DNA from: a virus | Reading direction: 5' to 3' (one strand) | Virus genome (UHGV): UHGV-0032033 | DNA: 53,461 bases | In this document: one piece after another, positions 1 to 53,461 of the stretch | Layout of the letters: each line of letters opens with the position of its first letter | Position numbering within the stretch: position 1 is the first letter of the stretch | Position numbers and translations under genes: made by a program | The notes under the pieces: generated by a model | The model's input: the letters and a program-made list of their open reading frames with translations, nothing else | The model's database searches: none | What the model was told of the DNA's origin: nothing

Positions 1-504
1 GATCGACAACAGCAAGTTATTTCAGGGCTACCCTGGCTTTTGTATTCAGGCGGTAGGATCAGGAAATTCCGTCCGGTAGCGCACCTGTTAGGCCGTAAAT
101 TCGTACACGGAACGACAGATTGTTACGCGCTTTTCCGCGACGCATATCACCTTTGCGGCGTGGATCTTCCTGACTTCGAGCGCCTTGATGGGTGGTGGTT
201 GCGTGGTGAAAACCTGTATTTAAAAAACTTGCCGCTAAACGGTTTTTATCAGGTTGACGCGCAAAGCATCCAGCCAGGTGACGTAATAATCAGGCAGCCG
301 TTCAAAGGTGCTGACCCATGCCACGCGATGATTTACCTGGGCGATAACACTGTTTTGCATCATGACAATGCCGGACTGTTAAGCCGCCGCGAGCAAATGC
401 GGCCCGCTTATGTTCGACAAACGAATTCAATATGGAGATCTGATAAATGCTCAAATTTAGATTTACGGGCAATCTTCGAAGATATTACAGCAAAGTGTGT
501 TTAA
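1..504 (+). CDS. tail assembly protein K-like, C-terminal portion (N-terminal portion at 53234..53461; circular permutation)
   Basis: Frame 1 open from base 1, in frame with 53234..53461; NlpC/P60-like Cys/His motifs (TDCYALFRDAYH, PCHAMIYLG); sits between L-like and I-like genes as in lambda. Confidence 0.75.
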   Translation, partial: DRQQQVISGLPWLLYSGGRIRKFRPVAHLLGRKFVHGTTDCYALFRDAYHLCGVDLPDFERLDGWWLRGENLYLKNLPLNGFYQVDAQSIQPGDVIIRQPFKGADPCHAMIYLGDNTVLHHDNAGLLSRREQMRPAYVRQTNSIWRSDKCSNLDLRAIFEDITAKCV

Positions 505-977
505 ACGTTGAAACGCCAGCGCAAGGACTTCGCTTGTTGACCGCGCAGAATCAGGAATTCAAGAAGGCGTTTTTAAATACACCTTTGCGTTTACGAATTT
601 CCGGGAAAGATTACGACGAAAAGACCGCGCCCGCTGCGGTTAATAGCAAATATCCAGATGGGACTACGGTAATTATTGCGCCAATAGTGGAAGGTGGTAT
701 TGCAGGGATCGGTGTGGTCGGTTGGATTATGATCGGAATATCAGTTGTTAGTGTCGCATTTTCTATTTTCATGTCTCGCAACATGAAGGTGAAAACATCA
801 TCAGAAAGCGCACAGGATAACACCATAACAAACAACAGTTACACCAGCATAGAAAACAGGGTGGGCCAGGGAAGACCAGTTCCTATCTTATTGGGTGAAA
901 TGAAAGTTGGTTCAAACGTCGGATCGTTAGGTATAGACACAACCAACAATAAAGACGCCTTAGACGTTGTAAGTTAA
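447..977 (+). CDS. tail assembly protein I-like
   Basis: 176-aa ORF overlapping K 3' end, directly upstream of J-like gene (lambda K-I-J order); hydrophobic C-terminal segment. Confidence 0.6.
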   Translation: MLKFRFTGNLRRYYSKVCLNVETPAQGLRLLTAQNQEFKKAFLNTPLRLRISGKDYDEKTAPAAVNSKYPDGTTVIIAPIVEGGIAGIGVVGWIMIGISVVSVAFSIFMSRNMKVKTSSESAQDNTITNNSYTSIENRVGQGRPVPILLGEMKVGSNVGSLGIDTTNNKDALDVVS

Positions 978-991
978 CAGGAGAAATAACC

Positions 992-3900
992 ATGAGTAGC
1001 GGCGGCGGCAAAGCAAAAACACCAACTTTAATTAACGATAATCTATATCACAAACAGTTTTATCGTGTACTCGACATTATTTCAGAAGGTCCGATTTATG
1101 GTCCTGTGAATACAAAAGCGCCATTAAACAGCGTTATGCTTAATGACACCCCTGTAACTGACGCGAACGGCAATACCAGCATCCCCGGTATTAGCGTAGC
1201 GTGGCGCAATGGTACGATAGATCAATCACCGATTAACGGTTTTAACGCCATTGAATCAACCGTTATTGTTAACGCACAGGTTAAACACGATACACCAATA
1301 ATCAGGACCGTTTCCGATCCTAACGTAAACCGCGTTCGCCTGAATATCGGCGTCGATTCACTTGTACAATCTGACGAGCAAAGCAATCAACATAACACAT
1401 CGGTTATGATGATGATTGACGTGAAGCCTTCGTCTTCTTCTACGTGGACGCTTGTTAAAGACGTTACTATAGGTCCAGGTAAGATCAGCGGAGAATATCT
1501 TGAAGCGCATATTATCAATGCACCAGATGAAAAACCGTTTGATATTCGCGTTCGCCGTGTAACCGCTGATAGCACAAGCGATCTGTTGCAGAATGATACG
1601 CGATGGAGTAGCTACAGCGAAATAATCGACGATAATTTGTCTTATCCTCACACCGCTGTAGCTGGCGCGGTAATTGACCATGATCAGTACGCTGACACGC
1701 CTACCCGCACCTATCACCTTCGCGGGCTGATTGTTGATATTCCTGATAACTACGACCCGGAAAAGCGCACTTATTCCGGTTTGTGGCTTGGCGGCTTCAA
1801 ACAGGCGTACACCAATAACCCAGCATGGATCTTCCGCTATCTGGTTAAAAACGAGCGTTTCGGCCTTGCTCGTCACGCTGGCTATATTGACGTTGACGAC
1901 GGCGCATTATATACGCTCTCCCGATACTGCGACCAGTTGGTTGATGATGGTTACGGTGGCCTTGAGCCTCGTATGACGCTTAATGCTTACATTACTGAGC
2001 AGATGAGCGCCCGCGACTTACTGGACAATATCGCCGGGATGTTCCGGGGCATCGCGTTATGGGACGGACAACGCCTCACCGTGATGATTGATGCACCACA
2101 AGACCCGATCGCCACCATTACAAACGCAAATGTCGTTGATGGGGCGTTCACTCGATCGAGTATCTCACGCGCAGAATGCTACAACGCCGTGATCGTATCC
2201 TGGACTGACCCTGAAAACGGATGGGAACAATCAAAAGAGTATGTGGCAGATGATGAGCTAATCGCCCGTGATGGTTATAACGAAACCACGCTGGAGGCGT
2301 TCGGGTGCACTTCACGCGGGCAAGCGCACCGCGCTGGTAAATGGCTGATAGAAACAGCAAAACGCGAGCCGTCAAAATTCACGTTTAAAATGGCCCGTGA
2401 TGCGATTCACTTTACGCCAGGGGATATAATCGAGATCCTCGACAATAACCGCGCAGGCGCGCGTTTAGGCGGTCGTATCGTGGCGAACAATGGGAAAGTG
2501 ATAACGGTCGATAAGGTCGATTCAGAATACATTGCAGCAGGCGACACCATCAGTTTACTTGATGGCGATGGCAAATTTAAAAAACATCAGATCACTGGTG
2601 TTAACTGGAACAAAATCACACTGGCAGCAGCCCCGGCATGGATTCGGAACGGTACTGTTTTTGCTGTATCAACCGAATCAGCAAAACCCGTTTTATGTCG
2701 AATCATCAGCGTAGCAGAAACTGAAAACAACAGCGTGTACACCATCGAAGCCGCGCAACATGACCCGAACAAACAAGCAGTAGTCGATGAAGGCGCGATA
2801 TTTGAAATCAACAACGACACGCTTAATCACTTCCGCGTTCCGAATATTGAAAATCTGAAGGTGGTAAACATTGGATCTGAAACGGTTCAATGCCGCGCAA
2901 CATGGGAGACACAGACAACAACACATCGCATGACCTTTGAGATCCGCATATATAACGCCGATGGTGCGGTGGTTAAAAGCTACGAAACAACGAAGTACAG
3001 TTATGATTTTTATGGCATTGACGCTGGAGCGTATTCGTTAGGCGTTCGCGGAAGAAATGATACTGGCATGAAGGGCGCTGAAAGTATTGTTGATCTTGTT
3101 ATCGGTGCGCCAGCATCGCCAATAGGCGTTAACTGGGTTCCAGGTGTATTTCAGGCTACAGTGTACCCGATAAGCAAGACAACGCTAACAACTGATACAG
3201 CGTATGAATTCTACTATGCAGGGGAAAACCAGATTACGGATCCTGCAAAAATAACCACGTCTGCGCAGTTTACCGGGCGCGGGTATCAGTGGACGTTTGG
3301 CGGCATGAATACAGGCCACACTTATTACGTTTATGTGCGCACGCGTAACGCTTTTGGCGTGTCTGACTTTGTGGAAGCATCAGGTAAGCCGACAGAAAAT
3401 TTTGATGAAATTAGCGATTACGTCACCAAAGACGTGATGAATTCAGAACAATTTAAGGGAATGGTAAGTGATATTAAGGATCTTGGTGATCGCACTGATA
3501 TTATAGAAAGCGCAACTGCCGACCTTAAAACAGCTACAGACGGCCTTAAAGCTGATACAGATACACTTAAAAAAGATACCGAAGACCTTTATAAAAAAGT
3601 CGAAGAAAACGCCGATGAAATAGGCAAACATGCGGTAAGAATAGACTCATTAGAGGTATCAGACGAAAACGTTAATAACGAACTGGCACAGACAAAAGCA
3701 AGTCTACAAAACGCTTCGCTAGCTCTGATCAACAACTCACTTGCTCAAACTAACACGCGCGTTACTCTTACCGCTCAATATAAAAAAGGGCGCAACGAAA
3801 CGAAAGCGCAGATTGACCGCATAGACAACGTTATCGCAGATGAGAAAAAAGCGACAGCGGAATCACTGGAAACCATTACAGCAGAAATGAACGCAATGGA

Positions 3901-5398
3901 CTCCAGCATCAAAGGGGAAATCGCCCGCGTTGACAAAGCAATCGCAACCGAAACGCAGGCAAGAAGCGACGCAATAACAGAGGTTAAAGCTGATTTAACC
4001 ACGCTTGAAAATAGCACGAACGCCAGTGTTAGACGCCTTGATCAAGCTATCGCTGACGAATCAAGCGCGCGCGCCCAGGCAATATCAGGCATCAGTGCGG
4101 AGCTTGGTTCTGTTGAAAGTGATGTTGATAAAAACAGCGACAAGATAGAACAGGCGAAAGCAAGCCTGCAAAACGCATCGATTGCACTTATCAACAACTC
4201 AATAGCGCAAAGCAAGATGGGCACTGTTATTGAGGCGAAATATAGGAAAAGCCAGATAAAAACAAAAGCGGAAATAGCAAGGATCGACACAGCAATAGCA
4301 GACGAAACCCAGGCACGCGCAGAGGCTATAGCTTCTCTTGAAGCCAATATTAATGAAAACATTTCAGCAAAAATAACAGATATATCAACGGCGCTCGCAA
4401 CTCACGAGGCATCAAGTGCTGAAAAATTTGTTCAAATATCGGCATCTTTCGACGATGTAAACTCAAGCATCACGGAATGGTCACAGGCCATGACAACGGC
4501 AGACGAGGCATTATCAACCAAAATTGATCAGCTGAAAGTGACCGTTAACGGAAACACAACAGCGATCGAGACAACATCGAAAGCGTTAACTGACTTTAAA
4601 GGTAACGTTGATGCGTCATATTCAATCAAGCTCGCCACCGATAACAACGGCATGACATACGCTACAGGTATGTCGCTTGGATTGACTGGAGACGGGACTA
4701 ACTTTCAATCGCAGTGTATTTTTCTGGTTGATCGCTTCGTTTTAATGACTGCGGCAAACGGTACATATCAATCGCCTTTCTATGTCACCAATGGCGCAAT
4801 GTATGTGCGCGAAGCGTTTATTAAAAACGGTTCAATCGACAATGCAAAAATAGGCAATGTCATAACATCCTACAACTGGAACGGTAGCGATCAAGGGTGG
4901 GCAATAGTTAAAGATGGCTGGGCTACATTTAACAACGTTACAGTTCGAGGCACGGTATACGCCACTAACGGCGAGTTTTCAGGGGCCGTTAGAGCCAAAT
5001 CATTTGAGGGTGGCATTAGTTCAGGTACGCAGGGAACAAGGCAATCCAGCGGGACGATCACAATTAACGTAACACCTAATACATCTAATAGTATGCTATT
5101 GCTTTTCGTTTCTGTGTACACGGCTGGTGTGCGCACAGCAAGCGGCGAACATACAGTAACACTACATGCTGGTGGTCGTAGTTTTAACGTTCCTCCGTCT
5201 TATGTTGCAAGTGGTGGCGTACCGTCAACTTACAGATTTGATTCAACTATAATCATCCCGGTAATTGGGACAAATAAGAGGGCTGTTTCGATATATTTGA
5301 GTCATGTTGGACATGTTAGCTTAATTAACACAGACATAAGACTTCTTGGCGCTGTATTACTAAACTCTTCATTTTTAACAGGTACTTTTGATTTTTAA
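992..5398 (+). CDS. tail tip host-specificity protein J-like (central tail fibre), 1468 aa
   Basis: RBS aacaggag; N-terminal ~800 aa carry lambda J hallmarks (ISEGPIYGPV, YHLRG, AFGCTSRGQAHRAGKWLI); then coiled-coil with internal duplication and C-terminal receptor-binding-like region. Confidence 0.9.
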   Translation: MSSGGGKAKTPTLINDNLYHKQFYRVLDIISEGPIYGPVNTKAPLNSVMLNDTPVTDANGNTSIPGISVAWRNGTIDQSPINGFNAIESTVIVNAQVKHDTPIIRTVSDPNVNRVRLNIGVDSLVQSDEQSNQHNTSVMMMIDVKPSSSSTWTLVKDVTIGPGKISGEYLEAHIINAPDEKPFDIRVRRVTADSTSDLLQNDTRWSSYSEIIDDNLSYPHTAVAGAVIDHDQYADTPTRTYHLRGLIVDIPDNYDPEKRTYSGLWLGGFKQAYTNNPAWIFRYLVKNERFGLARHAGYIDVDDGALYTLSRYCDQLVDDGYGGLEPRMTLNAYITEQMSARDLLDNIAGMFRGIALWDGQRLTVMIDAPQDPIATITNANVVDGAFTRSSISRAECYNAVIVSWTDPENGWEQSKEYVADDELIARDGYNETTLEAFGCTSRGQAHRAGKWLIETAKREPSKFTFKMARDAIHFTPGDIIEILDNNRAGARLGGRIVANNGKVITVDKVDSEYIAAGDTISLLDGDGKFKKHQITGVNWNKITLAAAPAWIRNGTVFAVSTESAKPVLCRIISVAETENNSVYTIEAAQHDPNKQAVVDEGAIFEINNDTLNHFRVPNIENLKVVNIGSETVQCRATWETQTTTHRMTFEIRIYNADGAVVKSYETTKYSYDFYGIDAGAYSLGVRGRNDTGMKGAESIVDLVIGAPASPIGVNWVPGVFQATVYPISKTTLTTDTAYEFYYAGENQITDPAKITTSAQFTGRGYQWTFGGMNTGHTYYVYVRTRNAFGVSDFVEASGKPTENFDEISDYVTKDVMNSEQFKGMVSDIKDLGDRTDIIESATADLKTATDGLKADTDTLKKDTEDLYKKVEENADEIGKHAVRIDSLEVSDENVNNELAQTKASLQNASLALINNSLAQTNTRVTLTAQYKKGRNETKAQIDRIDNVIADEKKATAESLETITAEMNAMDSSIKGEIARVDKAIATETQARSDAITEVKADLTTLENSTNASVRRLDQAIADESSARAQAISGISAELGSVESDVDKNSDKIEQAKASLQNASIALINNSIAQSKMGTVIEAKYRKSQIKTKAEIARIDTAIADETQARAEAIASLEANINENISAKITDISTALATHEASSAEKFVQISASFDDVNSSITEWSQAMTTADEALSTKIDQLKVTVNGNTTAIETTSKALTDFKGNVDASYSIKLATDNNGMTYATGMSLGLTGDGTNFQSQCIFLVDRFVLMTAANGTYQSPFYVTNGAMYVREAFIKNGSIDNAKIGNVITSYNWNGSDQGWAIVKDGWATFNNVTVRGTVYATNGEFSGAVRAKSFEGGISSGTQGTRQSSGTITINVTPNTSNSMLLLFVSVYTAGVRTASGEHTVTLHAGGRSFNVPPSYVASGGVPSTYRFDSTIIIPVIGTNKRAVSIYLSHVGHVSLINTDIRLLGAVLLNSSFLTGTFDF

Positions 5399-5402
5399 TA
5401 CC

Positions 5403-5426
5403 AACCCCGCCACGGCGGGGTTTATA
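5403..5426 (+). terminator. rho-independent terminator after J
   Basis: GC hairpin ccccgcc-acg-gcgggg followed by TTTAT, a few nt after J stop. Confidence 0.6.
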
Positions 5427-5506
5427 CATATAGTAAACACATATTCGTCTGCGTAATGATAAAACGTTAAAATAGTATGGTTAATTAACATAATGGAGTC
5501 ATTGCG

Positions 5507-7270
5507 ATGATTTACACAACAGGCACGATAGCCGTTAGCGGAAAAACAGTTACCGGGACAGGGACTGAATTCAACGCCGCATTATCTCTGATCAGGGTTG
5601 GTTGCACTCTTATTGCCATTAGCGATCCGGTGCAGATTTTTTCAATTACAGAGGTAAAAAGCGCAACAAGTTTATCAGTAACCCCCTCGGCAAGTCCTGC
5701 TATTCCTGCTGGCACTAAATTTAGCATCCTGCTTTCAGACTCGATCTCTGTAGATGGTCTTGCTCAGGATGTCGCCGAAACACTGCGTTACTATCAGGGC
5801 AAAGAATCAGAAATAGCTGACGCCGTTGAATTTTTTAGCGACAACAAAGATGTGATTTCAGCCTCAAAATTAGCATCAACATCGGCCACCACTGCAACAA
5901 ACGCGGCAAAAACAGCAACAAGCGCCGCAGATTCAGCTAAGACATACAGAGATGAGGCCCACGAATACGCCAATCAGACCGCGCAGCCTTACGCGTATGT
6001 TTTGCAGCCGCTGCCGGACGTATGGATACCGTTCAACGATTCTCTCGATATGATCACGGGCTACGGCCCTGGCACTAAAAAAGTAACCATTGACGGGGAA
6101 GAAAAAACAATATCATCAGATAAGGTTGTTTCTTTCTCACGCGCAAGTACAGCTACTTACATTAACAAATCAGGTGTTTTAACTGTGGCTGGTATTAATG
6201 AGCCACGTTTTGAACGTGAGGGTTTGCTTATTGAGGGGCAGAGAACTAATTATCTGTTAAACTCAAATAATCCGCAGTCGTGGCCTATACACTCATCACT
6301 AAATAAAGAGTTTGGTAGCGACAACTTTAACTTCAACTACGCAACAGTATCGCCGACTAATGATATTATAGGGACAACAGGAGGCTACGCTATAATCAAT
6401 GTTGCCACCAGAGATAGGTTTAATCTACTTAGCGGTGAAAGTTTTACTTTTTCTTGTCGTGCCAAAGGTAGCAAGTGCAGACTCCGTGCGAGAGTGGCTT
6501 ATGCTGGGGATGGTGGTGCTGACGTTTTTTCATCAGACGCATATCTAGACTTTGATTCAGTAACGGCTTCAGTAAGCGGTCAAGTCAATCTTATTAAAGC
6601 AAAACTCGAGCGGCGCGGAGAATGGCTTTATTTTGAAGTAACATACACGGCAGACGCTGATCGCAACGGCATAAACTGCGCTTTCTTTTTTGCTAACAAG
6701 ATTAGCGAAGAGCCATTTTATGAAGATTCAACGATTACGCTAGCTACACCACAAATTGAGCTTGGATCATGCGCATCATCGTTTATTATTTCTAATGGTA
6801 CGCCAACAACAAGAGCAAGTGATGTCGTAACAGTTACATCACAAAACAACCTTGCCGTTAGACCGTTTACTATTCTTTGCGAGGTTAGCAAAAGCTGGAA
6901 CACGCCGCCAAATGTAGCACCACGTATATTTGATGTTGGTGGTCACATAATTGATGATAATTATTTGTCACTTGGATTTGTTTCAACAGGAAAACTTTCT
7001 GCAAATGTTGGAATGATTCAACCGCAAATTGCCGTTGATGGTAATAGGTTTATTGCTGGCTTGAGAGCTAAATCAGATTTATCAGTTAATGCTATATTAA
7101 ATGGAAACTATACGACTAATACTAACGGGAAAGTATTTGGCATTACTGCAAATTTATACCGTTTTGGTGGTCAAACTTCGTCTGGTACTCGTCACCTGTT
7201 TGGTCACATTAGAAATTTTAGGGTTTGGTTTAAGGAGCTAACAGATTCGCAAATAAGCGAAGTGGTTTAA
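5507..7270 (+). CDS. side tail fibre protein
   Basis: 587-aa ORF with RBS ggag after J; Ala/Ser/Thr-rich N-terminal shaft-like region (ASTSATTATNAAKTATSAADSAKTYRDEA); position typical of lambdoid tail fibre. Confidence 0.7.
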   Translation: MIYTTGTIAVSGKTVTGTGTEFNAALSLIRVGCTLIAISDPVQIFSITEVKSATSLSVTPSASPAIPAGTKFSILLSDSISVDGLAQDVAETLRYYQGKESEIADAVEFFSDNKDVISASKLASTSATTATNAAKTATSAADSAKTYRDEAHEYANQTAQPYAYVLQPLPDVWIPFNDSLDMITGYGPGTKKVTIDGEEKTISSDKVVSFSRASTATYINKSGVLTVAGINEPRFEREGLLIEGQRTNYLLNSNNPQSWPIHSSLNKEFGSDNFNFNYATVSPTNDIIGTTGGYAIINVATRDRFNLLSGESFTFSCRAKGSKCRLRARVAYAGDGGADVFSSDAYLDFDSVTASVSGQVNLIKAKLERRGEWLYFEVTYTADADRNGINCAFFFANKISEEPFYEDSTITLATPQIELGSCASSFIISNGTPTTRASDVVTVTSQNNLAVRPFTILCEVSKSWNTPPNVAPRIFDVGGHIIDDNYLSLGFVSTGKLSANVGMIQPQIAVDGNRFIAGLRAKSDLSVNAILNGNYTTNTNGKVFGITANLYRFGGQTSSGTRHLFGHIRNFRVWFKELTDSQISEVV

Positions 7271-7280
7271 TGGTGATAAT

Positions 7281-7547
7281 ATGATTGATATTACATTAAA
7301 ATTCACAGATAAACAGCAATACAACGACATCGTGATTAACAGCGGCTGGCTGGACGCCAATCAGTCAACCGTGTTTATTGATGATATCGGTTTTGTTCCT
7401 GTATTCGATGATCCAGAAAGCGAGACACCTGTACTGATTGAGAAAAAGGGGTATTACGTCAACATGCGTATAACTGGTGACGATGTTGATATTTCTCAAC
7501 TTGAGCCTTTCATCGTTCCAGATCCCTGCGTCCGCGCATGGGCTTGA
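7281..7547 (+). CDS. hypothetical protein, possible tail fibre assembly/chaperone
   Basis: 88-aa ORF immediately after tail fibre gene, followed by terminator. Confidence 0.35.
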   Translation: MIDITLKFTDKQQYNDIVINSGWLDANQSTVFIDDIGFVPVFDDPESETPVLIEKKGYYVNMRITGDDVDISQLEPFIVPDPCVRAWA

Positions 7548-7589
7548 TGATGCGGCAGTGATAGCATGGTGATGTTGAAAACATCGCCG

Positions 7590-7620
7590 CGAAACGAGGC
7601 TAACGCCTCGTTTCTTTTTG
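7590..7620 (+). terminator. rho-independent terminator closing the tail fibre operon
   Basis: hairpin aaacgaggc-taac-gcctcgttt followed by CTTTTTG. Confidence 0.7.
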
Positions 7621-7860
7621 TGTACCATTGTGTGTACCATATTGTTTTAAGGTTAAATCAAATATGAATAAAACAATGATTTATATATCATTTTTACAAA
7701 TTTGCATAATGTCTCTTTCTAATGCTACATGCCACGCACAAGCGTAAACATACGCACGCAAAATCACACCTAACGCCATGAATTTAGCCGATTTACTGGT
7801 TTTCGCTGTAAACAAGCGCGCTTTTGCGTTATATTGCGTAAACCATGATTTGTGTACCAT
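7620..7860. promoter_or_regulatory. int-proximal region with three GTGTACCAT direct repeats (putative Int arm-type sites / attP region)
   Basis: GTGTACCAT at ~7620, ~7632 and ~7852, flanking the AT-rich stretch upstream of int; attP core cannot be defined without host sequence. Confidence 0.35.
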
Positions 7861-7886
7861 GTTGTGCACCAAATAAGGGGGCAATT

Positions 7887-9107
7887 ATGGCGTTATCAGA
7901 TACTAAATTAAGAAGCATCCACGGTAAAAATTATGATGGCCCGGTCGAGATCCCGGATGGCGGAGGTCTGTCAGTAAGGGTAAGTCCGAAAGGCGTCATT
8001 GCGTTTCAGTATCGATACAGGTATGGCGGGAAGCCTAAAAGGATGAAGCTAGGCAACTATGGCGTAATGACGCTCAAGGAAGCCAGGCTAGCGGTAATTG
8101 AGTGCAAGGCGATATTGGCAGACGGCAAAGATCCCGGACTTGCTAAGAAACAGCGCATTGACGAGGCGATGGCGAGAGCAACCGTTAGCGATATCGTGAA
8201 CAACTATCTTAATAAACAGACGACCAGGGAAATTAAGGGATACAAAGAGATCAAGCAAAACTTACAAAAGCACATAATCAAGAGGTATGGCGATTTTATT
8301 GTGGATGATATTAACGCGAGGGCGTGGGAGGCAATATTCTCAGAGATAACGAAAGCGGGCCATCCGGTGCAGGCTGGCGCGATGTTACGCCGCATGAAAT
8401 CTATTGTCGCTATGGCGCAAAGGAAAGGGATAGTAAAAGACAACGAGATCCGCTTGTTGCGAGTGGAAGACGTTGGCAAACCGCCGCGCAAGATCGACAG
8501 ATATTTATCGGGCGAGGAAGTAGGGGAATTCTGGCGTTTTACGGCTGGCGATTTTATGTCTAAGGCCAATATGACATTCTTCAGACTACTGCTATTAACA
8601 GGATGCAGGACGGTAGAATTGAGGCTAGCAAAGCGTGAACATTTTGATCTCAATCACAGGGTATGGAATATCCCTGCGGAACTATCAAAAAACAAAAAGC
8701 GGTTTACGCGCGGCCTGTCAACGTTAAGCGTAGAGCTATTAAGCATGATGTTTGATTGCCACGGCTTCAACATAGTTTTCCCTGCGGTATTGTCGCTGGA
8801 TGGTAAACCAATGGATAAAGCTGTGTGCACAAGACTAGCGACAAGGCTTAGTAATGAAATTGGATTTAAGGCGGGTTTTACTGCGCATGATTTGCGCCGG
8901 ACGTGCCGCACGCATTTAGCGGCATTAGGCGTGACCGCCCAGGTAGCCGAAAAAATGTTGGGCCATACCCTGGGCGGAGTATTAGGAGTTTATGACAGAT
9001 ATGATTATGTAGAAGAACAGAAAGACGCTGCGGAATTATGGGCTAATTACGTTTTATCAGTATCAGAAAGCAAGCCTACTGACTTAAAGAACTGCATTAC
9101 ATCTTGA
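7887..9107 (+). CDS. int: tyrosine integrase (P4-like, with N-terminal arm-binding domain)
   Basis: RBS aaggggg; N-terminal LSDTKLRS...GLSVRVSPKGVIAFQYRYRYGGKPKRMKLG motif, C-terminal catalytic region with HDLRRT and LGH...VYDRY. Confidence 0.85.
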   Translation: MALSDTKLRSIHGKNYDGPVEIPDGGGLSVRVSPKGVIAFQYRYRYGGKPKRMKLGNYGVMTLKEARLAVIECKAILADGKDPGLAKKQRIDEAMARATVSDIVNNYLNKQTTREIKGYKEIKQNLQKHIIKRYGDFIVDDINARAWEAIFSEITKAGHPVQAGAMLRRMKSIVAMAQRKGIVKDNEIRLLRVEDVGKPPRKIDRYLSGEEVGEFWRFTAGDFMSKANMTFFRLLLLTGCRTVELRLAKREHFDLNHRVWNIPAELSKNKKRFTRGLSTLSVELLSMMFDCHGFNIVFPAVLSLDGKPMDKAVCTRLATRLSNEIGFKAGFTAHDLRRTCRTHLAALGVTAQVAEKMLGHTLGGVLGVYDRYDYVEEQKDAAELWANYVLSVSESKPTDLKNCITS

Positions 9108-9280
9108 TAACGATATACAGGGCGCGACGTAGTTGATAATTCGTGAAGCGGTTCAGGAAATGGTGTACCTGCCGCTTCCCATTTCATTTTCCATACTCTG
9201 AAAGTTGTCCTACTTATTCCGCCGAGCATTTCCCTGATCCGTGCCGTAGTCAATAATAATGTCGCGGTTTTATCCATCAC
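9047..9280 (-). CDS. excisionase / AlpA-like HTH DNA-binding protein
   Basis: 77-aa ORF convergent with and overlapping int 3' end; HTH-like LLTTARIREMLGGISRTTFRVW segment. Confidence 0.5.
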   Translation of the reverse strand: MMDKTATLLLTTARIREMLGGISRTTFRVWKMKWEAAGTPFPEPLHELSTTSRPVYRYQDVMQFFKSVGLLSDTDKT

Positions 9281-9933
9281 TTATCCCCAGTATATTTAGT
9301 TAGCGGGATATCCCCATTAATAATAGATTTTGCCATATCGCGATAATCACGCGAATAATCATTATCAACTCTGAAATTAATCTCAATTGCCGCATCAAAT
9401 CCAATAACCTTAACCGCCAATGCAAACGCGATTTCAGCTACCGCCTTTTCTTTCGGATCAATATACAATTTATGGGCAAAATGCCGCCATTCCCCGGCTT
9501 GTTCAAAATCAGACGTATCCTTTTCTACAAAAAGAGCAAGACGATCGCTTATATATTTGTATTTCAAAACAGGATATCCCGTTACCCGACCATTAACAGG
9601 ATCGAGAAGTTCAAGCCACACGCCGCACGGCGGCTTTTCTCCAGGTTTCCATTCCGTAACTTCCGGCGCATCGCAATCATGCCGCTCATCTTCGATTAAT
9701 TCATCAATAATCTCGCTTTCTTTATTCATGCCGTCATCATCCGTTTCAGAGTAACGCACAAAGCGCCACGTATTAGCCATCACCGTATAAGATTCACCGC
9801 CTACCTTAGATCCGGCGTAATACTCCGTCCCGAAATCGTAATAACTTAAAAACGTGGTTACTTCAAAAGACGGGATGTCATCACGGAAGCGGTGAACTAT
9901 TTTACCTATTGCAAAATGGGTTTTCTTCGTCAT
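9277..9933 (-). CDS. hypothetical protein (218 aa)
   Basis: ORF at distal end of leftward early operon, start coupled to upstream small ORF; no motif recognised. Confidence 0.5.
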   Translation of the reverse strand: MTKKTHFAIGKIVHRFRDDIPSFEVTTFLSYYDFGTEYYAGSKVGGESYTVMANTWRFVRYSETDDDGMNKESEIIDELIEDERHDCDAPEVTEWKPGEKPPCGVWLELLDPVNGRVTGYPVLKYKYISDRLALFVEKDTSDFEQAGEWRHFAHKLYIDPKEKAVAEIAFALAVKVIGFDAAIEINFRVDNDYSRDYRDMAKSIINGDIPLTKYTGDK

Positions 9934-9934
9934 A

Positions 9935-10111
9935 TTACGCCACCGTTACATTGTCAACCTTAATAAAATATTCAGGGTGATTTTCTATTTCGTGCTGAAA
10001 GTGCGCGTGACACAATCGCCACTCCCGCGCCTGGTTGTGAAAGTAATAAACGTATTCGCCATCAACCTTATACAAAATTCCGGTAGGTTTAGCCATGTAA
10101 TAACGCGCCAT
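9935..10111 (-). CDS. hypothetical small protein (58 aa)
   Basis: ATG overlaps ninB stop (TAATG) and stop abuts next ATG; MARYYMAKPTGILYKVDGEYVYYFHNQAREW...; below track length cut-off. Confidence 0.35.
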   Translation of the reverse strand: MARYYMAKPTGILYKVDGEYVYYFHNQAREWRLCHAHFQHEIENHPEYFIKVDNVTVA

Positions 10112-10542
10112 TATTGCCCCCAGCGTTTTATAAATTCCTCATTTAATTTCGTATCACCCGACCATTGAACATCATGTTCAGCACCGAACGAGTAAATCAA
10201 TTCGATTAGTTCACTGAATTCTGATTTACTCATCCGGCTTGTAGACGTTCCCAATACAACGAAGCCGGATTTATCCAGGTTAGGGACGACGCCATATTTT
10301 TTAAGCCCGGCTGTGAATACCGCTTTCCAATCTTCCGGCGACAGCTTCTTGCCGTACCAATTAACCTGATCGCTAATGTCGGTTAACAGCGCCCAAAGCA
10401 ACGCATTTTGGCTTAGCGAGCGGGTTTTCTCCTGGATGGTAATTATCAGCGGGCTTTTGCTATCAGGCTGGATCTCTCTTATCTGCCTGATAGCGTTTTC
10501 TTTCACGGCGTCATTAACTATCTCAAATCTAATTTGTCTCAT
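10111..10542 (-). CDS. ninB: NinB/Orf-family recombination mediator
   Basis: 143 aa, colinear with lambda NinB (EIRSPAHQQNAIHAV.. vs EIVNDAVKENAIRQI.., SLSQNALLWALLTDISDQVNWYGK, VVPNLDKSGFVVLGTSTSRMS). Confidence 0.85.
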   Translation of the reverse strand: MRQIRFEIVNDAVKENAIRQIREIQPDSKSPLIITIQEKTRSLSQNALLWALLTDISDQVNWYGKKLSPEDWKAVFTAGLKKYGVVPNLDKSGFVVLGTSTSRMSKSEFSELIELIYSFGAEHDVQWSGDTKLNEEFIKRWGQ

Positions 10543-10736
10543 GACACACCGTTGCTATTTTTCCATTGCGCCCGCGCATACATGATCGCCCATAAAGAAA
10601 TTAGCCTTGAACTAGACATAAAATCGTTTTTAAGTTTTTTCATATCAATAACTACAGGGCGATCAGGATCATCGCCGCGCATGTATTCCGCAATCGTGCT
10701 CAGGTCTTCAACAGTTAAATCCAGTTCTTTGTCCAT
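10539..10736 (-). CDS. hypothetical protein (65 aa)
   Basis: Translationally coupled small ORF in leftward early operon. Confidence 0.45.
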   Translation of the reverse strand: MDKELDLTVEDLSTIAEYMRGDDPDRPVVIDMKKLKNDFMSSSRLISLWAIMYARAQWKNSNGVS

Positions 10737-10745
10737 AGCGCCACC

Positions 10746-10952
10746 TTACACAATACGCATTATGTTTCTTGATTCACCGCGCAGCGCCTGCAACGCTTCG
10801 CGAACTGGAACAAAAGCTCTGTTAAATTTTACGTGTCTGTACTTGCGCATCAGTGGAGGTGTATAAACCATCGCGCCGCAAGAATTGCATGGGAAACGGA
10901 AATGTGATTCATCAATGAATGTTTCAACTGAATAAAATATTACCCGTCTCAT
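10746..10952 (-). CDS. hypothetical protein (68 aa)
   Basis: Small ORF in leftward early operon, overlapping start of downstream gene. Confidence 0.4.
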   Translation of the reverse strand: MRRVIFYSVETFIDESHFRFPCNSCGAMVYTPPLMRKYRHVKFNRAFVPVREALQALRGESRNIMRIV

Positions 10953-11542
10953 AATTCTAACCCCGTTTCGCTGTTAAGTTTTTCGATTTCAAATACTGGT
11001 TTATCCGGCAGCAGGCCGTTATTTTTCCGGTATTCGTTCAGGCGGCTATCAAAATCAAATGCAAGATCATTAGCGTGACCGAATCGCCCGGGCTTAAACA
11101 GTGAGTAAAAATTAAGGCCGTGTTTATTGGTGTCTATGCAAAGCGTTTCATCCAGTACCATTAAACGCAGCGTGCGCGACAGGTAATTCCACGGAATACC
11201 AGTTTCCGCGCTAATGTCACGCATACGCTTTTTAACGCTGTAGTCACTAAATAACGCCGCCACACGATCGCGCCGTTGCGCATACAAATATTTAATTCGA
11301 TACCCCAACAAGCGGCGGCGCGGTCCAAAATATGTATACACACGCTCAACAATACCAGTATCGATCAGGTGTTTAATTGTCTCAGACAAACATCCTGCTT
11401 CGTCATATTCCGCTGATAATCCTGTTTTCTGGCGTAGCTGGTGCATCGTTGCGATGCCGTCAATTTCAAGGATATTGATAACCTTTGTTTCAAGTTCAAT
11501 GCTCATTGTTTTTCGCCTCGTTTTAAGCACGAAAACAGCCAC
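10949..11542 (-). CDS. hypothetical protein, winged-helix-like N-terminus (start may be internal Met MSIELET)
   Basis: 197-aa ORF directly downstream of DnaB gene; N-terminal segment VINILEIDGIATMHQLRQKTGLS resembles wHTH. Confidence 0.45.
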   Translation of the reverse strand: MAVFVLKTRRKTMSIELETKVINILEIDGIATMHQLRQKTGLSAEYDEAGCLSETIKHLIDTGIVERVYTYFGPRRRLLGYRIKYLYAQRRDRVAALFSDYSVKKRMRDISAETGIPWNYLSRTLRLMVLDETLCIDTNKHGLNFYSLFKPGRFGHANDLAFDFDSRLNEYRKNNGLLPDKPVFEIEKLNSETGLEL

Positions 11543-11585
11543 CAGAAAGCGGTAGACTTTCCGGTAAGCCGTTTGCTCAAGTTAA

Positions 11586-13007
11586 TTAAAAAGATGCGTT
11601 GGTATGGTTATTTCGTTGGGAGAATCGGCTTGTCGCCGGACGTTGTTGCATTGACTGGATGCAAGCGGACGCTGCGCGGGCCTGGTCACAAGGGAGGATA
11701 TTGCCGTTGTCGTCAAATCGCTGGTAAACAGTCCCCGTTTTCCCGTGACGGTTTTTTGAAACGATGATCTCCATGTATTCGCGGGCAACTGATTGTTCGT
11801 TGTAGTAGCCGTCACGGTAAACCATGATGATCCGGTCCGCGTCTTGTTCAAGATTACCGGAATCGCGCAGATCAGAATTGTTCGGGCGCTTGTTCGGTCG
11901 TTCTTCAACGCGGCGGGATAATTGCGCCAGTGCCGCCACTGGCACGCGCAACTCTTTCGCCATCATTTTCAATGACCACGACAATTGCCCTACAGCGAGA
12001 TCATGACGTTCGGCCTTAGCCAGTTTCATTAACCCGATGTAGTCAATCATAACCATCCCCAGGTTAGGATGGTCCTGTTTCATCCGTTCGACGGTGGCGC
12101 GTATTTCCTCGACCGTTAACTGCGATGCGTCAACAATCCACACATCGAGATCGGCAAGGGCGCTCATTCCCTGGGCGACGTGCGCCCAACCTTCGTCATC
12201 CAGTTTTACCGGATTACGAAGGCAATCCGTTGATAAGTTCCCAGCGCCAGCTATAGCGCGTTCAGTCATCTGATCGAGCGACATTTCAAGCGTAAACAGC
12301 AAAACGCCGACCCGTTGACCTTCGCTGCCAGGGTATGGACGTTCAGCCGCCGCGCGGGCAATTGCCAACGCCAACGCAGATTTACCAGACCCTGGGCGTC
12401 CGGCGATAAGCACCAGATCAGTAGCGTTAATGCCTCCTAACATTTCGTCGAGTGGGTCAATCCCTGTTTTGATGTTGTCAGAGTTAACGCCACACTCCAT
12501 GCGCTTACTTAGCACTTCCGTGTATTCCTGTACCGCGTCGCGCAACAGCACCGGAATAATCTTGTCTTTCGTTACTTTTAATTTTGAATACCGGGAATCA
12601 AAATATTTCATCGTCTCCCTGACAACTTCAAGCGTCCCGGTTTCCAGCTTGTAGCGGATATCTTCCATCAGTTCCAACATTTGCCGCCGCTGATATTCCT
12701 CCTGCAATAGCGCGGCGTACCCCTTCAGGTTGGCAGCCGAAGGACACGATCGCGCCGTTTGCATTAGCGGGATGAAGTTTTCGTTACCGATTTCATCACC
12801 GACCATCAGCGCGTCAATAAGGTTTCTGTTTCTAGCTTGCGCCCGGATGATCTCAAACGCTCGTTTATATAGTGGAATGGTGAAGACTTCAGGATCGAGC
12901 GTAGCAAGAACATCTTGCGCGTTAGGAGTAAGCCCGCCTAACAGGAGACCACCTATCACAGCCGCTTCCCGTTCCTGGCGTAATGAATTTACTTGCTCAG
13001 TCACCAT
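11586..13007 (-). CDS. dnaB: replicative DNA helicase, DnaB family
   Basis: 473 aa; Walker A GRPGSGKSALALAIA, N-terminal DnaB-like domain, C-terminal RecA-like core motifs. Confidence 0.85.
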   Translation of the reverse strand: MVTEQVNSLRQEREAAVIGGLLLGGLTPNAQDVLATLDPEVFTIPLYKRAFEIIRAQARNRNLIDALMVGDEIGNENFIPLMQTARSCPSAANLKGYAALLQEEYQRRQMLELMEDIRYKLETGTLEVVRETMKYFDSRYSKLKVTKDKIIPVLLRDAVQEYTEVLSKRMECGVNSDNIKTGIDPLDEMLGGINATDLVLIAGRPGSGKSALALAIARAAAERPYPGSEGQRVGVLLFTLEMSLDQMTERAIAGAGNLSTDCLRNPVKLDDEGWAHVAQGMSALADLDVWIVDASQLTVEEIRATVERMKQDHPNLGMVMIDYIGLMKLAKAERHDLAVGQLSWSLKMMAKELRVPVAALAQLSRRVEERPNKRPNNSDLRDSGNLEQDADRIIMVYRDGYYNEQSVAREYMEIIVSKNRHGKTGTVYQRFDDNGNILPCDQARAASACIQSMQQRPATSRFSQRNNHTNASF

Positions 13008-13025
13008 TATGGTATAGCCTCCGGT

Positions 13026-14144
13026 TTACAAAATGGAATATTCAGGGTAATAAACAAAGCGCCCGATCTCCCCATAATCAGGACTGTAAATTATTACCGC
13101 AGCCAGACGCCGCGACCGCCAGCCGCCATTCGTTGAATAAGCGTCTTTGCCCGCTAACGTGCCGTGATGTTCTACGATCCCTAACGATGTTTCTACAACA
13201 GACTGGTGATGAAGATGGCCCGTATGAGCGTAAACCGCCGCCGACTTGCCGAAATCCTCCCGCCAGTCAGAGATGCAGGCAGCTAACAAATTTTCGGGTT
13301 TTTTGATAGTGTGACCGTGATGATAGGCAAGGAATGTTTTGCCGTACTGTGTGTGGTGGACGATAGCAGGGGACACGTCAACCGTCACGCGCGGTTCATC
13401 TTCGTAAAAAGCAGCCAGCGCCGCACGTAGCCAAATCATCCCTGATTGATCATGATTTCCGCTAAGCACCTGGATCTCGACATCCTTATGATTTAGCAAC
13501 ATCTTCCCGACAGCACGCCGGACCGACCGGATCGCCACGTAAACAAGTTTTGCGTAGCGTGAATCACAATCCAAAACGTGATTACTTGATGGCGTCACTG
13601 GTAACAGTCCGTCAGTGTGGAGCACATCCCCGCCTAACAGCAAAACAGCTTTTTCAGACATCGGTGCAGCGCCTACCGCGTAGTCGAAGAAATCATTTAG
13701 CACGCGCTCAGCGATCCCAGTGTCGTAGCTCTCGCCGCATTCTGCCTTGTGAGCAAGCGCCCCGATATGCAGATCAAATACCGGATAAAGGGCCAGGCTT
13801 TTTTGGAAATCAATTTCCGGCACTGGCACGGCCTCCGCGCGGGGTATTTCTTCCGTGAATGCATCACAAGCCGATTGCATTAGCCTTTCCATTTCATCGC
13901 GATCACGGGCTGTTTTAATCCAGCGCATAATCACATTGCCATCCTTATCGACGAGCAATGACTCACCATTGACGCCAAAACCCGGCGCGCGACGCGTGGA
14001 TATTAAACCGCGTTTCGCCAACCGTGCGCCCAGGCGTTCGACGTTGCGTTTTGCCATGCCATATTTTTCTGCTATTTGCTTGTAAGTTTTCCCCTTGTTG
14101 TACTCAGCGATCAGTTCCTCATCGCTGATCTTTCTTTGTGACAT
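13026..14144 (-). CDS. HTH domain fused to calcineurin-like metallophosphoesterase
   Basis: N-terminal HTH (TYKQIAEKYGMAKRNVERLGARLAKRGLI); C-terminal phosphoesterase motifs DLHIG, GGDVLHTD, LSGNHD, HTGHLHH; occupies helicase-loader position between initiator and DnaB. Confidence 0.6.
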   Translation of the reverse strand: MSQRKISDEELIAEYNKGKTYKQIAEKYGMAKRNVERLGARLAKRGLISTRRAPGFGVNGESLLVDKDGNVIMRWIKTARDRDEMERLMQSACDAFTEEIPRAEAVPVPEIDFQKSLALYPVFDLHIGALAHKAECGESYDTGIAERVLNDFFDYAVGAAPMSEKAVLLLGGDVLHTDGLLPVTPSSNHVLDCDSRYAKLVYVAIRSVRRAVGKMLLNHKDVEIQVLSGNHDQSGMIWLRAALAAFYEDEPRVTVDVSPAIVHHTQYGKTFLAYHHGHTIKKPENLLAACISDWREDFGKSAAVYAHTGHLHHQSVVETSLGIVEHHGTLAGKDAYSTNGGWRSRRLAAVIIYSPDYGEIGRFVYYPEYSIL

Positions 14145-14537
14145 AACGTTACTTCCTCATGTTTACAGAATGTATATTTATTTTCCGTAAAACGCGCTAC
14201 AACGCAAAATTCCACCGCGTAACCCACTTGTAAGGGTGCAGTGTCTTTTTTGCGCCAGAGGCGCTATCAGGTGGCTAATTTTTGATTTACAGACTGGTAG
14301 GTAGGTTATGGATTAACGAGAAGGTACAAGCCGCCGAACAAAGCGACGTTAACAGCGATTGCCGCAGCGATGGCAAGCCAGGGCGAAAACGTGTTTACCG
14401 TCCATTTTAAAATCCTCTCTGTAACGCTCTATAACGAGCTAATCGCAAAAAGGTAAGAAGTGTAGCACCATATGCGATTTAGCTCGCTGGTGAGGTTGTT
14501 TTGTGGGTAATTTTGGATTTTTGCGGATCGTGGTTGG

Positions 14538-15566
14538 TCAAAGAACGCCAGCGCGTGTATCACGTAGCGTTTTTGGTTTAAGCAGGAAATCAAGTGTCGC
14601 AGTAAAGCCATTGCCGAAGTAAAAATCTGAAGCCGTGTTTTTGAACGTTTCGAAGTAGGCGACAAAGCCGTTAATGCTTTTGTCTTTCAGGTAGTCAGTG
14701 AACGCATAGATCTTGCGTTCAAGATCCCGATCCAGTTCGGCAGGTGGTAACAGGCCGTCGAATGTCTGGTTAAATGCTGATACCACGACAGCAGAGTTAA
14801 CCGTAGCTGTAACTCTTCGCCATTGTTCAGCCTTTGCCAGATATTCATCAAAGCGGTTTACCCTTGCGATCTTTATCGGTTCAGGTTTAAACGACCACGT
14901 TTCCGCTATCCAGTCGATAACCATGATCAGATCTTCTTCAGTGTATGCACTGCGTGTTTTTGTCTCCTTCAGCAGCTTGATAAAGTATTTTTTCTCCTTA
15001 TGTTTGCTATTAAACTTGTTGTTATAGTGATCGAGTACGCGCGACGCTGCCAAATCAGCCGCCTGATCTTCTTCGCTGATAGGCCCGTCTTTTTCCAATA
15101 CACGGAGTGTATTGTTTTTAATGTTCTCTTTACTGGTTATATATGACTGATTAGGGTGTCTCTCTGACACCACCCCCGGTGTCACAGTGACACTACCCTG
15201 GTGTCTCTCTGACACTACCCCCGGTGTCACAGTGACACTACCCTGGTGTCTCTCTGACACTACCCCCGGTGTCACAGTGACACTACCCTGCAATGATGGC
15301 AAGACGATGACATAGAAATTACTTGTTTGCTCTTTTCCTCCTATTAGATAACGAGGTTGTTTAATTAATAACCCTTTCTCACAAAGAGCATCAATAGCCC
15401 GCATAGCTGTACTTTTACCTATTTCGCATTGCTTCGCTATGTGCTGGTAAGAAGGGTAACATTCGCCGTTATCGTTAGCGTTATCAGCCAACTTTAACAG
15501 CACCAGTTTGTGCATTGGGTTTCCGACCTCAGTATGGAATACCTCGACCATTAGCCGCATACTCAT
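14538..15566 (-). CDS. replication initiation protein (lambda O-like architecture) containing the iteron origin
   Basis: N-terminal HTH domain (KLVLLKLADNANDNGECYPSYQHIAKQCEIGKSTAMRAIDALCEKGLLIK); central linker encoded by 3 x 45-bp iterons (GSVTVTPGVVSERHQ x3). Confidence 0.65.
   Translation of the reverse strand: MSMRLMVEVFHTEVGNPMHKLVLLKLADNANDNGECYPSYQHIAKQCEIGKSTAMRAIDALCEKGLLIKQPRYLIGGKEQTSNFYVIVLPSLQGSVTVTPGVVSERHQGSVTVTPGVVSERHQGSVTVTPGVVSERHPNQSYITSKENIKNNTLRVLEKDGPISEEDQAADLAASRVLDHYNNKFNSKHKEKKYFIKLLKETKTRSAYTEEDLIMVIDWIAETWSFKPEPIKIARVNRFDEYLAKAEQWRRVTATVNSAVVVSAFNQTFDGLLPPAELDRDLERKIYAFTDYLKDKSINGFVAYFETFKNTASDFYFGNGFTATLDFLLKPKTLRDTRAGVL
15155..15289. repeat. origin iterons: three tandem 45-bp repeats, each with two GGTGTC-N4/5-GACAC palindromes
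   Basis: ggtgtctctctgacac(t/c)acccccggtgtcacagtgacactaccct repeated 3x within initiator ORF, adjacent AT-rich stretch at ~15121-15150. Confidence 0.8.
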
Positions 15567-15587
15567 AAATATTGGCCTCCTGATAAA

Positions 15588-15833
15588 CTAGAACATCAAC
15601 TGATAAACACAGAAGAAACCAGGTAGCTTGCTGATAAGACCATTTCTTTCAAGTTGATGCAGCGCAGAAACAGCATCGTGTAACGTAATTTCACACATTA
15701 CAGAGATCTCTTCCGGTGTGACTTCGCTTTTGCCGTTACATCCAGCCTTTGTTGCCAGCGCAATTAAGATGAGTTTTTGCGCCGGATCATTGTTATTCAG
15801 GCGAATATCAAAAGCCTTGCGCACGTAATACAT
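15588..15833 (-). CDS. small HTH protein, first gene of leftward early operon (Cro/cII position); paralogous to initiator N-domain
   Basis: RBS aggagaaaagaat-ATG; 81 aa from internal Met of track ORF; KLILIALATKAGCNGKSEVTPEEISVMCEITLHDAVSALHQLERNGLISK mirrors initiator N-terminus. Confidence 0.45.
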   Translation of the reverse strand: MYYVRKAFDIRLNNNDPAQKLILIALATKAGCNGKSEVTPEEISVMCEITLHDAVSALHQLERNGLISKLPGFFCVYQLMF

Positions 15834-15911
15834 ATTCTTTTCTCCTATGGTTAGAATGAACGCGCGGGCGGGCATCCCATTAGCATTAGATAGCAGTGAC
15901 TGACCGCTCAA

Positions 15912-16138
15912 CAGATCCCGCCGTTGCGTGATATTTGTTTTTCGCTTCGCAGCGACACCGGATTTTTAAAGAGCTTAAGGTAAGTGCCTTTTTGTGCCTT
16001 CCGTTATCTTTTTCCTTGCGTCTTTGCAAGTATGGCCTTACCTTGTCTGCAAGTTTACAAAATGGAATTTTAAGATCAAGGCTTAAAATACACGTTTTGT
16101 GACTTGCATCAAACTTTTTGAGGTTATAGGGTAGCGAC
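15912..16138. promoter_or_regulatory. divergent immunity-region control region (cI promoter / leftward early promoter, operators)
   Basis: Intergenic between divergent cI and early operon; palindromes CTTGCgtctttGCAAG (~16015-16030) and CTTGtctgCAAG (~16042-16053); 16-mer GTTTACAAAATGGAAT at ~16053; cI ATG lacks SD (leaderless-like). Confidence 0.5.
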
Positions 16139-16786
16139 ATGAAAACAAAATGGTATGACTTAGCAAAGCAGCTCATGCGGGCGCAGGGCATGAGTCAGGA
16201 TTCACTCGCAGATCTCATGGGGATAACTAAAGGCGGCCTGTCACACTGGCTGAATGGTCGCCGCGAGCCTAATCTTGAAGATATTGCGCGGATTATGCGG
16301 GCGCTTGGTCGTCGGCAGTTTACTGTTACACATGACGGCATGGTCATTGATGATTCTGTTTCTAATACACTTCAGGCCGCGCCGCCGCGTGATTTAGGTA
16401 GTTACCCGGTTATTGACTGGAAGGACACAGTAAACAATATGGATGACACAAGGCGATCAGCATTACCACACGTTACGACTAGCGTTATTTGTTCAGATGA
16501 TAGTTACTGGCTGGTTGCCAAAGGTGAATCAATGAACGCGCCGCAGGGGTTGAGCATCCCTGCTGGGACGATGATACTTGTAGACCCGCACGCGCCAGCT
16601 ATTGACGGCAAACTGGTTATAGCCCAGCTTGAGGAAGGGCAGATACCGACGTTTAAACAGTTGATTATTGATGGAGGTCAAAGGCTTTTACGTTCGCTCA
16701 ATCCGCTGTATCCGCCAATCCCTATGAATCCAGAATCAAAAATTATAGGCGTGGTGGTTGATGCGAAGATCGTAAACCTGCCATAA
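16139..16786 (+). CDS. cI: cI-like repressor (XRE HTH + S24/LexA-type autopeptidase)
   Basis: N-terminal HTH (SQDSLADLMGITKGGLSHWLNGRREP), C-terminal S24 motifs (VAKGESMNAP, IPTFKQLIIDGG); divergent from early operon. Confidence 0.85.
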   Translation: MKTKWYDLAKQLMRAQGMSQDSLADLMGITKGGLSHWLNGRREPNLEDIARIMRALGRRQFTVTHDGMVIDDSVSNTLQAAPPRDLGSYPVIDWKDTVNNMDDTRRSALPHVTTSVICSDDSYWLVAKGESMNAPQGLSIPAGTMILVDPHAPAIDGKLVIAQLEEGQIPTFKQLIIDGGQRLLRSLNPLYPPIPMNPESKIIGVVVDAKIVNLP

Positions 16787-16789
16787 ACA

Positions 16790-16818
16790 TTAGCCGCCGG
16801 ATGGCGGCTTTTCTTTGC
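16790..16818 (+). terminator. rho-independent terminator after cI
   Basis: hairpin agccgcc-ggat-ggcggct followed by TTTCTTTG. Confidence 0.7.
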
Positions 16819-16909
16819 CCGGAAAACACCAAAACGTAAACAGAAAACGTTATTTATTGTTTAAATATCAATAGCATATAAAATATTTTAAAAAGGTATA
16901 CAAAATGGA

Positions 16910-16938
16910 TTGACTCGATGTTTTACGGGGCGTATATT
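16910..16938 (+). promoter_or_regulatory. near-consensus sigma70 promoter for rightward early operon (pL-equivalent)
   Basis: TTGACT - 17 nt - TATATT; preceded by motif AGGTATACAAAATGG; followed by ~340-nt leader before first ORF. Confidence 0.6.
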
Positions 16939-17285
16939 GCGAGTCAAAGGAAGGGCGCAGGTAACAAAAGCAACTTCCTGGCACTTTAAAAATCAGGCTT
17001 AACACCTTGTCAACCGTGGAGTAACTCCCCGATGAGGGACTGAAAGCGGCACTGATAACAAGGCGCATGGGGTGTTTAAAGCGTTACATCCCCCACGAAA
17101 CCGCACGCAAGGCGACGAGTCAGCTTGCTTGGAGTGAGCAAGGTCACGCCGGGAACGGCGATGATTGCGGGATTAGTTGAAAGATGTTAGGCCGCTCATT
17201 AACAATCTGGTCAGCCGCTGGAAGTGCGGCAATTAACGAAGATGATTTTTATTAAGTTTCATCAAGGATATACGGAGATCAGATT

Positions 17286-17576
17286 ATGAGCGTTACAATT
17301 ATGTATGGCAAATGTGACAGTAAACTGAATGCCAGGGAACGCAGAAGGATAAAAAGAGAAAACGAAAGAAAATCATCACCTGCAATCAATAAAACAGACA
17401 ATGTGGATAAAGCTATTCGATTTGCAAACGAGGAAAGATGCAAACCAAATAGCATTAAAGAACGTCGCAAAGGATCAGTAAAATGGTATACGGAAAATGA
17501 AAGCGGCAACTACTACCACGCAACGCAACCACGCCATTTAGGGGAAAAACCCCTGGATAAAGTCCGCTACCATTAA
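17286..17576 (+). CDS. hypothetical basic protein (96 aa)
   Basis: RBS ggag; Arg/Lys-rich (ARERRRIKRENERK); first ORF of rightward early operon. Confidence 0.45.
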   Translation: MSVTIMYGKCDSKLNARERRRIKRENERKSSPAINKTDNVDKAIRFANEERCKPNSIKERRKGSVKWYTENESGNYYHATQPRHLGEKPLDKVRYH

Positions 17577-17606
17577 TACAAAATGTAAACATCCGGAGGT
17601 GACATT

Positions 17607-17726
17607 ATGGTTATTCAGGCGCTTCAATTCAAACTGGCGGTAGCGGAAATGCTTCATGATGCCGAAATGTGGAGCGCCGCGAATAAAGCCTTATACGTAG
17701 TGTTAACAGCACGGGAGATTAAATAG
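17607..17726 (+). CDS. hypothetical small protein (39 aa)
   Basis: ATG-initiated mini-ORF whose stop overlaps erf GTG start; MVIQALQFKLAVAEMLHDAEMW... Confidence 0.3.
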   Translation: MVIQALQFKLAVAEMLHDAEMWSAANKALYVVLTAREIK

Positions 17727-18367
17727 TGAAAACAGAGTTACATAAAAAGCTATGGACGATTCAGCAAACGCTGAACGCGCCGAAAAATCAGCGTAATAAT
17801 TTTGGTGGATATAACTACAGGTCGGCGGAGGATATTTTAGAGGCGGTTAAACCACTGCTTCAAAATATCACGCTGACTGTTAGTGATGAAATTGTCCTGA
17901 TCGGCAATCGCTATTATGTGAAAGCTACGGCGACGCTAAGCGATGGTGAAGACGTAATAGCGGTAACTGCTTATGCCAGGGAGGAAGAAAGCAAGAAGGG
18001 TATGGACGCCAGCCAGCTAACAGGAGCAACATCAAGTTACGCGCGTAAATATGCTTTGAACGGTTTATTCTGTATAGATGATGCTCGCGATCCTGATACT
18101 GATGCTTACGCGAAGCAGACAGGCCAGCAGCCGCGACAACAGAAAAACCCACCAAAACAACAACCGCAGCAGAAGAAAGCGCCGCCAAATCCTGATGAAG
18201 TATTAGCACGTTTCTGTGATGCAGCAGCGAAAGCGCAGGACGCTAACAAGCTGCGTGAAATATTTGGCAAATGCTGGAAATTACTACCGGAAGGATCGGA
18301 ACATCGAATCAAGGCAAAAGATGTTTATGACATCCGGGTAGCAGAACTTAACGGGGAGATGGGTTAA
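17726..18367 (+). CDS. erf: Erf-family single-strand annealing protein
   Basis: GTG start with RBS gggag; N-terminal NNFGGYNYRSAEDILEAVKPLL and SSYARKYALNGLF motifs typical of ERF; Gln/Pro-rich C-terminal tail. Confidence 0.7.
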   Translation: MKTELHKKLWTIQQTLNAPKNQRNNFGGYNYRSAEDILEAVKPLLQNITLTVSDEIVLIGNRYYVKATATLSDGEDVIAVTAYAREEESKKGMDASQLTGATSSYARKYALNGLFCIDDARDPDTDAYAKQTGQQPRQQKNPPKQQPQQKKAPPNPDEVLARFCDAAAKAQDANKLREIFGKCWKLLPEGSEHRIKAKDVYDIRVAELNGEMG

Positions 18368-18831
18368 TGAGTTTAAATTCAATCACGCTGGGCGGGAATA
18401 TCGGTAATGATATGGAGGTTCGCTACACACAAAACGGGAAAGCGATTGGTAGTTTTCCGTTAGCTGTAACGAATGGCTACGGCGATAATAAGCGGACAAT
18501 GTGGATCACTTGCATGGTATTCGGTGAGCGCGCGGAAAAATTAGCGCCGCATATCCGCAAGGGTGGAAAAATAGTGGTAAGCGGTCGCCTGGATGTTCGG
18601 CAATATGACCGGAACGACGGCACGAAGGGGACGGCGGTAGAAGTGGCGGTTAACGAATTTGAATTCCTTAGCAGGAATGATCAGCAGCCGCAGCAGCAAC
18701 AGCAACAACCACAGCAACAGCAGAATCATAGCGGTGGATATAAAGAGCCGCCAATGGATTTTGATGACGACATCCCATTCGCTCCTGTGGGTTTACAATA
18801 TGGCAAAAGCAGAATCTACGCACTATCTTGA
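18367..18831 (+). CDS. ssb: single-stranded DNA-binding protein
   Basis: OB-fold N-terminus (LGGNIGNDMEVRYTQNGKAIGSFPLAV...WITCMVFGERAE), Gln/Pro-rich linker, acidic tip DFDDDIPF. Confidence 0.85.
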   Translation: MSLNSITLGGNIGNDMEVRYTQNGKAIGSFPLAVTNGYGDNKRTMWITCMVFGERAEKLAPHIRKGGKIVVSGRLDVRQYDRNDGTKGTAVEVAVNEFEFLSRNDQQPQQQQQQPQQQQNHSGGYKEPPMDFDDDIPFAPVGLQYGKSRIYALS

Positions 18832-19093
18832 TGCGCCGCAGATTCCGCGAACAAAAGAGCAAGTTCTAAAAGAAGCCCGTGATCAAATCGATCGCGGGCT
18901 TTTTTTATGCGGCACGGCAGCGGATCGGATGGCAAAAAGATTTAGTGACCTGTACGCAAAGCAAATATGGTTCGACAACTGGCAGGCAAGTTTTTACCCA
19001 CTGCAAAGAAAACCGGATATGCATTGGCCTGAATATGTCGATCCACGTATGCGCAAATATCGCGGGCGTATGGGCCAGGTTATTAACGATTAA
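18800..19093 (+). CDS. hypothetical protein (97 aa)
   Basis: Internal ATG of track ORF 18659..19093 preceded by gtttacaatatgg; overlaps ssb 3' end. Confidence 0.45.
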   Translation: MAKAESTHYLDAPQIPRTKEQVLKEARDQIDRGLFLCGTAADRMAKRFSDLYAKQIWFDNWQASFYPLQRKPDMHWPEYVDPRMRKYRGRMGQVIND

Positions 19094-19106
19094 TGAGGTG
19101 TTAATC

Positions 19107-19358
19107 ATGACAGCTACAACATTAAGCGAAAATAACGGTAGAGGTTTTCAGAGAACTGCGGAAAGCCTTGATGATAGTGATGTATTTGTTGATTTCGGCG
19201 GCGGAAACTACGAATTCGAGACGTCTGCGGGCTGGGTTGATAAATGGCCTTTCCCTACTCGACAGGAATTAAGCGAACGTAAATCATTTGGCGAAGATGC
19301 CGAACGCCTGGCGAATAATAAATGGTTGGATAAATTTATTGCGGAGGCTGATAAATGA
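19107..19358 (+). CDS. hypothetical protein (83 aa)
   Basis: RBS gaggtg; internal Met of track ORF 18879..19358. Confidence 0.5.
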   Translation: MTATTLSENNGRGFQRTAESLDDSDVFVDFGGGNYEFETSAGWVDKWPFPTRQELSERKSFGEDAERLANNKWLDKFIAEADK

Positions 19359-19474
19359 GCATGGTAAAAATTGCGGCATTAGCCGCCGCCTTCGTTATTG
19401 GGGTGATTTATATCACAGCTTCTTTTTATGTCGCCGTTTTTATTGCTGAATTAATTGTTGCATTGTTGGGGTGA
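19355..19474 (+). CDS. small hydrophobic membrane peptide (39 aa)
   Basis: ATGA-coupled to upstream gene; MSMVKIAALAAAFVIGVIYITASFYVAVFIAELIVALLG; below track cut-off. Confidence 0.4.
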   Translation: MSMVKIAALAAAFVIGVIYITASFYVAVFIAELIVALLG

Positions 19475-19477
19475 GTT

Positions 19478-19597
19478 ATGAAGGTTTGCAAGAATATTGT
19501 AAGGGTCGCTTTTTGCGTTATTTGTTTCCTGTTTACGATTGTGTTTTGCGGCGCACTTGCGGCGGTAATTAGCTTTATTTGTAAAGGGGCGATGTGA
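19478..19597 (+). CDS. small hydrophobic membrane peptide (39 aa)
   Basis: MKVCKNIVRVAFCVICFLFTIVFCGALAAVISFICKGAM; stop overlaps next ATG. Confidence 0.4.
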   Translation: MKVCKNIVRVAFCVICFLFTIVFCGALAAVISFICKGAM

Positions 19598-19869
19598 TGG
19601 TTACTTGGAATGCAAAAGAGGGCGATCTTGTTGTTTTGCCAGAATATCGTAGCGATCCTGGTCTGGTTGTGCTGAACAAGACATATAACGATCTTGAGCG
19701 CCCGATCCTGGTTAAATATCTGGATGGAACAATTATAGAGCCGCGTTTCTTCGACAAGATTGAACTGAAGGCCCGCAATGTTCGCGTTAAGCCGTTCCGG
19801 GCTTATGTTGAAAACCACTGGCGGAAATTGTTCGCCGGACTGAATGGGATGTTTGGCGTATGGCTATAA
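19594..19869 (+). CDS. hypothetical protein (91 aa)
   Basis: Track ORF, translationally coupled in early operon. Confidence 0.5.
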   Translation: MMVTWNAKEGDLVVLPEYRSDPGLVVLNKTYNDLERPILVKYLDGTIIEPRFFDKIELKARNVRVKPFRAYVENHWRKLFAGLNGMFGVWL

Positions 19870-20051
19870 AAGAAGTAAAGGTTAAACACCTGAAAGGTGG
19901 GGAGCGCTTAAAGGCGTGGTGGGGCCGTGAATTTACAGCTACTGCTTTCAGATTCAGGCAAGGCGGAGAGGTCATTATATACGACGAAAACATGGATGAA
20001 GTTGGTAAATGGCATCTTGAGCAATACGTCGAGGTGTTAAATGAAAATTAA
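19860..20051 (+). CDS. hypothetical protein (63 aa)
   Basis: Track ORF, coupled. Confidence 0.45.
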   Translation: MAIKEVKVKHLKGGERLKAWWGREFTATAFRFRQGGEVIIYDENMDEVGKWHLEQYVEVLNEN

Positions 20052-20373
20052 ATTCCATAAAGCATATGATAGCGAAACAAACAAGCTATCACTATTTATC
20101 GAATTCGAACGCAGGATCGTGGTTGTGCCCTGGGCACGGCGCTTTAATGACGCCGCCGGACGTAGACAATTCGCGGTCGATATGCTGTTACGCGGTTGCG
20201 GCCTTATGCGTCCGCTATCTGATTTAAAAAGAATGATGCCGGGATCGTTCGGTCAGATTGATGAAATAGAAATAAGCCCGGAAGAACTGAAACGGGAGCG
20301 TGATTTATTCCTTTCAAGCGAAGGAAACCCGTTTAATTCAGAAACAGAAATGAAATGGCATCACCCACTATAA
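20041..20373 (+). CDS. hypothetical protein (110 aa)
   Basis: Track ORF, coupled. Confidence 0.5.
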   Translation: MKIKFHKAYDSETNKLSLFIEFERRIVVVPWARRFNDAAGRRQFAVDMLLRGCGLMRPLSDLKRMMPGSFGQIDEIEISPEELKRERDLFLSSEGNPFNSETEMKWHHPL

Positions 20374-20386
20374 AAGGATAAATATC

Positions 20387-21007
20387 ATGAACGACATCAA
20401 AACAGCTTACTCTCTCGGTAATGAAGGCATGTTGATCACTCGCTATACAGATGATGCAAACTTTCACGAAGTGGAAATTAAAGATTATCACGAAGTATTG
20501 AAAGATATGGAAGCTGGCGCGTATGACGCTGATTTGAATCTGGCGCTACAGGTTGTTGATATTGTGATGGAGGCGTCAATCCGAGATTACGTGTCTTTAA
20601 GTATGGAAGAAAAAACATCGGTAGCGCGTTATGTATTCTCTCTTACTTTTGTGAAGCGCATGGAGGAAGAATTCGGACGCGTACCAGTGCCGGAAGAGGT
20701 TGATCCGCTCGCGTTCGGAAGTGCTGTTATTTTCCCGTTGAACAAGGATCAGCTTGGTAGTGTTTCACTGCATTCTATGCGCGGCCTGATGAAAAATATC
20801 TTTGAGGTTAAGATGTTGCAGAAATGTATTGAGGAAGGCCACAAAGAGGAAGAAGTAAAAGCGTTCATGCCATTGTTTTACGGTGAAATGGTTGGCAATG
20901 ATATGCGCGCAAATGATTTCGGTGTACAGGCGGCTATCGCTGTGCTTAATGATGCACGGAAAAACGCACAGCCGACGCCTGAACAGGGAAAACGTGTACT
21001 GCATTAA
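20387..21007 (+). CDS. hypothetical protein (206 aa)
   Basis: Track ORF with RBS; no recognised motif. Confidence 0.55.
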   Translation: MNDIKTAYSLGNEGMLITRYTDDANFHEVEIKDYHEVLKDMEAGAYDADLNLALQVVDIVMEASIRDYVSLSMEEKTSVARYVFSLTFVKRMEEEFGRVPVPEEVDPLAFGSAVIFPLNKDQLGSVSLHSMRGLMKNIFEVKMLQKCIEEGHKEEEVKAFMPLFYGEMVGNDMRANDFGVQAAIAVLNDARKNAQPTPEQGKRVLH

Positions 21008-21106
21008 CAGAGTAATTCCGATCACATAAATATACATTTTGTATTGTGATTGCATATCCGTTTTGTAAGCCGAAATCAAAAGGTTTACGGTGCGGAGGAA
21101 GCAAAA

Positions 21107-21325
21107 ATGGAACGCGAATTGATGCTTTATTGCGTAGAAGGTGGCGTAGGTCACGATGCCTACGTCGCCGGGAAAGGCTATCCAGCCGATGAAGTGCTTT
21201 CTAATATGCACTTCAGAGAAAATGAAAGCCAGGTGTCTGTGTGGAAACGATGCATTGATGGTATTGAGGTTGTAAGTATAGAACGGTATTTAGGTACGTT
21301 TGATTACGGTGTTATTGAGGCTTAA
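21107..21325 (+). CDS. hypothetical protein (72 aa)
   Basis: RBS gaggaag upstream of internal ATG of track ORF 21050..21325. Confidence 0.45.
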   Translation: MERELMLYCVEGGVGHDAYVAGKGYPADEVLSNMHFRENESQVSVWKRCIDGIEVVSIERYLGTFDYGVIEA

Positions 21326-21327
21326 TT

Positions 21328-21420
21328 ATGGACGACACATTGTTTTATATGTGCTGTTGCTGGGGTTTTATTGCCTTATGCCTGTTTATCAGGTGGTTTA
21401 TTGAATACCATATGAGGTAA
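21328..21420 (+). CDS. small hydrophobic peptide (30 aa)
   Basis: MDDTLFYMCCCWGFIALCLFIRWFIEYHMR; below track cut-off. Confidence 0.3.
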   Translation: MDDTLFYMCCCWGFIALCLFIRWFIEYHMR

Positions 21421-21423
21421 TGT

Positions 21424-21618
21424 ATGGAACAAGAAACTGATTATCGAATACCTGATAGCCTAAAATTAGTTGGCATTGGTTTCGGGTGTAGATTTGTATC
21501 TGACGCAAAAGGAGCGATTTATTTAATACGTCTTATTGATGGCGTTCAACATATAAGGAGATTAGGAATTTACATCAAAGCATTCAGAAGAGGTTATTTA
21601 AAAACTCATGAAATTTAA
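21424..21618 (+). CDS. hypothetical protein (64 aa)
   Basis: Track ORF. Confidence 0.4.
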   Translation: MEQETDYRIPDSLKLVGIGFGCRFVSDAKGAIYLIRLIDGVQHIRRLGIYIKAFRRGYLKTHEI

Positions 21619-21811
21619 ACATTACATGGAATGGAAAATTCCAGAAGCAGCAACAAAGGCAGCGCCAGGAAATTTTTCTGGCGTTTATTTTTATATGGAT
21701 GGCAAATGGTATTTCGGCAGCAGGCCGGATCACTATTATCAGGAAATATGCAAGCCTCACGTATGGGATATTAAAGAGCGCGTGAAAGGCGGGGTAATTG
21801 AGGACGTTTAA
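21608..21811 (+). CDS. hypothetical protein (67 aa)
   Basis: Track ORF. Confidence 0.45.
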   Translation: MKFKHYMEWKIPEAATKAAPGNFSGVYFYMDGKWYFGSRPDHYYQEICKPHVWDIKERVKGGVIEDV

Positions 21812-21812
21812 A

Positions 21813-22049
21813 ATGTTTAAGAGCTTTTTTAACTGGTTGGGGGCGTGGCTTTTGGCTACGCTTTTTGTTTTCCTGGCGGCCCTGACTGTTATCGGTGTTA
21901 TTATGCTGGGGGCTATGTTTATTACGTGGTCGCTTCCTGAATTTAACGACATTGGGAATATTCTTTTTGCAGCCCGCGCTTTATTGGCTGTTAGCGCATT
22001 CATTGGTTTTTGCTGGACTGCCGCGCCTGATTGGGCTGACACATGGTGA
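21813..22049 (+). CDS. hypothetical membrane protein (78 aa)
   Basis: Two hydrophobic helices (WLLATLFVFLAALTVIGVIMLGAMFITW; LLAVSAFIGFCW). Confidence 0.45.
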   Translation: MFKSFFNWLGAWLLATLFVFLAALTVIGVIMLGAMFITWSLPEFNDIGNILFAARALLAVSAFIGFCWTAAPDWADTW

Positions 22050-22295
22050 TCCTATGGCTTTATTCAATATGTCAGAGCCGCAATTTAACGCCGTAAAGAC
22101 TGCCCCCGCGCCGCGCTTTCGGCCTGCAAGGCGGAGGTAGAAAAGAACGGATACAGCGATAAAGCCACGCGGCTGATATTAGATAAGCATTATCGCAAGG
22201 TCGCCCCGCTAATCAGTATTGAGCGTTTTGTGTGGTTGGTGGGGTATCTGAATAACCGCTGGGGAACGGAACAGGATTATTTCTAAGGGGGCGTA

Positions 22296-22835
22296 ATGAA
22301 AAATGATTACGGCGGCAGCCATACGCCGAAAGAAATAAAAGACTTATGGCAAACGCCAAAACCAGTTTTTAGAGGAATGGATCGGGAATTCGAATTCGTC
22401 GCGGATGTGGCGGCAAACAAGGCAAACGCATTAATCCCGCGATATATAACCGAAGAAATGGACACGCTTCATTATCCGTGGGGTGCGGTGGCGATGCCTG
22501 GTGAGTATGTCTGGATGAATCCGCCATATTCTAATCCGGGGCCATTCGTTGATAAGGCGGCGCTTGAACATCAACGAAATCACATTGGCTGTGTAATGCT
22601 ATTGCCCGCTGACATTTCTGTTAGCTGGTTTATGAACGGCGTGGAGACGGCAAACGAATGCCGATTAATCACGCGCGGGCGGCTGGCGTTTATCAATGCT
22701 GCAACAGGGAAACCAGTAAGCGGGAACAATAAGGGGAGCTTGTTCTTGATCTGGCATCCACGATGCAGACATGAATGTATTTTCACGCAGATAACACGTA
22801 AAGAGCTATATGCAAGAGGTGCAGAAAATGAGTAA
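22296..22835 (+). CDS. dam: DNA N6-adenine methyltransferase (phage Dam-type)
   Basis: 179 aa; catalytic NPPY motif (YVWMNPPYSNPGPFVDKA), size and context typical of phage Dam. Confidence 0.8.
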   Translation: MKNDYGGSHTPKEIKDLWQTPKPVFRGMDREFEFVADVAANKANALIPRYITEEMDTLHYPWGAVAMPGEYVWMNPPYSNPGPFVDKAALEHQRNHIGCVMLLPADISVSWFMNGVETANECRLITRGRLAFINAATGKPVSGNNKGSLFLIWHPRCRHECIFTQITRKELYARGAENE

Positions 22836-23340
22836 AGCGGCTAAATTGCTGAGACTTGCGGCTGAAACTATCGAGGCAAGAGGGGAACAAAACGGATACG
22901 ATCGAAAAGAAGAAAAATCAGCGCCAAAAATAGCGGCTATTTTCAACGCTAAGATGAATGCAAATTTGACCCCGCTTGATGTATGGGATCTAATGATTTG
23001 CCTCAAGGAAGCGCGTTTAGGGGCTATTCTCGCTAATGGAACTGATCCGCTCGACACTCTTATAGACCTTATTGCTTATAACGCGCTTAAGGCCGAACAA
23101 ATATTAACGGAGCGGGAGGAAGAGCAAAAGAAAAAACAGGGCGTTTTTGATCTCCCTATCGGTGGATTGAAGAAAACTTTTGCTGACCTTGCCGGACCAG
23201 AACCATCTATTGTACCGGGGACAATCCCACCTGTGATGTTTAACGGTGGTGAGATTACTAATCGGCTTGATGTGAAGTTTGACAACGAATCGCTATTACG
23301 CGCGGCGGGGTATCATAAAAATGGAAAGGGTGACAATTGA
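22828..23340 (+). CDS. hypothetical protein (170 aa)
   Basis: RBS; ORF between the two methyltransferase-like genes. Confidence 0.5.
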   Translation: MSKAAKLLRLAAETIEARGEQNGYDRKEEKSAPKIAAIFNAKMNANLTPLDVWDLMICLKEARLGAILANGTDPLDTLIDLIAYNALKAEQILTEREEEQKKKQGVFDLPIGGLKKTFADLAGPEPSIVPGTIPPVMFNGGEITNRLDVKFDNESLLRAAGYHKNGKGDN

Positions 23341-23824
23341 CAGGTTATTAGCCTGCGTTTATGTCGCCGTTTTTGTGATCATCAATCTTATTGTTAATCA
23401 TTGCGGCCCGTGGATAATTCCGATCACCACGGTAGCCGCCGTGTGTGTCAATATGATGATCCGTGACCTCCTGTTATATGACGGCGGCCTGAAATGGTCG
23501 GCTACAACATGCGCCGCCGCTGGCGCAATCACGGTGCTGATAAATTACGACGCCGGAATGGTGGCGATCGCGTCATTCGTTGCGGTTGTTTCCGGTGCAC
23601 TTATTTCTGGCGGCGTTTACCGGGTTTTGCCTGGTGGCTTTGATTCTAAACGTTGGCCTGCAAATATAGCGTCCGCCATTGGTGATGCGTTAATTTTTCC
23701 TACGCTATCGTTTATGGCGTTTATGCCGGAAATATCAGCTATGCAATTCATCTCAAAAATGGCAGCGGTAACGGTGATTACTATCATCATGCGACGCTAT
23801 TTCACGTTTGAGGGTAGAAAATGA
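23321..23824 (+). CDS. multi-pass membrane protein, possibly VUT/YhhQ-like transporter (tentative)
   Basis: ~4 predicted TM helices; recalled resemblance to YhhQ segments (MIRDLLLYDG, IASAIGDALIFPTLSF); start uncertain. Confidence 0.35.
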   Translation: MERVTIDRLLACVYVAVFVIINLIVNHCGPWIIPITTVAAVCVNMMIRDLLLYDGGLKWSATTCAAAGAITVLINYDAGMVAIASFVAVVSGALISGGVYRVLPGGFDSKRWPANIASAIGDALIFPTLSFMAFMPEISAMQFISKMAAVTVITIIMRRYFTFEGRK

Positions 23825-24585
23825 GCGGGCTTAGAAATTGGGTTATCTGGTCGCTGTATGACGGCAGCGGGTACGCCGTTAAAGATTGGGCGGACGCTGG
23901 TTATAAATGTTATTGCTTCAACTATGACGGCGCTAATCACGGGGATTATGACGGGGTAAAAATAATTCATCCAAATATTGAATATGTCAATGTCTGGATT
24001 GACAGCCATTTCCTGGTAATGTTCTCCCCTGAATTGTCTGTTTATCCAGATCCTGACATTATCCTGGCCTTTCCGCCATGCGACCATCTCGCCGTGTCAG
24101 GCGCTCGTTGGTTTGCCAGCAAGCGTGAAAAAGATCCTGATTTTCAGGTGAAAGCGGCATACAACGCAAAACTGGTAGAAACGCTGGCTGATATGTATCA
24201 CGTCCCGTGGATGGTGGAAAATCCGGTAGGCGCACTGTCAACGTTATGGCGTAAACCGGATTTCATCTTCAATCCGTGCGCTTACGGTGGCTACCTGCCG
24301 GAAGATGATGAACATCCCGCTTTCCCGGAATACATAGCCGCCCGCGACGCTTACACGAAGAAAACATGTATCTGGTGCGGGAATGGATTTAAGCAGCCGC
24401 TATTCCGGCCTGTACCGATGCCGGATGAATGGGAAAACAGCAAACAGTACGCGAAATTGGGCGGGAAGTCGAAACGCACTAAGATGATCCGCTCACTAAC
24501 GCCGCGCGGCTTTGCCCGTGCTGTATTCATGGCTAACGACCGGGCCATCACTCGTACTACGCTTAACCGCGTTTTACCGGACTAA
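23821..24585 (+). CDS. compact DNA cytosine-C5 methyltransferase-like protein (254 aa)
   Basis: Motif I-like IWSLYDGSGYA, PC motif ILAFPPCDHLAVSGARW, ENV-like WMVENPVGAL, C-terminal TPRGFARAVFMAND; much shorter than canonical C5-MTases. Confidence 0.5.
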   Translation: MSGLRNWVIWSLYDGSGYAVKDWADAGYKCYCFNYDGANHGDYDGVKIIHPNIEYVNVWIDSHFLVMFSPELSVYPDPDIILAFPPCDHLAVSGARWFASKREKDPDFQVKAAYNAKLVETLADMYHVPWMVENPVGALSTLWRKPDFIFNPCAYGGYLPEDDEHPAFPEYIAARDAYTKKTCIWCGNGFKQPLFRPVPMPDEWENSKQYAKLGGKSKRTKMIRSLTPRGFARAVFMANDRAITRTTLNRVLPD

Positions 24586-24744
24586 AGTTTACAAAATGGC
24601 GTCATTGCGTGATGCGGATCACATAATGGCGCTTTTTGCCTTGTTTGGGGGTATCCATTTTGTATACTTCAAGCAAACAAAATGCTCTTTAAAAATCCGG
24701 CAGCGCTGAAATGCGTAGAAATCACCTGAAAAGGAGAGAGCATT

Positions 24745-24921
24745 ATGTCTTTTGATGATTACCAATGGCATGACGACTATGAACGAGAAAGCGTCATGCG
24801 TGCAATGTGCAATGTATGCAGCACGAAGAAAGGAGGCTGTAACGAGTGCAACGAATGCTTAGATCATTGGCTAAGGGCCGGACACGCCGAAAGGCTGAAC
24901 GAAACAGAGAATCAAAAATAA
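24745..24921 (+). CDS. small Cys-rich (zinc-ribbon-like) protein (58 aa)
   Basis: RBS aaaggagag; MSFDDYQWHDDYERESVMRAMCNVCSTKKGGCNECNECLDHW...; below track cut-off. Confidence 0.4.
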   Translation: MSFDDYQWHDDYERESVMRAMCNVCSTKKGGCNECNECLDHWLRAGHAERLNETENQK

Positions 24922-24935
24922 TCGGGGTGGTTTTT

Positions 24936-25541
24936 ATGCAAAACCCTAAAAAACCCATAAGACGCCGTTGCAAATGCTGCGGCGTTTTTTTTGAGCCTAA
25001 ATATCACAATCAAACGTGGTGCAGCGATGAATGTCTGGAAGAACTGAAGTTTGATCAGCTATGTCGCGACCGTGAGAAGGCTATGAAGGCTATGGAGCGG
25101 AAGAAACGCCGTGATAGCCAGCGTGAAGAACGCAACCGGAAGCGTAAACAGTTAAATCCGCGTAGTTATTGGTTAAAGCAGGCGCAAGCGGTATTTAATG
25201 CATATATCCGCGAACGCGACGCGGGTCAGCCGTGTATATCTTGCGGGACTTATTACGGCGATCAGTGTTCCTGGGATGCCGGGCACTATAGAACGGTTGC
25301 TGCCGCAGGGCACCTTCGTTTTAACGAAGATAACTGCCATCGCCAATGCAGGCACTGCAACCAGACATTAGACGGCAACATAGCAGCTTATCGCCCTGCA
25401 CTGATTAGAAAAATTGGCCTCGCCAGGGTGGAAGCGCTGGAGAACAACAACGATACGCATAAATGGACGATCGAAGAATGTAAAGAGATTATAAAAATCT
25501 ATCAGGCGAAATTGGACGCCTTAAGGAGAAAGGCAGCATGA
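24936..25541 (+). CDS. ninG: NinG/Rap-like recombination protein
   Basis: 201 aa from internal Met; Cys-rich clusters (RRCKCCGVFFEPKYHNQTWCSDEC; CISCGTYYGDQC; CHRQCRHCN); precedes rusA as in lambda nin region. Confidence 0.7.
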   Translation: MQNPKKPIRRRCKCCGVFFEPKYHNQTWCSDECLEELKFDQLCRDREKAMKAMERKKRRDSQREERNRKRKQLNPRSYWLKQAQAVFNAYIRERDAGQPCISCGTYYGDQCSWDAGHYRTVAAAGHLRFNEDNCHRQCRHCNQTLDGNIAAYRPALIRKIGLARVEALENNNDTHKWTIEECKEIIKIYQAKLDALRRKAA

Positions 25542-25945
25542 ATGAATATTCTTTTAGCCTGCCTTACCCGCCATCGAATAACCGCTATTACCGACATTCG
25601 CGCGGTTTTCACTATATCAGCAAAGTGGGGAAGGAATACCGGGAACAAGTAAAAGACATCATCGAATTATTAAATTTAGACATTAACCTATCTTGCCGAC
25701 TGGCAATCGCCATTTATGCCGCGCCGCCGGATAACCGGATCAGAGATCTGGATAATATCCCAAAATGCCTTTTTGACAGCCTTACTTACGCCGGATTCTG
25801 GACTGACGACGGACAAATCGACTCAATAAAAATTGTACGCTGCCGGAAGGTAAAAGGCGGGCGATTGTTTATCAAGGTACGCGAAAGCGGCGACCTGCTA
25901 CCGGATATTGACGAATACGCGACCAATATGTGGAGTGAGCAATGA
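25538..25945 (+). CDS. rusA: RusA-family Holliday junction resolvase
   Basis: LPYPPSNNRYYRHSRG, DLDNIPKCLFDSLTYAGFWTDDGQIDSIKIVR motifs. Confidence 0.85.
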   Translation: MNEYSFSLPYPPSNNRYYRHSRGFHYISKVGKEYREQVKDIIELLNLDINLSCRLAIAIYAAPPDNRIRDLDNIPKCLFDSLTYAGFWTDDGQIDSIKIVRCRKVKGGRLFIKVRESGDLLPDIDEYATNMWSEQ

Positions 25946-26124
25946 AAAACGAAGTTAAAGATCTGCAAATAGATATTCAGCGCGACGAACGTGATTTAGA
26001 GACGGTCCGACAAATCCAGGCTTTCCACATGAGCGAATTACTTGCGCTGAAAGAGTTTGAAAGAAAGCTGGTGCAATCCATTTCTGATCGTAAATGCCTT
26101 ATTGCTCGTTACGGGGGGAAATAA
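25942..26124 (+). CDS. hypothetical protein (60 aa)
   Basis: Track ORF, coupled. Confidence 0.4.
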   Translation: MKNEVKDLQIDIQRDERDLETVRQIQAFHMSELLALKEFERKLVQSISDRKCLIARYGGK

Positions 26125-26846
26125 TGAATTTAGAATCCATTCTGAAATTCCACTTCCCAAAATCACCGCGATTATCAGACGAAAGCCGGGGAACATCACC
26201 TGATGCACTTAATACTACTGATGCGCTTACCGCCGCTGGTATGGCGCAATCGCGCGTAGAGCTTGGTTATAGCGCTTTTCTAGGGAAGATGGAACTATCA
26301 CAAGCCGAAAAACACAGGGCCGTAGTTTTGCTTACAGAGCGTTTAAGAGCTATGGCAAAAGATTACGAATACGTCATGGAACTGGAGGAGAGCCAGCGCA
26401 ATGATTTTATTATTCTTGTTGCCGTTTTCGCGTTTCGGGATTATTGCCAAAGCGCCGCGACGGAAAAAACTTGTATGGAGTGCGGCGGATATAAATTTAC
26501 GTTTGACGAATACGGAGAAAAACACCTTTGCAAAAAATGCAAGGGGCACGGGAAAGTTCGCAATCATTGTAAACAATGCAAGGGGCGCGGCGAGATACCG
26601 GATAAAACAGCCAGCAATGCGGCAGAAATGCCAGTCTTCAAAACGTGCCAGCACTGTGGCGGGCGCGGGTACTCGCGTTTCCCGGTAGATCTCGTCCGGC
26701 AGGCTGTTAACCAGCTTGTTTTCCCGGTAAGCCGATCAACATGGTGGAAGAAATACAGGGTTTTCTATGAGGACGCCATAGCGGAGCTATTCAAAGAAGA
26801 AGCCCGCGCGGAAAGCGAAATCAAGCGAGTGACACGGGGTGAATAA
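26124..26846 (+). CDS. Cys-rich zinc-finger protein, candidate late antiterminator (Q-like)
   Basis: Position after ninG-rusA as for lambda Q; repeated CxxCxGxG motifs (CMECGGYKF, CKKCKGHGK, CKQCKGRGE, CQHCGGRGY); assignment tentative. Confidence 0.45.
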   Translation: MNLESILKFHFPKSPRLSDESRGTSPDALNTTDALTAAGMAQSRVELGYSAFLGKMELSQAEKHRAVVLLTERLRAMAKDYEYVMELEESQRNDFIILVAVFAFRDYCQSAATEKTCMECGGYKFTFDEYGEKHLCKKCKGHGKVRNHCKQCKGRGEIPDKTASNAAEMPVFKTCQHCGGRGYSRFPVDLVRQAVNQLVFPVSRSTWWKKYRVFYEDAIAELFKEEARAESEIKRVTRGE

Positions 26847-27046
26847 TGGATAAGTTAGAAATAAACGATCAGTTTGCCGTTATCTTATTTGAAGATAAAA
26901 CAGGCGGCGCATGGTGTAAGAAAGTCACTGGTGCGGAAGCGCGTTTAATATTGGGTATGGCGAGCGCGTTAAACGAGGGCGAATTGCCCGCCATCCCTGT
27001 TAAGCCTGTCAAAATTTACAAGCGGGGTGACGATGATGAAGCCTAA
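26846..27046 (+). CDS. hypothetical protein (66 aa)
   Basis: Track ORF, start abuts upstream stop. Confidence 0.45.
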   Translation: MDKLEINDQFAVILFEDKTGGAWCKKVTGAEARLILGMASALNEGELPAIPVKPVKIYKRGDDDEA

Positions 27047-27308
27047 ATTAAAAGAACATATTTACCGCCAGTTGATTAACGAGCTTGCTGATACGGCCCG
27101 ATATTACGCCGGAACACAACAGCTACGCGGGCGGATATCTTCGGTTGTTAACCGCTATATTGATGCCGGATGTCATCGCAAAGGTGAAATTACGATGGAC
27201 GAGGCCATCAAACGCCGTTCGGCTGAATGGTCAGTGAGTAATACCGGATTAACCGGATACATCGAAGGCTATAACGACTGTTTACAGGATCATAATGATG
27301 GCAAGTAA
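27027..27308 (+). CDS. hypothetical protein (start uncertain, probably ATG a few codons in)
   Basis: Track ORF begins at a GTG; in-frame ATGs 2-3 codons downstream with ggggtga SD. Confidence 0.45.
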   Translation: MTMMKPKLKEHIYRQLINELADTARYYAGTQQLRGRISSVVNRYIDAGCHRKGEITMDEAIKRRSAEWSVSNTGLTGYIEGYNDCLQDHNDGK

Positions 27309-27606
27309 AGACCTACATTTGAACCTGAAAGGGGAATATTTTCACGCCATCCGGGCGGGAAAGAAGGTGGAGGAATACCGGCTTTACAATGACTATTGGC
27401 GGAAACGCCTGGAAGGTCGGGAATATGAACGCCTGATAATCAAGCTTGGTTATCCAGCCAGCCACGAAACACACCGGATCATAAACCTGCCTTATTTCGG
27501 GTACGAAGTAAAAACTATCACGCATCCATTATTCGGCCCTGATCCTGTTAAGGTATTCGCAATTAAATGTGATGTGAATTGGATGTTAAGGTGGGGTGAG
27601 CAATGA
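27295..27606 (+). CDS. ASCH-domain-like protein
   Basis: N-terminal LNLKGEYFHAIRAGKKVEEYR resembles ASCH/PUA-like beta-barrel signature. Confidence 0.45.
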   Translation: MMASKDLHLNLKGEYFHAIRAGKKVEEYRLYNDYWRKRLEGREYERLIIKLGYPASHETHRIINLPYFGYEVKTITHPLFGPDPVKVFAIKCDVNWMLRWGEQ

Positions 27607-27818
27607 AAAAAGCTGGCCTATCAATTAGCCGTGTATTGTGCGGTGACGAAAACGAGATCCGCATAGAAATTAAATTTAGCACAGGTAAAGAGATAATCCT
27701 TTACACGACACCTGAAAACCTGGCGCTGGTGCTTACTGGTAAATCTGAAACGCCGTGCGACGTCCGCTTACGCAATATTGAGATCAGGGAAATAGGAGAG
27801 GCGAAAAATGAAAAGTAA
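27603..27818 (+). CDS. hypothetical protein (71 aa)
   Basis: Track ORF, coupled. Confidence 0.45.
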   Translation: MKKAGLSISRVLCGDENEIRIEIKFSTGKEIILYTTPENLALVLTGKSETPCDVRLRNIEIREIGEAKNEK

Positions 27819-28020
27819 CCGTAAACGCCTGGTAAGAGCATATGATAAAGCGTTAAAGGCTTTTGATGATCTGCGACACAATAAGCGCCAGCGCCGCAAA
27901 TGGGCGCGAATGCTTGTTGGTGAATGGCATAACGAAGATTTCTTTCTGGAAGCGCGGCACATGACGCAAGAAGACGCGGACCAATTAGCTTACGATAATG
28001 TTTATTATATGATGTGGTGA
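27808..28020 (+). CDS. hypothetical protein (70 aa)
   Basis: Track ORF, coupled. Confidence 0.45.
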   Translation: MKSNRKRLVRAYDKALKAFDDLRHNKRQRRKWARMLVGEWHNEDFFLEARHMTQEDADQLAYDNVYYMMW

Positions 28021-28024
28021 CAAT

Positions 28025-28390
28025 ATGCAAATAATCCTTGATTACCTTTGCCACGCTGCAAATACAATTTTTGGCATGTATCAGCAACAATTCCTCAAAG
28101 AATGGGACGACATGCTGAATGATATCCTCGATAAAGGATTAATAATGGAGGTTGACGAGCTTACAATCAAATTTAATTATGAGGGTGAAATTTATCTAAT
28201 TTGGGTCGGGAATAGATGGTATTCATACGGTCATATTTATTCAATTGGCGATAAATACATTAAACGAAGCCAGGAATTCAGACCGCGCTTCCGAACAATG
28301 CGCCGCCTGCATGATCTGCATATGAAGTTATTCGAAGATCAGGAAGCACGGGAATTATTCAAAATTTACGGGGATATATCATGGAGCTAA
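28025..28390 (+). CDS. hypothetical protein (121 aa)
   Basis: Track ORF. Confidence 0.5.
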   Translation: MQIILDYLCHAANTIFGMYQQQFLKEWDDMLNDILDKGLIMEVDELTIKFNYEGEIYLIWVGNRWYSYGHIYSIGDKYIKRSQEFRPRFRTMRRLHDLHMKLFEDQEARELFKIYGDISWS

Positions 28391-28611
28391 AAATATGGCA
28401 GGCTATCGACGTGGTTGATAACGAATTATCTATGTTTGCCACTGACGGAAAGCGCGTGGTGATCGCCACATGGACGCGCAACCATGATGATATTACTTTT
28501 CGTCGCAAGGCGGCGGAGTGGCTTTTCTCTGATGGCGGCTACACGATGAACATCGCACAGCTTGCCAGAATGAAGGATGAAAAGCTGGTAGACAGCTACA
28601 CAACTGCATAA
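28381..28611 (+). CDS. hypothetical protein (76 aa)
   Basis: Track ORF, coupled. Confidence 0.45.
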   Translation: MELKIWQAIDVVDNELSMFATDGKRVVIATWTRNHDDITFRRKAAEWLFSDGGYTMNIAQLARMKDEKLVDSYTTA

Positions 28612-28621
28612 CGGGGTAAAT

Positions 28622-28855
28622 ATGCGTATTTATGAACACAAGCGGGATAAAACCCGCTTTTTTGTTCGTGCTGGCGTGGCGTACCAGTATCACGAATGCG
28701 GATACATTGAAGCGCTTGCTTACGATCTGGATTTCGAACAAGAAAAGGAATGGTTCGATTTCAAGATTTACCGGAAGCGCAAGCCAACGCGCGACGAGCG
28801 ACACGCTATCCGGGACTTTTTAATCAGCATAGACCGCTGGGAGACAGAGGAATGA
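28622..28855 (+). CDS. hypothetical protein (77 aa)
   Basis: Track ORF. Confidence 0.45.
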   Translation: MRIYEHKRDKTRFFVRAGVAYQYHECGYIEALAYDLDFEQEKEWFDFKIYRKRKPTRDERHAIRDFLISIDRWETEE

Positions 28856-29079
28856 AAGTTAAATTCTTGCACGATCACGGCTACCCATCATTAAAACGCG
28901 TGGTAGGGGAAATGGTAGACGTTGTTCATTCTGATGATGTGACCTGCGTCGTTATGGGTAAAGACCTTATCGCTCACGGTGCTGATAAAAATTATATCAA
29001 TCCGGCGTGGTCGTATACGTTCAGCCTGGGCGACTTCGTGGGCGATAAGGGGCGCGGGCTGCAAGTAGTCGAGGGTTAA
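28852..29079 (+). CDS. hypothetical protein (75 aa)
   Basis: ATGA-coupled; RBS ggagacagagg. Confidence 0.45.
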   Translation: MKVKFLHDHGYPSLKRVVGEMVDVVHSDDVTCVVMGKDLIAHGADKNYINPAWSYTFSLGDFVGDKGRGLQVVEG

Positions 29080-29083
29080 TATT

Positions 29084-29299
29084 ATGGACGTTTACGAGGA
29101 TGTTTACCTGGCACCTTCATCTTATAGCTTTTATTTTCTGATAAATGGAAAGGCTTATAGATGCGATTCTGACGGGGTGAGAGAAGAAAAGCTGTTTTGC
29201 ACTAAAGGATACCTGGATGATTTGGTTTTTGCCGGGATATTTCGCAAACGTCCGGCTAACCTGGAAGAAGAAATGCTGATCGACGAGGTGTTAAAATGA
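29084..29299 (+). CDS. hypothetical protein (71 aa)
   Basis: Track ORF. Confidence 0.45.
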   Translation: MDVYEDVYLAPSSYSFYFLINGKAYRCDSDGVREEKLFCTKGYLDDLVFAGIFRKRPANLEEEMLIDEVLK

Positions 29300-29541
29300 A
29301 AGTGAATTATTTCAGGGCAAAAGACAAGGCAACAGGAAAGCGGGTGGCTATCCTGGTTAATGAAGCAAATTATATGTTTGTTCTCCAGCCGTGGTGCATA
29401 GCTGACTATAACGATGATTATCGCCGTCACGCTGCGCGGCGGGCGGTCGGGATGAAAGGCTGGCAGCCTCGCGACATGCTTAATTATTGCGACTGGAATC
29501 TGATAGCGAAATACACGGTCGATTATAAGGGGATTTTCTGA
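29296..29541 (+). CDS. hypothetical protein (81 aa)
   Basis: Track ORF, coupled. Confidence 0.45.
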   Translation: MKVNYFRAKDKATGKRVAILVNEANYMFVLQPWCIADYNDDYRRHAARRAVGMKGWQPRDMLNYCDWNLIAKYTVDYKGIF

Positions 29542-29747
29542 TGTATGTTCGATGCACTGAATCAAAATCATCATGCTTTGAGGTTGGCGGGATATATACC
29601 GTATCTCACCTGACTGGCGATGAAAATAACATACAATACATTAAAGACGATCACGGCGACGCGTGGCGCTATTGGGATTGTTACGCACGGGGACATGTTA
29701 CCAGTCAATTCGGCACGGAAGCGATCGCGCGATTCATTAAATGGTGA
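29541..29747 (+). CDS. small protein, paralog family A member 1
   Basis: VRCTESKSSCFEVGGIYTV ... KDDHGDAWRYW; shared pattern C.(Y/E)S....F..G.IY / DD.G..W(R/Y)(F/Y). Confidence 0.55.
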   Translation: MYVRCTESKSSCFEVGGIYTVSHLTGDENNIQYIKDDHGDAWRYWDCYARGHVTSQFGTEAIARFIKW

Positions 29748-29758
29748 GAGAGGCGTTT

Positions 29759-29971
29759 ATGCAAGTTAAATGCTCATATTCAAGCAATGACAGTGTTTTC
29801 ACGATTGGGCGAGTTTATGACGTTCACATCGTTTATGGCAATGAAAATCACACAATGAATAATTGCCTTGCCTTGATTGATAATCATGACGAAATATGGG
29901 TATTCAGGCCGAGTTATGAAGGCGGTGAAATATCCGGCGTAGGTTTTGCTGCCAGCTTCGAACGTTATTAA
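29759..29971 (+). CDS. small protein, paralog family A member 2
   Basis: RBS gagagagg; VKCSYSSNDSVFTIGRVYDV ... DNHDEIWVF. Confidence 0.55.
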   Translation: MQVKCSYSSNDSVFTIGRVYDVHIVYGNENHTMNNCLALIDNHDEIWVFRPSYEGGEISGVGFAASFERY

Positions 29972-29981
29972 AGGGGCAATC

Positions 29982-30239
29982 ATGAAACATTTATATTTTG
30001 AGGTATTGCAGACGCGCGACCGCAATATATTTGAAGAAGGGAAGATCTATTGCGGCGTTCAACTCCACGGCGCACCTGGCGGTAATGGTGCAATGGCGAT
30101 AACTGGCGATGATGATAAAGTTTATTTCGCTTATGTTAGCCATATCAATAACGCCGCTGGTTTGTATATTTATCGCATAGTCCATGATTTTCGTGAGATC
30201 GCGGAGTTTTGCGCCCGCGAAGGCAGTAAACCGGAATAA
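29982..30239 (+). CDS. small protein, probable divergent family A member 3
   Basis: RBS aaagggg; FEEGKIYCGV ... ITGDDDKVYFAYV. Confidence 0.45.
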   Translation: MKHLYFEVLQTRDRNIFEEGKIYCGVQLHGAPGGNGAMAITGDDDKVYFAYVSHINNAAGLYIYRIVHDFREIAEFCAREGSKPE

Positions 30240-30249
30240 GTGAGGTGTT

Positions 30250-30486
30250 ATGAATCGGAAACATAGATACCAGTGCACATACTCACGATGCAGCGCGTTT
30301 TTTAAGAATGGCAAGATCTACGAGGTTGGCGCAGCATTGGTTGACGAAAAGGATCAGGAATATATTCACGCCATTACTGACGACCAGGGCCAGTTATGGC
30401 GCTTTTATAAAATGGGGTGTGGCACGGCGCTTGTTTATGCGCGTGCTGGTGGTGCTTTTGCTGCGTTTTCGTGTGTAGGGGTATGA
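30250..30486 (+). CDS. small protein, paralog family A member 4
   Basis: YQCTYSRCSAFFKNGKIYEV ... TDDQGQLWRFY. Confidence 0.55.
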   Translation: MNRKHRYQCTYSRCSAFFKNGKIYEVGAALVDEKDQEYIHAITDDQGQLWRFYKMGCGTALVYARAGGAFAAFSCVGV

Positions 30487-30707
30487 AAATGATTTTAACG
30501 TGTAACGAGTCGGAATTAGGCTGTTTTGAGGAAGGCGCACAGTATACGGCTGAAAAACCGATGGGATTGTCGCCTAAGTTGCCGTTTATCGTCGTGACTG
30601 ACACTTACGGGCATTTATGGTATGCGGAACCGCGCCGGGGGATTGGTCGTTATGTTGTCCGTAGTTCGGACGGGATGATGATGGTTACTCTCACAGAAGA
30701 AACATAA
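30483..30707 (+). CDS. small protein, paralog family A member 5
   Basis: RBS agggg; LTCNESELGCFEEGAQYTA ... TDTYGHLWYA. Confidence 0.55.
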   Translation: MKMILTCNESELGCFEEGAQYTAEKPMGLSPKLPFIVVTDTYGHLWYAEPRRGIGRYVVRSSDGMMMVTLTEET

Positions 30708-30804
30708 TGTGATCTGCATCACGAGGTATACAAAATGGCATTGTTTTGGCAGTGCCATTTTGTTATAAAGAGGCTGAAGAGAGAACGATACGGAGGGTAG
30801 AAAA

Positions 30805-31077
30805 ATGAAACGCTGGATTAACGAAGAAACAGAAGCCCGCTTCAATGCCATTTGGGATCTGATTGAAAAAGAGGACGGCGTTTCTAGTCCCTACCTGAAC
30901 AATCTTGAGTTCCACTATGTAGAAGCGATGAACGCAGAGCATGACCACGAAGGAGGTGCTGATGAATTCGCCAAAAAATACGGCTTCGATGATGCAAACC
31001 ATATGATTAACAACGTGGTGATGCAGGCAGAGGAAGACTACGAATACAAATCACTTGAATTCGCACGCATGGCATAA
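30805..31077 (+). CDS. hypothetical acidic protein (90 aa)
   Basis: Track ORF with RBS ggaggg. Confidence 0.5.
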   Translation: MKRWINEETEARFNAIWDLIEKEDGVSSPYLNNLEFHYVEAMNAEHDHEGGADEFAKKYGFDDANHMINNVVMQAEEDYEYKSLEFARMA

Positions 31078-31087
31078 GGGGGAAACC

Positions 31088-31228
31088 ATGAACGCTAACG
31101 CTAAATATCCGGCCTGGGTTTTCGAACTATACGCCCGCTACTTTGACGCATTAGCACCAGGTGAAGAAGCATTAAGCATTGACGAATACGCGGAGTGCTT
31201 AGGATTTAGAGGAGGAGAAGAAGAATAA
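31088..31228 (+). CDS. hypothetical small protein (46 aa)
   Basis: RBS ggggga; MNANAKYPAWVFELYARYFDALAPGEEALSIDEYAECLGFRGGEEE; below track cut-off. Confidence 0.35.
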   Translation: MNANAKYPAWVFELYARYFDALAPGEEALSIDEYAECLGFRGGEEE

Positions 31229-31267
31229 ACACGGGGCCGGATGGCCCCATCAAACGGAGTAGAAATT

Positions 31268-31522
31268 ATGGTTGTGATCAGACTATGGCGCGGAGTCAGT
31301 AGGCTTGATGGCACATACAGCCGCGTAATTGAGGATGTTAATAATGGTCGGTTTTTTGAACTGGCATACAGTGAGAAAAGAGAGAGTGAATACCTGAACG
31401 AATCTACACCTATGTGGTGCAAAGTGGCGGGCCTTACTTCACTTTTGCGTCGCGGGTTTAGTACAGACTATAACACCTTAATTGACGCCGAACTGGTGGC
31501 TACTCTTTACGAAGCAGAATGA
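31268..31522 (+). CDS. small protein, paralog family B member 1 (84 aa)
   Basis: RBS ggag; IRLWRGVSRLDGTYSRVIEDVNNGRFFELAY...LLRRGF...ELVATLYEAE. Confidence 0.55.
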   Translation: MVVIRLWRGVSRLDGTYSRVIEDVNNGRFFELAYSEKRESEYLNESTPMWCKVAGLTSLLRRGFSTDYNTLIDAELVATLYEAE

Positions 31523-31551
31523 GGAATCAAATAATATTAAATAGGTGTGAT

Positions 31552-31806
31552 ATGGAAATAATAAAACTGTGGCGCGGCAATAGTAAGGCTGATGGTGAGT
31601 TTTGCCGCGTCGTTCAATTCGTCAATTATGGTAGGTTTTACGAGCTACCTTATAACAAAAGGAAGGGTGATTTCTATTTAAGCGAATCAATCCCGGTGCG
31701 CAGAAAAATGAAAGCGCTTAGAGGATTATTGCGAAGTGGTTTTTATTCTTGCCCTAACCCATTAAACAATCCTGAATTGGTGGCTGTTTTTTACGAAGGA
31801 GAATGA
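31552..31806 (+). CDS. small protein, paralog family B member 2 (84 aa)
   Basis: RBS aggtg; IKLWRGNSKADGEFCRVVQFVNYGRFYELPY...LLRSGF...ELVAVFYEGE; same length as member 1. Confidence 0.55.
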   Translation: MEIIKLWRGNSKADGEFCRVVQFVNYGRFYELPYNKRKGDFYLSESIPVRRKMKALRGLLRSGFYSCPNPLNNPELVAVFYEGE

Positions 31807-32132
31807 AAATGACTAAATTTATCAGCGTTAAAGTTTTCCGTGGTACTTTACCGAACGAAGAAGGATTAGGACAATTTGCCAGGCAACCTGGTGCATGTTT
31901 CCGTGTAGCCACTGAAGACGATGCGCATGTTAAATGCTTCCACGTATCGGAACCGCCTTTTAATGCAGACCATCTTGAAGACCCGGATAGAATTAAAAGC
32001 CTAGTTTCTGCCTATCTGATGTTCCAGGGTATCGCTGATATGGAAGTGGAATTGCTTGGCGCTGAACTGGTGGCAGAATACAAAATTACTGAAGCAGAAA
32101 GCGGAGAATCAAAAATTGAGCGCATCAAATAA
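31803..32132 (+). CDS. small protein, divergent family B member 3
   Basis: VKVFRGTLPNEEGLGQFARQ ... GAELVAEYKITEAE. Confidence 0.45.
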   Translation: MKMTKFISVKVFRGTLPNEEGLGQFARQPGACFRVATEDDAHVKCFHVSEPPFNADHLEDPDRIKSLVSAYLMFQGIADMEVELLGAELVAEYKITEAESGESKIERIK

Positions 32133-32367
32133 ACCTTACAAAATCCGTTGTAAAGGTGAGTACCCTGGCTTTACGACTGGTTGCGAATACCTGGGCCACA
32201 TTGGGTACGGCCCTTTCGGTGAGTTAGGGATGAACACGATGGACGACGACGGCGACAGCAGGACGCTTGATCTTGATTCTGATGATTTCGAATACATCCC
32301 GCCAGTCACTTACCGTGACGTCGATGATTTCCTGGCTGAACAAGAAGACGATGAAGAGGATGATTAA
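32056..32367 (+). CDS. acidic small protein with family-A-like N-terminal motif (start uncertain, possibly TTG ~32116)
   Basis: KIRCKGEYPGFTTGCEY ... MDDDGDSRT; C-terminal Asp/Glu-rich tail. Confidence 0.4.
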   Translation: MALNWWQNTKLLKQKAENQKLSASNKPYKIRCKGEYPGFTTGCEYLGHIGYGPFGELGMNTMDDDGDSRTLDLDSDDFEYIPPVTYRDVDDFLAEQEDDEEDD

Positions 32368-32369
32368 CT

Positions 32370-32510
32370 ATGGATGACGAATACGTTAACAATTTTATTG
32401 TTATGTTTCTTAGTGAAAACTGGCGCATGTTTGAACATTATTGTTTTGAGCGCGGGGAAAATGCTGAAGAAATATATCAATATTTAGGCGGGGAGAAAGA
32501 GGATGATTGA
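32370..32510 (+). CDS. hypothetical small protein (46 aa)
   Basis: MDDEYVNNFIVMFLSENWRMFEHYCFERGENAEEIYQYLGGEKEDD; stop overlaps next ATG. Confidence 0.35.
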   Translation: MDDEYVNNFIVMFLSENWRMFEHYCFERGENAEEIYQYLGGEKEDD

Positions 32511-32703
32511 ATGCCTTATCATTGCTGCGTTTCTCCTTTATATCGCTGGCGCTATCCTGATGTCTTGTTTTATCAGAAGTAACGATCTCAATCGTGGTGG
32601 CCTTGAGGTTCCTTTCTGGCCTGTAGCGGTGTTTATCGCTTTCGTCGATGCTACGCGCACGCAGATCAAAAGAGCTATTAAGGAGCGTAAAAATGGGAAA
32701 TAG
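32503..32703 (+). CDS. small membrane protein (66 aa)
   Basis: Two hydrophobic segments (IIAAFLLYIAGAILMSCFI; FWPVAVFIAFV). Confidence 0.45.
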   Translation: MIECLIIAAFLLYIAGAILMSCFIRSNDLNRGGLEVPFWPVAVFIAFVDATRTQIKRAIKERKNGK

Positions 32704-32917
32704 CGACCATCAATATGACGGCGTTTATCAGTCATTGGTGTCACGCGCTTATTATCGCCTTGAAGGTGAACACGTAATGATGCGATTACGCCAGTTTGAT
32801 CCGTGGCATGAAACGATTCTACCTGTGACAGCGAAAGAAGTTATCACGATGTTTAATCACGGGCACTGGCGCAAGGTTGGTGATATTAAATTCAGGATGT
32901 TTAAAGAGGGTAATTAA
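32693..32917 (+). CDS. hypothetical protein (74 aa)
   Basis: Internal Met of track ORF 32648..32917. Confidence 0.45.
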   Translation: MGNSDHQYDGVYQSLVSRAYYRLEGEHVMMRLRQFDPWHETILPVTAKEVITMFNHGHWRKVGDIKFRMFKEGN

Positions 32918-33085
32918 ATGATCGAAGATGGTATCTATGTGCATAACTTATTTGATATTGCTTACTTGCTGAAAGAGGAAAAGGTTTTTGTTATGTCGAG
33001 TGAGCATCCTTTCTGGACTGGCGTAAACATGGATCGTGAACAGATGCAAATATTGCTTGATAATGGCCTGATAAAGAAGAAATAG
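32918..33085 (+). CDS. hypothetical small protein (55 aa)
   Basis: ATG abuts previous stop; below track cut-off. Confidence 0.35.
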   Translation: MIEDGIYVHNLFDIAYLLKEEKVFVMSSEHPFWTGVNMDREQMQILLDNGLIKKK

Positions 33086-33152
33086 AAGCCATAATCGCGC
33101 ATAAAAAACAAATAGATTAAAATACTTCCTAACAATGCGAAATTGTAATTAC

Positions 33153-33179
33153 CCGGCCCAGCGCCGGGTTTTTGCTTTG
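33153..33179 (+). terminator. hairpin terminator immediately upstream of lysis cassette (tR'-like)
   Basis: cccggc-ccagc-gccggg followed by TTTTTGCTTTG, ~15 nt before holin RBS. Confidence 0.6.
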
Positions 33180-33193
33180 TTGGAGGTAAATCT

Positions 33194-33394
33194 ATGCTCG
33201 ACAAAATACGGGAGGCATGTGCGTATGCAGTAGGGGCCGTAACGGCCTTTTTTGGTGCGATAACCATTAATGATGTTGCTGTCTTTGTTGGTATCTTATC
33301 AACCGCAGGCACATTTGCCGTTAACTATTACTTCAAATCACAGGAGAACAAGCGAGCGCAAGAGGAACACGACGCGCGAATGGGGAATAAGTAA
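33194..33394 (+). CDS. pinholin (phage 21 S-like holin)
   Basis: 66 aa, two TM segments, C-terminal NYYFKSQENKRAQEEH resembles S21 NLYFKIREDRRKAARGE. Confidence 0.75.
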   Translation: MLDKIREACAYAVGAVTAFFGAITINDVAVFVGILSTAGTFAVNYYFKSQENKRAQEEHDARMGNK

Positions 33395-33886
33395 ATGATT
33401 AGCCAATCGCTGAAGAACAAGATTATTGCTGCGGCGGCTGGTGGGGCGATCGCTATTGCGGCTGTGATGGTTAAACCATTAGAAGGCGTGGAGTACGATC
33501 CTTATCGTGATGTTATCGGTGTATGGACTGTGTGTTATGGTCACACCGGAAAGGACATTATGCTGGGTAAGACTTACACGCAATCAGAATGCGATGCTTT
33601 GTTAAACAAAGATCTCCACAAAACCGCAAAAGCGATTGACCCATATATTAAAGTCGAAATATCAGATTTTACCCGCGCGGCGCTTTATTCATTCGCCTAT
33701 AACGTAGGCGCTACCAACTTCAAAACATCAACCTTATTGAAGCTACTCAATGACGGCAAGAAATCGGAGGCATGTGCACAGCTTAAACGCTGGATATATG
33801 CTGGCGGCAAGCCGTGGCAAGGGTTAATAAACCGCCGTGATGTTGAATATGCCGTTTGCGAATGGGGTGAAACATGGAAAAGGTGA
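33395..33886 (+). CDS. SAR endolysin (lysozyme, phage 21 R-like)
   Basis: N-terminal Gly/Ala-rich SAR segment [17 protein letters not shown]; catalytic region [41 protein letters not shown] close to R21. Confidence 0.9.
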
Positions 33887-34344
33887 AGACGTTAATTATC
33901 GCCGTTGTTGTTTGCATTATTGCCGGGCTGACCGCCGTAACATGTTATTACCAGGGTGAAGCAGCGAGATTGCAGGAAGAGGTCACGACCACGCAAGGCG
34001 CACTGAAAACAGCAAGTAACACTATTCAGCAGATGAAGGAGCGAAACGCAGAGCTATCAAAACTTGATAAGAGGTATCACGATGAAATTAAAGCTATCAG
34101 ATCTGACATTGCCGATCTGCGCACTGGCATTGATAGCGGCGCTATCAGGTTGCACGTCAACGCCGAACCAGTGCGATTACTCGACAATACGGGAACCGCC
34201 AGCCGCATTGATGGAGCCACCTGTAGACTCACTCCCGACGCTGAATCGGCTTATCTATCCCTCAGAGAACAACTAAAAGAGAAAGATGCGAAGATCGCCG
34301 GACTTCAGAGCTATATCAAAACGCAGTGCTTACGCAAAAAATAA
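33874..34344 (+). CDS. Rz: i-spanin (Rz)
   Basis: N-terminal TM helix, coiled-coil periplasmic domain; overlaps endolysin 3' end. Confidence 0.8.
34082..34276 (+). CDS. Rz1: o-spanin (Rz1), embedded in Rz in +1 frame
   Basis: RBS aagagg; lipoprotein signal with lipobox LSGC, Pro-rich mature part. Confidence 0.75.
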   Translation: MKLKLSDLTLPICALALIAALSGCTSTPNQCDYSTIREPPAALMEPPVDSLPTLNRLIYPSENN

Positions 34345-34622
34345 CAGCGCGTGGACGTGTCGCCGTTTCCGCCAGCCAGCCATAACCGGGTCAATCCTTC
34401 CCGCGAGCGACGGCGGAATAGTCAAAAACACGTAATACCGGATCATCCATCCCATTAACAGGTCGGCGCTACCTGGGTAGAAGAAAGCGCCATTCTCCAG
34501 TTTTATAAAATTCTGGAAACGGTACTGATGAAGCGCCGTTTTCAGTGTTTTATGGCTGTTTTCACTCCCTGCGGTGTCGAGTTTTGCGGGGGTTATATTT
34601 TTCAGAATAGGAGATTATTCTG

Positions 34623-35165
34623 ATGGCTAAGGCTAAAGGCATTAAGTTGCCTCAATTCAAAGTCCCGCTCTTTGAGCATACCACTGTTTTCTTTTGCCCG
34701 ACCCGCGAGATGTTCTATGAATTTTGCGAAAAGGCAGGTGTCCCGATCGATCCTGGTTTCGAGCTTTGCGGAGGGTTAACGCTAACCTGTTCTGGTGAAA
34801 GCGGCGGCAACTTTTATGTTGTGGCTGTATTTGACCATGAATTATCAACCCTGGTCCATGAAGTCGCGCACGCCACCTTCCATTGTTTAAGTGATGTTGG
34901 TGTATTAGCTACCACTGATGACAGTCACCCGGCGAATGAGACTTATGCTTACCTGATTGGACGTATGTTTGATGCATTCTTCCCGATCCTGGCTGAATCA
35001 AACGAAGCGGAGGTTGCAGCAATGCAGGCGGCTGAAGTCGTCGAGCAGGCGCTGGAACAGGCAGAACAGCCGAAGGAAGAAGAAAAAACCGCGAAGAAAG
35101 GCAAACGTAAGCCTAAAGCAAAAGAAGCGTATGTGCCGCGCGTAATGAGCTTTAAACGAGGCTGA
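34623..35165 (+). CDS. HExxH-motif protein with Lys-rich C-terminal tail (putative small zinc metallopeptidase-like)
   Basis: LVHEVAHATFH motif; C-terminal KKGKRKPKAK; RBS aggag. Confidence 0.45.
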   Translation: MAKAKGIKLPQFKVPLFEHTTVFFCPTREMFYEFCEKAGVPIDPGFELCGGLTLTCSGESGGNFYVVAVFDHELSTLVHEVAHATFHCLSDVGVLATTDDSHPANETYAYLIGRMFDAFFPILAESNEAEVAAMQAAEVVEQALEQAEQPKEEEKTAKKGKRKPKAKEAYVPRVMSFKRG

Positions 35166-35167
35166 TT

Positions 35168-35257
35168 ATGATTGCGTCAATATTAACGTTTATGGGTGGC
35201 GTGGCGTTCGGATTCATTATTTGCCTGTTTATGGTGATTATGTCTATGCGAGGCTGA
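35168..35257 (+). CDS. micro-ORF 1, hydrophobic peptide (29 aa)
   Basis: RBS gagg in repeated unit gaggctgattATG; MIASILTFMGGVAFGFIICLFMVIMSMRG. Confidence 0.4.
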   Translation: MIASILTFMGGVAFGFIICLFMVIMSMRG

Positions 35258-35259
35258 TT

Positions 35260-35355
35260 ATGGACGCTTACATCATCGCCGGATTAATCGGTATTTCTGT
35301 ATTTATGGTGAGTTTTATTATAGCCGTGCTGATAACCGTAAAGAGTAAATTATGA
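35260..35355 (+). CDS. micro-ORF 2, hydrophobic peptide (31 aa)
   Basis: Same gaggctgattATG unit; MDAYIIAGLIGISVFMVSFIIAVLITVKSKL. Confidence 0.4.
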   Translation: MDAYIIAGLIGISVFMVSFIIAVLITVKSKL

Positions 35356-35426
35356 ACACCTACGATCTCATCTGGTTATTGGTGCTCATCATAGGTATTG
35401 GCGTGAACATTTACATGCTATGGTAA
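35352..35426 (+). CDS. micro-ORF 3, hydrophobic peptide (24 aa)
   Basis: ATGA-coupled; MNTYDLIWLLVLIIGIGVNIYMLW; paralog of micro-ORF 5. Confidence 0.4.
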   Translation: MNTYDLIWLLVLIIGIGVNIYMLW

Positions 35427-35430
35427 AAAT

Positions 35431-35505
35431 ATGATTGACCCGCTAATTATCCTTTCTGCCTGCGTCGCTGTATGGCTGGCGATCATGATATTCATTGAAA
35501 GCTGA
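35431..35505 (+). CDS. micro-ORF 4, hydrophobic peptide (24 aa)
   Basis: MIDPLIILSACVAVWLAIMIFIES. Confidence 0.35.
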   Translation: MIDPLIILSACVAVWLAIMIFIES

Positions 35506-35516
35506 AGGTATTCACC

Positions 35517-35591
35517 ATGAATATTTACGATCTCATCTGGTGGTCGTTGGTCGCCGTCATTATCTATTTCTGGTGGAAGAATGTTGTATAG
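35517..35591 (+). CDS. micro-ORF 5, hydrophobic peptide (24 aa)
   Basis: RBS gaagg; MNIYDLIWWSLVAVIIYFWWKNVV; shares tacgatctcatctgg with micro-ORF 3. Confidence 0.4.
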   Translation: MNIYDLIWWSLVAVIIYFWWKNVV

Positions 35592-35599
35592 GTGAAAGC

Positions 35600-35680
35600 A
35601 TGAACGCATACGAAATGCTATTGCTGGTGGCTGTAGTTGTAGTCATTGCCGTAGATGTTTATCGGGAGTTTAAAAAATGA
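35600..35680 (+). CDS. micro-ORF 6, hydrophobic peptide (26 aa)
   Basis: RBS aggtga; MNAYEMLLLVAVVVVIAVDVYREFKK. Confidence 0.4.
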   Translation: MNAYEMLLLVAVVVVIAVDVYREFKK

Positions 35681-35745
35681 AATGGCTTGATTTCCTTTTC
35701 CTGATCGTTGCGATTGTCCTTACCATGACCGCGCTGACTCAATAG
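35677..35745 (+). CDS. micro-ORF 7, hydrophobic peptide (22 aa)
   Basis: ATGA-coupled, RBS ggag; MKWLDFLFLIVAIVLTMTALTQ. Confidence 0.4.
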   Translation: MKWLDFLFLIVAIVLTMTALTQ

Positions 35746-35753
35746 GTGAGCAA

Positions 35754-35828
35754 ATGGATGTTATCGAAGCCGTATTATTCGTATGTATAGCTGCGTTAAT
35801 TATTGTTGGAGTGATTATCAATGTCTGA
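35754..35828 (+). CDS. micro-ORF 8, hydrophobic peptide (24 aa)
   Basis: RBS aggtgag; MDVIEAVLFVCIAALIIVGVIINV. Confidence 0.4.
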   Translation: MDVIEAVLFVCIAALIIVGVIINV

Positions 35829-45474: not shown

Positions 45475-45951
45475 ATGTCTCAGACTTGCGAAAAAGGCAC
45501 GTTTACAGGCCGTGACGTTGCTGTATTCTTCGCTATCGCTTGTCCAAATGCGAAGCCGGAAGCTGAAGCGTACAAAGCGTTAGGCATGATGCGTGGTAAA
45601 ACACTTTCCGTTGAATGGGAAACCGCTGACGCCACCGCCGATAAATCAGCCGATTACACGAAAGAATCAATGGTTACTTACAAATCCGTTTCTTTCTCCG
45701 GCGACGGTGTGTCCCGCACTGAAGAAATCCATAATCAGAAAGCGCTGAAACGCCACGTAATTACACCAGGTGAAACCACTGGATCACAACCTTATGTATG
45801 GCTAAAGATCGTTTCTCCTGTAGACGTAACCGAAGGCCCATTCCTTTGCACTTCCTTTAAAGAAGAAGATCCGCACGATGATGTTTCTACCTGGTCTATT
45901 GAGTGCGAAAGCGCTGGACAGGTAACGGTAGGCGATATCCCATCGGAATAA
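45475..45951 (+). CDS. major tail (tube) protein (putative)
   Basis: RBS agaggtaa; followed by terminator and chaperone/tape-measure genes. Confidence 0.55.
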   Translation: MSQTCEKGTFTGRDVAVFFAIACPNAKPEAEAYKALGMMRGKTLSVEWETADATADKSADYTKESMVTYKSVSFSGDGVSRTEEIHNQKALKRHVITPGETTGSQPYVWLKIVSPVDVTEGPFLCTSFKEEDPHDDVSTWSIECESAGQVTVGDIPSE

Positions 45952-45967
45952 CAACTCAGATTAACAA

Positions 45968-45994
45968 TCGGGGCCATTTGGCCCCTTTCTTTTA
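45968..45994 (+). terminator. rho-independent terminator after major tail gene
   Basis: ggggcc-attt-ggcccc followed by TTTCTTTT. Confidence 0.75.
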
Positions 45995-46005
45995 GGGTGA
46001 TAACT

Positions 46006-46683
46006 ATGATTCATGTTCGGACCGGGCAATTTGCGGCGGTGGTAGACGGTAGGCGGTATGTGTTTAATCCCTGCTTCGCCGCGATGGCAAAAATAGGCAG
46101 TGACAGAGAACTGGTCGAATATTTCGCAACAATCCACGGCGGCAAATATCCATCACGCTTGCCAGCAGACCAAGACTTACGCAATCGCATTCTGGCGCGG
46201 TGTTATGGTGAAATAGTGCAGACATCAATGCACATCCTGAAATGTTGCTCAGACGATGAAATAGGCCCGTTATTGGGCGAGTGTAGGTTTACTCCTTCGG
46301 GCAAGTTGCGACTAAAACCAGGCTTGATGCCTACTGACGACGTTATCACGCTGGCGCAGCATTGCGTGTACCACGGCTTAATCGGTGATGGGCCGGAAGA
46401 AGATGCCGGAGAAATCCCGGAAGGGGAATATAAGCCGACTTTTAACGTCCTTGAATTCGTCTATTCTGCCGTTGCTCACCTGGGCTTGTCAGAATCGGAA
46501 GCATGGAATATGACAATGACCGGATATAGGGCCACTGTACGCGCTAAAACGCCGCCAGACGAAAGAAGCGAAAGAAGTAAGCCAAACGTTCACATAAATA
46601 AACGTGCTTATGACGAGCAAATGGAGGCCGCTAAAAAGGCGCTAAAAAGAATGGAAAATCGCAAGCAAGAAAAAGCCCGGTAG
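46006..46683 (+). CDS. tail assembly chaperone (lambda G-like position)
   Basis: ORF between major tail and tape measure genes; basic C-terminal tail; no frameshift site verified. Confidence 0.45.
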   Translation: MIHVRTGQFAAVVDGRRYVFNPCFAAMAKIGSDRELVEYFATIHGGKYPSRLPADQDLRNRILARCYGEIVQTSMHILKCCSDDEIGPLLGECRFTPSGKLRLKPGLMPTDDVITLAQHCVYHGLIGDGPEEDAGEIPEGEYKPTFNVLEFVYSAVAHLGLSESEAWNMTMTGYRATVRAKTPPDERSERSKPNVHINKRAYDEQMEAAKKALKRMENRKQEKAR

Positions 46684-46692
46684 ATCCGGGCG
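46660..46692 (-). terminator. hairpin terminator for reverse-strand accessory gene 46699..47112
   Basis: cccgg-taga-tccggg with T-run (gcttttt) on minus strand. Confidence 0.55.
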
Positions 46693-46698
46693 TTTGTC

Positions 46699-47112
46699 TT
46701 ATTTGATTCTAACAATATCAATAAAACCGTTACCTAAATCGACAATTGCGTGATTTTTTGCGCCAGCGCCGCCTTCATTAAAAATTCTTTCAGCGAAAGC
46801 AACTTTATTTGCTTTACACTCGTTAGCTATCCTGTTTTTTATTTCGCTATTGTTTTCAAAGACTACGCTTACAGCAGCCTCGTTTACAAGGCCATAATTA
46901 AACCAACGAGCATAAACTGGTTTACCTTCAAAAATTTTATCAATTGCCTTAAAAAGAATTGTGGGTGCGGCTGGTTCTTTTTTGATCATGTCGTGATATG
47001 CGGCTACATGGTTTGCCACTTCTTCACAGTTAATGTTTATGGCCTCGTTAGCGTTCGCGTTAAATGCCAGTGCAGTAATCACAGCAAGTACCATTTTTGC
47101 TAACCGTTTCAT
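46699..47112 (-). CDS. secreted (signal-peptide) protein, reverse-strand moron between tail chaperone and tape measure
   Basis: N-terminal signal peptide MKRLAKMVLAVITALAFNANA; two Cys; AT-rich flanks; opposite orientation to tail genes. Confidence 0.6.
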   Translation of the reverse strand: MKRLAKMVLAVITALAFNANANEAININCEEVANHVAAYHDMIKKEPAAPTILFKAIDKIFEGKPVYARWFNYGLVNEAAVSVVFENNSEIKNRIANECKANKVAFAERIFNEGGAGAKNHAIVDLGNGFIDIVRIK

Positions 47113-47414
47113 AATTAACCCCTGTAATTATTCTGATTTGCTAAATGCTTCCTTTAACTTAGTTATACACGCATATTGTTTATTTTTTAAGTGCTTTTAA
47201 CATTTCTTCGATAAGGTCCGCATAGCGTTCATATTCGTTGGGACGGTAGTTTACGTTTCTCATTTTCTTATCCTCTTTCACTTCCTCCGGGACATCCGGC
47301 CTTCCTGCATCTCTTCTATCTTTCTCTACATCATCTATACAAAACGGCATCGTTAAAATAAAGACATTTTGTATAAAATAGATACATAGATCACATTTTG
47401 CATGAGGTTAAATC

Positions 47415-49757
47415 ATGGCTACCAGTGTAGGCACAATTTATTACGAAGTTGACGCAAAAACAGGACAACTTCTTGTAGCACAACGACAGGCAGACCAAGC
47501 CTTTGACCGTATAGAGCGCGGTGCTAAACAGGCCGATCGCCAGGTAAACACACTGAAAACATCAATCAAAGCACTGACCAGGGTTATCCATCTGCTAATT
47601 GCTGCCGAGGCCGTTAGACAGTTTATGGAAATGGCAGAGCAGGCCAAAATGCTACGCGTCAAAATCAAAATGCTGACAGGCGACGCGGAATCTGCCGGGC
47701 GGGTTTTTGATGGTCTGAAAGAAATATCCAGGGAGACGGGGCAGAGCCTGAAAGATACTGGCGAATTATGGCAAGGCCTGGCTATCTCACTAAAAAACAC
47801 CTCCGCTACGGAAGGGCAATTGCTTAACCTGGTTGGCACCATTCAGAAGATGGGCGCGTTAGGGGGCGCGTCAGCAGAGCAAATGTCAAACTCTATGCGC
47901 CAGTTCCGACAGTCTATTGACGGCGGCGTACTTCGCGCAGAAGAATTCAACAGCTTGCTTGAAAATACGCCGACCATCGTACAAACAATGGCCCGCAAGA
48001 TGGGATTATCAATGGGCCAGTTCCGCGCCGAAATGCTGGACGGCAAGATCACAGCGGAAAGGATGGTTAACGCAATCCAGGCGGCTACGCAGGAAACAAA
48101 CGAGCAGTTCGCACAGTTGCCGCGCACATCCGGCATGGCTATCAATGAACTAAAAGTCGAGGTAATGGGTCTGGTGGAACAACTGGACGATCTTTTCGGT
48201 GTATCAGATGGCGTAGTCTCAGCTATCGACTTGATCACAAAAGGAGTTAATGGGTTAGGTGAGGGCGCTAAATTCGCTAAAACCTGCTTTGATACGCTCA
48301 AAACGGCTGGTAGCGAATTCATCGACATGTTTGATGATGTGGCTGTGAAGGCTGGCGAGGTGGCAGAGAAGATCATCGCAATGGTGACGCCAATCAAGGC
48401 GCTAATGGATGGCTATAAATGGATGAAGGAGGTAGTAGGAGAGCAAACCGACGAATATAACAGCAACTACGAGAAGAAATACGGGAAGACCGTTGGCAAG
48501 GTCATGCAACTACAGGATGATCTGACCGCAGCAATCCAGGCTACAGAAGAAGCAAGGAAAAATGAACAGAATGCTGCCAATGACGGAGCGATTACCGGAT
48601 TCGACAAGCCAGTAGACAAGCCGAAAAAACAAAAAAAAGAGAAGAAATCGGAAGCCGATCGGCTTGGTGATAAAGGCATTAGCGTTTCTGACCAGTACAA
48701 TAAAGACGCAGCAGCTATGCGCAAAGCATTAGAGAACGGCAAGGCCATTGATGCTGCATTCGCCCAGGGTAAAATCACACTCCTTGAGTACCGCGCCGCG
48801 CAAAAAGGGATCGGCAAAGAACTGAAAGAAGAATTAGCGCAGATCCCGGCAGATGAACTGCGTGATAAATGGTCGCAAATAGTTAGCCCGATGGACCAGC
48901 TAAAAGGAGAGGTTGACCCCATCCAGCAGGCGCAAAATGAATGGGCCATCCGTAAGCAAATGTTGTTAGATCTGAACGCATCAGAGACACAAATCAGGGC
49001 CGAACAACTACAGCATGAACGGACCATTACTAACCTTAAGTGGGAGCAATGGCAGGCGCAAAGCGATACCAACGGCCTTATAGGTGATTGCGTGAATGGC
49101 CTCAAAGGCGGTATGAGCAATGCGCTTGTCGGCCTGCTTAACGGTACTCAATCATTGAGCGATGTTTTTGCTAACTTAGGGAGCAATATACTAGGGAACA
49201 TCGGCAACAGGCTTTCTGACATAGCAGCCGACTGGATAGCAGATCAGATCATGATGGAGACGCAAAGCAAGGCAACGCAGGCCAGCACAACGGCAAGCGC
49301 GGTAGCCGCTCAGGGTAGCATCGCTGCGGCAGCGGCCCCGGCAGCGGCGGCGACAGCGGCATCAACTGGCGGTAGCTGGGCGGCGGCTGGCTCGGCGGCG
49401 CTTACTGCGATCATGTCGCTGGCAACATCCATTTTCGGCGGCGGGCGCTTTAATGGTGGTAGCGTAATTGGTGGCAATATGTACCGCGTCGGGGAACATA
49501 ACAGGCCGGAGCTATTCCAGACGTCTAACGGCAACCAATACATGATCCCCGGCGAGAATGGCAGGGTTATCCCGGGGCGTGATATTGGCGGCGGCGGCGG
49601 TATCAGTATGCCTGTTTACATCGACATTCAAACCACAAACGGATTTAGTGACGAAGACACACGCAGACTTGAACAGACAATGGAACGTGTAGCCATGAAA
49701 ATGATAACAAGGGAATCGCAAAGACCTGGCGGGATGTTGCAACCGCGCCGCAAATAA
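47415..49757 (+). CDS. tail tape measure protein
   Basis: 780 aa, alpha-helical N-terminal two thirds, Gly/Ala-rich C-terminal region; position between chaperone and M. Confidence 0.85.
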   Translation: MATSVGTIYYEVDAKTGQLLVAQRQADQAFDRIERGAKQADRQVNTLKTSIKALTRVIHLLIAAEAVRQFMEMAEQAKMLRVKIKMLTGDAESAGRVFDGLKEISRETGQSLKDTGELWQGLAISLKNTSATEGQLLNLVGTIQKMGALGGASAEQMSNSMRQFRQSIDGGVLRAEEFNSLLENTPTIVQTMARKMGLSMGQFRAEMLDGKITAERMVNAIQAATQETNEQFAQLPRTSGMAINELKVEVMGLVEQLDDLFGVSDGVVSAIDLITKGVNGLGEGAKFAKTCFDTLKTAGSEFIDMFDDVAVKAGEVAEKIIAMVTPIKALMDGYKWMKEVVGEQTDEYNSNYEKKYGKTVGKVMQLQDDLTAAIQATEEARKNEQNAANDGAITGFDKPVDKPKKQKKEKKSEADRLGDKGISVSDQYNKDAAAMRKALENGKAIDAAFAQGKITLLEYRAAQKGIGKELKEELAQIPADELRDKWSQIVSPMDQLKGEVDPIQQAQNEWAIRKQMLLDLNASETQIRAEQLQHERTITNLKWEQWQAQSDTNGLIGDCVNGLKGGMSNALVGLLNGTQSLSDVFANLGSNILGNIGNRLSDIAADWIADQIMMETQSKATQASTTASAVAAQGSIAAAAAPAAAATAASTGGSWAAAGSAALTAIMSLATSIFGGGRFNGGSVIGGNMYRVGEHNRPELFQTSNGNQYMIPGENGRVIPGRDIGGGGGISMPVYIDIQTTNGFSDEDTRRLEQTMERVAMKMITRESQRPGGMLQPRRK

Positions 49758-49759
49758 CA

Positions 49760-49790
49760 CTAAGGCCGCTATAAGCGGCCTTTATTTTAC
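49760..49790. terminator. bidirectional hairpin terminator after tape measure gene
   Basis: aggccgct-ataa-gcggcct followed by TTATTTT; convergent gene ends on both sides. Confidence 0.7.
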
Positions 49791-50074
49791 ATGGTAAGGA
49801 TATAAATTAAACAGCACAGGAATGCGGGCGCGGCGAAGTCGCAAACGCTAGCCATATTCCATGCTTTTGGTAAAAAACCACCATACCACGGCATTCTTTC
49901 TCGTTTCCCTCCGCAAAATTCCGCTATGTAACGATATTCAGCCTGTGTGTGTTCCCGCGCAAAAAAGAATGTACATCCAATCAGGCCGCCAGTGAGATAA
50001 TCACCAGTAAGCAGGCCGATAACAACCTGTATAGTCGCCGCAGCCAGTGCGTGACCAATAACGGTTAAATCCAT
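49787..50074 (-). CDS. reverse-strand moron: small membrane protein (95 aa)
   Basis: Three hydrophobic segments; last gene of 4-gene minus-strand operon. Confidence 0.5.
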   Translation of the reverse strand: MDLTVIGHALAAATIQVVIGLLTGDYLTGGLIGCTFFFAREHTQAEYRYIAEFCGGKRERMPWYGGFLPKAWNMASVCDFAAPAFLCCLIYILTM

Positions 50075-50076
50075 CG

Positions 50077-50262
50077 TTAATCCTCCCGATCGTTCTCAAA
50101 TGTGCCATCTACAAATTTTTGCAGCCCGGCGATAAGTTGTGTTGCCTGCGATTTTTCAATTACTATGGTTTCAGTCCCCATAAGTTCGGTTATCCACAGC
50201 CGACCATCCTCATCAAGATCTAACCTAACTCCGTAACATAACTCTGTTTCGTCAATAATCAT
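50077..50262 (-). CDS. reverse-strand moron: small acidic protein (61 aa)
   Basis: MIIDETELCYGVRLDLDEDGRLWITEL...; stop abuts next ATG. Confidence 0.45.
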   Translation of the reverse strand: MIIDETELCYGVRLDLDEDGRLWITELMGTETIVIEKSQATQLIAGLQKFVDGTFENDRED

Positions 50263-50371
50263 TTTTCCTCCTATAATCTTCCGTTACGTGCGACGTAACC
50301 CCTGCCGAACATCACTAACCAGATGTTCCAGATCTCCCGCTAAGTATATTTCTCCTCCTCCATATTCCACC

Positions 50372-50626
50372 TCACTTATGAGCGCCTTTCACTCCGCAAT
50401 GACGGTTGTATTCCAGGTGATCGATAATTAACCAAATATTCAAATCTTCACTGAACAGCCGCCAGTCAGGATTGATATCGAATTTAAAGCCATAACCATC
50501 ACGTAATTTTTTGGGGCGGGCTTCTTTTTTCAGGAAGGCGTTAAGCAACTTCTTGCCTTTCTTGATTACCCGTTCCTGTGCATTCTTTTGTGCTTTCAGG
50601 TTTTTTTCGATAGTTACCAGTTTCAT
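50372..50626 (-). CDS. reverse-strand moron: Lys-rich small protein (84 aa)
   Basis: RBS ggggtgag; basic N-terminal half (KAQKNAQERVIKKGKKLLNAFLKKEARPKK). Confidence 0.5.
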   Translation of the reverse strand: MKLVTIEKNLKAQKNAQERVIKKGKKLLNAFLKKEARPKKLRDGYGFKFDINPDWRLFSEDLNIWLIIDHLEYNRHCGVKGAHK

Positions 50627-50643
50627 AACTCACCCCATCGTCC

Positions 50644-50799
50644 TTAGTTAAGCGCCCTCAGGAAGAAATCCCGGTATTCATCATCCTTCGCGTTCATCAT
50701 GAATTGACCGTATTTGAATGCGTCGTCGAAACCCTTAACAATTGCTACTTCCACTTGCTCGAATGCGTTGTTTAGCATCACTACTACATAGCTACTCAT
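50644..50799 (-). CDS. reverse-strand moron: small protein (51 aa), first gene of minus-strand operon
   Basis: RBS gtgagg; MSSYVVVMLNNAFEQVEVAIVKGFDDAFKYGQFMMNAKDDEYRDFFLRALN; below track cut-off. Confidence 0.4.
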   Translation of the reverse strand: MSSYVVVMLNNAFEQVEVAIVKGFDDAFKYGQFMMNAKDDEYRDFFLRALN

Positions 50800-50969
50800 T
50801 TTTGGGCCTCACTTGCTGGTACCGCTTTTCTTCTTGCTTCCTGTATACAGCTTGTTGCTTCATGTGTGAATCCATATTGTAAACTAGCTATAATTCTTGT
50901 GACGAATATCTCATTTTTCGCGTAGAAGCGCGTAAAGATATATACAAAATGTAACTTACAGGAGGGGGT

Positions 50970-51323
50970 ATGCCGGAAGTGTTCAGATGGACACCACAGA
51001 GAAGCTACAGCGTAAACAGTGAGCCTAACGTGTCCGTTATCAAGCTGGGCGATGGCTATGAACAGCGCCAGACAAAAGGGATTAATCCACTACTTGACAG
51101 CTATACGCTGGTCTTTAAAGGTACGAGCGCCGGATGCGGTGACGCCGGAAACGTGGCGCTCCAGGTTGACGCATTTTTAAGAGCACGTTGCGCGGTCGAG
51201 GCGTTTTACTGGACGCCATCTACAGACGGAGTGAAAAGGCTTTTTGTATGCCGAAAGTGGAGCATGGCGAAAGACGGCCCGGTATGCACTCTGAATGCAA
51301 CGTTTGAACAAGTTATCAATTAA
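50970..51323 (+). CDS. minor tail protein M-like
   Basis: 117 aa; FRWTPQRSYSV...KLGDGYEQRQ...FYWTP...CRKWS...ATFEQVIN colinear with lambda gpM (FRWKV...RFGDGYSQR...FLWTP...CAKWS...AEFEQVVN). Confidence 0.85.
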   Translation: MPEVFRWTPQRSYSVNSEPNVSVIKLGDGYEQRQTKGINPLLDSYTLVFKGTSAGCGDAGNVALQVDAFLRARCAVEAFYWTPSTDGVKRLFVCRKWSMAKDGPVCTLNATFEQVIN

Positions 51324-51336
51324 TGGAGAAGTCAAT

Positions 51337-51522
51337 ATGTATGCTATTTGTGTAGTTGACCGCACGGGCGCTTTTACATTATTTGACGACTATGAAATCA
51401 AAGATCTTACCGTAAAGGCTGACAATGGCGAGATCTGGTATCTTCATGACGTTGGTGACGGGTATGTTGGGTGCAGGTCGAGAGAGGGAAGGGAAGTTTT
51501 ATTTTTGGTTGATAGCGTATAA
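51337..51522 (+). CDS. hypothetical small protein (61 aa) inserted after M
   Basis: RBS ggag; MYAICVVDRTGAFTLFDDYEIKDLTVKADNGEIWYLHDVGDG... Confidence 0.4.
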   Translation: MYAICVVDRTGAFTLFDDYEIKDLTVKADNGEIWYLHDVGDGYVGCRSREGREVLFLVDSV

Positions 51523-51526
51523 ACAC

Positions 51527-51550
51527 GACCCCGCGCGAAGCGGGGTTTAT
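51527..51550. terminator. hairpin terminator after M / small ORF
   Basis: ccccgc-gcgaa-gcgggg followed by TTTAT; near-copy of the J terminator hairpin. Confidence 0.65.
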
Positions 51551-51622
51551 AGTGTCGATAGCAGAATGCATAACAATCCAATAATGATAATAATCATCTC
51601 CAGAACGTAATGTTCGCACATC

Positions 51623-51871
51623 TCATAACGCCCCCTTCAAATATGTCAATCCCTTATCAGTGACGAATGAATGGTTTACCTGGTTTTCATCCGTCATGAT
51701 GATGAATAGCTTTTCCTGTAGGTATTTCGCTTTTGGGTACAGCGTTAAACAGACCTGGTACAAAACCCCGCGCTCAATCAGCAAATCAATAAATTCGTGC
51801 TCATGATAACCGATAAGGCGGGCGGCCTGTTTCAACGTGTACACATAGTCACCGTGATTGCGCCGCGTCAT
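51623..51871 (-). CDS. reverse-strand moron: small putative DNA-binding protein (82 aa)
   Basis: HTH-like segment YTLKQAARLIGYHEHEFIDLLIERGVLY. Confidence 0.45.
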   Translation of the reverse strand: MTRRNHGDYVYTLKQAARLIGYHEHEFIDLLIERGVLYQVCLTLYPKAKYLQEKLFIIMTDENQVNHSFVTDKGLTYLKGAL

Positions 51872-51880
51872 ATTGCCACC

Positions 51881-52228
51881 TTATTTGCCGAACGCTCCCA
51901 GGTTGTCGATACAGAAATCTTTTGCCGCTTTTTCGTATTCACGTTTTGCTTGCGGATCATCTGCCGGGAAACCTTTTGCGTGTATTTCACCAGGACAAGC
52001 CTGATCCATAGAGTTGGCAAAATTAACATTGAAGTTAACATTAATATCTTTCGGGTTCATATCTTCCACCTCATCAACTATCTGTACCGGATTAGCAGCA
52101 TATTTCACTGGATGGCCTAAACTACATTCAAGAATCCTGCCTTCTTCCAGGGCTACTTCTTCGCTATCAAATAATCCGAAACACTCCTTGCTACCACTTA
52201 ACCACACATCAAGACTGTATTTTTTCAT
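51881..52228 (-). CDS. reverse-strand moron: acidic protein (116 aa)
   Basis: RBS gagg; N-terminus paralogous to 52209..52397 (ECFGLFDSEEVALEEG vs KVIALYDDEGEALVDA). Confidence 0.5.
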   Translation of the reverse strand: MKKYSLDVWLSGSKECFGLFDSEEVALEEGRILECSLGHPVKYAANPVQIVDEVEDMNPKDINVNFNVNFANSMDQACPGEIHAKGFPADDPQAKREYEKAAKDFCIDNLGAFGK

Positions 52229-52397
52229 TTTTGTTAGCCTCATATTTGACAGGTTCGATCTGGTATCCCAAAAGGCGGTCATCCTCAACAAGTAAAAGCG
52301 CGTCAACCAATGCTTCCCCCTCGTCGTCATACAGGGCGATAACCTTTTCCCTACCGTCTGTCATGAATACCGTCAACTTCCATAGCTTTTCAGTCAT
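52209..52397 (-). CDS. reverse-strand moron: small acidic protein (63 aa)
   Basis: RBS ggaggtg; MTEKLWKLTVFMTDGREKVIALYDDEGEALVDALLLVEDDRLLGYQIEP... Confidence 0.5.
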   Translation of the reverse strand: MTEKLWKLTVFMTDGREKVIALYDDEGEALVDALLLVEDDRLLGYQIEPVKYEANKNEKIQS

Positions 52398-52526
52398 AAC
52401 ACACCTCCGCGCCATTTTGTTAACTGTGCTTCCGTTTGAGTAAAATATACATATTGTAAAAACCGCGATCAATCCATTTTGGTATGATTTAGCGTGACTT
52501 AGATCACAAAATGACAAGGTGAGAAA

Positions 52527-53231
52527 ATGCGCAATATACCCACAGAAATGATTATTGATTCCGTCGACGCAGGAGTTGGCGCGGTAATTGACTTATTCGA
52601 ACTGGATCTAACTCCCCTGGGAGGCGAGGTTATCCGCTTCCATTCCGGCGCGAATGGCTATTACGGTCCGGTTATCTGGAAGGGTGTGGCTTACAACAGC
52701 TACCCGATCGAGGCTACTGGCTTCGAAATGAAAAACGAAGGCGTTTATTCGCGCCCTCAAATGGTTGTAGCCAACATCGGCGGACTCATTACGGGGATGA
52801 ATAACGATTTCAACGACCTAAGAGGCATGAAGGTTACGCGCCGCCAGGTGGAGGTTAAATACCTGGACGCCGTTAACTTCCCTAACGGCAATCCAGACGC
52901 AGATCCATCTATTGAGGCTGTATCTTTTTACGTCGTTGAAGCAATGAGCGAAGAAACAGCGGATCAGGTGCAATATGAATTGTCAACGCCAATTGATGCA
53001 GATAAAGCCGTTATCCCAGGGCGCACCATCCTTGCTGACGTTTGCCAGTGGCAATACAGAGGCGACGGGTGCATGTATTCTGGCGGCCCGGTCGCAACTG
53101 ATAAAGATACACCAACAAGTGACCCAACGTTAGACAAATGCAGCCACCGCCTTAGCGGTTGCCGTTTGCGTTTTCCGCGTCCGGCAGCACTGCCGATCTC
53201 CTGTTTCCCTGGTTCCAGCAAGGTAGGTTAA
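52527..53231 (+). CDS. minor tail protein L-like
   Basis: 234 aa; C-terminal CQWQYRGDGCMYSGGPVA...DKCSHRLSGCRLRF matches lambda gpL Cys cluster (CTWTYRGDECGYSGP...DKCSKCLSGCKFR). Confidence 0.85.
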   Translation: MRNIPTEMIIDSVDAGVGAVIDLFELDLTPLGGEVIRFHSGANGYYGPVIWKGVAYNSYPIEATGFEMKNEGVYSRPQMVVANIGGLITGMNNDFNDLRGMKVTRRQVEVKYLDAVNFPNGNPDADPSIEAVSFYVVEAMSEETADQVQYELSTPIDADKAVIPGRTILADVCQWQYRGDGCMYSGGPVATDKDTPTSDPTLDKCSHRLSGCRLRFPRPAALPISCFPGSSKVG

Positions 53232-53233
53232 TC

Positions 53234-53461: not shown

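Follow-up and report, generated by a model that had tools for sequence, protein, structure and literature searches.

The 254 amino acid (aa) open reading frame (ORF) at positions 23821-24585 (+) of the 53,461-nucleotide stretch of DNA analysed here (the window) raises the question of whether it encodes a new kind of DNA-modification enzyme. An earlier note, made from the sequence alone, had described its product as an unusually compact protein resembling cytosine-C5 methyltransferases (C5-MTases), and had proposed that it forms a DNA-modification module of non-canonical chemistry or specificity together with a Dam gene and a putative transporter. We found that the protein belongs to a very common phage family of small C5-methyltransferases (PHROG 757) and is an ordinary representative of it. 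As the family is common and one of its members has already been reported to make 5-methylcytosine (5mC), the protein does not amount to a new type of DNA-modification enzyme. The gene product is very probably an active member of this compact phage "Dcm-like" family, methylating DNA cytosine at C5 in a SAM-dependent manner.

The window as a whole represents a temperate coliphage of the mEp021-like (mEpimmI) kind, in which the methyltransferase gene is the orthologue of mEp021_33. The orthologues in mEp021 and MagusPhagus carry the existing annotations "putative DNA cytosine methyltransferase" or "DNA methyltransferase", and a methyltransferase gene has been counted among the functions of the mEpimmI group. 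Translation of the ORF gave exactly the protein quoted in the earlier note, and all the strings quoted from it were found: IWSLYDGSGYA at residues 9-19, ILAFPPCDHLAVSGARW at residues 81-97 (containing Cys87), WMVENPVGAL at residues 130-139 and TPRGFARAVFMAND at residues 227-240. A word-indexed protein search recovered 2587 homologues and an exhaustive profile search 2162 50%-identity cluster representatives at E<=1e-3, placing the ORF far beyond chance.

A Shine-Dalgarno-like GAGGGT, read from the sequence at 23810-23815 (+), precedes the methyltransferase ATG, which overlaps the stop codon of the preceding membrane-protein gene (ATGA). The identical 4-bp overlap is annotated in mEp021. The gene order is Dam, DUF6378, membrane protein, methyltransferase, terminator, nutR2, ninF, ninG, rusA and Q, so that Dam lies two genes upstream, as had been noted. 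The phage Dam, an N6-adenine methyltransferase, was placed at 22296-22835 (+) by its matches to PF05869 (E=7e-52) and TIGR01712 (141.6 bits, cut-off 97). The methyltransferase gene lies within the delayed-early rightward operon and is translationally coupled to the gene before it.

Direct scans of the 254-aa protein found no PF00145 or NCBIfam match at E<=0.1. Two relatives, P0079 (28.5 bits) and P0012 (24.7 bits), passed the PF00145 gathering score of 22, with matches that span motifs I-IV and only profile positions 4-94 of 324, and 10 of 25 close relatives matched PF00145 at E<=1. No significant match was detected among PDB sequences using phmmer and two family profiles, with C5-MTases among the top matches at E about 0.3-1. 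Using hhalign, the family aligned to a 68-sequence canonical profile over residues 6-140 (HhaI 11-126, E=0.0016), with motifs I, IV and VI in register. This profile drew on 67 viral C5-MTases from a locus scan, which replaced an HhaI-seeded set whose members were all >70% identical to HhaI. The hhalign comparisons with the single HhaI sequence and with a narrow HhaI-group profile were weak (E=0.06), and their C-terminal alignment was unreliable.

The AlphaFold2 (AF2) model of the protein (pLDDT 83.2, pTM 0.84) has the C5-MTase catalytic-domain fold, and the top 50 Foldseek matches in the PDB were all DNMT3-family catalytic domains (DNMT3A/3B/3C, E about 2e-6). Profile search and structure prediction, two of the checks proposed in the earlier note, supported the C5-MTase fold and linked close relatives to PF00145, but the 254-aa protein itself did not match that profile. 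The description of the protein as C5-MTase-like was borne out by the fold matches, by the PF00145 matches of close relatives and by the invariance of the catalytic Cys and Glu.

Conservation was counted in the alignment columns of 66 diverse family members. The motif I-like SAM-binding loop, WSLYDGSG (residues 10-17, 23848-23871, +; family consensus SLFDxTG), aligned to motif I of M.HaeIII, DNMT3A/B and HhaI in hmmsearch and hhalign comparisons. Position 34 is Asn in the mEp021 clade, whereas it is Asp in 62 of the 66 relatives. Motif IV, FPPCDHLAVSG (residues 84-94, 24070-24102, +), holds the predicted catalytic nucleophile, Cys87, which was identified from the aligned columns and is invariant (66/66). 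Motif VI, ENPV (residues 133-136, 24217-24228, +), aligned to the ENV of HhaI and was similarly well conserved (E133 66/66, N134 62/66, P135 65/66). P86-C87 and E133-N134-P135-V136 were in register with the PC and ENV of HhaI.

The Asp that follows the motif IV Cys (PCD in place of the usual PCQ) had been read as a sign of possibly altered catalysis. Among 246 family members the two residues after this Cys were TD in 187 and DH in only 2, and position 88 was Thr in 61 of the 66 members counted by column. By these counts PCD is not diagnostic of the family, whose consensus is PCTD, and Asp88 is a local and rarely seen substitute for the family Thr. P0003, a relative 81% identical to the protein, carries PCTD and other relatives PCDH, which suggests that position 88 tolerates change. 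The motif IV of DNMT3A/B is likewise PCND and not PCQ.

The C-terminal half departs further from canonical enzymes. A motif VIII-like strand, DAYTKKTCIWCGNGF (residues 176-190, 24346-24390, +), reads D-A-Y-T-K-K-T-C-I-W and lacks the arginines of the canonical Q-x-R-x-R, with Lys180/Lys181 at the place of R-x-R. Its Y178 and W185 are invariant, K180 and T182 are each present in 65 of 66 members, and position 181 is K or R in 43 of 66. The resemblance to RARYFWGN of DNMT3A, together with a superposition by the authors of the K42 Dcm study described below, suggests that residues 176-190 are the equivalent of motif VIII. They are followed by a short segment (residues 191-223, 24391-24489, +) whose sequence varies and carries many indels across the family, and in which the model has its lowest internal confidence (pLDDT 61-72). 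No other region is a candidate for target recognition, and we infer that this segment serves that role. It leaves about 33 aa from the end of the motif VIII-like element to the start of the motif IX-like one, and not the approximately 80 aa estimated previously.

The motif IX-like element, RSLTPRGFARAVF (residues 224-236, 24490-24528, +), was aligned to HhaI 269-277 by hhalign. This stretch of motif IX was the sole local match of the C-terminal 50 columns to the 68-sequence canonical profile. The match of the C-terminal RSLTPRGFAR to the canonical R-x-L-T-P-R-E-x-A-R was weak (E=0.016, in a single comparison). A counterpart of motif X (G-N-[AS]-V), the helix that closes the SAM pocket in canonical enzymes, was not found by sequence, as nothing aligned to HhaI 297-313 using hhalign, and Pfam scans of C-terminal fragments for motif IX versus motif X gave no match. 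Of the "motifs IX-X" that had been suggested for the C-terminus, only motif IX thus had a possible, weakly matching counterpart. Helix 229-239 may occupy the place of either motif IX or motif X in three dimensions.

The small size of the protein is the norm for its family. It matched PHROG 757, "DNA methyltransferase", with E=2.2e-87 (its residues 5-247 covering positions 13-226 of the 247-position profile), and the family was present in 1518 of 50,697 phage records, or about 3% of sequenced phages. The median length was ~232 aa among 269 collected proteins, fragments and fusions included. Members typically consist of a single domain of about 210-260 aa that terminates just past RSxTPRGFA, an architecture which the 254-aa protein fits. 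Most end 1-10 residues past N239, with a median tail of 4-5 aa, while the protein studied here has a tail of 15 aa with low pLDDT. The statement that it falls below the smallest characterised C5-MTases is outdated, since one family member, at 236 aa, has already been characterised in vivo.

That member is the Dcm of phage K42, whose counterpart in phage KarlJaspers is bas06_0055 (236 aa, 711-bp gene). The 254-aa protein shares 61% identity with bas06_0055 across its residues 8-239 (E=8e-102). The K42 strain is 95.4% identical to KarlJaspers and its dcm is likewise 711 bp long. K42 Dcm was reported to raise 5mC on the msDNA of retron Ec86, as measured by LC-MS, and to trigger the retron Ec86/Eco1 defence. 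A C82A/E128A/K175A/K176A mutant did not raise 5mC, and phage mutants with a disrupted dcm escaped retron Ec86. K175 and K176 had been mutated by the authors as predicted substrate-binding residues. All four positions (C82, E128, K175 and K176) aligned with C87, E133, K180 and K181 of the 254-aa protein. P0079, which shares the same four residues, was considered as K42 Dcm and rejected as it is of a Salmonella-phage type. A further family member, ORF52 of Pantoea phage AAS23, was reported by its authors to match 3ME5 in HHpred (99.7%), and they also reported that the virion DNA of this phage has Dcm-type resistance.

By analogy with the homologue reported in the literature to form 5mC, the 254-aa protein is expected to be active. 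If it follows the mechanism of its superfamily, Cys87 would attack C6 of a flipped-out cytosine and Glu133 would protonate and hold N3/N4, with Lys180/Lys181 standing in for the motif VIII arginines. SAM would be bound by motif I (YDGSG), by the motif III region and by Asn34, a position held by Asp in most relatives, and its methyl group would be delivered to C5, yielding 5mC. Target recognition would have to depend on a very small segment, residues of about 191-223, possibly along with a conserved insertion at 151-177. The recognition sequence is possibly CCWGG-like; for K42 Dcm, CCWGG was an assumption based on the host enzyme, in experiments that used a dcm+ strain. The role of the enzyme would be to place 5mC on phage DNA, and in passing on host DNA, so that restriction is escaped, at the cost that such enzymes can be sensed by retron Ec86/Eco1.

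The leading alternative, although an improbable one, is that the protein of the mEp021 clade is a weak or dead methyltransferase-like binder of DNA or SAM, or the product of a decaying accessory gene. Two clade-specific residues, N34 and D88, could indicate this, but D88 occupies the position that tolerates change, and Cys87, Glu133, K180, T182, W185 and RSLTPRGF are all intact. The lack of a motif X counterpart would also fit a dead enzyme; however, it is common to the active K42/KarlJaspers enzyme. The protein has no direct Pfam match, and in two loci (L060 and L061) the 5′ 150 codons of the gene have been lost, from which it follows that the gene is dispensable. Against decay, 18 related loci retain the full-length gene at 79-98% identity, a pattern that points to purifying selection.

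Another reading, which we consider very improbable, is that the enzyme transfers a group other than methyl, such as the carboxymethyl of Cx-SAM, a compound that E. coli produces, or that it acts in an unusual modification module along with DUF6378 and a VUT-like protein. The gene directly upstream does encode a multi-helix membrane protein, as had been observed (167 aa, 23321-23824, +, start at 23279 or 23321; PHROG 4899, function not assigned). An AF2 model (pLDDT 67.6) gave it six predicted helices, and only 12 homologues were found. The weak VUT/YhhQ-like features ascribed to it were recovered as a sub-threshold similarity to PF02592 (12.0 bits, E=0.27, gathering score 27.2) that was collinear over nearly the full profile (positions 6-149 of 152). 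PF02592 was matched by six of seven homologues of the membrane protein (best E=5e-4), and an hhalign comparison with E. coli YhhQ gave E=0.1. A BFVD fold search, for which the mediocre model served as the query, returned nothing at E<=1e-3. The membrane protein is possibly a remote VUT/YhhQ-like protein, judging from these profile matches, but the link is below threshold, which counts against a module.

The distribution of the cluster also argues against a module. Dam, DUF6378, the membrane protein and the methyltransferase occurred together in 20 of 81 family-carrying loci, all of which are mEp021-like, and Dam, DUF6378 and the membrane protein were found beside the methyltransferase in none of the about 59 other carriers. 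Since the co-occurrence is confined to mEp021-like loci, a conserved methyltransferase/transporter module is not supported, and the proposed DNA-modification module is better explained as the synteny of one phage clade. No DpdA/TGT or QueC/D/E-type domains were detected in the genes on either side of the methyltransferase or in ten large ORFs that are early or unassigned. Non-canonical chemistry is further opposed by the raised 5mC that K42 Dcm was itself reported to produce. A known case of such chemistry is CmoX of Synechococcus phage S-B43 (PDB 8yf3), a DNA cytosine C5-carboxymethyltransferase whose selectivity depends on Arg350 at the position of the motif X Asn (HhaI Asn304) and which is encoded alongside CmoA. 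The CmoX Arg position has no assignable equivalent in the 254-aa protein, in which no motif X counterpart was found, and a homologue in its family has been reported to make 5mC. Cx-SAM chemistry was therefore set aside, and no CmoA-like gene was found in the methyltransferase neighbourhood or the ten large early or unassigned ORFs.

It is also very improbable that the physiological substrate is single-stranded or hairpin DNA, or RNA (as for DNMT2), with genome methylation being incidental, since AAS23 virion DNA was reported to be Dcm-type methylated, the best structural matches are DNA enzymes (DNMT3A/B, HhaI and the prophage protein 3g7u), and a natural fusion of the family domain with a D12 N6-adenine DNA methyltransferase (P0250) fits a role in DNA methylation.

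With the gene read as a compact Dcm-like methyltransferase, mEp021-like temperate phages probably methylate DNA to 5mC, by analogy with K42, and may therefore trigger retron Eco1. As a discovery the locus carries little weight: the phage group is a described one in which the orthologue already bears a methyltransferase annotation, and a member of the family has been studied functionally. The specificity of the family and its apparently missing motif X bear modestly on the minimum size of a working C5-methyltransferase. It seems rather unlikely that the family represents a genuinely minimal C5-methyltransferase, made up of motifs I-VIII with Lys in motif VIII, a motif IX-like helix, about 33 aa for recognition and, by sequence, no motif X. 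In that event a relaxed or unusual specificity (e.g. for short motifs, hemimethylation or hairpin DNA) or a new closure of the SAM pocket (e.g. by dimerising) would be possible, with a bearing on how retron Eco1 senses such enzymes, and the protein could be used as a very small 5mC writer.

Compared with known systems, the protein is about 75-220 aa shorter than M.HhaI, M.HaeIII and E. coli Dcm. Unlike canonical bacterial C5-MTases, it falls below PF00145 detection, has a target-recognition domain reduced to about 33 aa, carries Lys-Lys-Thr for the motif VIII R-x-R and has no motif X counterpart that we could find. Its sequence identity to the DNMT3A and DNMT3B catalytic domains is 13-16%. DNMT3 is a eukaryotic multidomain enzyme that retains motifs IX and X and the motif VIII R-x-R, whereas this single-domain phage protein has Lys for R-x-R and no detected motif X, and a specific evolutionary link to DNMT3 is not supported. 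mEp021_33 and its MagusPhagus counterpart are true orthologues with 83-93% amino-acid identity, differing by sequence divergence alone, and share the gene order Dam, hypothetical, membrane protein, methyltransferase, ninF, ninG, rusA and Q. KarlJaspers/K42 Dcm comes from a virulent T1-like Drexlerviridae phage and not from a temperate mEp021-like one, has PCTD where the 254-aa protein has PCDH, lacks the 15-aa low-confidence C-terminal tail and lies in a different genomic neighbourhood. The two proteins nevertheless belong to the same length class, possess the same motif set and have DNMT3A as their closest solved fold.

The forward-strand ORF at 23821-24585 translates into the 254-aa protein quoted in the earlier note, and the four motif strings listed there were all recovered at their places in it. 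The start codon of the ORF shares bases with the stop of the preceding gene (ATGA), and a GAGGGT lies upstream of this ATG. Since a word-indexed search detected 2587 homologues and an exhaustive profile search 2162 representatives of 50%-identity clusters, this ORF is clearly a gene. As reported earlier, Dam is encoded two genes upstream (22296-22835; PF05869, E=7e-52; TIGR01712, 141.6 bits). Between Dam and the membrane protein gene directly upstream of the methyltransferase (MTase) gene is a DUF6378 protein (22810-23340, +; PF19905, E=1e-8). Its matches to PHROGs 474 and 1167 carry the implausible label “phosphofructokinase”, and it varies far more between relatives (57-98% identity) than the adjoining genes do. 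NinF, NinG, RusA and antiterminator Q are encoded downstream.

The DNA of 22296-25541 was 85-90% identical to that of the Escherichia phages MagusPhagus, mEp554, mEp010, mEp013, mEp044, mEp515 and mEp021. The mEp021-like phages constitute the “mEpimmI” group of temperate, non-lambdoid, Nus-dependent phages, and a DNA cytosine methyltransferase is among the probable functions of the group (PMC11893012). The mEp021 orthologue, mEp021_33, is annotated as “putative DNA cytosine methyltransferase”, and the gene 5′ of it, with the identical 4-bp overlap, as “putative membrane protein, 6 transmembrane domains”. In the intergenic region after the MTase stop (24586-24744) we observed a GC-rich hairpin and, after it, a T-run (about 24598-24640), then a boxA-like TGCTCTTTAAAAA (24683-24695), nearly identical to the rrn/lambda boxA consensus, with a small GAAA-type hairpin following it. 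These elements fit the terminator t4 and the nutR2 site, which in mEp021 was placed just 3′ of the MTase gene (PMC11893012). The Dam, DUF6378, membrane protein and MTase genes are each individually dispensable. In one locus (L007) most of Dam, DUF6378 and half of the membrane gene are gone and the MTase is kept. In two IMG/VR mEp021-like contigs (L060 and L061, about 4001-4408) just the 3′ portion of the MTase is left, from about codon 150, with no counterpart of the 5′ part that carries motifs I-VI.

Pfam and NCBIfam scans of the MTase gave no match, and PHROG 757, “DNA methyltransferase”, matched it with E=2e-87. Relatives 57-61% identical to it exceeded the PF00145 gathering threshold, only over profile positions 4-94 (motifs I-IV). 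When family profiles were compared with PDB sequences, M.HaeIII and DNMT3B ranked first or close to it, and their motif I and Pro-Cys aligned in register, though with non-significant E-values. Aligned by hhalign to a canonical profile of HhaI and 67 canonical viral C5-MTases, residues 6-140 corresponded to HhaI 11-126 (motifs I, IV, V and VI; E=0.0016). An AlphaFold2 model built from 25 sequences was confident (pLDDT 83.2, pTM 0.84) and had the expected strand and helix order, beta1-alphaA-beta2 to beta7; its best 50 Foldseek matches in the PDB were all catalytic domains of the DNMT3 family (DNMT3A/3B/3C; E about 2e-6). Cys87, Glu133, Pro152, Tyr178, Trp185 and Pro193 were invariant in 66 diverse family members. 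Because of the family matches, the DNMT3-like fold and the conserved residues, the resemblance to C5-MTases first noticed in the sequence holds under formal analysis.

The family was detected by tblastn in 1518 of 50,697 phage records, with hosts including Escherichia, Klebsiella, Salmonella and Shigella, and is usually annotated as DNA methyltransferase, C-5 cytosine methylase or “Dcm-like C5 cytosine methyltransferase”. Members of the family have been studied. Escape mutants of phage K42, a KarlJaspers strain, from retron Ec86 disrupt a 711-bp dcm gene (bioRxiv 10.1101/2023.08.16.553469; PMC12916289 cites the study as Cell Rep 2024 43:114857). With K42 Dcm expressed, LC-MS showed more 5mC on msDNA and the retron was activated; neither happened with a C82A/E128A/K175A/K176A mutant, whose residues were picked from the superposition of an AlphaFold model and DNMT3A (bioRxiv 10.1101/2023.08.16.553469). 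The corresponding 711-bp “Dcm-like” gene of phage KarlJaspers (MZ501090, bas06_0055) encodes a protein 61% identical to the window MTase over residues 8-239 (E=8e-102), and the four mutated residues correspond to C87, E133, K180 and K181. ORF52 of Pantoea phage AAS23 was confirmed as the family gene of locus L034; its authors reported that HHpred matches it to the structure of a Shigella C5-MTase (probability 99.7%) and that virion DNA responds to restriction digests as if Dcm-methylated. Two natural fusions join the compact domain to a D12-class N6-adenine DNA methyltransferase (P0250, 563 aa) and to an HNH endonuclease domain (P0252, 348 aa), and fit a DNA-modification role of the family.

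We conclude that the window protein is very probably an active SAM-dependent cytosine-C5 DNA methyltransferase, expressed from the delayed-early rightward operon. Cys87 and Glu133 would drive standard covalent catalysis, and the enzyme would place 5mC on phage and host DNA, protecting it from restriction, at the cost that enzymes of this kind can be detected by retron Eco1/Ec86.

That the gene is an inactive or decaying copy is improbable, Cys87 and Glu133 being retained. The earlier suggestion that PCD in place of PCQ may alter catalysis fared poorly. The family consensus is PPC-T-D, with TD after the Cys in 187 of 246 members and the DH of the window in 2; a relative 81% identical to the window MTase carries PCTD, and DNMT3A/B read PCND. 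PCD is a rare local variant, and there are no grounds for expecting changed chemistry.

A non-methyl chemistry or a transporter-linked module is very unlikely. The membrane protein (23321-23824, +; best start 23321, 167 aa) is a near-orphan: a search of 5.8 billion sequences yielded just 12 homologues, essentially all from mEp021-like phages or prophages. It matched PHROG 4899, whose function is not named there. “Weak YhhQ/VUT-like features” was a fair description: the match to Vut_1 (PF02592) was full-length and collinear and, at 12 bits (E=0.27), fell short of the gathering score (27.2), 6 of 7 homologues matched PF02592 (best E=5e-4), and hhalign against E. coli YhhQ gave E=0.1. The AlphaFold model had six helices and a pLDDT of only 67.6, and a BFVD fold search with it found no match at E<=1e-3. 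The kinship with VUT/YhhQ is tentative. Among 81 loci encoding the MTase family, the membrane protein, DUF6378 and a window-type Dam accompany it only in 20 mEp021-like loci; all other carriers lack them. Ten large early or unassigned ORFs of the window contained no TGT/DpdA-type or other base-modification enzyme; those with a match were an integrase, a DnaB-type helicase, an HTH protein, a CI-like repressor and ERF. Lacking a Pfam match at E<=1e-3 were 5507-7270 (+, 587 aa), 13026-14144 (-, 372 aa), 9277-9933 (-, 218 aa), 10949-11542 (-, 197 aa) and 18879-19358 (+, 159 aa). Because co-occurrence is clade-limited and no base-modification enzyme was found among the ten ORFs, a conserved modification module is not supported. 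The 4-bp gene overlap shows only co-expression within the mEp021-like clade.

Non-duplex DNA or RNA as the substrate is equally unlikely, AAS23 virion DNA being reported as Dcm-type methylated.

The K42 study took CCWGG as the specificity of its enzyme on the model of host Dcm, and used a dcm+ strain (bioRxiv 10.1101/2023.08.16.553469). Neither CCWGG nor GATC is avoided in the window (observed/expected 0.96 and 1.02), which is compatible with protection by methylation, yet is no evidence for it. Many GC-rich 6-bp palindromes are absent (among them GGCGCC, 0 against 22.1 expected; CCGCGG, 0 against 18.9; GCCGGC, 0 against 10.7; CTGCAG, 0 against 9.1), AGGCCT occurs once against 13.8 expected, and GGCC is at 0.70 of expectation over the whole window. 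This depletion looks like restriction-site avoidance at sites that would lie outside the reach of the phage methylases.

The small size, previously thought unusual, is general: collected family proteins have a median length of 232 aa. The strand that would correspond to motif VIII is DAYTKKTCIWCGNGF, an equivalence we infer from the sequence and the superposition published by the K42 authors; at the position of DNMT3A RARYFWGN, the family has Lys180 and Thr182 (65/66 each). The C-terminal RSLTPRGFARAVF resembles motif IX (R-x-L-T-P-R-E-x-A-R), only about 33 residues of lower pLDDT (191-223) separating the two, and residues 151-177 form a conserved insertion (PxxYGGYLP...HPxFP) between beta6 and beta7. 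Against the canonical profile (its C-terminal 143 HhaI positions), the last 50 family columns gave a single local match, to HhaI 269-277 (motif IX), which was weak (E=0.016), and nothing matched motif X. Since most members also end 1-10 residues past Asn239, the GN[AS]V helix has no sequence counterpart. Specificity and the apparently missing motif X are questions about the whole family, not the window gene, and of modest interest. The departures from canonical enzymes described above are common to the active K42/KarlJaspers enzyme and are family traits, not peculiarities of the window gene. In the reference phage of the mEpimmI group its orthologue is annotated already, and the gene joins an enzyme type that is known, annotated widely and characterised in part.

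Follow-up and report, generated by a model that had tools for sequence, protein, structure and literature searches.

The interval from the Q gene to the holin gene is where stx and other morons are found in lambdoid phages, and the Stx genes lie there downstream of pR′/tR′, with Q-dependent expression. In lambda itself, pR′ starts ca 45 nt after Q. Another array of small ORFs is the lambda nin region (P to Q), which is part of the delayed-early, N-antiterminated operon and is largely dispensable; its ORFs follow one another closely, start codons overlapping stop codons. Virulent coliphages also have long series of hypothetical genes on one strand, each ca 40–145 aa in length, as in genes 56–87 of Bas11, and these small early-gene arrays are generally thought to serve host takeover or anti-defence. 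The mEpimmI group of temperate phages has been described only as a whole, with most of its variable genes placed in the "regulation cluster" (Negrete-Mendez et al. 2025, PMC11893012), and that work contains no analysis of the Q-to-holin interval, its promoter or its paralogues.

Here, we analyze this interval in a window of 53,461 nucleotides, the UHGV virus genome UHGV-0032033, whose source is a mEp021-like (mEpimmI) temperate phage of gut E. coli. The Q-type late antiterminator gene (26094–26846) belongs to the lambda Q family, with matches to Pfam PF03589 at 3.3e-29 and to lambda Q (PDB 7UBM) at 1.6e-36. Its stop overlaps the ATG of the first block gene, o01, which begins at 26846, and the last base of o26 is 33085, exactly the limits given to the block in the original prediction. 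The flanks are also as described there: downstream, a conserved tR′-like intrinsic terminator (33151–33175; 7-bp stem with six G–C pairs at 33151–33169, then a T-run, T5), annotated likewise in mEp021 and mEp010, precedes a lysis cassette (33194–34344) with an HP1-type holin, a lysozyme as endolysin and an Rz-like spanin (Pfam PF16080 at 1e-15, and the annotations of relatives).

With the starts refined by PHROG profile boundaries before counting, the block consists of 26 ORFs of 46–121 aa (mean 78 aa), all on the plus strand and occupying 97.5% of the block. Neighbors overlap by 1–17 nt at fifteen junctions and are 0–12 nt apart at nine, while the sole large gap, of 97 nt, is at 30708–30804. 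Of the predicted single polycistronic block of some 30 almost entirely coupled ORFs of 45–120 aa, the dense packing on one strand thus stands and translational coupling is probable; the count is lower, and the 97-nt gap, with its conserved terminator-like hairpin and promoter-like extended −10, is a caveat. The locus is accordingly a dense same-strand array of small genes, bounded by a Q-type antiterminator gene and a lysis cassette. The genes are uncharacterized, as had been claimed: Pfam, NCBIfam and PHROGs assign no function to any of the 26 ORFs, and none matches a known anti-defence or host-takeover protein.

Matches to the block DNA are limited to mEp-type phages and 35 of 5426 complete E. 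coli genomes, with 81–92% identity and mosaic coverage. The mEp021/mEpimmI phages (MH706966, PP180001-5, PP925836) have the interval at the same position, between Q on one side and the terminator and HP1-type holin on the other, and share its gene families and their order, the genes being labeled only as hypothetical proteins. In 44 distinct mEp021-like genomes, the interval spans 2.0–6.8 kb (median 5.6 kb) and holds 8–27 ORFs. The present version, 6.35 kb from the Q stop to the holin start, is among the longest, but a block of this length is not unusual, contrary to what was first suggested. The presence of each ORF was compared over 51 sequences. Genes o06–o11 form a core with matches in all of them, and the other 20 ORFs are each missing from at least one viable relative. 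The viable phage mEp021, with eight ORFs in the interval, lacks homologues of all but six of the 26, so most block genes can be lost.

The explanation that we consider reasonably probable is that the block is a module of accessory genes particular to mEp021-like (mEpimmI) temperate coliphages, placed between the Q gene and the probable site of Q action. Transcription would start at the early-right promoter, gain processivity from the N-like Gp17/nut system (for Gp17, see PMC11893012), and read through Q into o01–o26, passing the conserved internal hairpin at 30727–30766. The block would then be delayed-early message, made before lysis and morphogenesis. A nutR2-like boxA/boxB is present at about 24.68–24.74 kb, 1.4 kb upstream of Q. 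The transcript would end at the pR′-like promoter and tR′-like terminator (33118–33175), where Q would turn on the lysis and late genes. The products of o01–o26 may be host-interaction or counter-defence proteins, conditionally useful rather than essential, with the six-gene core retained throughout.

The putative late promoter core (33118–33136, plus strand) has a −10 element TAAAAT (33118–33123), a 7-nt spacing and a pause element AACAAT (33131–33136), in the same layout as the TAAATT, 6 nt and AACGAT of lambda pR′. It is the only exact match to this signature within the window and lies ca 20 nt ahead of the terminator. The 108-nt spacer ahead of the holin shows almost no variation, and all 32 distinct versions share an identical core (GATTAAAATA, CCTAACAATGCGAAA). 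At −35 the match is poor, with TCGCGC in this allele; the promoter call combines the consensus −10, the pause-like hexamer and the conservation. Because the signature sits in the spacer after the block, just before the terminator, the block is probably upstream of the late promoter, as the final stretch of the N-antiterminated early operon. The best functional analogy is therefore the nin region, which differs in lying upstream of Q, whereas the block lies between Q and the presumed pR′. No homology of the 26 ORFs to curated families, nin genes included, is detectable, and the NinG and RusA homologues of the source phage are located before Q. The early arrays of virulent coliphages differ from the block in lifestyle and regulation, and no family common to the block and Bas11-type arrays can be demonstrated at the sequence level.

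We now turn to the genes themselves. At the proximal end, o01 (26846–27046, 66 aa; phrog_35000 at 5e-40, N/S 0.20) is found in 47 of the 51 sequences, and o02 (27033–27308, 91 aa; N/S 0.17) matches phrog_29262 at 5e-40 and seven other PHROGs, its N-terminal module being common to larger phage proteins. The ASCH-like protein of the original prediction is o03 (27295–27606, 103 aa; phrog_625 at 8e-36), for which the likeness is weak: it scores 15.9 bits against Pfam ASCH, below the 21.2-bit cut-off, and E 0.74 against PDB 2Z0T, although PGAP names its homologues "ASCH domain-containing" or "RNA-binding protein". It is followed by the variable o04 (27603–27818, 71 aa; phrog_1222 at 4e-28), found in 20 of 51 sequences, and the basic o05 (27808–28020, 70 aa, pI 9.6; phrog_8758 at 3e-26).

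The core begins with o06 (28025–28390, 121 aa), which has an invariant arginine-rich motif, RPRFRTMRRL. It continues with o07 (28381–28611, 76 aa; phrog_38280 at 1e-53, N/S 0.13, in 51/51) and o08 (28622–28855, 77 aa; phrog_30442 at 5e-55), at N/S 0.05 the most conserved ORF. The start of o09 (28852–29079, 75 aa) was moved to an ATGA-coupled ATG, identical to the PGAP call in strain PAR; phrog_5009 matches residues 35–106 of the longer ORF. The last two are o10 (29084–29299, 71 aa; N/S 0.36, no PHROG match) and the basic o11 (29296–29541, 81 aa; phrog_38609 at 5e-53, in 51/51). This core may have a housekeeping rather than an accessory role. The retention of o06–o11 in every sequence, their N/S ratios of 0.05–0.36, the invariant motif of o06 and the label "virion structural protein" on mEp021 gp41, the o10 homologue, would fit essential or structural functions (late regulation, packaging, lysis timing, virion) for these genes or even for the whole block. 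We regard this as unlikely, at about one chance in five in our judgment, since it covers at most six of the 26 genes, searches revealed no structural or regulatory family as a homologue, and the published text and supplements consulted give no supporting detail on gp41.

Comparisons by blastp and hhalign confirm families A and B of the original prediction. Together they make up a superfamily of eight tandem-copy genes, the highest number among the mEpimmI intervals (0–7 in the others). Family A comprises o12 (29541–29747, 68 aa), the modeled member, assigned to a Gp54-like beta-barrel superfamily; o13 (29741–29971, 76 aa, or 70 aa if the start is 29759; phrog_31142, alignments A1/A2); o14 (29982–30239, 85 aa; hhalign vs A3 99.4%); o15 (30250–30486, 78 aa; blastp to o12 at 4e-6, hhalign 99.6%); and o16 (30483–30707, 74 aa; blastp to o12 at 3e-6, hhalign 98.7%). 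The TTG-started o22 (32116–32367, 83 aa; phrog_25234 at 2e-54) joins a family A domain (hhalign vs A3 99.2%) to an acidic tail, with a net charge of −17. Family B consists of o19 (31241–31522, 93 aa, alternative start 31268; phrog_32200 at 1.5e-51) and o20 (31519–31806, 95 aa, alternative start 31552; phrog_32200 at 1e-26), which are 48% identical. The two families are probably related to each other, as hhalign of family B against A3 gives 85–93% and the A3 HMM matches family B at 1e-4.

In AF2 models of o12, two of five of which are confident, the small beta-barrel protein of which the eight A/B genes are tandem copies resembles Gp54 of phage Bas11 (PDB 9AXB), which directly triggers the defence protein CapRelSJ46 and thus bacterial immunity (Zhang et al., Nature 2024, PMC11578894). 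The match is one of fold: Gp54 has no significant sequence similarity to families A and B (hhalign E 0.63, no profile match to 9AXB). Moreover, Gp54 is a single-copy gene of a virulent T1-like phage, while the present genes form a tandem array in a temperate one. The predicted fold suggests small protein binders.

A feature that is new here is the conserved hairpin and promoter-like element within the single internal gap. The gap opens with a CRP-like palindrome, TGTGATCTGCATCACG (30708–30723), which is full (no more than one mismatch) in fewer than half of the 31 gap versions, the others keeping the left half only. Next is an 18-bp hairpin, AAAATGGCA..TGCCATTTT, whose 3′ side is U-rich (30727–30766, plus strand; fold z-score −3.8), which is terminator-like or, alternatively, possibly an operator. 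Its 3′ arm is overlapped by TGTTATAAA (30761–30769, plus strand), an extended −10-like motif from which we infer promoter activity. These elements could split the block in two or give its distal half a regulated promoter of its own. The proximal unit would end at the gap and a separately regulated o17–o26 unit would start there, perhaps active in lysogens or subject to catabolite control. The conservation of the hairpin and of TGTTA[TC]A in all 31 versions, whichever gene is downstream, argues for such a division, as do the ARNold call of the equivalent mEp010 hairpin as terminator T8 and the placement of the palindrome, whose center would precede a start near 30776 by ca 61 nt. Within the window, TGTGA-N6-TCACA (7 vs 1.4 expected) and TACAAAATGG (20 vs 5.6 expected) are over-represented, the sites being mostly intergenic and one lying beside a putative early promoter. 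Against this, the full palindrome occurs in a minority of versions only, a −35 cannot be made out, matches to an extended −10 do not exceed chance frequency, and N-modified polymerase would read through the terminator. Taken as a whole, including the lysogenic or catabolite control, the division into two units seems to us improbable; it is compatible with a delayed-early accessory module and does not exclude it.

The block was originally likened to the Shiga toxin site and its content to uncharacterized cargo. It would then be a late-operon moron site, transcribed from a late promoter adjacent to Q and filled with horizontally acquired genes, with the terminator at 33153 gating lysis only. The physical position between Q and the lysis genes is indeed the same, the content varies among relatives, and three of them have a PAPS-reductase-like gene in the family A position. 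However, the sole pR′-like signature is downstream of the block. Which gene comes next after Q varies by genome (o01, o06, o07 or a member of a zinc-ribbon family), and because that gene overlaps the Q stop or begins right beside it, Q is followed by no conserved non-coding spacer. Unlike typical morons, the block genes are not flanked by a promoter and a terminator, and their content is lineage-specific and syntenic rather than foreign: its GC of 0.43–0.47 is similar to that of the remainder of the genome, and about 33 protein families (a count that depends on rough gene calls) occur across all relatives in fixed order, as a closed set that includes the universal core. We therefore consider a moron site quite unlikely.

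The idea that many of the ORFs are non-genes (arisen by chance, or shadows cast by a different frame or strand), which their shortness, opposite-strand ORFs of up to 139 aa and three ORFs with no PHROG match might encourage, is refuted for practical purposes, as comparison with relatives gives the called frame the lowest N/S ratio for each of the 26 (0.05–0.44 vs 0.64–5.0 in the shifted frames), so that every one is under purifying selection. This is selection at the protein level, and it speaks against the ORFs being untranslated. In addition, 23 of 26 match PHROG families, with strong scores, a Shine–Dalgarno core precedes 16 of 26 starts compared to 19% of control ATGs, and independent PGAP and Pharokka-style annotations concur. 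For the closest prophage, that of E. coli PAR, NCBI lists 24 hypothetical proteins and one "RNA-binding protein" under the match, with lengths that agree with most of our calls.

The remaining genes are in the distal part. Strongly acidic proteins, four in number, bear out the original description: besides o22, these are o17 (30805–31077, 90 aa, net charge −13; phrog_7287 at 2e-41), o18 (31088–31228, 46 aa; phrog_22232 at 2e-32, matching from M12 of the longer ORF) and o23 (32370–32510, 46 aa; phrog_15754 at 8e-24). Several small membrane proteins had been expected, but hydropathy gives one clear case only, o24 (32503–32703, 66 aa; highest 19-residue value 2.56; phrog_10061 at 1e-24). The C-terminal ELVA motif of o21 (31803–32132, 109 aa; phrog_23107 at 3e-60) is shared with family B, yet hhalign to that family gives only 7%. 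Finally, o25 (32693–32917, 74 aa; phrog_15318) and o26 (32918–33085, 55 aa; phrog_15318 at 4e-19) form a family C, which occurs as two or three tandem copies in relatives.

The feature is real and accurately placed: an unbroken chain of + strand ORFs runs from the stop codon of the Q gene to position 33085, and the block they form occupies 26846-33085. The Q-like gene (26094-26846) is a member of the lambda Q family, matching Pfam PF03589 at 3e-29 and PDB 7UBM at 1.6e-36, and the lysis cassette downstream is indeed guarded by a terminator, with a hairpin at 33151-33169 and a T-run followed by an HP1-type holin, a lysozyme and an Rz-like spanin. The dense same-strand chain had originally been put at about 30 ORFs, but the count is 26 when the edges of the PHROG profile matches are used to set the starts. 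These ORFs, called o01 to o26 from 5' to 3', encode 46-121 aa (mean 78 aa) and cover 97.5% of 26846-33085. Their junctions comprise 15 overlaps of 1-17 nt, 9 gaps of 0-12 nt and a single larger gap, of 97 nt, and the GC content of the block (0.43-0.47) is similar to that of the rest of the genome.

The 26 ORFs are real protein genes. Nei-Gojobori-type comparisons drew on 50 related sequences and used 4-38 distinct homologous sequences per ORF. Pooled nonsynonymous/synonymous ratios are 0.05-0.44 when the ORFs are read in the called frame and 0.64-5.0 when they are read in either shifted frame, and the called frame has the lowest ratio in every one of the 26. A Shine-Dalgarno match, defined as at least 4 nt matching AGGAGGTG at -18 to -5, is found at 16 of the 26 called starts, compared to 19% of the other ATGs in the block. 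Moreover, the independent NCBI annotation of the closest prophage, in E. coli strain PAR, gives protein lengths that agree with most of our calls; it lists 24 hypothetical proteins and one 'RNA-binding protein' under the match.

We now turn to the distribution of the block. A megablast search of phage records with 26846-33085 matches only mEp021-type Escherichia phages, namely MagusPhagus, mEp010, mEp044, mEp554, mEp013, mEp021 and mEp515, with 83-86% identity and 19-66% coverage. A related chromosomal stretch is present in 35 of 5426 complete E. coli genomes, the best being that of strain PAR (97% coverage, 91.6% identity). These phages form the mEpimmI group. According to its 2025 description, the members are non-lambdoid temperate siphophages that depend on Nus and are frequent in human faeces; about half of their genes are reported to be 'flexible', mainly in a 'regulation cluster', and the Q-to-lysis interval is not analysed in that paper (PMC11893012). 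The block has a Q-family gene upstream, carries the core genes o06-o11, and is followed by the conserved spacer, then the terminator and the HP1-type holin. By these features it is the accessory block of mEpimmI phages, a group described only recently in which it is nothing out of the ordinary, and it has no assigned function.

The comparison set consisted of 46 related viral contigs, retrieved via the Q protein, and four annotated records. Both ends of the interval could be located in 48 relatives, the holin lying 2.0-6.8 kb past Q. Among the 44 distinct intervals, the distance from the Q stop to the holin start ranges from 2.0 kb (mEp021) to 6.8 kb with a median of 5.6 kb, and there are 8-27 ORFs per interval. 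At 6.35 kb, the interval studied here is toward the top of this range, and its length, which had been called unusual, is ordinary for its own lineage. Clustering of the ORFs, which rests on a rough gene caller, yields about 33 families, of which about 26 are recurrent; their order is identical everywhere. A tblastn matrix and family-order strings show matches to o06-o11, in conserved order, in each of the 51 sequences compared, while o04, o12-o20, o23 and o25 vary in presence, and several genes occur in two allelic types (e.g. about 60% vs about 95% identity). The block is thus a module specific to this lineage, mosaic both in the presence/absence of genes and in their alleles. Only six of the 26 ORFs, o07-o11 and o19, have homologues in mEp021 (the match to o26 has just 51% identity), and since mEp021 is viable, most of the block must be dispensable on E. 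coli K-12.

The idea of a cargo region does not hold, as the fixed order, the closed family set and the genome-like GC content leave no open landing site for foreign genes. A moron, i.e. an independently transcribed, horizontally acquired insert, for which flanks with their own promoter and terminator, a deviant base composition and a sporadic distribution would be expected, is not supported on the same grounds, together with the overlapping or abutting ORFs.

The analogy to the Shiga-toxin site probably fails as well, for reasons that have to do with the likely position of the late promoter. The roles of the elements of lambda pR' are well established: the promoter starts about 45 nt past Q, with a -35 TTGACT and a -10 TAAATT, followed after 6 nt by AACGAT, a -10-like pause element. 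In the present phage group, Q and the ORF after it overlap or adjoin at the Q stop; that ORF can be o01, a member of a zinc-ribbon family, o06 or o07, and no conserved non-coding sequence follows Q in the genomes compared. The 108-nt spacer before the holin, on the other hand, is mostly near-invariant in its 32 distinct versions, although the ORFs upstream vary. It reads GATTAAAATA-cTTCCT-AACAATGCGAAATTGTAAT, followed by the terminator hairpin. On the + strand it contains a -10 TAAAAT (33118-33123) and, after 7 nt, AACAAT (33131-33136), the latter about 20 nt ahead of the hairpin. This signature occurs exactly once in the window and is invariant in the 32 versions. We infer from these motifs that 33118-33136 combines a promoter like pR' with a sigma-dependent pause site, and that the hairpin and T-run at 33151-33175 (+ strand) constitute a tR'-like intrinsic terminator. 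The putative promoter has a poor -35, and the upstream part of the spacer exists in two allelic forms, whose distribution shows no correspondence with overall Q identity. A MAFFT alignment of lambda pR' with the spacer was uninformative, and the comparison is therefore one of architecture only.

In this arrangement, Q would load at the pR'-like promoter and carry the polymerase into the lysis and late genes. If the assignment is right, the block separates Q from the target of Q and forms the distal end of the early-right operon. Shiga-toxin genes sit downstream of pR', whereas the block would be upstream of its pR'-like promoter. The lambda nin region, in turn, is located between the replication genes and Q, while the block is downstream of Q; the two have only the dense packing in common, and the block is devoid of Pfam and NCBIfam matches. 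A nutR2-like element (24683-24736) is found 1.4 kb upstream of Q, just past a cytosine methyltransferase gene, with a boxA-like TGCTCTTTAAAAA at 24683-24695 and a boxB-like hairpin CCTGAAAAGG at about 24725. The N-like Gp17 system places nutR2 at the corresponding position (PMC11893012). As a side observation, the putative pR' leader RNA (33125-33195) folds strongly (-28.1 kcal/mol, z-score -4.4), with CUUCC/UAACAA pairing to UUGUUGGAGG, which includes the holin Shine-Dalgarno GGAGG, and thereby lengthening the terminator helix. Covariation for this anti-Shine-Dalgarno pairing is not seen among the 32 versions, the 5' side varying without compensation.

It is important to point out that the block may not be a single simple operon. 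The original prediction of one long polycistronic block fits the continuous ORF chain but has to be qualified for the 97-nt gap (30708-30804), which holds a conserved terminator-like hairpin. The gap starts with a CRP-like palindrome TGTGATCTGCATCACG (30708), followed by an 18-bp hairpin (30727-30766, fold z-score -3.8) whose 3' arm is overlapped by an extended -10-like motif TGTTATAAA. The hairpin and TGTTA[TC]A are kept in 31 distinct versions of the gap, whatever gene comes next, and the mEp010 record annotates the hairpin as an ARNold-predicted terminator. A complete palindrome, counting those with a single mismatch, is present in a minority of the 31 versions, the others having the left half only. 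A sigma-54 reading of TGGCAT-N4-TTGG in the hairpin was also considered, but visual inspection spoke against it, as the -12 GC is absent.

Two sequence elements of the gap recur elsewhere. With at most one mismatch, TGTGA-N6-TCACA occurs 7 times in the window (8643, 16098, 19402, 24608, 30708, 50898 and 52493) vs 1.4 expected, a number reached in none of 100 shuffles. The palindromes may serve as CRP sites or as operators bound by a regulator of the phage; they are mostly intergenic, just upstream of + strand genes, and one lies 25 nt ahead of the CI-like repressor gene (16139-16786). The arms of the gap hairpin consist of the 10-mer TACAAAATGG, which is found 20 times with at most one mismatch vs 5.6 expected, among other places at 13027, 16056, 16899, 24590/24655, 30729/30755, 47338/47364 and 50943. 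The 10-mer is often in inverted pairs and beside the palindromes, and the copy at 16899 directly abuts the -35 of what is probably an early promoter, with good elements (TTGACT, 17 nt, TATATT), in the interval that separates the repressor gene from the N-like gene. Judged by their motifs, the two elements look like a recurring regulatory module. In the accessible portions of PMC11893012 and its supplements, no operators or promoters are defined for mEpimmI phages.

Searches for protein function gave little. Nothing above threshold was obtained for any ORF of the block with Pfam and NCBIfam, and Rfam gave no match in 26000-34500. A PHROG family is matched by 23 of the 26 ORFs, with each strong match labelled 'unknown function'. 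The predicted ASCH-like protein, o03, does show a weak likeness, and PGAP names its homologues 'ASCH domain-containing', but the score to Pfam ASCH (PF04266) is 15.9 bits, below the 21.2-bit cut-off, and the match is confined to the N-terminal 25 residues (PDB 2Z0T, E 0.74); the possible assignment is a lead only. Several acidic proteins were correctly anticipated (o17, o18, o22 and o23 are strongly acidic), while for the several small membrane proteins a clear membrane segment is found in o24 only. The homologue of o10 (29084-29299) in mEp021 is gp41 (7716-7964, 82 aa), located between Q and the holin, which the GenBank record labels 'virion structural protein'. A virion component encoded in an early-looking block would be odd, and the accessible text and supplements of PMC11893012 hold no detail on gp41 as a virion protein.

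Paralogue families A and B stand as originally described. Family A comprises o12-o16 and the N-terminal domain of o22, with the pattern C-x(5-6)-F-x-x-G-x-x-Y...DD-x-G-x-x-W and profile-profile probabilities of 98.7-99.6% against an enlarged family alignment. Family B consists of o19 and o20, which are 48% identical. A bridging family in relatives matches family B at 98.9% and family A at 66-97%, the two families match each other directly at 85-93% (E 6e-6 to 3e-7), and the family A HMM matches family B at 1e-4; the window thus probably holds eight copies of one superfamily. Relatives have 0-7 copies with a median of 4, according to rough calls. The members of family C, o25 and o26, make up a tandem family of their own, with two or three copies. 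Family A is narrow: among 5.8 billion proteins it forms 104 clusters, none with a Pfam domain, and those with a source name are all from E. coli or uncultured phage. Exhaustive HMMER with its profile against 1.84 billion representative proteins gave only 23 matches, about half of them known members and several of them long multi-stretch proteins that seem spurious.

The structural model of o12, a family A member, matches the six-stranded small beta-barrel fold of Gp54 from phage Bas11 (PDB 9AXB), a direct trigger of the defence protein CapRelSJ46 (PMC11578894). At the sequence level, the family A profile does not match 9AXB among PDB sequences, and hhalign against Gp54 is not significant (E 0.63), aligning only the F-x-x-G motif; the G24D escape mutation of Gp54 falls on the G of this motif (PMC11578894). 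Gp54 (phrog_7421) and family A also fall in different PHROGs. The claim is therefore one of a shared fold, with homology not proven. A Foldseek search of predicted viral structures shows this fold in many small proteins that are uncharacterised, most of them from enterobacterial phages.

On balance, we consider it fairly probable that the block is a delayed-early, largely dispensable module for host interaction or counter-defence, situated upstream of the late promoter and including tandem Gp54-like beta-barrels. Coding status, synteny, paralogy and the model's fold match are shown directly; where the promoter lies, when the block is expressed and what it does are inferred. A more specific proposal, which we regard as rather unlikely, is that the eight A/B copies (0-8 among syntenic phages) are a diversifying set of small protein binders that neutralise host defence or housekeeping proteins, hence candidate CapRel-type triggers, and that the distal half of the block is controlled by the recurring module of TGTGA-N6-TCACA and TACAAAATGG, which is undescribed for this phage group. 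It should be noted that close Gp54 homologues of SECphi27, Bas5, Bas8 and Bas10 do not activate CapRelSJ46 (PMC11578894).

The block accounts for 26 genes, about 12% of the genome, without assigned function, in phages reported to be as common as lambdoid phages in human faecal isolates. The present analysis gives it a putative location upstream of the late promoter, shows the gene set to be closed and syntenic, and ties eight genes to an immune-trigger fold. It also adds a second occurrence of the rare Gp54 fold, here in multiple copies and in a temperate phage. Unless a function of the block is found, current understanding is unchanged; what was a vague 'cargo' region now offers a candidate promoter, natural deletion variants and a paralogue family that are open to experiment.

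A natural recombination or deletion variant occurs in three IMG/VR contigs (L032, L033 and L034), where the last ORFs before the holin include an in-frame fusion that starts with the N-terminal half of o22 and ends with the C-terminal half of o25 (joint …GYGPFGELGM|MRLSQFEKW…), with o23 and o24 deleted. In three other relatives, a gene of about 240 aa replaces most family A copies (intact in L007 and L026, fragmented in L015). By eye it appears PAPS reductase-like, and it is the sole enzyme-sized insert seen in the Q-to-holin interval.

Follow-up and report, generated by a model that had tools for sequence, protein, structure and literature searches.

The best described counterpart of the small proteins considered here is Gp54 of Escherichia phage Bas11, a non-essential protein of 66 aa whose function is unknown. 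Gp54 binds the pseudo-zinc-finger antitoxin domain of CapRelSJ46, which leads to activation; upon binding, the Gp54 barrel partly unfolds and a hybrid sheet is formed with the target (PMC11578894). Gp54 of Bas11 is the only Gp54 documented to activate CapRelSJ46, its close homologues being unable to trigger it (PMC11578894), and no native function for Gp54 was found in the later literature. In 2024, Gp54 was a structural orphan, with a rare barrel topology and no known relatives beyond its own narrow family. The locus studied here belongs to a temperate Escherichia coli phage of the mEp021 (mEpimmI) group, in which the regulatory cluster is the variable part of the genomes (PMC11893012). The array genes described below are not discussed in the paper on this group.

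The window, i.e., the whole stretch of 53,461 nt that was analysed, resembles MagusPhagus, mEp044, mEp010, mEp554, mEp013, and mEp021 between positions 28000 and 33500, with about 85% identity and in a patchy manner. Anything resembling the array was present in 23 of the 5,426 complete E. coli genomes, the top match being 94% identical. The array is located in the middle of a run of small genes extending from the Q antiterminator to the lysis cassette, with the following landmarks:

24846-25541, NinG
25538-25945, RusA
26124-26846, + strand, Q-type antitermination protein (PF03589, E=2.7e-29, together with a DnaJ-type zinc finger)
26846-33085, run of about 25 tightly packed small genes (~6.2 kb) between Q and the holin
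29296-29541, + strand, conserved gene bordering the array slot on its upstream side; every relative has it, even the array-less mEp021
from 33194, holin, HP1-type
from 33395, lysozyme

The ORF at 29084-29299, two genes upstream of the array, is homologous to gp41 of mEp021.

The first-pass annotation had described five consecutive and translationally coupled ORFs as diverged paralogues, with a sixth ORF carrying the N-terminal motif further downstream. The ORFs in question are all present on the + strand, and we refer to the first five as A1 to A5:

29541-29747, + strand, A1, 68 aa, core member of the MYVRC type, whose ATG overlaps the stop codon of the upstream gene (TGATG)
29759-29971, + strand, A2, 70 aa, core member of the MQVKC type, with an alternative upstream ATG at 29741
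29982-30239, + strand, A3, 85 aa, probable divergent member devoid of the N-terminal Cys and of the Trp
30250-30486, + strand, A4, 78 aa, core member, the only basic one (pI 8.75)
30483-30707, + strand, A5, 74 aa, core member, whose ATG overlaps the A4 stop codon (ATGA)

The likely starts of A2 (29759), A3 (29982), and A5 (30483) are shifted slightly relative to the mechanically delimited ORFs. For A2, we preferred position 29759 because the orthologues of related phages begin with MQVKC and because a Shine-Dalgarno sequence precedes it. Such a sequence was found before every one of the five genes. The coupling previously proposed for the whole array is literal at the two junctions with overlapping codons (upstream gene/A1 and A4/A5), the remaining three junctions exhibiting gaps of 10-11 nt at which coupling is plausible. 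Apart from A4, the encoded proteins are mostly acidic (pI 4.8-5.8). No signal peptide was seen by inspection in family A, and on the same basis these are cytoplasmic proteins of about 8 kDa and 70 residues.

The paralogy of A1, A2, A4, and A5 is supported by both pairwise and profile comparisons. Smith-Waterman alignments compared with 500 shuffles gave z-scores of 10.8 for A1-A2, 10.6 for A1-A4, 11.0 for A1-A5, and 7.2 for A2-A4, with none of the 500 shuffles reaching the observed score for any of these pairs, and a z-score of 3.2 for A4-A5. A core HMM built from these four proteins and iterated once against ORFs from all six frames, taken from the window and from related loci, retrieved the four core members together with at least 12 orthologues (E<1e-25). 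The four proteins share conserved C, S, F..G..Y, D, and W positions in addition to this significant pairwise and profile similarity, and they can be firmly regarded as paralogues from their sequences.

The position of A3 is less secure. Its pairwise similarities are weak, the best one being with A4 (z=3.0, 500 shuffles). With the core HMM, A3 was the first non-core ORF of the window (E=0.002-0.003), the following ones having E>0.1. As a control, the + strand ORFs of the region from Q to the holin in 12 phages and prophages were grouped into 42 families, each of which was compared to the core profile with hhalign. The four core subfamilies had P-values below 1e-23. They were followed by the MESYF type, which is the first gene of the array in MagusPhagus and in two prophages (P=1.7e-4, nearly full length), by the A3 group (P=6.6e-4, or 2.4e-4 with a 13-member A3 alignment), and by two intermediate families (P=0.006-0.009), all others having P-values of at least 0.06, which is about where the chance level begins among the 38 control families. 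The values for the MESYF type and A3 survive correction for 38 comparisons, and both were aligned in the F..G..Y / DD register. The codons for F-E-E-G-K-I-Y in A3 also match those of A4 at the DNA level. The AlphaFold2 (AF2) model of A3 is of low confidence (pLDDT 54), yet it exhibits six strands in the same order as A1; a fold search with this model was uninformative. The claim of five paralogues can thus be maintained for four of the genes, A3 being a probable divergent member of the family.

Protein identity between paralogues is only 22-31%, and DNA similarity is restricted to motif-sized stretches in register (A3/A4 and A1/A2), which marks the duplications as old. The duplication and diversification proposed in the first-pass annotation is supported by this pattern.

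The putative sixth member had been delimited as 32056-32367. In relatives, conservation of the frame does not begin before “KLSASNK...” and a GGAG precedes this point, so that a shorter gene is probable; this version agrees with the PGAP annotations and with PHROG 25234:

32116-32367, + strand, A6, 83 aa from a TTG start, with the Shine-Dalgarno sequence GGAG at 32103; PHROG 25234

Its N-terminal half is in the family register (FTTGCEY ... DDDGD), with an hhalign P-value of 0.004 over 29 columns that is not significant after correction, whereas an acidic tail without relation to the family (pI 4.05, charge -17) makes up its C-terminal half. No match to A6 was obtained with the core HMM at E<1, and none of its pairwise local alignments with A1-A5 was significant against 500 shuffles. 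A composite motif defined post hoc, C-x(6-9)-F-x2-G-x2-Y-x(8-30)-D-[DN]-x-G-[DEQH], was found only in A1, A4, and A6 among the 735 ORFs of the window and in none of 200 shuffles. Over 15 nt, the codons that specify DDHGD in A1 show 87% identity with those for DDDGD in A6. In prophage L013, a family gene occupying the first slot is naturally fused in frame to the A6 tail at the DDGD codons, the intervening DNA being deleted. We considered this fusion (protein P0047) as a possible proof of the ancestry of A6 but rejected it; identity at the crossover is limited to about 8-9 nt (GATGGCGA) at the DDGD codons, which shows recombination at a shared motif only. Full membership was also rejected, the resemblance being confined to the N-terminal half, and judging from the alignments A6 would be at most a half-member of family A.

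Database searches connected the array to clusters without annotation. A1 matched PHROG 31142 over its full length (E=2.9e-40), with weak matches for A4 (3.5e-6) and A2 (1.8e-4), and these three proteins also touch PHROG 4927. A3 and A5 matched neither of these two PHROGs, and A6 did not match 31142. Sequence searches in Pfam, PADLOC, and the PDB produced nothing usable, the best Pfam hit being DUF7244 with the N-terminus of A1 (E=0.13). Long repeat proteins match the core profile in up to 23 stretches, always through the “DD.G..W” hairpin. Homology with beta-propellers (NHL-, Reg_prop-, and sialidase-like blades) was rejected, this hairpin (profile positions ~30-68) being the only matching part; beta-propellers are made of repeated four-stranded blades, whereas the family A model is a single closed barrel.

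This model was obtained for A1 with AF2, without templates and from an alignment of 31 sequences, and is confident (pLDDT 90.4, pTM 0.74). It contains strands at residues 2-8, 18-23, 32-35, 41-47, 50-54, and 61-67, the first two strands being connected by a loop of nine residues. Family A is thus predicted to be a six-stranded small beta-barrel with a prominent beta1-beta2 loop, the fold of Gp54 (PDB 9AXB; Pfam PF25180, “Phage antiviral trigger protein Gp54”). The fold that could not be recognised in the first-pass annotation can now be named, on the basis of the model, as a Gp54-type barrel. The release of the structure 9AXB, in November 2024, is later than the assembly of the data on which AlphaFold2 was trained. 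The A1 model should therefore not be memorised, and the match should be independent.

We could not recover this relationship at the sequence level. By eye, Gp54 and family A share F-x-x-G before strand 2 and G-x-x-W in the hairpin of strands 3-4. Comparison of family A with 14 Gp54 homologues by hhalign gave a probability of 0.3% (P=0.23), and the family A HMM scored about 0 bits against Gp54 sequences. PF25180 (gathering score 27 bits), against which Gp54 itself scores 116 bits, did not match A1-A6 or 31 relatives even at E<=1. The link with Gp54 is thus at the fold level only; common ancestry is unproven, and convergence is possible in such a tiny barrel. A Foldseek search of the predicted viral structures of BFVD gave TM-scores of 0.7-0.86 for dozens of small proteins that are uncharacterised. 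T1-like and other coliphages account for most of these proteins, a single phage often encoding several, and some are multi-domain. In Bas11, the family HMM produced four marginal matches (E 0.006-0.06) among 724 ORFs. Taken together, the BFVD and Bas11 matches indicate a broad and multi-copy class of phage mini-barrels.

A profile search of 5.8 billion proteins recovered 70 matches, all from E. coli or uncultured Caudoviricetes and none with a Pfam domain. An exhaustive HMMER search added the distant small relatives P0075 and P0082 as well as P0093, which consists of two tandem domain copies. To compare copy numbers between related phages, as had been proposed earlier, we counted the family A genes in the same slot, after the homologue of the gene at 29296-29541:

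mEp021, no copy
mEp554, one copy
mEp013, two copies, one of them fused to another gene
mEp044, mEp010, and GF66.2, three copies each
Ecol_244, the same five copies as the phage studied here
MagusPhagus, 09-00049, and 2017C-4173W12, five copies each, marginal types counted
strain PAR, five copies, marginal types counted, the A2-type copy being frameshifted
L013, the fusion gene only

Gene order was constant, [MESYF or MFVKC type] - [A1 or MFARC type] - A2 - A3 - A4 - A5. Other in-frame fusions are present in databases, in which genes of the A4 type and MFARC type are joined to downstream genes (P0031, P0069, and P0085). The variation from zero to five copies among otherwise similar phages and the natural fusions indicate that the array is accessory and has been remodelled by deletion, in agreement with the published view that mEpimmI genomes vary in their regulatory cluster (PMC11893012). 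The array can be dispensed with, and its composition changes through gene loss and in-frame deletions.

The individual genes are under purifying selection, which we observed for all five gene types. Median dN/dS between orthologues was 0.24 for the A2 type, 0.20 for A1, 0.14 for A3, and 0.13 for both A4 and A5, with dS of 0.26-0.79. The earlier remark that the sequences are more diverged than the reading frames, if read as positive selection, was not borne out; no positive selection was seen overall among orthologues by dN/dS.

Several signals bear on the transcription of the array:

30730-30770, + strand, terminator-like hairpin with a 15-bp stem and a U-rich tail, directly 3' of the array
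33068-33095, + strand, sigma-70-like promoter site from a consensus scan
33151-33177, + strand, strong terminator located about 55 nt after the promoter-like site and followed by the holin

The 71-nt stretch at 30705-30775, which includes the 15-bp hairpin and a small 5-bp one, has a minimum free energy of -24.4 kcal/mol (z=-4.2), and none of 200 shuffles was as stable. Terminators are annotated at the position matching 30730-30770 in mEp044, mEp010, and mEp554. The elements at 33068-33177 look like a candidate late promoter followed by tR', a lambda-style pR'/tR' pair that would end the small-gene operon. In mEp021, TERM_5 is annotated at the position matching this second terminator, and t5 is among the experimentally demonstrated terminators of this phage (PMC11893012); from the numbering, we assumed that t5 and TERM_5 are the same element. 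At the other end of the run, the first small gene starts in overlap with the stop codon of Q, leaving no room for a late promoter directly after Q. This lack of room and the pR'/tR'-like pair before the holin both make it more likely that the array belongs to the early-right operon than to a late transcript. The array would then probably be transcribed as the distal part of this operon through antitermination by the N-like Gp17 rather than from a late promoter, as far as consensus scans can tell.

Family A may be viewed as a lineage-specific tandem expansion of a small cytoplasmic six-stranded barrel, in which C5, S8, F13, G16, Y19, D36, and W42 (A1 numbering) probably form the barrel core and tight turns. 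Outside these conserved positions, the sequence has diverged between paralogues. This combination of a conserved core with conserved turns and divergence elsewhere suggests that each paralogue most likely binds a different partner, in which case it would act as a stoichiometric binder during lytic growth. The partners would be host proteins, plausibly immunity proteins, by analogy with Gp54, which binds the sensor domain of CapRelSJ46 by strand addition. Since the sole characterised protein with the same fold binds a host protein, host-protein binding would be the most likely role, and we estimate at roughly 0.5 the probability that family A proteins are protein-binding accessory factors acting on the host. 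For all array members, no homology to a protein of known function was found in Pfam, PADLOC, or the PHROGs. This counts against such a role, as do the missing sequence similarity to Gp54 and the lack of overall positive selection among orthologues.

The array would then be an accessory set for host takeover or counter-defence. The counter-defence or host-targeting role suggested in the first-pass annotation is compatible with the evidence, the predicted fold matching that of the non-essential and host-immunity-binding Gp54. Counter-defence specifically appears possible but doubtful; the sole documented activity of Gp54 is to trigger a defence system and not to inhibit one, which counts against the analogy. 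One could go further and suppose that all Gp54-like mini-barrels, among them family A and the many T1-like phage proteins of this fold, belong to a single large and fast-diverging superfamily, the members of which bind host immune sensors by beta-strand addition. The array would in this case serve as an arsenal, each paralogue neutralising a different sensor or acting as its decoy, and the triggering of CapRel by Gp54 would be a counter-move of the host against one such inhibitor. We consider this extended scenario to be unlikely.

Small barrels can also suggest other activities. Family A proteins could be nucleic-acid-binding barrels (SH3-, Sm-, or OB-like) acting in the phage or the host as regulators of transcription, translation, or DNA transactions. 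We would give this possibility a low probability. SH3-like small beta-barrels have five strands whereas family A has six, and family A is much closer to Gp54. An association with the virion, either as a minor decoration or as proteins packaged and injected with the DNA, would be suggested by a few labels: mEp021 gp41, the homologue of 29084-29299, is annotated as “virion structural protein” in the GenBank record of that phage, the virion of which has been analysed by mass spectrometry to identify its proteins, one structural neighbour in BFVD is called “putative minor capsid protein,” and P0082, a distant relative, has a weak match to a PHROG with the label “virion structural protein.” However, these neighbour labels are unverified automatic names, the array is far from the morphogenesis cluster, and mEp021 forms virions even though family A is entirely missing from it, copies varying from 0 to 5 in the group, and a virion role is improbable. 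A modulation of lysis, for instance through inhibitors of phage or host lysozyme resembling the PliC/PhiA beta-barrels, appears very improbable. The PliC/MliC inhibitors (3oe3, 4mir, and 7dpy) are larger, eight-stranded, and periplasmic, with 5-7% identity, whereas family A has no signal peptide; we rejected membership in this group, having found neither an export signal nor an eight-stranded barrel. Finally, the least probable explanation is that the similarity is a chance motif match or that the ORFs are decaying and non-functional remnants, as the marginal similarity of A3 and A6, the frameshift in one orthologue (L009), and the match of the “DD.G..W” hairpin with beta-propeller blades of unrelated large proteins might suggest, but the z-scores of up to 11, HMM E-values below 1e-25, and dN/dS values refute it for the four core members, and purifying selection on all types, a Shine-Dalgarno sequence for each gene, and the confident fold prediction also argue against it.

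Family A and the same-fold proteins of BFVD point to a widespread and multi-copy class of phage accessory proteins. If they act on host immunity, the array would be a natural set of variants for target mapping, and it would make the evolution of an immune sensor that recognises one of these proteins easier to understand. Otherwise, the locus would remain a clear-cut case of paralogue turnover in the flexible region of a newly described phage group.

Databases already contained the proteins themselves, as hypothetical proteins and as PHROGs without an assigned function. In the case of PHROGs 31142 and 4927, which are unannotated clusters, the descriptions mention neither paralogy, nor an array, nor a fold. 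What appears to be new is that paralogy is demonstrated, that the array and its turnover are described, and that a link to Gp54 of Bas11 is made at the level of the fold. The fold of the former structural orphan is predicted to recur in a sequence-unrelated family of temperate coliphages, as an array of four to six genes that are freely gained and lost between related phages. Whereas the virulent T1-like phage Bas11 has just one gene for Gp54, family A is present as four to five tandem paralogues in a temperate phage of the mEp021 group.

In-frame fusion genes occur naturally in a prophage (L013, 3501-3737), in mEp013 (mEp013_60, L006 4557-4853) and among database proteins (P0047, P0031, P0069, and P0085). 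In one example, a slot-1 gene (a family A gene) was joined to the acidic tail of A6, with the junction at the DDGD codons. An A4-type gene was joined to the C-terminus of the homologue of gene 31803-32132 in another. In a third, an MFARC-type gene carries the C-terminus of membrane protein 32503-32703. The fusion genes are made by deletions between array genes and genes downstream, and the array region is a deletion hotspot using short shared motifs.

Downstream of the array, two more small genes stand in tandem and are paralogous to each other (Smith-Waterman z=38); their proteins have LWRG.S..DG...RV...VN.GRF.EL.Y in common:

31241-31522, first gene of the pair, 93 aa
31519-31806, second gene of the pair, 95 aa

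The next gene, 31803-32132, had only a C-terminal AELVA motif in common with the pair, which was not significant. At the DNA level, a 19-nt repeat joins 31482-31500 and 32056-32074.

The following features lie around or within the small-gene run between the Q antiterminator and the holin:

26124-26846, Q-type antiterminator combining PF03589 and a DnaJ-type CXXCXGXG zinc-finger region in one protein
29084-29299, small ORF encoding a homologue of mEp021 gp41, two genes ahead of A1
30730-30770, stable 15-bp hairpin and U-rich tail directly after A5
33068-33177, promoter-like site CTGATA-16-CATAAT, then a strong GC-rich terminator, directly upstream of the HP1-type holin

The last of these resembles the pairing of late promoter and tR' in lambda, in which case the whole small-gene run would sit upstream of the late operon. 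The stop codon of the Q-type gene overlaps the start of the next gene, so a late promoter would have no intergenic room immediately behind Q. The 71-nt stretch containing the hairpin (30705-30775) had an MFE of -24.4 kcal/mol (z=-4.2), and terminators are annotated at the equivalent position in mEp044, mEp010, and mEp554. Since gp41 is labelled "virion structural protein" in GenBank, virions may package a small protein encoded in the regulatory-region operon, the product of 29084-29299.

Possible family A-like genes were also seen off the array. In mEp044 (mEp044_46, L003 607-843) and prophage GF66.2 (L012 1026-1346), the interval between RusA and Q holds a marginal relative (VVKCTQSSVDFFTEGKKY...DDADAWRL, E about 0.002-0.015); the window has an unrelated helical ORF (25942-26124) at this position. 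Among the tail genes of the window we noted one further candidate:

51337-51522, small ORF, MYAICVVDRTGAFTLFDDYEIKDLTVKADNGEIWYL..., hairpin motif similar to family A

Its relationship to family A was not significant (E about 0.2-0.4). In Bas11, four small genes among 724 ORFs matched the family A profile marginally (E 0.006-0.06), all in the MKvKC...F.aG..Y...De.G style of the family:

37578-37943 (-), marginal match
33759-33929 (+), marginal match
47216-47653 (+), marginal match
45147-45338 (+), marginal match

These matches suggest that a wider superfamily has several members dispersed in T1-like phages besides Gp54 (the Bas11 protein whose fold family A is predicted to share).

What the first reader, a model, noticed from the sequence alone, without database searches (positions are those of the whole stretch)
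34623..35165. HExxH-motif protein with a lysine-rich tail directly after the spanin genes
The 180-aa ORF has a single LVHEVAHATFH motif (HExxH with a third His four residues later), Cys-containing N-terminal segments, and a highly basic C-terminus (KKGKRKPKAK). It sits between Rz/Rz1 and the micro-ORF array. A small zincin-like protease with a nucleic-acid- or membrane-binding tail at this position is not a standard lambdoid function.
Basis: seen in the sequence. Interest (0 to 1): 0.45.

Follow-up and report, generated by a model that had tools for sequence, protein, structure and literature searches.

The report
Small phage zinc-protease-like gene
This is a real, conserved phage gene for a tiny protein carrying the signature of zinc-dependent proteases plus a lysine-rich tail; it belongs to a widespread but never-studied phage family that usually sits just before the DNA-packaging genes, and what it cuts is unknown.

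Summary
The 180-aa ORF, its HEVAH motif and its basic tail are all present as described. The window is an mEp021-like (mEpimmI) temperate coliphage, and the gene is the homologue of mEp021 gp49, annotated "hypothetical".

It belongs to PHROG 1365 (unknown function, no Pfam family). That family also holds P22 HkcC, ST64T/L Orf129 and genes of N4-like phages. Most members are only 110-140 aa.

Across 113 diverged members only G51, H79, E80, H83 and E106 are invariant, and Y110 nearly so. This gives HExxH-x(18-23)-E-x3-Y, a gluzincin-type signature. A confident AlphaFold model puts the two motifs on consecutive helices behind a small β-sheet.

No solved structure matches significantly, SprT-like membership fails, and no metal-site geometry could be measured.

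The gene is a late-operon accessory gene. In IMG/VR contigs a small terminase gene lies within 2.5 kb downstream in 58 of 83 cases. The acidic helix plus lysine-rich tail is specific to a few clades and is under purifying selection.

The best reading is a cytoplasmic minimal zinc metallopeptidase of unknown substrate. It is moderately interesting and is an uncharacterised variant of a known kind.

The parts
34623..35165 (+). 180-aa ORF (stop codon included). It is the homologue of mEp021 gp49 and a member of PHROG 1365, the HkcC/Orf129 family.
   Evidence: dN/dS is 0.10 against MagusPhagus.
34609..34613 (+). Shine-Dalgarno AGGAG, 9 nt upstream of the ATG.
   Evidence: Read from the sequence. 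It is conserved in MagusPhagus.
34623..34994 (+). Core domain, aa 1-124. This is the part shared with the whole family. It is acidic (aa 13-124: net -11) and has a basic N-terminal peptide.
   Evidence: Profile search, where most relatives are 110-140 aa. AF2 model with pLDDT 93.8. Charge calculation.
34665..34673 (+). P15-L16-F17, a near-invariant N-terminal motif: P in 101/113 members, aromatic residue in 111/113.
34773..34775 (+). G51, an invariant glycine at the start of strand β3.
34857..34871 (+). HEVAH (H79, E80, H83). These are the predicted zinc ligands and general base, on helix 74-91.
   Evidence: Invariant in 113/113 members. Helix assignment from the model.
34938..34952 (+). E106-T-Y-A-Y110. 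E106 is the predicted third zinc ligand. Y110 is conserved on the same helix face (helix 103-123).
   Evidence: E in 113/113 and Y in 110/113 members. E-x3-Y is found in 97/99 unique IMG/VR ORFs that were retrieved with a pattern not containing it.
34995..35078 (+). Acidic, Ala/Glu-rich continuation of the last helix, aa 125-152, net charge -7. Homologues carry length polymorphisms here (14-aa indel).
   Evidence: dN/dS 0.03.
35079..35162 (+). Lysine-rich, histone-H1-like tail ending in VPRVMSFKRG, aa 153-180, net charge +8. Present only in the mEpimmI clade, with analogous tails in a few other lineages.
   Evidence: dN/dS 0.09. pLDDT 68-73 with no secondary structure.
34345..34622 (+). Highly conserved non-coding leader between Rz and the gene. 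It contains a 31-aa ORF (34528-34623) with no family match. No promoter-like site was found.

Best explanation
**What it is.** The gene encodes a soluble, cytoplasmic, minimal zinc metallopeptidase of the gluzincin type.
- H79 and H83 (HExxH, helix 74-91) and E106 (next helix) hold the metal.
- E80 is the general base.
- Y110 probably helps stabilise the transition state.

**When it is made.** It is transcribed with the late operon, between the lysis cassette and the terminase genes. It is an accessory gene, not part of the morphogenetic core.

**What it probably does.** I think it most likely cleaves a protein of the host or of a competing genetic element late in infection, in a conflict or takeover role. 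In this clade, a rigid acidic helix followed by a histone-H1-like lysine tail tethers the catalytic domain, most plausibly to DNA.

**Shown**
- The gene is real and under selection.
- Family membership is established.
- The HExxH...E...Y signature is invariant.
- Secondary-structure order, lack of TM or signal peptide, genomic position and constraint on the tail are all observed.

**Inferred**
- Metal binding, peptidase activity, late timing, the kind of substrate and DNA binding by the tail.

**My split.** About 0.6 that it is an active zinc hydrolase/peptidase. About half of that for the conflict-type role.
For: **A real gene under selection**
- 122 clusters at more than 50% identity occur in E. 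coli prophages.
- 32 of 5,426 complete E. coli genomes carry it, always on the chromosome.
- dN/dS is 0.11 for the core and 0.05 for the C-terminal extension.

**Family**
- PHROG 1365 matches at E 5e-29.
- The profile search finds 292 clusters at 50% identity, mostly 110-140 aa.
- P22 HkcC, ST64T Orf129 and ECBP1_0082 score 126, 131 and 67 bits on the family HMM.

**Signature**
- G51, H79, E80, H83 and E106 are invariant, and Y110 is present in 110 of 113 members.
- A degenerate DNA pattern covering only GVFD..TL.HE..H recovered 119 family ORFs from 120 IMG/VR loci.
- 97 of the 99 unique ORFs have E-x3-Y 18-21 residues after the second His. The same spacing is seen in thermolysin (H146...E166; established knowledge).

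**Model**
- The AF2 domain model has pLDDT 93.8.
- It predicts strands 11-13, 21-25, 51-57 and 63-69, with two short helices (28-38, 44-48) between strands 2 and 3, then the HExxH helix (74-91), then the Glu helix (103-123).
- This matches the zincin core as described by Iyer et al. 2017 (PMC5512222).

**Weak sequence links**
- Seven of the nine recurrent sub-threshold Pfam hits (families matched by two or more members) are zincin families: SprT-like in 24 of 113 members, DUF4344 in 5, M50B in 3, and DA1, M91 and Aminopep in 2 each.
- A homologue 64% identical is named 'PolyVal Metallopeptidase superfamily domain' by its source.

**Location in the cell and genome**
- There is no TM segment or signal peptide (KD19 maximum 0.98).
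- The gene is co-oriented with the late genes and has no promoter-like site upstream.

**Accessory nature**
- It occupies different moron-type slots: before the terminase, the P22 ant moron beside sieA, downstream of tail protein J and an end of N4-like genomes.
- In one contig it sits next to an Acb2/Tad1-hairpin gene.

**Tail**
- Comparable charged-helix-plus-basic-end extensions occur in at least three other lineages.
Against: **No structural neighbour**
- Foldseek finds nothing below E 0.06, with TM scores under 0.35.

**No sequence match above threshold**
- Nothing passes in Pfam, NCBIfam or the PDB sequences, whether the query is the protein, the family profile or the family consensus.
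- Profile-profile comparison gives 12% probability against the enterobacterial SprT family and 4.6% against the predicted peptidase region of P1 DdrB.

**Gaps in the evidence**
- No experiment exists. P22 hkcC is listed as 'unknown function' (PMC2629481).

**Points against the proposed role**
- The core is acidic and most members lack the tail, so DNA association cannot be a general property of the family.
- There is no PADLOC hit and no direct link to any defence system.
- The strong positional bias towards the terminase is not explained by a pure conflict role.
Confidence: 0.45

Rival explanations
1. It is a DNA-associated protease that serves packaging. Like SprT/Wss1/SPRTN, it would be recruited to DNA through the basic tail. 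It would remove tightly or covalently bound proteins from the concatemer, so that terminase can translocate it.
For: - A small terminase gene lies within 2.5 kb downstream on the same strand in 58 of 83 IMG/VR loci.
- It is directly adjacent in 32 of 100 loci.
- TerL is never upstream (0 of 52).
- The same slot is used with different TerS and portal types.
- SprT-like is the commonest sub-threshold Pfam hit, in 24 of 113 members.
- The hhalign alignment to SprT is collinear over 86 columns.
- The tail is lysine/alanine/proline-rich.
Against: - The SprT third His at +6 is absent: that position is L or C in 98 of 113 members.
- hhalign probability is only 12%.
- Most members have no tail and are acidic, with median pI 5.8.
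- Family members also sit far from the terminase: P22 hkcC, after tail protein J and at N4-like genome ends.
- P22 itself has no pre-terminase copy (one place per record), so packaging does not require one.
- The lysis-to-terminase gap is in any case a common slot for accessory genes.
Confidence: 0.12
2. It is a non-catalytic metal-binding or scaffold protein. The HExxH...E site would only hold a structural metal, or none at all. The protein would act by binding a partner, for example as an assembly or regulatory factor for the terminase or prohead.
For: - No fold neighbour was found among solved peptidases.
- The domain is very small.
- There is a strong positional link to the packaging genes.
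Against: - The general-base Glu (E80) is invariant along with the ligands in 113 of 113 members, and Y110 is nearly invariant. That pattern is typical of retained catalysis rather than metal binding alone.
- The protein was not annotated as a virion protein after mass spectrometry of mEp021 virions.
Confidence: 0.12
3. It is a zinc hydrolase acting on something other than a protein, for example an amidase or esterase working on a small molecule or a cell-wall fragment, built on a zincin-like site.
For: - The fold has no close peptidase neighbour.
- One relative lies beside an Acb2/Tad1-type sponge gene, whose targets are nucleotide signals.
Against: - HExxH with a downstream Glu on the next helix behind a β-sheet edge strand is overwhelmingly a peptidase arrangement (established knowledge of clan MA).
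- The protein has no export signal, so it cannot reach the cell wall.
Confidence: 0.1
4. It is a prophage moron working for the lysogen, as a superinfection-exclusion or defence protein directed against other phages.
For: - In P22 it lies next to sieA, in the dispensable ant moron.
- The family is common in prophages.
Against: - It is co-oriented with the late operon and opposite to sieA and mnt.
- No promoter-like site lies upstream in the window.
- No PADLOC model matches.
- It is present in virulent N4-like phages.
Confidence: 0.07

Closest known systems
PHROG 1365: P22/HK620 HkcC, ST64T/L Orf129, ε34 gp70, mEp021 gp49 (all 'hypothetical' or 'unknown function')
   Same: This is true family membership. 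Full-length HMM matches are significant, the HExxH...E...Y signature is the same, and the core is about 120 aa.
   Different: The window's protein and its mEpimmI relatives add a 56-residue acidic-helix plus lysine-rich extension, which most members lack. No member has a known function (PMC2629481).
Zincin-like metallopeptidase (MPTase) domains of phage and plasmid polyvalent proteins (Iyer et al. 2017, PMC5512222; Pfam MPTase-PolyVal)
   Same: - Mobile-element context.
- HExxH on one helix and a Glu on the following helix, behind a small β-sheet.
- One homologue carries this name from its source.
   Different: - It is stand-alone at about 120 aa, not embedded in a multidomain giant protein.
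- No Pfam hit to that family appears among the 113 members scanned.
- hhalign to the P1 DdrB C-terminus aligns only the strand plus HExxH (4.6%).
- It was not detected in mEp021 virions.
SprT-like / Wss1 / SPRTN zincins (Pfam PF10263)
   Same: - A minimal zincin.
- The commonest sub-threshold Pfam match, in 24 of 113 members, best E 1e-4.
- Collinear N-terminal helix, conserved Gly and HExxH in hhalign.
- SPRTN also uses a basic DNA-binding region (my own knowledge).
   Different: - The third ligand is Glu on the next helix, not His at +6.
- No hit passes the cut-off.
- hhalign probability is 12%.
- It has no C-terminal zinc ribbon.
Thermolysin-type gluzincins and 'minigluzincins' (proabylysin, projannalysin; my own knowledge)
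   Same: - HExxH followed about 20 residues later by a ligand Glu on the next helix.
- A very small soluble catalytic unit.
- In minigluzincins a C-terminal tail can occupy the cleft, which is a possible analogy for the tail here.
   Different: - No detectable sequence similarity.
- The Glu helix reads E-x3-Y rather than E-x3-D.
ImmA/IrrE (peptidase M78) of prophages
   Same: A small prophage-encoded HExxH-plus-Glu zincin that cleaves a specific protein (my own knowledge).
   Different: - It is not next to a repressor gene; it lies in the late operon.
- No Pfam match to that family was found.

Membership tests
PHROG 1365 (HkcC/Orf129 family, function unknown) | Significant full-length match to the family profile. 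| tested here: met
   The window protein matches at E 4.8e-29, residues 1-131 against profile positions 3-124 of 127. All 60 diverse relatives hit phrog_1365.
PHROG 1365 (HkcC/Orf129 family, function unknown) | Family signature P-[LI]-[FY] ... G ... [GA]-V-F-[DN]-x4-T-L-x-H-E-x-x-H ... N-E-x-[FY]-x-Y. | tested here: met
   The window protein has all the elements: P15-L-F, G51, AVFD, TLVHEVAH and NETYAY.
Zincin metallopeptidases, gluzincin type | An HExxH motif, conserved and lying on an α-helix. | tested here: met
   Invariant in 113 of 113 members. It lies on helix 74-91 in a model with pLDDT 93.8.
Zincin metallopeptidases, gluzincin type | Third metal ligand is a Glu on the following helix, about 18-25 or more residues after the second His. 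| tested here: met
   E106 is invariant and sits at the start of helix 103-123. The spacing is 18-21 in 97 of 99 independent IMG/VR ORFs and 23 in this clade. This was tested at the level of sequence and secondary structure only.
Zincin metallopeptidases, gluzincin type | The three ligands converge on one metal site in three dimensions. | not testable with these tools
   Model coordinates are not exposed, and no metal-aware prediction is available.
Zincin metallopeptidases, gluzincin type | Significant structural similarity to solved zincins. | tested here: inconclusive
Zincin metallopeptidases, gluzincin type | Zinc binding and peptide-bond hydrolysis. | not testable with these tools
   Needs biochemistry.
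SprT-like / Wss1 / SPRTN (PF10263) | A match above the Pfam gathering score. | tested here: not met
   The window protein has no hit. 24 of 113 relatives hit only below threshold, best E 1e-4.
SprT-like / Wss1 / SPRTN (PF10263) | A third His six residues after the second (HExxHx5H). | tested here: not met
   Position 89 is L in 73, C in 25 and H in 1 of 113 members. E. coli SprT has HELAHLLVWKH.
SprT-like / Wss1 / SPRTN (PF10263) | Profile-profile homology to bona fide SprT. | tested here: not met
   hhalign of the family against 25 SprT sequences gives probability 12% and E 0.0025. The SprT alignment has low diversity, so this test is weak.
MPTase domain of polyvalent proteins (PF18818) | A profile match to the family. 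| tested here: not met
   It is not among the families hit by any of the 113 members at E<=1. Only a source-given name on P0115 points to it.
MPTase domain of polyvalent proteins (PF18818) | Embedded in a large multidomain (polyvalent) protein delivered with the DNA. | tested here: not met
   Family members are stand-alone proteins of 110-190 aa. mEp021 gp49 is not annotated as a virion protein.
ImmA/IrrE (M78) | A profile match, and a position beside the repressor it cleaves. | tested here: not met
   There is no Pfam match. The neighbours are lysis and terminase genes.
Known anti-phage defence proteins (PADLOC) | A match to a defence-system model. | tested here: not met
   None of 60 members has a hit better than E 0.0095, and no model recurs.

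The most novel reading that the evidence does not exclude
The family would be a structurally distinct minimal gluzincin with no detectable neighbour among solved structures. Phages would keep it at the head of the packaging module as a guard of late infection. It would cut a host sensor or a satellite-encoded hijacker that targets terminase, portal or packaging. Examples of such targets are Avs-type sensors and proteins that redirect TerS. In mEp021-like phages it would be tethered to the DNA being packaged by its histone-like tail.
Probability: 0.1. Interest if true: 0.75.

Novelty: new variant of a known kind. Interest (0 to 1): 0.4.

Why it matters
Classic model phages such as P22, L, ST64T, HK620 and ε34, gut coliphages of the mEpimmI group and N4-like phages all carry this about 120-aa gene. 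It has always been listed as "hypothetical".

Recognising an invariant HExxH...E...Y site gives a concrete hypothesis that can be tested by mutation, for a gene present in hundreds of phage lineages.

If it is an active protease, it would be among the smallest stand-alone zincins. It would also be a candidate phage effector with a specific host or competitor target. Its preferred position just ahead of the terminase genes narrows the search for that target.

If it turns out to be inactive or dispensable, it is just one more accessory gene.

Tried and rejected
**Searches that gave nothing useful**
- The afdb50 fold library was not available.
- The search for related loci with the family alignment failed because it had no conserved stretch. 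I replaced it with a hand-made degenerate DNA pattern, which worked.
- The family consensus sequence against Pfam and the PDB gave nothing.
- The family profile against PDB sequences gave no hits.
- PADLOC gave nothing.
- No other protein in the window shares the tail, and there is no second family member in the window.

**Leads that turned out false**
- Two giant proteins in the profile search (P0196, P0246) looked like polyvalent proteins. They are chance hits to a repeated KLPxFKIPLF motif.
- P1 DdrB served poorly as a reference for polyvalent-protein peptidases. Pfam does not detect its peptidase domain and hhalign gives 4.6%.

**Literature**
- Searches for hkcC, phrog_1365, anti-defence metalloproteases and SprT-like near terminase found only statements of unknown function.

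**Ideas rejected**
- H87 as a metal ligand, and a cysteine metal cluster. Neither is conserved.
- A membrane protein. There is no hydrophobic segment.
- A virion component. This is not supported by the mEp021 mass-spectrometry annotation, although low-copy proteins could have been missed.

Full report
**Observation.** The ORF is present exactly as described. It runs 34623..35165 on the + strand, starts with ATG and encodes 180 aa. A strong AGGAG lies 9 nt upstream. The start overlaps the stop of a 31-aa ORF (TGATG).

- HEVAH is residues 79-83, and H87 follows four residues later.
- KKGKRKPKAK is residues 158-167.
- Upstream lie a holin, an endolysin, Rz and an embedded Rz1. Downstream lie tiny hydrophobic ORFs, then TerS, an HNH endonuclease and TerL.
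- HExxH occurs in no other plausible gene of the window.

By my own estimate from residue frequencies, about 0.5% of proteins of this size contain HExxH by chance. The motif alone is therefore not evidence; its conservation is.

**Where the window comes from.** The region matches the mEp021 group of temperate coliphages and phage MagusPhagus at 83-85% nucleotide identity. These are the "mEpimmI", Nus-dependent but non-lambdoid phages (PMC11893012).

- The gene is the counterpart of mEp021_49, and of an equally unnamed MagusPhagus gene. Both are annotated "hypothetical protein" and occupy the same slot between the lysis genes and the small terminase gene.
- Mass spectrometry of mEp021 virions identified 16 structural proteins. 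gp49 is not annotated as one of them.
- 32 of 5,426 complete E. coli genomes carry a close copy, always chromosomal and always "hypothetical".
- Against MagusPhagus, dN/dS is 0.11 for the core and 0.05 for the C-terminal extension. Both parts are under purifying selection, although this rests on one pair and small counts.

**The family.**
- Pfam, NCBIfam and PDB sequences give no significant match.
- PHROGs places the protein in phrog_1365, function unknown, at E 5e-29.
- A profile search of 1.8 billion representatives found 292 clusters. Almost all are stand-alone proteins of 110-140 aa that cover only residues 1-130 of this protein.
- tblastn against phage genomes, with HMM confirmation, shows the family includes Orf129 of P22-like phages L, ST64T and ST104, and ε34 gp70. 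These are 42% identical and lie between Rz and TerS.
- A second paralogue is HK620 HkcC. In P22 it is an intact ORF, unannotated in RefSeq, between sieA and orf59a/mnt.
- Small genes near a genome end of N4-like Gamaleyavirus phages also belong.
- The literature calls hkcC a gene of unknown function in the dispensable "ant moron" (PMC2629481). I found no functional study.

**What is conserved.**
- Over 113 sequences down to about 25% identity, the only invariant positions are G51, H79, E80, H83 and E106. Y110 (110/113), F70, P15 and T76 are nearly invariant.
- H19 and H102 lie in clade-specific insertions.
- None of the cysteines is conserved.
- A degenerate DNA pattern encoding only GVFD-x4-TL-x-HE-xx-H gave an independent check. 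It pulled 120 loci from IMG/VR, and 119 hold a family ORF. In 97 of the 99 unique ORFs, E-x3-Y follows the second His by 18-21 residues. The two exceptions are truncated.

The signature is therefore HExxH-x(18-23)-E-x3-Y. That is the gluzincin arrangement, as in thermolysin H142/H146/E166 (established knowledge). It is not the three-His arrangement.

**Structure.**
- AlphaFold2 with the family alignment gives confident models: pLDDT 90.8 for the full length and 93.8 for the core.
- The order of elements is β11-13, β21-25, α28-38, α44-48, β51-57, β63-69, α74-91 (HExxH), then α103 onwards (E106, Y110).
- In the full-length protein the last helix continues to residue 148.
- The last 32 residues have no secondary structure, with pLDDT about 70.
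- This order (helix, small sheet, HExxH helix, Glu helix) matches the zincin core described by Iyer et al. (PMC5512222).

Fold searches do not confirm the assignment.
- Foldseek finds nothing below E 0.06.
- afdb50 was unavailable.
- Coordinates are not exposed, so the metal-site geometry could not be measured.

**Links to known zincin families.**
- When all 113 members were scanned against Pfam, seven of the nine recurrent sub-threshold hits (families matched by two or more members) were zincin families: SprT-like in 24 members (best E 1e-4), DUF4344 in 5, M50B in 3, and DA1, M91 and Aminopep in 2 each.
- One homologue, 64% identical, carries the source name "PolyVal Metallopeptidase superfamily domain".
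- I tested SprT directly. Against an alignment of 25 enterobacterial SprT proteins, hhalign aligns 86 columns collinearly (N-terminal helix, conserved Gly, HExxH), but with only 12% probability.
- The SprT-defining His at +6 is replaced by Leu or Cys.
- The predicted peptidase region of P1 DdrB aligns only over the strand plus HExxH, at 4.6%.

The protein therefore works like a minimal gluzincin on paper. It is not a demonstrable member of SprT-like, MPTase-PolyVal or M78.

**The C-terminal extension.**
- The core (aa 13-124) is acidic, net -11. Family-wide the median pI is 5.8, and 70% of members start with a short basic peptide.
- In the mEpimmI clade the last helix is prolonged by an Ala/Glu-rich stretch (125-152, net -7) that carries length polymorphisms.
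- It ends in a Lys/Ala/Pro-rich, histone-H1-like tail (153-180, net +8) finishing in VPRVMSFKRG.
- Comparable charged-helix-plus-basic-end extensions occur in at least three other lineages.
- Most members have none, so the tail is an add-on for localisation or regulation and is not part of the catalytic unit.
- There is no hydrophobic segment or signal peptide.
- DNA binding is the most plausible role, but it is an inference only.

**Genomic position.**
- In eleven individually inspected contexts, the gene lies between the lysis cassette and TerS in mEpimmI phages, in a 52%-identical relative (4 bp before TerS), in a Klebsiella P22-like prophage and in ST64T.
- It lies just upstream of TerS in an Erwinia prophage (3 bp) and in a phage with an SPP1-type portal (one gene between).
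- Other neighbours include an Acb2/Tad1-hairpin gene, Phage_gp49_66 genes, ParB_N genes and a dNMP kinase.

| Measure in the 119 IMG/VR loci | Count |
|---|---|
| TerS homologue within 2.5 kb downstream, same strand | 58 of 83 loci with enough flank |
| TerS directly adjacent | 32 of 100 |
| TerL within 4 kb downstream | 40 of 60 |
| TerL upstream | 0 of 52 |

- These counts come from redundant contigs, one sequence sub-group and seed-limited marker detection. They show a trend, not a frequency.
- Other members sit after tail protein J in Burkholderia/Ralstonia siphophages, in the P22 ant moron and at N4-like genome ends.
- In the temperate phages inspected the gene is co-oriented with the late genes, and in the window no promoter-like site precedes it.

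**Interpretation.** The best-supported reading is a cytoplasmic, late-expressed, accessory minimal zinc metallopeptidase with an unknown protein substrate.

- I favour a conflict or takeover role. The gene is dispensable in P22's moron and hops between moron slots. It occurs in both temperate and virulent phages. It resembles the peptidase theme of phage polyvalent proteins.
- The bias towards the terminase keeps a packaging-related role alive, for example a DNA-tethered protease that clears proteins from DNA. It also allows the more novel idea of a guard against sensors or hijackers of the packaging machinery.
- Lesser rivals are a non-catalytic binder, a hydrolase acting on something other than a protein, and a lysogen-serving defence gene.

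**Novelty and score.** The window's gene is a new member of an existing but uncharacterised family. The family itself is an undescribed, very small, stand-alone variant of the zincin kind, with no curated profile and no structural neighbour. This clade adds an unusual acidic-helix plus histone-like tail.

A specialist would not find this very surprising. It does turn a long-ignored gene of model phages into a testable hypothesis. I score interest at 0.4.

Noticed in passing
window 35163-35262: The first tiny hydrophobic ORFs after the gene are 94-96% identical at the DNA level to rV5-like myophages (FV3, V5, O157 typing phages). The flanks are not. This suggests recent exchange of micro-ORFs between unrelated phages.
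   Followed up: no
window 36506-37009: An HNH endonuclease gene (PHROG 99, E 1e-60) sits between TerS and TerL. Window 36394-37064 has no counterpart in mEp021 or MagusPhagus, so this looks like a homing-type insertion.
   Followed up: partly
window 34345-34622: The 278-nt non-coding stretch between Rz and the gene is 93-100% identical to MagusPhagus and mEp021 (mostly 97% or more), while the middle of the gene is only 70-75% identical. mEp021 has a 58-nt insertion there that overlaps its annotated terminator. The stretch could be a regulatory or packaging-related element, or simply a mosaic block.
   Followed up: partly
L015 (P22 NC_002371.2 13861-14283, + strand): The P22 RefSeq record leaves hkcC unannotated. 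It is an intact 121-aa ORF between sieA and orf59a that scores 126 bits on the family HMM and has HECAH...NETYCY.
   Followed up: yes
L013 6801-8139 (Erwinia sp. 9145 prophage): A 41-aa ORF with a weak Terminase_2 hit precedes the family gene, and the full TerS starts 3 bp after it. This may be a scar left when the gene was inserted into, or recombined at, the 5' end of TerS.
   Followed up: no
L010 972-1786: A family member lies directly downstream of a gene with an Acb2/Tad1 hairpin domain (an anti-CBASS/anti-Thoeris sponge type). This hints at an anti-defence neighbourhood.
   Followed up: no
window 34754-34930 versus 34333-34694: Nucleotide identity to relatives drops to 70-75% exactly over the catalytic core (aa 45-105), while the first 70 nt of the gene and its leader are 92-100% identical. 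This suggests a recombination boundary inside the gene.
   Followed up: no

Follow-up and report, generated by a model that had tools for sequence, protein, structure and literature searches.

In an mEp021-like temperate coliphage (mEpimmI group), the interval that separates the DUF6246 gene from the tape-measure gene very probably contains a genuine moron-type cassette encoding a predicted exported protein. The cassette was identified in the window, by which we mean the whole stretch of 53,461 nucleotides that was analysed, and its exported product is the 137-aa protein that defines the family called F0 here. The F0 gene is real and under purifying selection, and F0 is dispensable cargo in a slot that exchanges unrelated envelope-protein genes. 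The full statement, that the cassette is of the moron type and that F0 may be a periplasmic anti-phage protein acting for the lysogen, is in our analysis plausible but not quite probable. Morons that encode envelope proteins are already known as a kind. What is new here is the recognition of the slot as a cassette hotspot, the conservation of a leader ORF, a palindromic element common to regulatory regions of the phage, and the occurrence of unrelated mature domains behind near-identical signal peptides.

The closest deposited relative of the window is MagusPhagus, with 87% nucleotide identity over the cassette region. The features discussed below are collected in Table 1. The position of the DUF6246 gene, between the tail tube and tape-measure genes, suggests that it may encode a tail assembly chaperone. 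It had been proposed earlier that the exported-protein gene interrupts a chaperone-tape measure pair. The insertion stands: the gap between the DUF6246 and tape-measure genes is at most 110 nt in at least 12 distant DUF6246 phages, where the pair is contiguous, but 640-1278 nt in the mEpimmI group, so that the slot contains extra DNA between otherwise adjacent genes, as is expected of a moron. The chaperone part of the proposal is a matter of gene position. A moron should also differ from its neighbours in nucleotide composition, and the GC content is 0.34-0.40 over 46600-47400 compared with 0.47-0.52 in both flanks, which bears out the AT-rich surroundings noted previously.

Table 1. Features of the cassette, its flanks and the further copies of the palindrome arm (positions in the window)
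Feature	Position	Strand	Details
CI-like repressor gene, arm copy upstream	16053-16066; partner near 16091		
Near-consensus early promoter	16897-16938		TATACAAAATGG-A-TTGACT-17 nt-TATATT; points toward N-like gene
Arm copies	24578 and 24658		beside boxA-like sequence after cytosine methyltransferase gene
Arm copies, inverted pair	about 30690-30735		after lysis genes
Tail tube gene	45475-45951		PF06199; immediately upstream of DUF6246 gene
DUF6246 gene	45997-46683	+	228 aa; PF19759, E 1.8e-54; phrog_791; left backbone flank of slot
Intrinsic terminator hairpin	46675-46691	-	GCCCGG-N5-CCGGGC; 8 nt past F0 stop; dG -15.8 kcal/mol, z -4.2
F0 gene	46699-47112	-	137 aa; ATG 47112-47110; TAA 46701-46699; orthologue of mEp021_63
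Sec signal peptide coding region (predicted)	47050-47112	-	residues 1-21; predicted cleavage ANA^NE; rule-based anatomy
Shine-Dalgarno of F0 gene	47119-47122	-	GGGG; 6 nt upstream of ATG; read from sequence
Conserved small ORF	47180-47263	-	27 aa (MRNVNYRPNEYERYADLIEEMLKALKK); first cassette gene; GAGGA Shine-Dalgarno
Palindromic promoter/operator-like element (putative function)	47334-47377	.	TATACAAAACGG 47336-47347; inverted partner CATTTTGTATA 47365-47375
Tape-measure protein gene	47415-49757	+	780 aa; PF20155 (TMP_3), E 4.4e-50; right backbone flank
Arm copy	50941		upstream of second reverse cassette

Other members of the wider group use the same junction. Distant DUF6246 phages (L061-L063) carry low-GC inserts there on the plus strand, coding for lipoproteins and a secreted protein, which identifies the DUF6246/tape-measure junction as a recurrent landing site for envelope-protein genes. 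In the window itself a second reverse cassette lies 3' of the tape-measure gene and includes a ParE-like toxin domain (PF24732, E 9e-11), which suggests that the reverse cassettes of this tail module carry conflict-type genes.

The F0 ORF has exactly the coordinates, minus-strand orientation and length that the earlier note had given it. The signal peptide described there as clear was examined with a rule-based check and has canonical n-, h- and c-regions: an n-region MKRLAK with a charge of +3, an h-region MVLAVITALAF with a mean Kyte-Doolittle value of 2.72, and a c-region NANA with alanine at -3 and -1, forming an AXA site. By these rules the protein has the sequence properties of Sec export and signal peptidase I cleavage. 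The same rule-based check, looking for the motif [LVI][ASTVI][GAS]C, revealed no lipobox, and the mature part contains no further hydrophobic segment (highest 19-residue hydropathy 0.70). The predicted mature protein starts NEAIN and has 116 aa, a mass of 12.8 kDa and a pI of 6.3. There are exactly two cysteines, as had been noted, C29 and C99. Both of these, together with 60-odd other positions, are invariant among 16 aligned F0 members. An AlphaFold2 model of moderate confidence, derived from a 15-sequence alignment (pLDDT 79.6, pTM 0.78; block means 80-94 for most of the mature domain), predicts five helices followed by a C-terminal beta-hairpin.

Conservation of the frame was assessed from codon substitutions. 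The F0 frame has a median dN/dS of 0.08 (0.07 when only the mature part is considered). Between two subclades with approximately 72% amino-acid identity, synonymous sites are saturated (dS above 1.5) while dN is only about 0.17. Such saturation with low dN, together with the low median ratio, excludes a chance ORF. A frame not conserved in related phages had been named as grounds for abandoning the original proposal; the frame is in fact kept under purifying selection in every carrier, the carriers making up 19 of the 51 related loci.

The distribution of the gene is narrow. A search of 5.8 billion protein clusters returned 17 F0 clusters; all those with a species name are from Escherichia coli and the remainder are metagenome or viral contigs. 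F0 occurs in 8 of 5,426 complete E. coli genomes, with carriers from gut, blood, cattle, deer and lettuce, and is located in this slot in every context examined. The family is thus an orphan restricted to E. coli phages. The same minus-strand gene is present in MagusPhagus, mEp021 (mEp021_63) and mEp010 (mEp010_97), annotated as 'hypothetical protein'. In the mEp021 record gp63 carries this label while its neighbours are labelled 'virion structural protein'. Although already deposited in this form, the gene is not discussed in the paper describing the mEpimmI phages (PMC11893012).

The cassette had been read as a single gene. It contains two: on the minus strand the order is promoter-like element, small ORF, exported-protein gene and terminator. 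The small ORF is present in 35 of the 51 related loci, with a length of 27-29 aa. Its pN/pS of 0.12 and the distribution of its variable sites over the three codon positions (9/5/20) indicate that it evolves as a protein. A tblastn search of 50,697 phage records matched six, all of them phages of the mEp collection or MagusPhagus.

The claim that the gene has its own hairpin terminator was borne out in part. On the minus-strand transcript the hairpin is trailed by UUUUUCUU, and the U-run is convincing for this strand only. The poor U-run on the plus strand would fit late transcription continuing into the tape-measure gene. The hairpin, however, is conserved backbone: its left stem and A-tract are the last codons of DUF6246, a gene whose 3' end thus contains half of the hairpin, and it is kept in all seven phage genomes compared (7/7), regardless of cargo. 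The moron thus has a terminator, as expected, but one common to all cargo types. The promoter-like element is conserved backbone as well, and neither signal is cargo-specific. No known RNA family was found in the slot; a sub-threshold rimP-leader match overlapping the terminator hairpin was the only hit.

To define the slot, it was aligned in seven sequenced phages and surveyed in 51 loci taken from IMG/VR, GenBank and the window. The isolated gene originally described proved to be one occupant of a cassette-exchange hotspot. The 51 loci contain at least eight unrelated cargo families, singly or combined (for example F1+F2, F1+F4, F0+F2 and F5+F3). These are F0 (19 loci); F1, a 219-aa lipoprotein of the VasI family (PF11319, E 1.2e-15, 58.1 bits with a cut-off of 26.5; 16 loci); F2, a 124-aa lipoprotein (11 loci); F3, a two-TM protein with a 35-aa TM peptide (10 loci); F4, of 106 aa and without an export signal (7 loci); F5, a secreted protein of 116-119 aa (6 loci); F6, of 74 aa (1 locus); and F7, a secreted protein of 165 aa (1 locus). 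The cargo therefore consists mostly of secreted, lipoprotein or membrane proteins. With so many different cell-envelope proteins at one position in related phages, the slot is most likely a place where prophage 'host-protection' genes are swapped.

Profile-profile comparison of F0 with F1, F2, F5 and F7, and of F5 with F7, detected no relation (hhalign probability below 1%), and the possibility that the cargo families are divergent homologues of one another was rejected on these grounds. Some pairs nevertheless have near-identical leaders on unrelated mature proteins, for example MKRLAKVAMMVALVGFAFNAHA of the F0 member P0009 and MKRLAKVVMMVALVGFAFNAHA of the F5 protein in locus L028. Nucleotide identity between families is mostly 0.4-0.74 in the leader but drops to 0.23-0.34 over the first 200 nt coding for the mature protein.

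We also considered whether the cargo is matched to other phage genes. Among tape-measure alleles with a full-length identity of at least 97%, some are accompanied by F0 and others by F1+F2 or F1+F4, so that the cargo reassorts independently of the tape-measure gene, and a match between cargo and tape-measure allele was rejected. A match to the outer-membrane receptor was likewise rejected, since near-identical F0 copies occur in the OmpA-dependent phage mEp021 and the LamB-dependent phage mEp010.

The right end of the slot is formed in the backbone by a palindrome, TATACAAAATGG-N16/17-CCATTTTGTATA, just upstream of the tape-measure ATG. Read on the minus strand in the window, it presents an arm (47375-47364), a possible -35 hexamer TTTATT (47362-47357), 17 nt and a possible -10 hexamer TATAGA (47339-47334). 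Most relatives have TATACAAAATGG-C-TTCACT-17 nt-TATAAA on the minus strand. Read on the plus strand in the window, the other arm supplies by symmetry a -10-like TATAAA (47372-47377) 38 nt before the tape-measure ATG, and the slot element may consequently be a compact bidirectional promoter. The hexamers in the window (TTTATT/TATAGA) are weak, and a generic promoter scan reported no promoter there.

The arms are near-invariant over 40 distinct upstream sequences (51 loci), while the spacer, including the -35 region, is variable. This suggests that the arms as such are constrained, either as -10/UP-like elements or as protein-binding sites. There are seven exact copies of the 9-mer TTTTGTATA in the window, where 0.7 would be expected; one of them is within a coding ORF. 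Further copies of the arm accompany several other regions of the phage genome (Table 1). The slot element and the early promoter have a common layout of arm, 1 nt, -35, 17 nt and -10. Comparison by eye with LexA, CRP, TyrR, IHF, DnaA and P2 Ogr-type sites gave no fit.

Sequence and structure searches place F0 in no known family. Neither Pfam, PHROGs, NCBIfam and PADLOC (PADLOC-DB 2.0) nor a profile search of PDB sequences gave a match to F0 above noise, and there was no significant fold match. When the F0 profile was compared with 1.84 billion representative proteins, only its own family, a truncated fragment and three long proteins were recovered. The last three align via several short stretches only, and two of them (P0020 and P0021) are internally repetitive and owe their scores to the sum of such stretches; we judged all three to be spurious rather than remote homologues. 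A search for homologues among periplasmic inhibitor and virulence-factor families, which had been suggested as a check, was carried out and gave no similarity by sequence or fold; for example, the periplasmic lysozyme inhibitors Ivy, PliC/MliC and PliG yielded no family HMM or fold match. Nor was there an HMM match of F0 to the VasI family (PF11319) represented by F1. Overall, F0 lacks homology or fold similarity to any of the exclusion, defence, immunity or virulence proteins searched, and none of the seven slot cargo proteins compared with PADLOC-DB 2.0 (F0 and six others) was matched. Two specific candidates were also rejected: HK97 gp15/YebO as a homologue (hhalign probability 0.5%), and Ipe, the known conversion factor of mEp021, since ipe is mEp021_29, a gene of approximately 77 codons in the early region.

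From these observations we propose the following sequence of events. The cassette (46692-47414) would be transcribed against the late operon, starting most likely at the palindromic promoter-like element a short distance before the tape-measure ATG. The transcript would run through the 27-aa ORF and the F0 gene and stop at the hairpin within the end of the DUF6246 gene. Sec would export F0, and cleavage after ANA would give a soluble, mostly helical 12.8-kDa periplasmic protein, probably with a C29-C99 disulfide. Its most likely role would be a periplasmic defence of the lysogen, that is, exclusion of superinfecting phages after adsorption, in the manner of HK97 gp15 and other phage-encoded envelope exclusion proteins.

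HK97 gene 15 is the closest parallel. It is the archetypal moron: the term was first applied at its junction, between the tail chaperone and tape-measure genes, and its membrane product stops DNA entry of superinfecting phages (PMC3594210). Gene 15 and the F0 cassette have in common the junction, a temperate E. coli siphophage as carrier, extra DNA, a terminator and a small envelope product (predicted in the case of F0). They differ in that gene 15 is oriented with the late operon whereas the F0 gene runs against it and follows another small gene in its cassette. Moreover, gp15 is a 62-aa protein anchored in the inner membrane, with bacterial YebO homologues, whereas F0 is predicted to be a cleaved, soluble protein of 116 aa and has no bacterial homologues. 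The uncleaved N-terminal anchor of gp15/YebO is absent from F0, in which the AXA signal is predicted to be cleavable and the mature part is not hydrophobic. Exclusion activity has been demonstrated for gp15; the likeness of F0 lies in its position and predicted features.

A second parallel comes from the mEpimmI phages themselves, which have been shown experimentally to use the envelope lipoproteins Lpp021 and Lpp010 for exclusion (Negrete-Mendez et al. 2025, PMC11893012). Like F0, these are envelope proteins of the same phage group encoded within the structural gene cluster. They are, however, products of other genes (gp81 in mEp021), they have a lipobox, and their exclusion spectra follow receptor groups, whereas F0 has no lipobox and is found as near-identical copies in phages using OmpA and LamB. 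The lipid-modified cysteine at +1 of Cor, Llp and the Lpp proteins is also absent: the first cysteine of F0 is residue 29, eight residues past the predicted cleavage site.

Other systems offer looser likenesses. Spackle (Sp) of phage T4, a small and mainly helical periplasmic protein with a signal peptide, acts on the tail machinery of the incoming phage; F0 is also small, has a predicted signal peptide and is predicted to be mainly helical and periplasmic. In phage lambda, bor is an accessory envelope-protein gene in or near the late and tail region that is expressed from the prophage. The product of lom is likewise a prophage-expressed moron protein (PMC3594210). The F0 gene resembles bor and lom in being an accessory gene for an envelope protein that a temperate coliphage carries within or close to its late and tail genes. 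The lambda products, a lipoprotein (Bor) and an outer-membrane beta-barrel (Lom), have host-interaction phenotypes, however, and F0 is similar to neither. Finally, the defence hotspots of prophages and satellites (P2/P4) are fixed backbone positions at which many unrelated accessory genes alternate. The slot has the same fixed position, conserved boundaries and alternation of unrelated genes between similar genomes; it differs in that its cargo is small and consists mainly of exported or membrane proteins, not cytoplasmic nucleases or abortive-infection systems, and in having a conserved leader ORF and a palindromic promoter-like element.

Several of these points favour the anti-phage reading. 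HK97 gene 15, at the same junction, excludes superinfecting phages, and mEpimmI phages already use envelope lipoproteins for exclusion. The alternative cargo is dominated by envelope proteins and includes the VasI-family lipoprotein; a VasI-like fold has been reported in the anti-phage system SDIC4 (bioRxiv 10.1101/2024.01.28.577318). A ParE-like toxin lies in the neighbouring reverse cassette. In addition, unrelated alleles reassort rapidly at a single site, which is typical of conflict genes. Against the anti-phage reading stand the failure to find a homologue of F0 among exclusion proteins, HK97 gp15 included, the weak promoter hexamers in the window, and the arm copies at the repressor gene and the early promoter, in view of which the cassette could be controlled together with lytic genes instead of being active in lysogens. 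If F0 does exclude phages, it is not tuned to its own receptor or tape measure. The near-identical copies in OmpA- and LamB-dependent phages show that it is not matched to the outer-membrane receptor of its own phage, and the lack of co-variation between cargo and tape-measure allele does not support a self-directed, tape-measure-specific exclusion as in HK97 gp15.

A more far-reaching version of this reading would make the slot a dedicated cassette-exchange site in which a fixed backbone module drives interchangeable envelope effectors. The module would comprise a palindromic promoter/operator like those at the immunity and early promoters, the leader gene of 27-29 aa, a common signal-peptide-coding segment and the fixed terminator. 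F0 would then be the founder of a family of soluble periplasmic proteins with a new fold that block DNA entry, its expression wired to the regulatory circuit of the phage. We regard this as speculative and unlikely to hold in all its parts.

Exclusion of phages is not the only role that a periplasmic moron product could have. F0 might instead be, in line with the original proposal, a fitness or virulence factor of lysogenic conversion that alters the host envelope or its tolerance of stress (lysozyme, serum, host peptides), as Bor and Lom do. Predicted export and the moron position are compatible with this, and Lom and other moron products have such roles (PMC3594210). The carriers, moreover, come from sources as varied as gut, blood, cattle, deer and lettuce. 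The failure to find an Ivy/PliC/MliC/PliG-type or virulence-family match by sequence or fold, the rarity of the gene among complete E. coli genomes and its replacement by unrelated envelope proteins in sister phages, a pattern more typical of conflict genes, nevertheless make this explanation an unlikely one.

A function in the phage cycle itself is, in our view, also improbable. Here F0 would be made during lytic growth, for example to block injection by progeny phages into infected or lysing cells, or to modulate lysis or the envelope. The regulatory evidence gives this idea some weight: a palindrome arm lies beside the repressor gene and another just upstream of the -35 of the early promoter, suggesting a regulation common with lytic genes, so that the cassette could be co-regulated with these and not be on in lysogens. 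Periplasmic exclusion proteins expressed early do exist, T4 Sp being an example. Only 19 of 51 loci have F0, however, and unrelated genes take its place on the same backbone, so that it is not essential; its mEp021 orthologue also lacks the 'virion structural protein' label given to the neighbouring products.

We give still less credit to the possibility that F0 is an orphan immunity protein neutralising a competitor toxin that acts in the periplasm (a type VI effector or a bacteriocin domain, for instance). Immunity proteins of the periplasm tend to be small and to have a signal peptide or lipobox, and F0 has the small size and the predicted signal peptide. One of the alternative cargo families, F1, is a VasI-family, type VI-associated lipoprotein, and the many alternative alleles behind similar leaders resemble polymorphic toxin/immunity loci.

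Scarcely credible at all is the absence of a functional minus-strand gene, with a chance ORF in an AT-rich spacer or the plus-strand 117-aa ORF 46750-47103 in its place: the antisense frame is open for 110-134 codons in all relatives and the GenBank records of some relatives annotate plus-strand ORFs in the slot, but the minus frame has the low dN/dS, saturated synonymous sites, invariant cysteines, signal peptide and Shine-Dalgarno sequence already described, and PGAP and three phage records call the minus-strand gene.

The mEpimmI phages are reported to occur in human faecal E. coli as often as lambdoid phages do (PMC11893012), and their accessory genes therefore shape which phages, and possibly which competitors, are able to attack gut E. 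coli. With at least eight small envelope proteins in a fixed and easily cloned context, the slot amounts to a compact natural library. Its proteins could reveal new mechanisms of periplasmic exclusion, about which far less is understood than about cytoplasmic defence systems. That unrelated mature domains occur after one and the same signal peptide offers an example of how exported effectors might be exchanged by phages.

For annotation the benefit is modest and concerns mainly the small ORF, which several GenBank records either omit or place on the wrong strand. It carries no annotation in mEp021, and the plus-strand ORFs annotated over the corresponding part of the slot in MagusPhagus, mEp010 and mEp554 look like mis-calls.

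The slot between the DUF6246 gene and the tape-measure gene holds cargo in which near-identical signal peptides precede unrelated mature domains. For example, 21 of 22 residues are the same in the signal peptides of P0009, a member of the exported protein's own family (F0), and of the L028 protein, which belongs to F5, an unrelated cargo family of secreted proteins. Where different cargo families are compared, the leader mostly shows greater DNA identity than the first 200 nt of mature-coding sequence, a pattern that suggests recombination at the leader/mature-domain boundary. In some F0 alleles the signal-peptidase site has a longer Asn-Ala repeat (NANA becoming NANANA and NANANANA); homologues with the expanded repeat, P0003 and P0004, are 139 and 141 aa long. 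The expansion resembles the outcome of slippage on a short repeat and leaves an AXA cleavage site in place.

The small ORF that heads the moron cassette was found in 35 of the 51 related loci and is under purifying selection (pN/pS 0.12). It carries no annotation in the mEp021 record, and plus-strand ORFs have been annotated across this part of the slot in MagusPhagus, mEp010 and mEp554 (for example, MagusPhagus CDS0038, mEp010_98 and mEp554_92/93). In the window's subclade a spacer of 67 nt separates the small ORF from the exported-protein gene, compared with about 13 nt in mEp021-type phages. In this subclade the promoter-like hexamers upstream of the cassette are degenerate, and the spacer holds a further TGTATAA-type -10-like sequence, GCGTGTATAACT, which may be an internal promoter.

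Features discussed in the text, with coordinates in the window unless another locus is named
Feature	Coordinates	Strand	Remarks
Repeated-arm copies	16053-16100, 16897-16938, 24578-24700, 30690-30735, 47334-47377, 50941-50951
ORFs of 139 aa and 107 aa	29155-30314	-	Downstream of inverted-pair element 30690-30735, after lysis genes
156-aa ORF	33874-34344
64-aa lipoprotein	34082-34276	+	Sole lipobox ORF in a crude scan of the window
Exported-protein gene	46699-47112	-	F0; homologues include P0003 and P0004
Signal-peptide coding region	47050-47112	-	Start of exported-protein gene
Spacer in moron cassette	47113-47179
Conserved small ORF, 27 aa	47180-47263	-	MRNVNYRPNEYERYADLIEEMLKALKK; first in moron cassette
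Second reverse cassette	49787-50799	-	Four small genes between tape-measure and minor tail genes
95-aa hydrophobic protein	49787-50074	-	Member of second reverse cassette
84-aa protein	50372-50626	-	ParE-like toxin domain (PF24732, E 9e-11)
Inserts in L061-L063	about 6700-7600	+	Products: lipoproteins and a secreted protein

An arm that reads TATACAAAATGG / CCATTTTGTATA recurs across the window, frequently in inverted pairs; there are seven copies of the exact 9-mer TTTTGTATA where 0.7 are expected. The arm is present between the moron cassette and the tape-measure gene, upstream of the repressor gene and of the second reverse cassette, and after the lysis genes. It also adjoins a boxA-like TGCTCTTTAAAAA, and at a near-consensus promoter (TTGACT-17-TATATT) it lies upstream of the -35 at a distance of 1 nt. 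The arm would be either a promoter module or a site for a phage regulator.

Together, the 139-aa and 107-aa ORFs are a candidate for a third accessory unit on the reverse strand; Pfam gives no match for the 139-aa product. The 64-aa lipoprotein ORF sits inside the 156-aa ORF, whose position is that of the lysis genes on the mEp021 map, a layout typical of embedded o-spanins. The crude lipobox scan of the window detected no exclusion lipoprotein of the Lpp type described in PMC11893012.

Low-GC inserts also occupy the DUF6246/tape-measure junction in three distant DUF6246 phages (L061-L063, about 39% identity), where their genes run in forward orientation. The junction lacks an insert in at least 12 other distant relatives.

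In the second reverse cassette, a 51-aa gene just upstream of the ParE-like gene may encode its antitoxin. The gene content of this cassette differs among relatives.

Follow-up and report, generated by a model that had tools for sequence, protein, structure and literature searches.

The window analysed here is the whole 53,461-nt stretch of the virus genome UHGV-0032033. Between its tape-measure gene and its M-like minor tail gene lie four minus-strand ORFs encoding proteins of 51, 84, 61 and 95 aa, which we designate A, B, C and D reading leftward and which are present just as a first-pass annotation of this DNA lists them. The genes and features of the locus are as follows.

47415-49757, plus strand: tape-measure gene (PF20155), the left flank of the island
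49762-49782, both strands: bidirectional intrinsic terminator, common to the tape-measure gene (plus) and the island (minus)
49787-50074, minus strand: gene D, 95-aa small membrane protein (phrog_1443), a distal, optional cassette
50077-50262, minus strand: gene C, 61-aa acidic protein (phrog_13627)
50271-50363, minus strand: pseudogene derived from cassette F, a Trp-rich, conserved micro-ORF of 30 aa, in which codon 8 is amber
50372-50626, minus strand: gene B, 84-aa basic protein (PF24732 ParE_like) with a predicted RelE/ParE-superfamily fold, the sole universal island gene
50644-50799, minus strand: gene A, 51-aa acidic protein (phrog_29810), candidate antitoxin or partner
50800-50969, no strand assigned: divergent control region, conserved, with motif copies, promoter-like elements and a CRP-like dyad
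50970-51323, plus strand: M-like minor tail gene (PF05939), the right flank of the island

A Shine-Dalgarno-like sequence had been claimed for each ORF and could be read from the DNA for all four, namely GAGG seven nucleotides before the ATG of A, GGGGTGAG-TT-ATG for B, AGGAGG-AAAA-ATG for C and GGGAGGA-TTAAC-ATG for D. The stop codon of C and the ATG of D are 2 nt apart, and the last codons of C constitute the Shine-Dalgarno sequence of D. Pooled across related loci, pN/pS was 0.083 for A, 0.109 for B, 0.18 for C, 0.14 for D, 0.096 for the cassette F and 0.18 for a further cassette, G. These low ratios show, as judged from the aligned loci, that all island genes are under purifying selection, and they therefore represent genuine protein-coding genes; the first-pass annotation had allowed that the frames might not be conserved in homologues, and we found them constrained, at 0.08-0.18 for A-D. 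The GC content is 41-47% across 49750-50950, the tape-measure gene having 49-64% and M 49-52%, and the GC skew reverses its sign over the island. The bidirectional terminator proposed at about 49760-49790 was recovered as a hairpin at 49762-49782 with a 9-bp stem containing 6 GC pairs, a 3-nt loop and T-runs on both sides, and it was scored on both strands. The annotations of phages mEp021 and mEp010 place a terminator at the equivalent position. In a search of 49400-51400 against Rfam no family scored at or close to the threshold.

The region is about 80% identical to mEp021, mEp010, mEp044, mEp554 and related coliphages, and 92-93% identical to prophages of E. coli PAR, GN05505 and Ecol_244; on these identities the window is an mEp021/mEpimmI-type temperate siphovirus, a coliphage. 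The mEpimmI group (mEp021, mEp010, mEp044, mEp554 and relatives) has been described recently and its prophages are reported to be common in human gut E. coli, while the island genes are not discussed in that paper or its supplements (PMC11893012). The genes gp65-gp68 of mEp021 and their equivalents in mEp010, mEp044 and mEp554 occupy the same locus and strand with the same control region and terminator, and they are annotated as "hypothetical". The proteins gp68 (51 aa) and gp67 (84 aa) of mEp021 share 86% and 82% identity with A and B respectively, whereas its distal genes differ, being a zinc-ribbon repeat protein and a 157-aa ORF; at the distal end mEp010 has F, G and a C-family gene where the window has dead F, C and D.

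Two sets of loci were compared, one of 32 loci seeded on B and the other of 80 loci seeded on the M protein, the latter being unbiased as to the island. An M with at least 80% identity to that of the window is found in 43 loci, and in every one of these a reverse-strand island of 681-1393 nt separates the tape-measure gene from M, with B present in all 43 and A in 41. A and B are absent from all 37 loci with an M about 65% identical. In about 18 of these 37 the tape-measure stop abuts the M start (gap of -1 to 2 nt) and the island DNA is missing, and the rest contain unrelated single-gene inserts, which are a forward ORF of 70 aa, a reverse ORF of 75-79 aa or a reverse ORF of 132 aa. In lambda, likewise, the tape-measure gene directly adjoins M. 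The abutting or singly interrupted junctions of the distant relatives and the islands of all the close ones thus indicate that the tape-measure/M junction is, judging from the loci compared, a general insertion hot spot at which the mEpimmI lineage has a resident island. The first-pass annotation had called the four genes an insertion between tape measure and M, which holds with respect to the gap-free junctions of the distant relatives; the insert is, however, lineage-wide and not particular to this phage. Two of the marks by which morons are recognized in the sense of Juhala and Hendrix (PMC3594210), extra DNA between genes that are adjacent in related phages and a base composition unlike that of the neighbours, are present; of a third, a promoter and terminator of their own, the island has the terminator together with promoter-like hexamers in a conserved region. 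The architecture as a whole, that is the opposite strand, conserved control region, shared terminator, low GC and empty site in relatives, supports a moron island.

The same genes had been described as a four-gene operon, and as a single unit this description had to be given up. Comparison across the loci shows the island to be, so far as gene content reveals it, a leftward string of separately exchangeable protein-coding cassettes rather than one four-gene unit. Its cassettes across the lineage are A, B, a 49-aa ORF overlapping the stop codon of B, F (30 aa), G (56-58 aa), the C family (59-61 aa) and D, together with the zinc-ribbon repeat protein of mEp021 and an HNH endonuclease in strain E21845, and the smallest islands consist of A and B only (e.g. 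locus L005). The order in the window is A, B, dead F, C, D. The 109 nt that separate B from C, seemingly "intergenic", are the F cassette, a fifth cassette which was overlooked earlier; F is intact in 19 loci, and its pseudogene in the window arose by a TGG to TAG change at codon 8 (translation MEEEKYT*REIWNIWLVMFGRGYVARNGRL*).

The 170 nt separating A from M are conserved to the same degree as coding DNA. A recurring motif had been noted in this divergent control region and was borne out, with an exact copy of TACAAAATG (equivalent to CATTTTGTA) at 50943-50951 on the plus strand, directed towards M and 19 nt upstream of its ATG; the window contains 10 exact copies where 0.94 would be expected. 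A second copy at 50872-50882 on the minus strand, directed towards A, has one mismatch here and is exact in most relatives. In most of the 44 distinct intergenic sequences the motif positions are fixed at 26-28 nt before the ATG of M and 71-73 nt before that of A. Promoter-like pairs which could serve the island are GTCACA-16-TACAAT (50903-50876) and TTCACA-17-TATACA (50870-50842); the number of promoter-like sites is not above that in shuffled sequences (4 vs 3.1). A CRP-like dyad, TGTGACGAATATCTCA, lies at 50898-50913. The island motif abuts the TTCACA-17-TATACA pair in the same register as is seen at the strong promoter at 16910-16938, and other copies of TACAAAATG are situated next to that promoter, in front of the CI-like repressor gene, following the N-like gene and within the control regions of the two other reverse-strand islands of the window. 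No single -35 or -10 register consistently fitted all ten copies. The occurrence of TACAAAATG at the island promoter region as well as at early-region promoters was counted against the model, developed below, in which the island is timed to the lysogenic state.

The first-pass annotation could not assign the four proteins to known families; in our searches B was found in Pfam and all four in PHROGs families, while NCBIfam returned no match for any of the four and PADLOC-DB 2.0, at E<=1, none for A, B, C or D. The second gene had been described as Lys-rich, and B is in fact rich in Lys and Arg (20 of its 84 residues) with a pI of 9.95. It matched PF24732 ParE_like with 42.0 bits (gathering cut-off 24.4; E 9.2e-11) over profile positions 2-67 of 67, and its homologues bear the PGAP/RefSeq name "ParE family toxin-like protein". 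An initial AF2 model of B built from a shallow alignment was unusable (pLDDT 55); after four distant family members had been added to the alignment the pLDDT rose to 88.7, and the structural matches of this model were toxins of the RelE, HigB, YafQ, YoeB and ParE types. That superfamily is marked by a compact alpha/beta fold, an N-terminal helix or helices packed on an antiparallel sheet of 3-4 strands, and the model shows B with a predicted RelE/ParE toxin fold. Within the B family K40, R56 and N74 are invariant and H70, Y73 and W65 nearly so, residues which are compatible with a RelE/HigB-like site. In an hhalign comparison of the B family with an approximate E. coli HigB sequence the C-terminal H..Y motif was aligned, without reaching significance. 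When B and two B alignments were searched against PDB chains, only chance-level matches were returned (phage baseplate gp33/gp34, EME1 and Rpo11; E at least 0.26).

The family of B is small. Among 1.84 billion representative proteins we obtained 8 representatives at E<=1e-3, and from these a bridge to the canonical ParE or RelE Pfam families was not obtainable. The distant full-length relatives that were scanned (P0105 and P0108-P0110) match PF24732 only, and a scan of one genome per bacterial species gave no B relative. Of the distant PF24732 members, four lie among small unannotated ORFs that form co-directional arrays, in one case with a T7 gp0.4-like gene three genes downstream. The viral proteins structurally nearest to B come from the lytic jumbo phages RaK2 and fHe-Yen9-04.

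The first-pass annotation had classed these genes as lysogen-expressed cargo with exclusion, toxin-antitoxin-like or conversion functions. This proposal gained from the moron architecture and from the toxin-like character of B in Pfam and in the structural comparison, and its toxin-antitoxin part was weakened by the results given below. What we consider the best explanation, at a probability of about 45%, is a prophage moron island, expressed in the lysogen, which carries a toxin-antitoxin-like A-B pair together with envelope cargo. A promoter of its own would drive the whole island as a single transcription unit, antisense to the late operon, and in view of that orientation the island would be expressed mainly when late transcription is off, i.e. 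in the lysogen. B would act as an inhibitor of growth or translation, a ribosome-dependent mRNA endonuclease of the RelE/HigB type being slightly likelier than a gyrase poison of the ParE type. In most phages the acidic A encoded upstream would restrain B, and the pair would behave like a type II toxin-antitoxin or abortive-infection module, while D at the inner membrane may act on phage entry or on the envelope and so bring about exclusion or conversion.

B resembles the toxins of RelBE, HigBA, YefM-YoeB, DinJ-YafQ, ParDE and PaaA2-ParE2 in its predicted fold, size and basic charge, and the small acidic ORF immediately upstream of it is likewise found in most RelE/ParE systems; A has a pI of 4.46, and its 51-aa ORF lies 17-20 nt upstream of the basic 84-aa ORF, the spacing in the window being 17 nt. 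Among the 5426 complete E. coli genomes searched B is present in 35, in 34 of which A is present too, and homologues of A are confined to the mEpimmI phage group. This co-occurrence speaks for a toxin-antitoxin-like pair, as does the state of the PAR and Ecol_244 prophages, in which B is broken and A intact. The island differs from the type II systems in that B has no significant sequence match to any solved toxin, A matches no antitoxin family, B persists without A and the two do not covary. Searches of A against Pfam, NCBIfam and PADLOC gave no match to an antitoxin or DNA-binding family; PaaA2 provides a precedent for a short antitoxin devoid of a DNA-binding domain.

A is absent and B intact in E. 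coli UMNK88 and in two viral contigs (L016 and L022). In these A-less loci the ATG of B stands at the position usually taken by that of A, behind the same leader and promoter-like elements, B has an ordinary sequence, and no copy of A was detected in the whole genome of UMNK88. These natural variants argue against a strict toxin-antitoxin relationship. Furthermore, an identical A sequence is paired with B alleles that are only 58-61% identical to one another, the correlation between A and B is r = 0.14, and A is more conserved than B, the reverse of the pattern usual for antitoxin and toxin. No similarity was found between A and the upstream neighbours of the distant B relatives. The toxin-antitoxin reading is thus weakened because B occurs without A, the two do not covary and B has relatives in lytic phages. 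With evidence of both kinds in hand we still prefer the toxin-antitoxin-like A-B model to any other, while putting it below 50%.

Its serious rival, which we hold to be on balance unlikely, is that B is a stand-alone RelE-fold effector used during infection, an mRNA endonuclease for host shut-off or transcript turnover needing no antitoxin, and that A, C, D and F, as small accessory genes unrelated to it, have no more than the promoter in common with it. This would account for the intact B without A in two lineages, one of them represented by a complete genome devoid of any A, for the lack of covariation, for the four distant relatives in one-directional arrays of lytic-early type whose neighbours are unrelated to A, for the best viral structural matches in jumbo phages, and for a motif at the island promoter region standing in the register of the strong early promoter at 16910-16938. 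Against it are the adjacency, close spacing, complementary charge and co-presence of A and B in 41 of the 43 loci, and also the opposition of the island to the late operon and its moron features, which are the usual marks of prophage-expressed genes. The family numbers only 8 representatives at E<=1e-3, which tells against this rival too, and the lytic-phage contexts are few because the family is so small. T4 RegB offers a model for such a protein, as this endoribonuclease of a lytic phage has the RelE fold and needs no antitoxin; it was not among the structural matches of B and no sequence similarity to it was found. A wider form of the same idea, which we rate as less likely still, is that the PF24732 proteins are a small RelE-fold effector family used by phages without antitoxins, B being a RegB-like RNase or translation modulator and not an addiction toxin, and A an independent, more conserved protein with a target of its own.

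The presence of B in 43 and A in 41 of the 43 loci, beside the tape-measure and tail-tip genes, might also suggest that the two are core virion-assembly helpers such as tail chaperones. We regard this as highly improbable, as both are encoded on the strand opposite to the late operon in DNA of low GC, B has a toxin-type fold in the model, and A and B go unmentioned in the paper describing the mEpimmI phages (PMC11893012). In addition, B is frameshifted or broken, with A intact, in the PAR and Ecol_244 prophages. A more general statement that B often decays while A stays was considered and dropped, for the partial BLAST matches to B in LSU61 and E21845 turned out to represent divergent alleles which are full-length according to annotation.

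The third gene had been called a small acidic protein, and C has a pI of 4.05. Apart from its PHROGs match (phrog_13627) it has no detectable relatives of known function. A C-family version about 50% identical to it (59-60 aa) occurs at the tape-measure-proximal end of many islands that lack D. The designation of D as a three-helix membrane protein was upheld by hydropathy as regards its membrane character, with strong hydrophobic segments at residues ~3-24 and ~74-95, but the third helix, corresponding to a weaker segment, is not secure. Searches of D against Pfam, NCBIfam and PADLOC gave no match and only phrog_1443, a family with no assigned function, was hit; these searches did not place D in the HK97 gp15/YebO, Cor, SieA or GtrA sequence families. 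Homologues of D with 52-61% identity are found directly after the tailspike gene of a P22-like phage; others lie directly after an S74-type tail fibre gene in a P2-like Enterobacter prophage, and in phage 21 and many lambdoid phages they follow a side tail fibre gene and an ORF of 92 aa. No C-like gene lies beside these homologues, the 92-aa neighbour in phage 21 having no similarity to C. Its occurrence after tail-fibre and tailspike genes in the absence of C thus indicates that D is, by its gene neighbourhoods, an independently mobile small membrane protein tending to adjoin receptor-binding genes. This association, on which the proposal depends, suggests that D may have a role at the envelope or in entry, for example in exclusion or conversion.

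C and D could alternatively form a second two-gene module, for instance one in which an acidic partner accompanies a membrane toxin or holin-like protein, or a regulator accompanies an exclusion protein. The 2-nt spacing, the Shine-Dalgarno sequence of D embedded in C, the restriction of D within the phage group to loci with the window-type C, and the pairing of an acidic with a hydrophobic protein all agree with this proposal, which we nevertheless judge improbable, since D homologues elsewhere have no C-like gene nearby and C-family genes are present in many D-less islands.

For the moron island with its toxin-antitoxin-like pair and envelope cargo, two characterized phage loci are instructive. 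HK97 gp15 is a tail-operon moron which acts as an exclusion protein (PMC3594210). Like the island, with its terminator and promoter-like elements, it is extra DNA next to the tape-measure gene of a lambda-like tail operon that carries signals of its own and departs from its surroundings in GC content, and its product is a small inner-membrane protein, comparable to the predicted membrane protein D. It differs in that gp15, a member of the YebO family, is encoded between the genes for the tail chaperone and the tape measure, whereas the island lies at the tape-measure/M junction, is multi-gene, and encodes a D without detectable similarity to known exclusion proteins. In phi80 the late operon driven by Q is interrupted by the reverse gene taiEcA, which the lysogen expresses and whose expression falls when late transcription reads through it (PMC11364771). 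By analogy, the "noncontiguous operon" of taiEcA and atiEcA may supply the regulatory logic of the island; TaiEcA itself is a 26-kDa tail-assembly inhibitor encoded before the packaging genes, and the island has no protein of that size and none known to be related to it.

We therefore describe the island as an uncharacterised example of a familiar class, that of prophage moron islands which contain a gene of the RelE/ParE fold. Pfam and PGAP have already annotated it in part, and it does not overturn current ideas. If A and B form a working toxin-antitoxin or abortive-infection module and D is an exclusion protein, the island would explain part of the fitness effect of this prophage group; although the group is reported to be common in human gut E. 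coli (PMC11893012), B was present in only 35 of the 5426 complete E. coli genomes searched. With cassettes of 30-95 aa shuffled behind one promoter, the island is a compact natural test-bed in which single-cassette differences between near-identical phages could be matched to phenotypes, and the natural A-less variants afford a direct genetic test of whether a prophage RelE/ParE-fold protein needs an antitoxin.

A minor observation concerns the perfect palindrome with 7-bp arms and a 3-nt loop that had been pointed out between the second and third genes. The palindrome, GTTACGTGCGACGTAAC, is present at 50283-50299; it lies inside dead F, where it encodes G-Y-V-A-R-N-G, and such palindromes occur here at chance frequency. 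An operator or terminator function was ruled out by this frequency, by the coding location and by the lack of conservation in other lineages, in which the same segment of F reads S-Y-I-A-R-N-G from different DNA, strain PAR having a degraded version. The window contains in total 7 perfect palindromes of the 7-bp, 3-nt-loop kind, and 54 when loops of 0-8 nt are admitted.

Gene A of the window, which encodes a 51-aa acidic ORF, was found to be 98% identical to A of the prophage in E. coli strain PAR, whereas PAR's own B, encoding the basic ParE_like protein, is just 79% identical to the window B. The window B allele (50372-50626) has at most 84% DNA identity to B of any complete E. coli genome. 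These differences show that recombination breakpoints lie inside the island and that B exists as several deep alleles, with protein identity between alleles down to about 58%. At three of the compared loci (L006, L016 and L022) gene A is exactly missing and B begins at A's position behind an unchanged leader, L006 being E. coli UMNK88 (NC_017641.1, 1659386-1659640). These A-less variants are useful natural controls on whether B depends on A at all.

The Trp-rich 30-aa micro-ORF F, M[ED]DDKFTWREIWNIWQVMFARSYIARNGRL, is a real tiny protein, since it is conserved in 19 loci with a pN/pS of 0.096. An intact example occurs in L019 (605-697 of the island); the window copy (50271-50363, reverse strand) contains an amber codon and the PAR copy a frameshift.

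The hot spot between the tape-measure and M genes is used by mobile nuclease genes too. An HNH endonuclease gene overlaps B's stop in the L120 island (E. coli E21845, 1143-1625), and the L001 island (mEp021, genes gp65 and gp66) carries a zinc-ribbon repeat protein. Relatives of the small membrane protein D are found elsewhere among tail genes: in phage 21 (L036, OL657228.1 21291-21875) and many lambdoid phages a side tail fibre gene is followed by a 92-aa ORF and then a D-family membrane protein, where lambda instead has tfa, and the family also lies directly 3' of the tailspike gene in a P22-like phage (L033) and of the S74-type tail fibre gene in a P2-like prophage (L034).

The tail module is broken by two more low-GC reverse-strand islands, whose gene content differs among relatives:

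46699-47350, reverse: island 5' of the tape-measure gene; 137-aa ORF whose N-terminus is hydrophobic and resembles a signal peptide, and 56-aa ORF
51623-52517, reverse: island between M and L; KilAC antirepressor-like 82-aa protein, with 149-aa and 102-aa ORFs

Each has a separate divergent control region with the 9-mer TACAAAATG, which flanks all three reverse-strand islands of the tail module on both sides. Ten copies of this 9-mer were counted in the window against 0.94 expected. Nearly every copy stands at the start of a transcription unit, into which it is directed; these units include the CI-like repressor gene and one with a strong promoter at 16910-16938 (TTGACT-17-TATATT). The 9-mer may be a promoter element, an operator or an activator site. 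A second repeated element, a CRP-like dyad (TGTGATC-N4-RTCACG; TGTGA-N6-TCTCA in the control region between A and M), is frequently a few bases away from a TACAAAATG copy.

Repeated elements in the window ((-), reverse strand)
13027: 9-mer
16056: 9-mer
16899: 9-mer
17577: 9-mer
21035 (-): 9-mer
24590: 9-mer
24608-24623: dyad
24656 (-): 9-mer
30708-30723: dyad
30729: 9-mer
47337: near-copy of 9-mer
47365 (-): 9-mer
about 47375-47395: dyad
50872 (-): near-copy of 9-mer
50898-50913: dyad
50943: 9-mer
52412-52514: near-copies of 9-mer
52493-52508: dyad

A plus-strand terminator-like hairpin with a T-run was noticed at 50128-50146 within gene C (61-aa acidic ORF), antisense to it, and the mEp010 annotation places a plus-strand terminator within its B gene; such hairpins might damp late read-through over the island. 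Beyond it, a 75-aa ORF (51295-51522, plus strand) overlaps the end of M upstream of the next bidirectional terminator; at this position a 61-aa gene is annotated in mEp021 and mEp010, and none in several RefSeq prophages.
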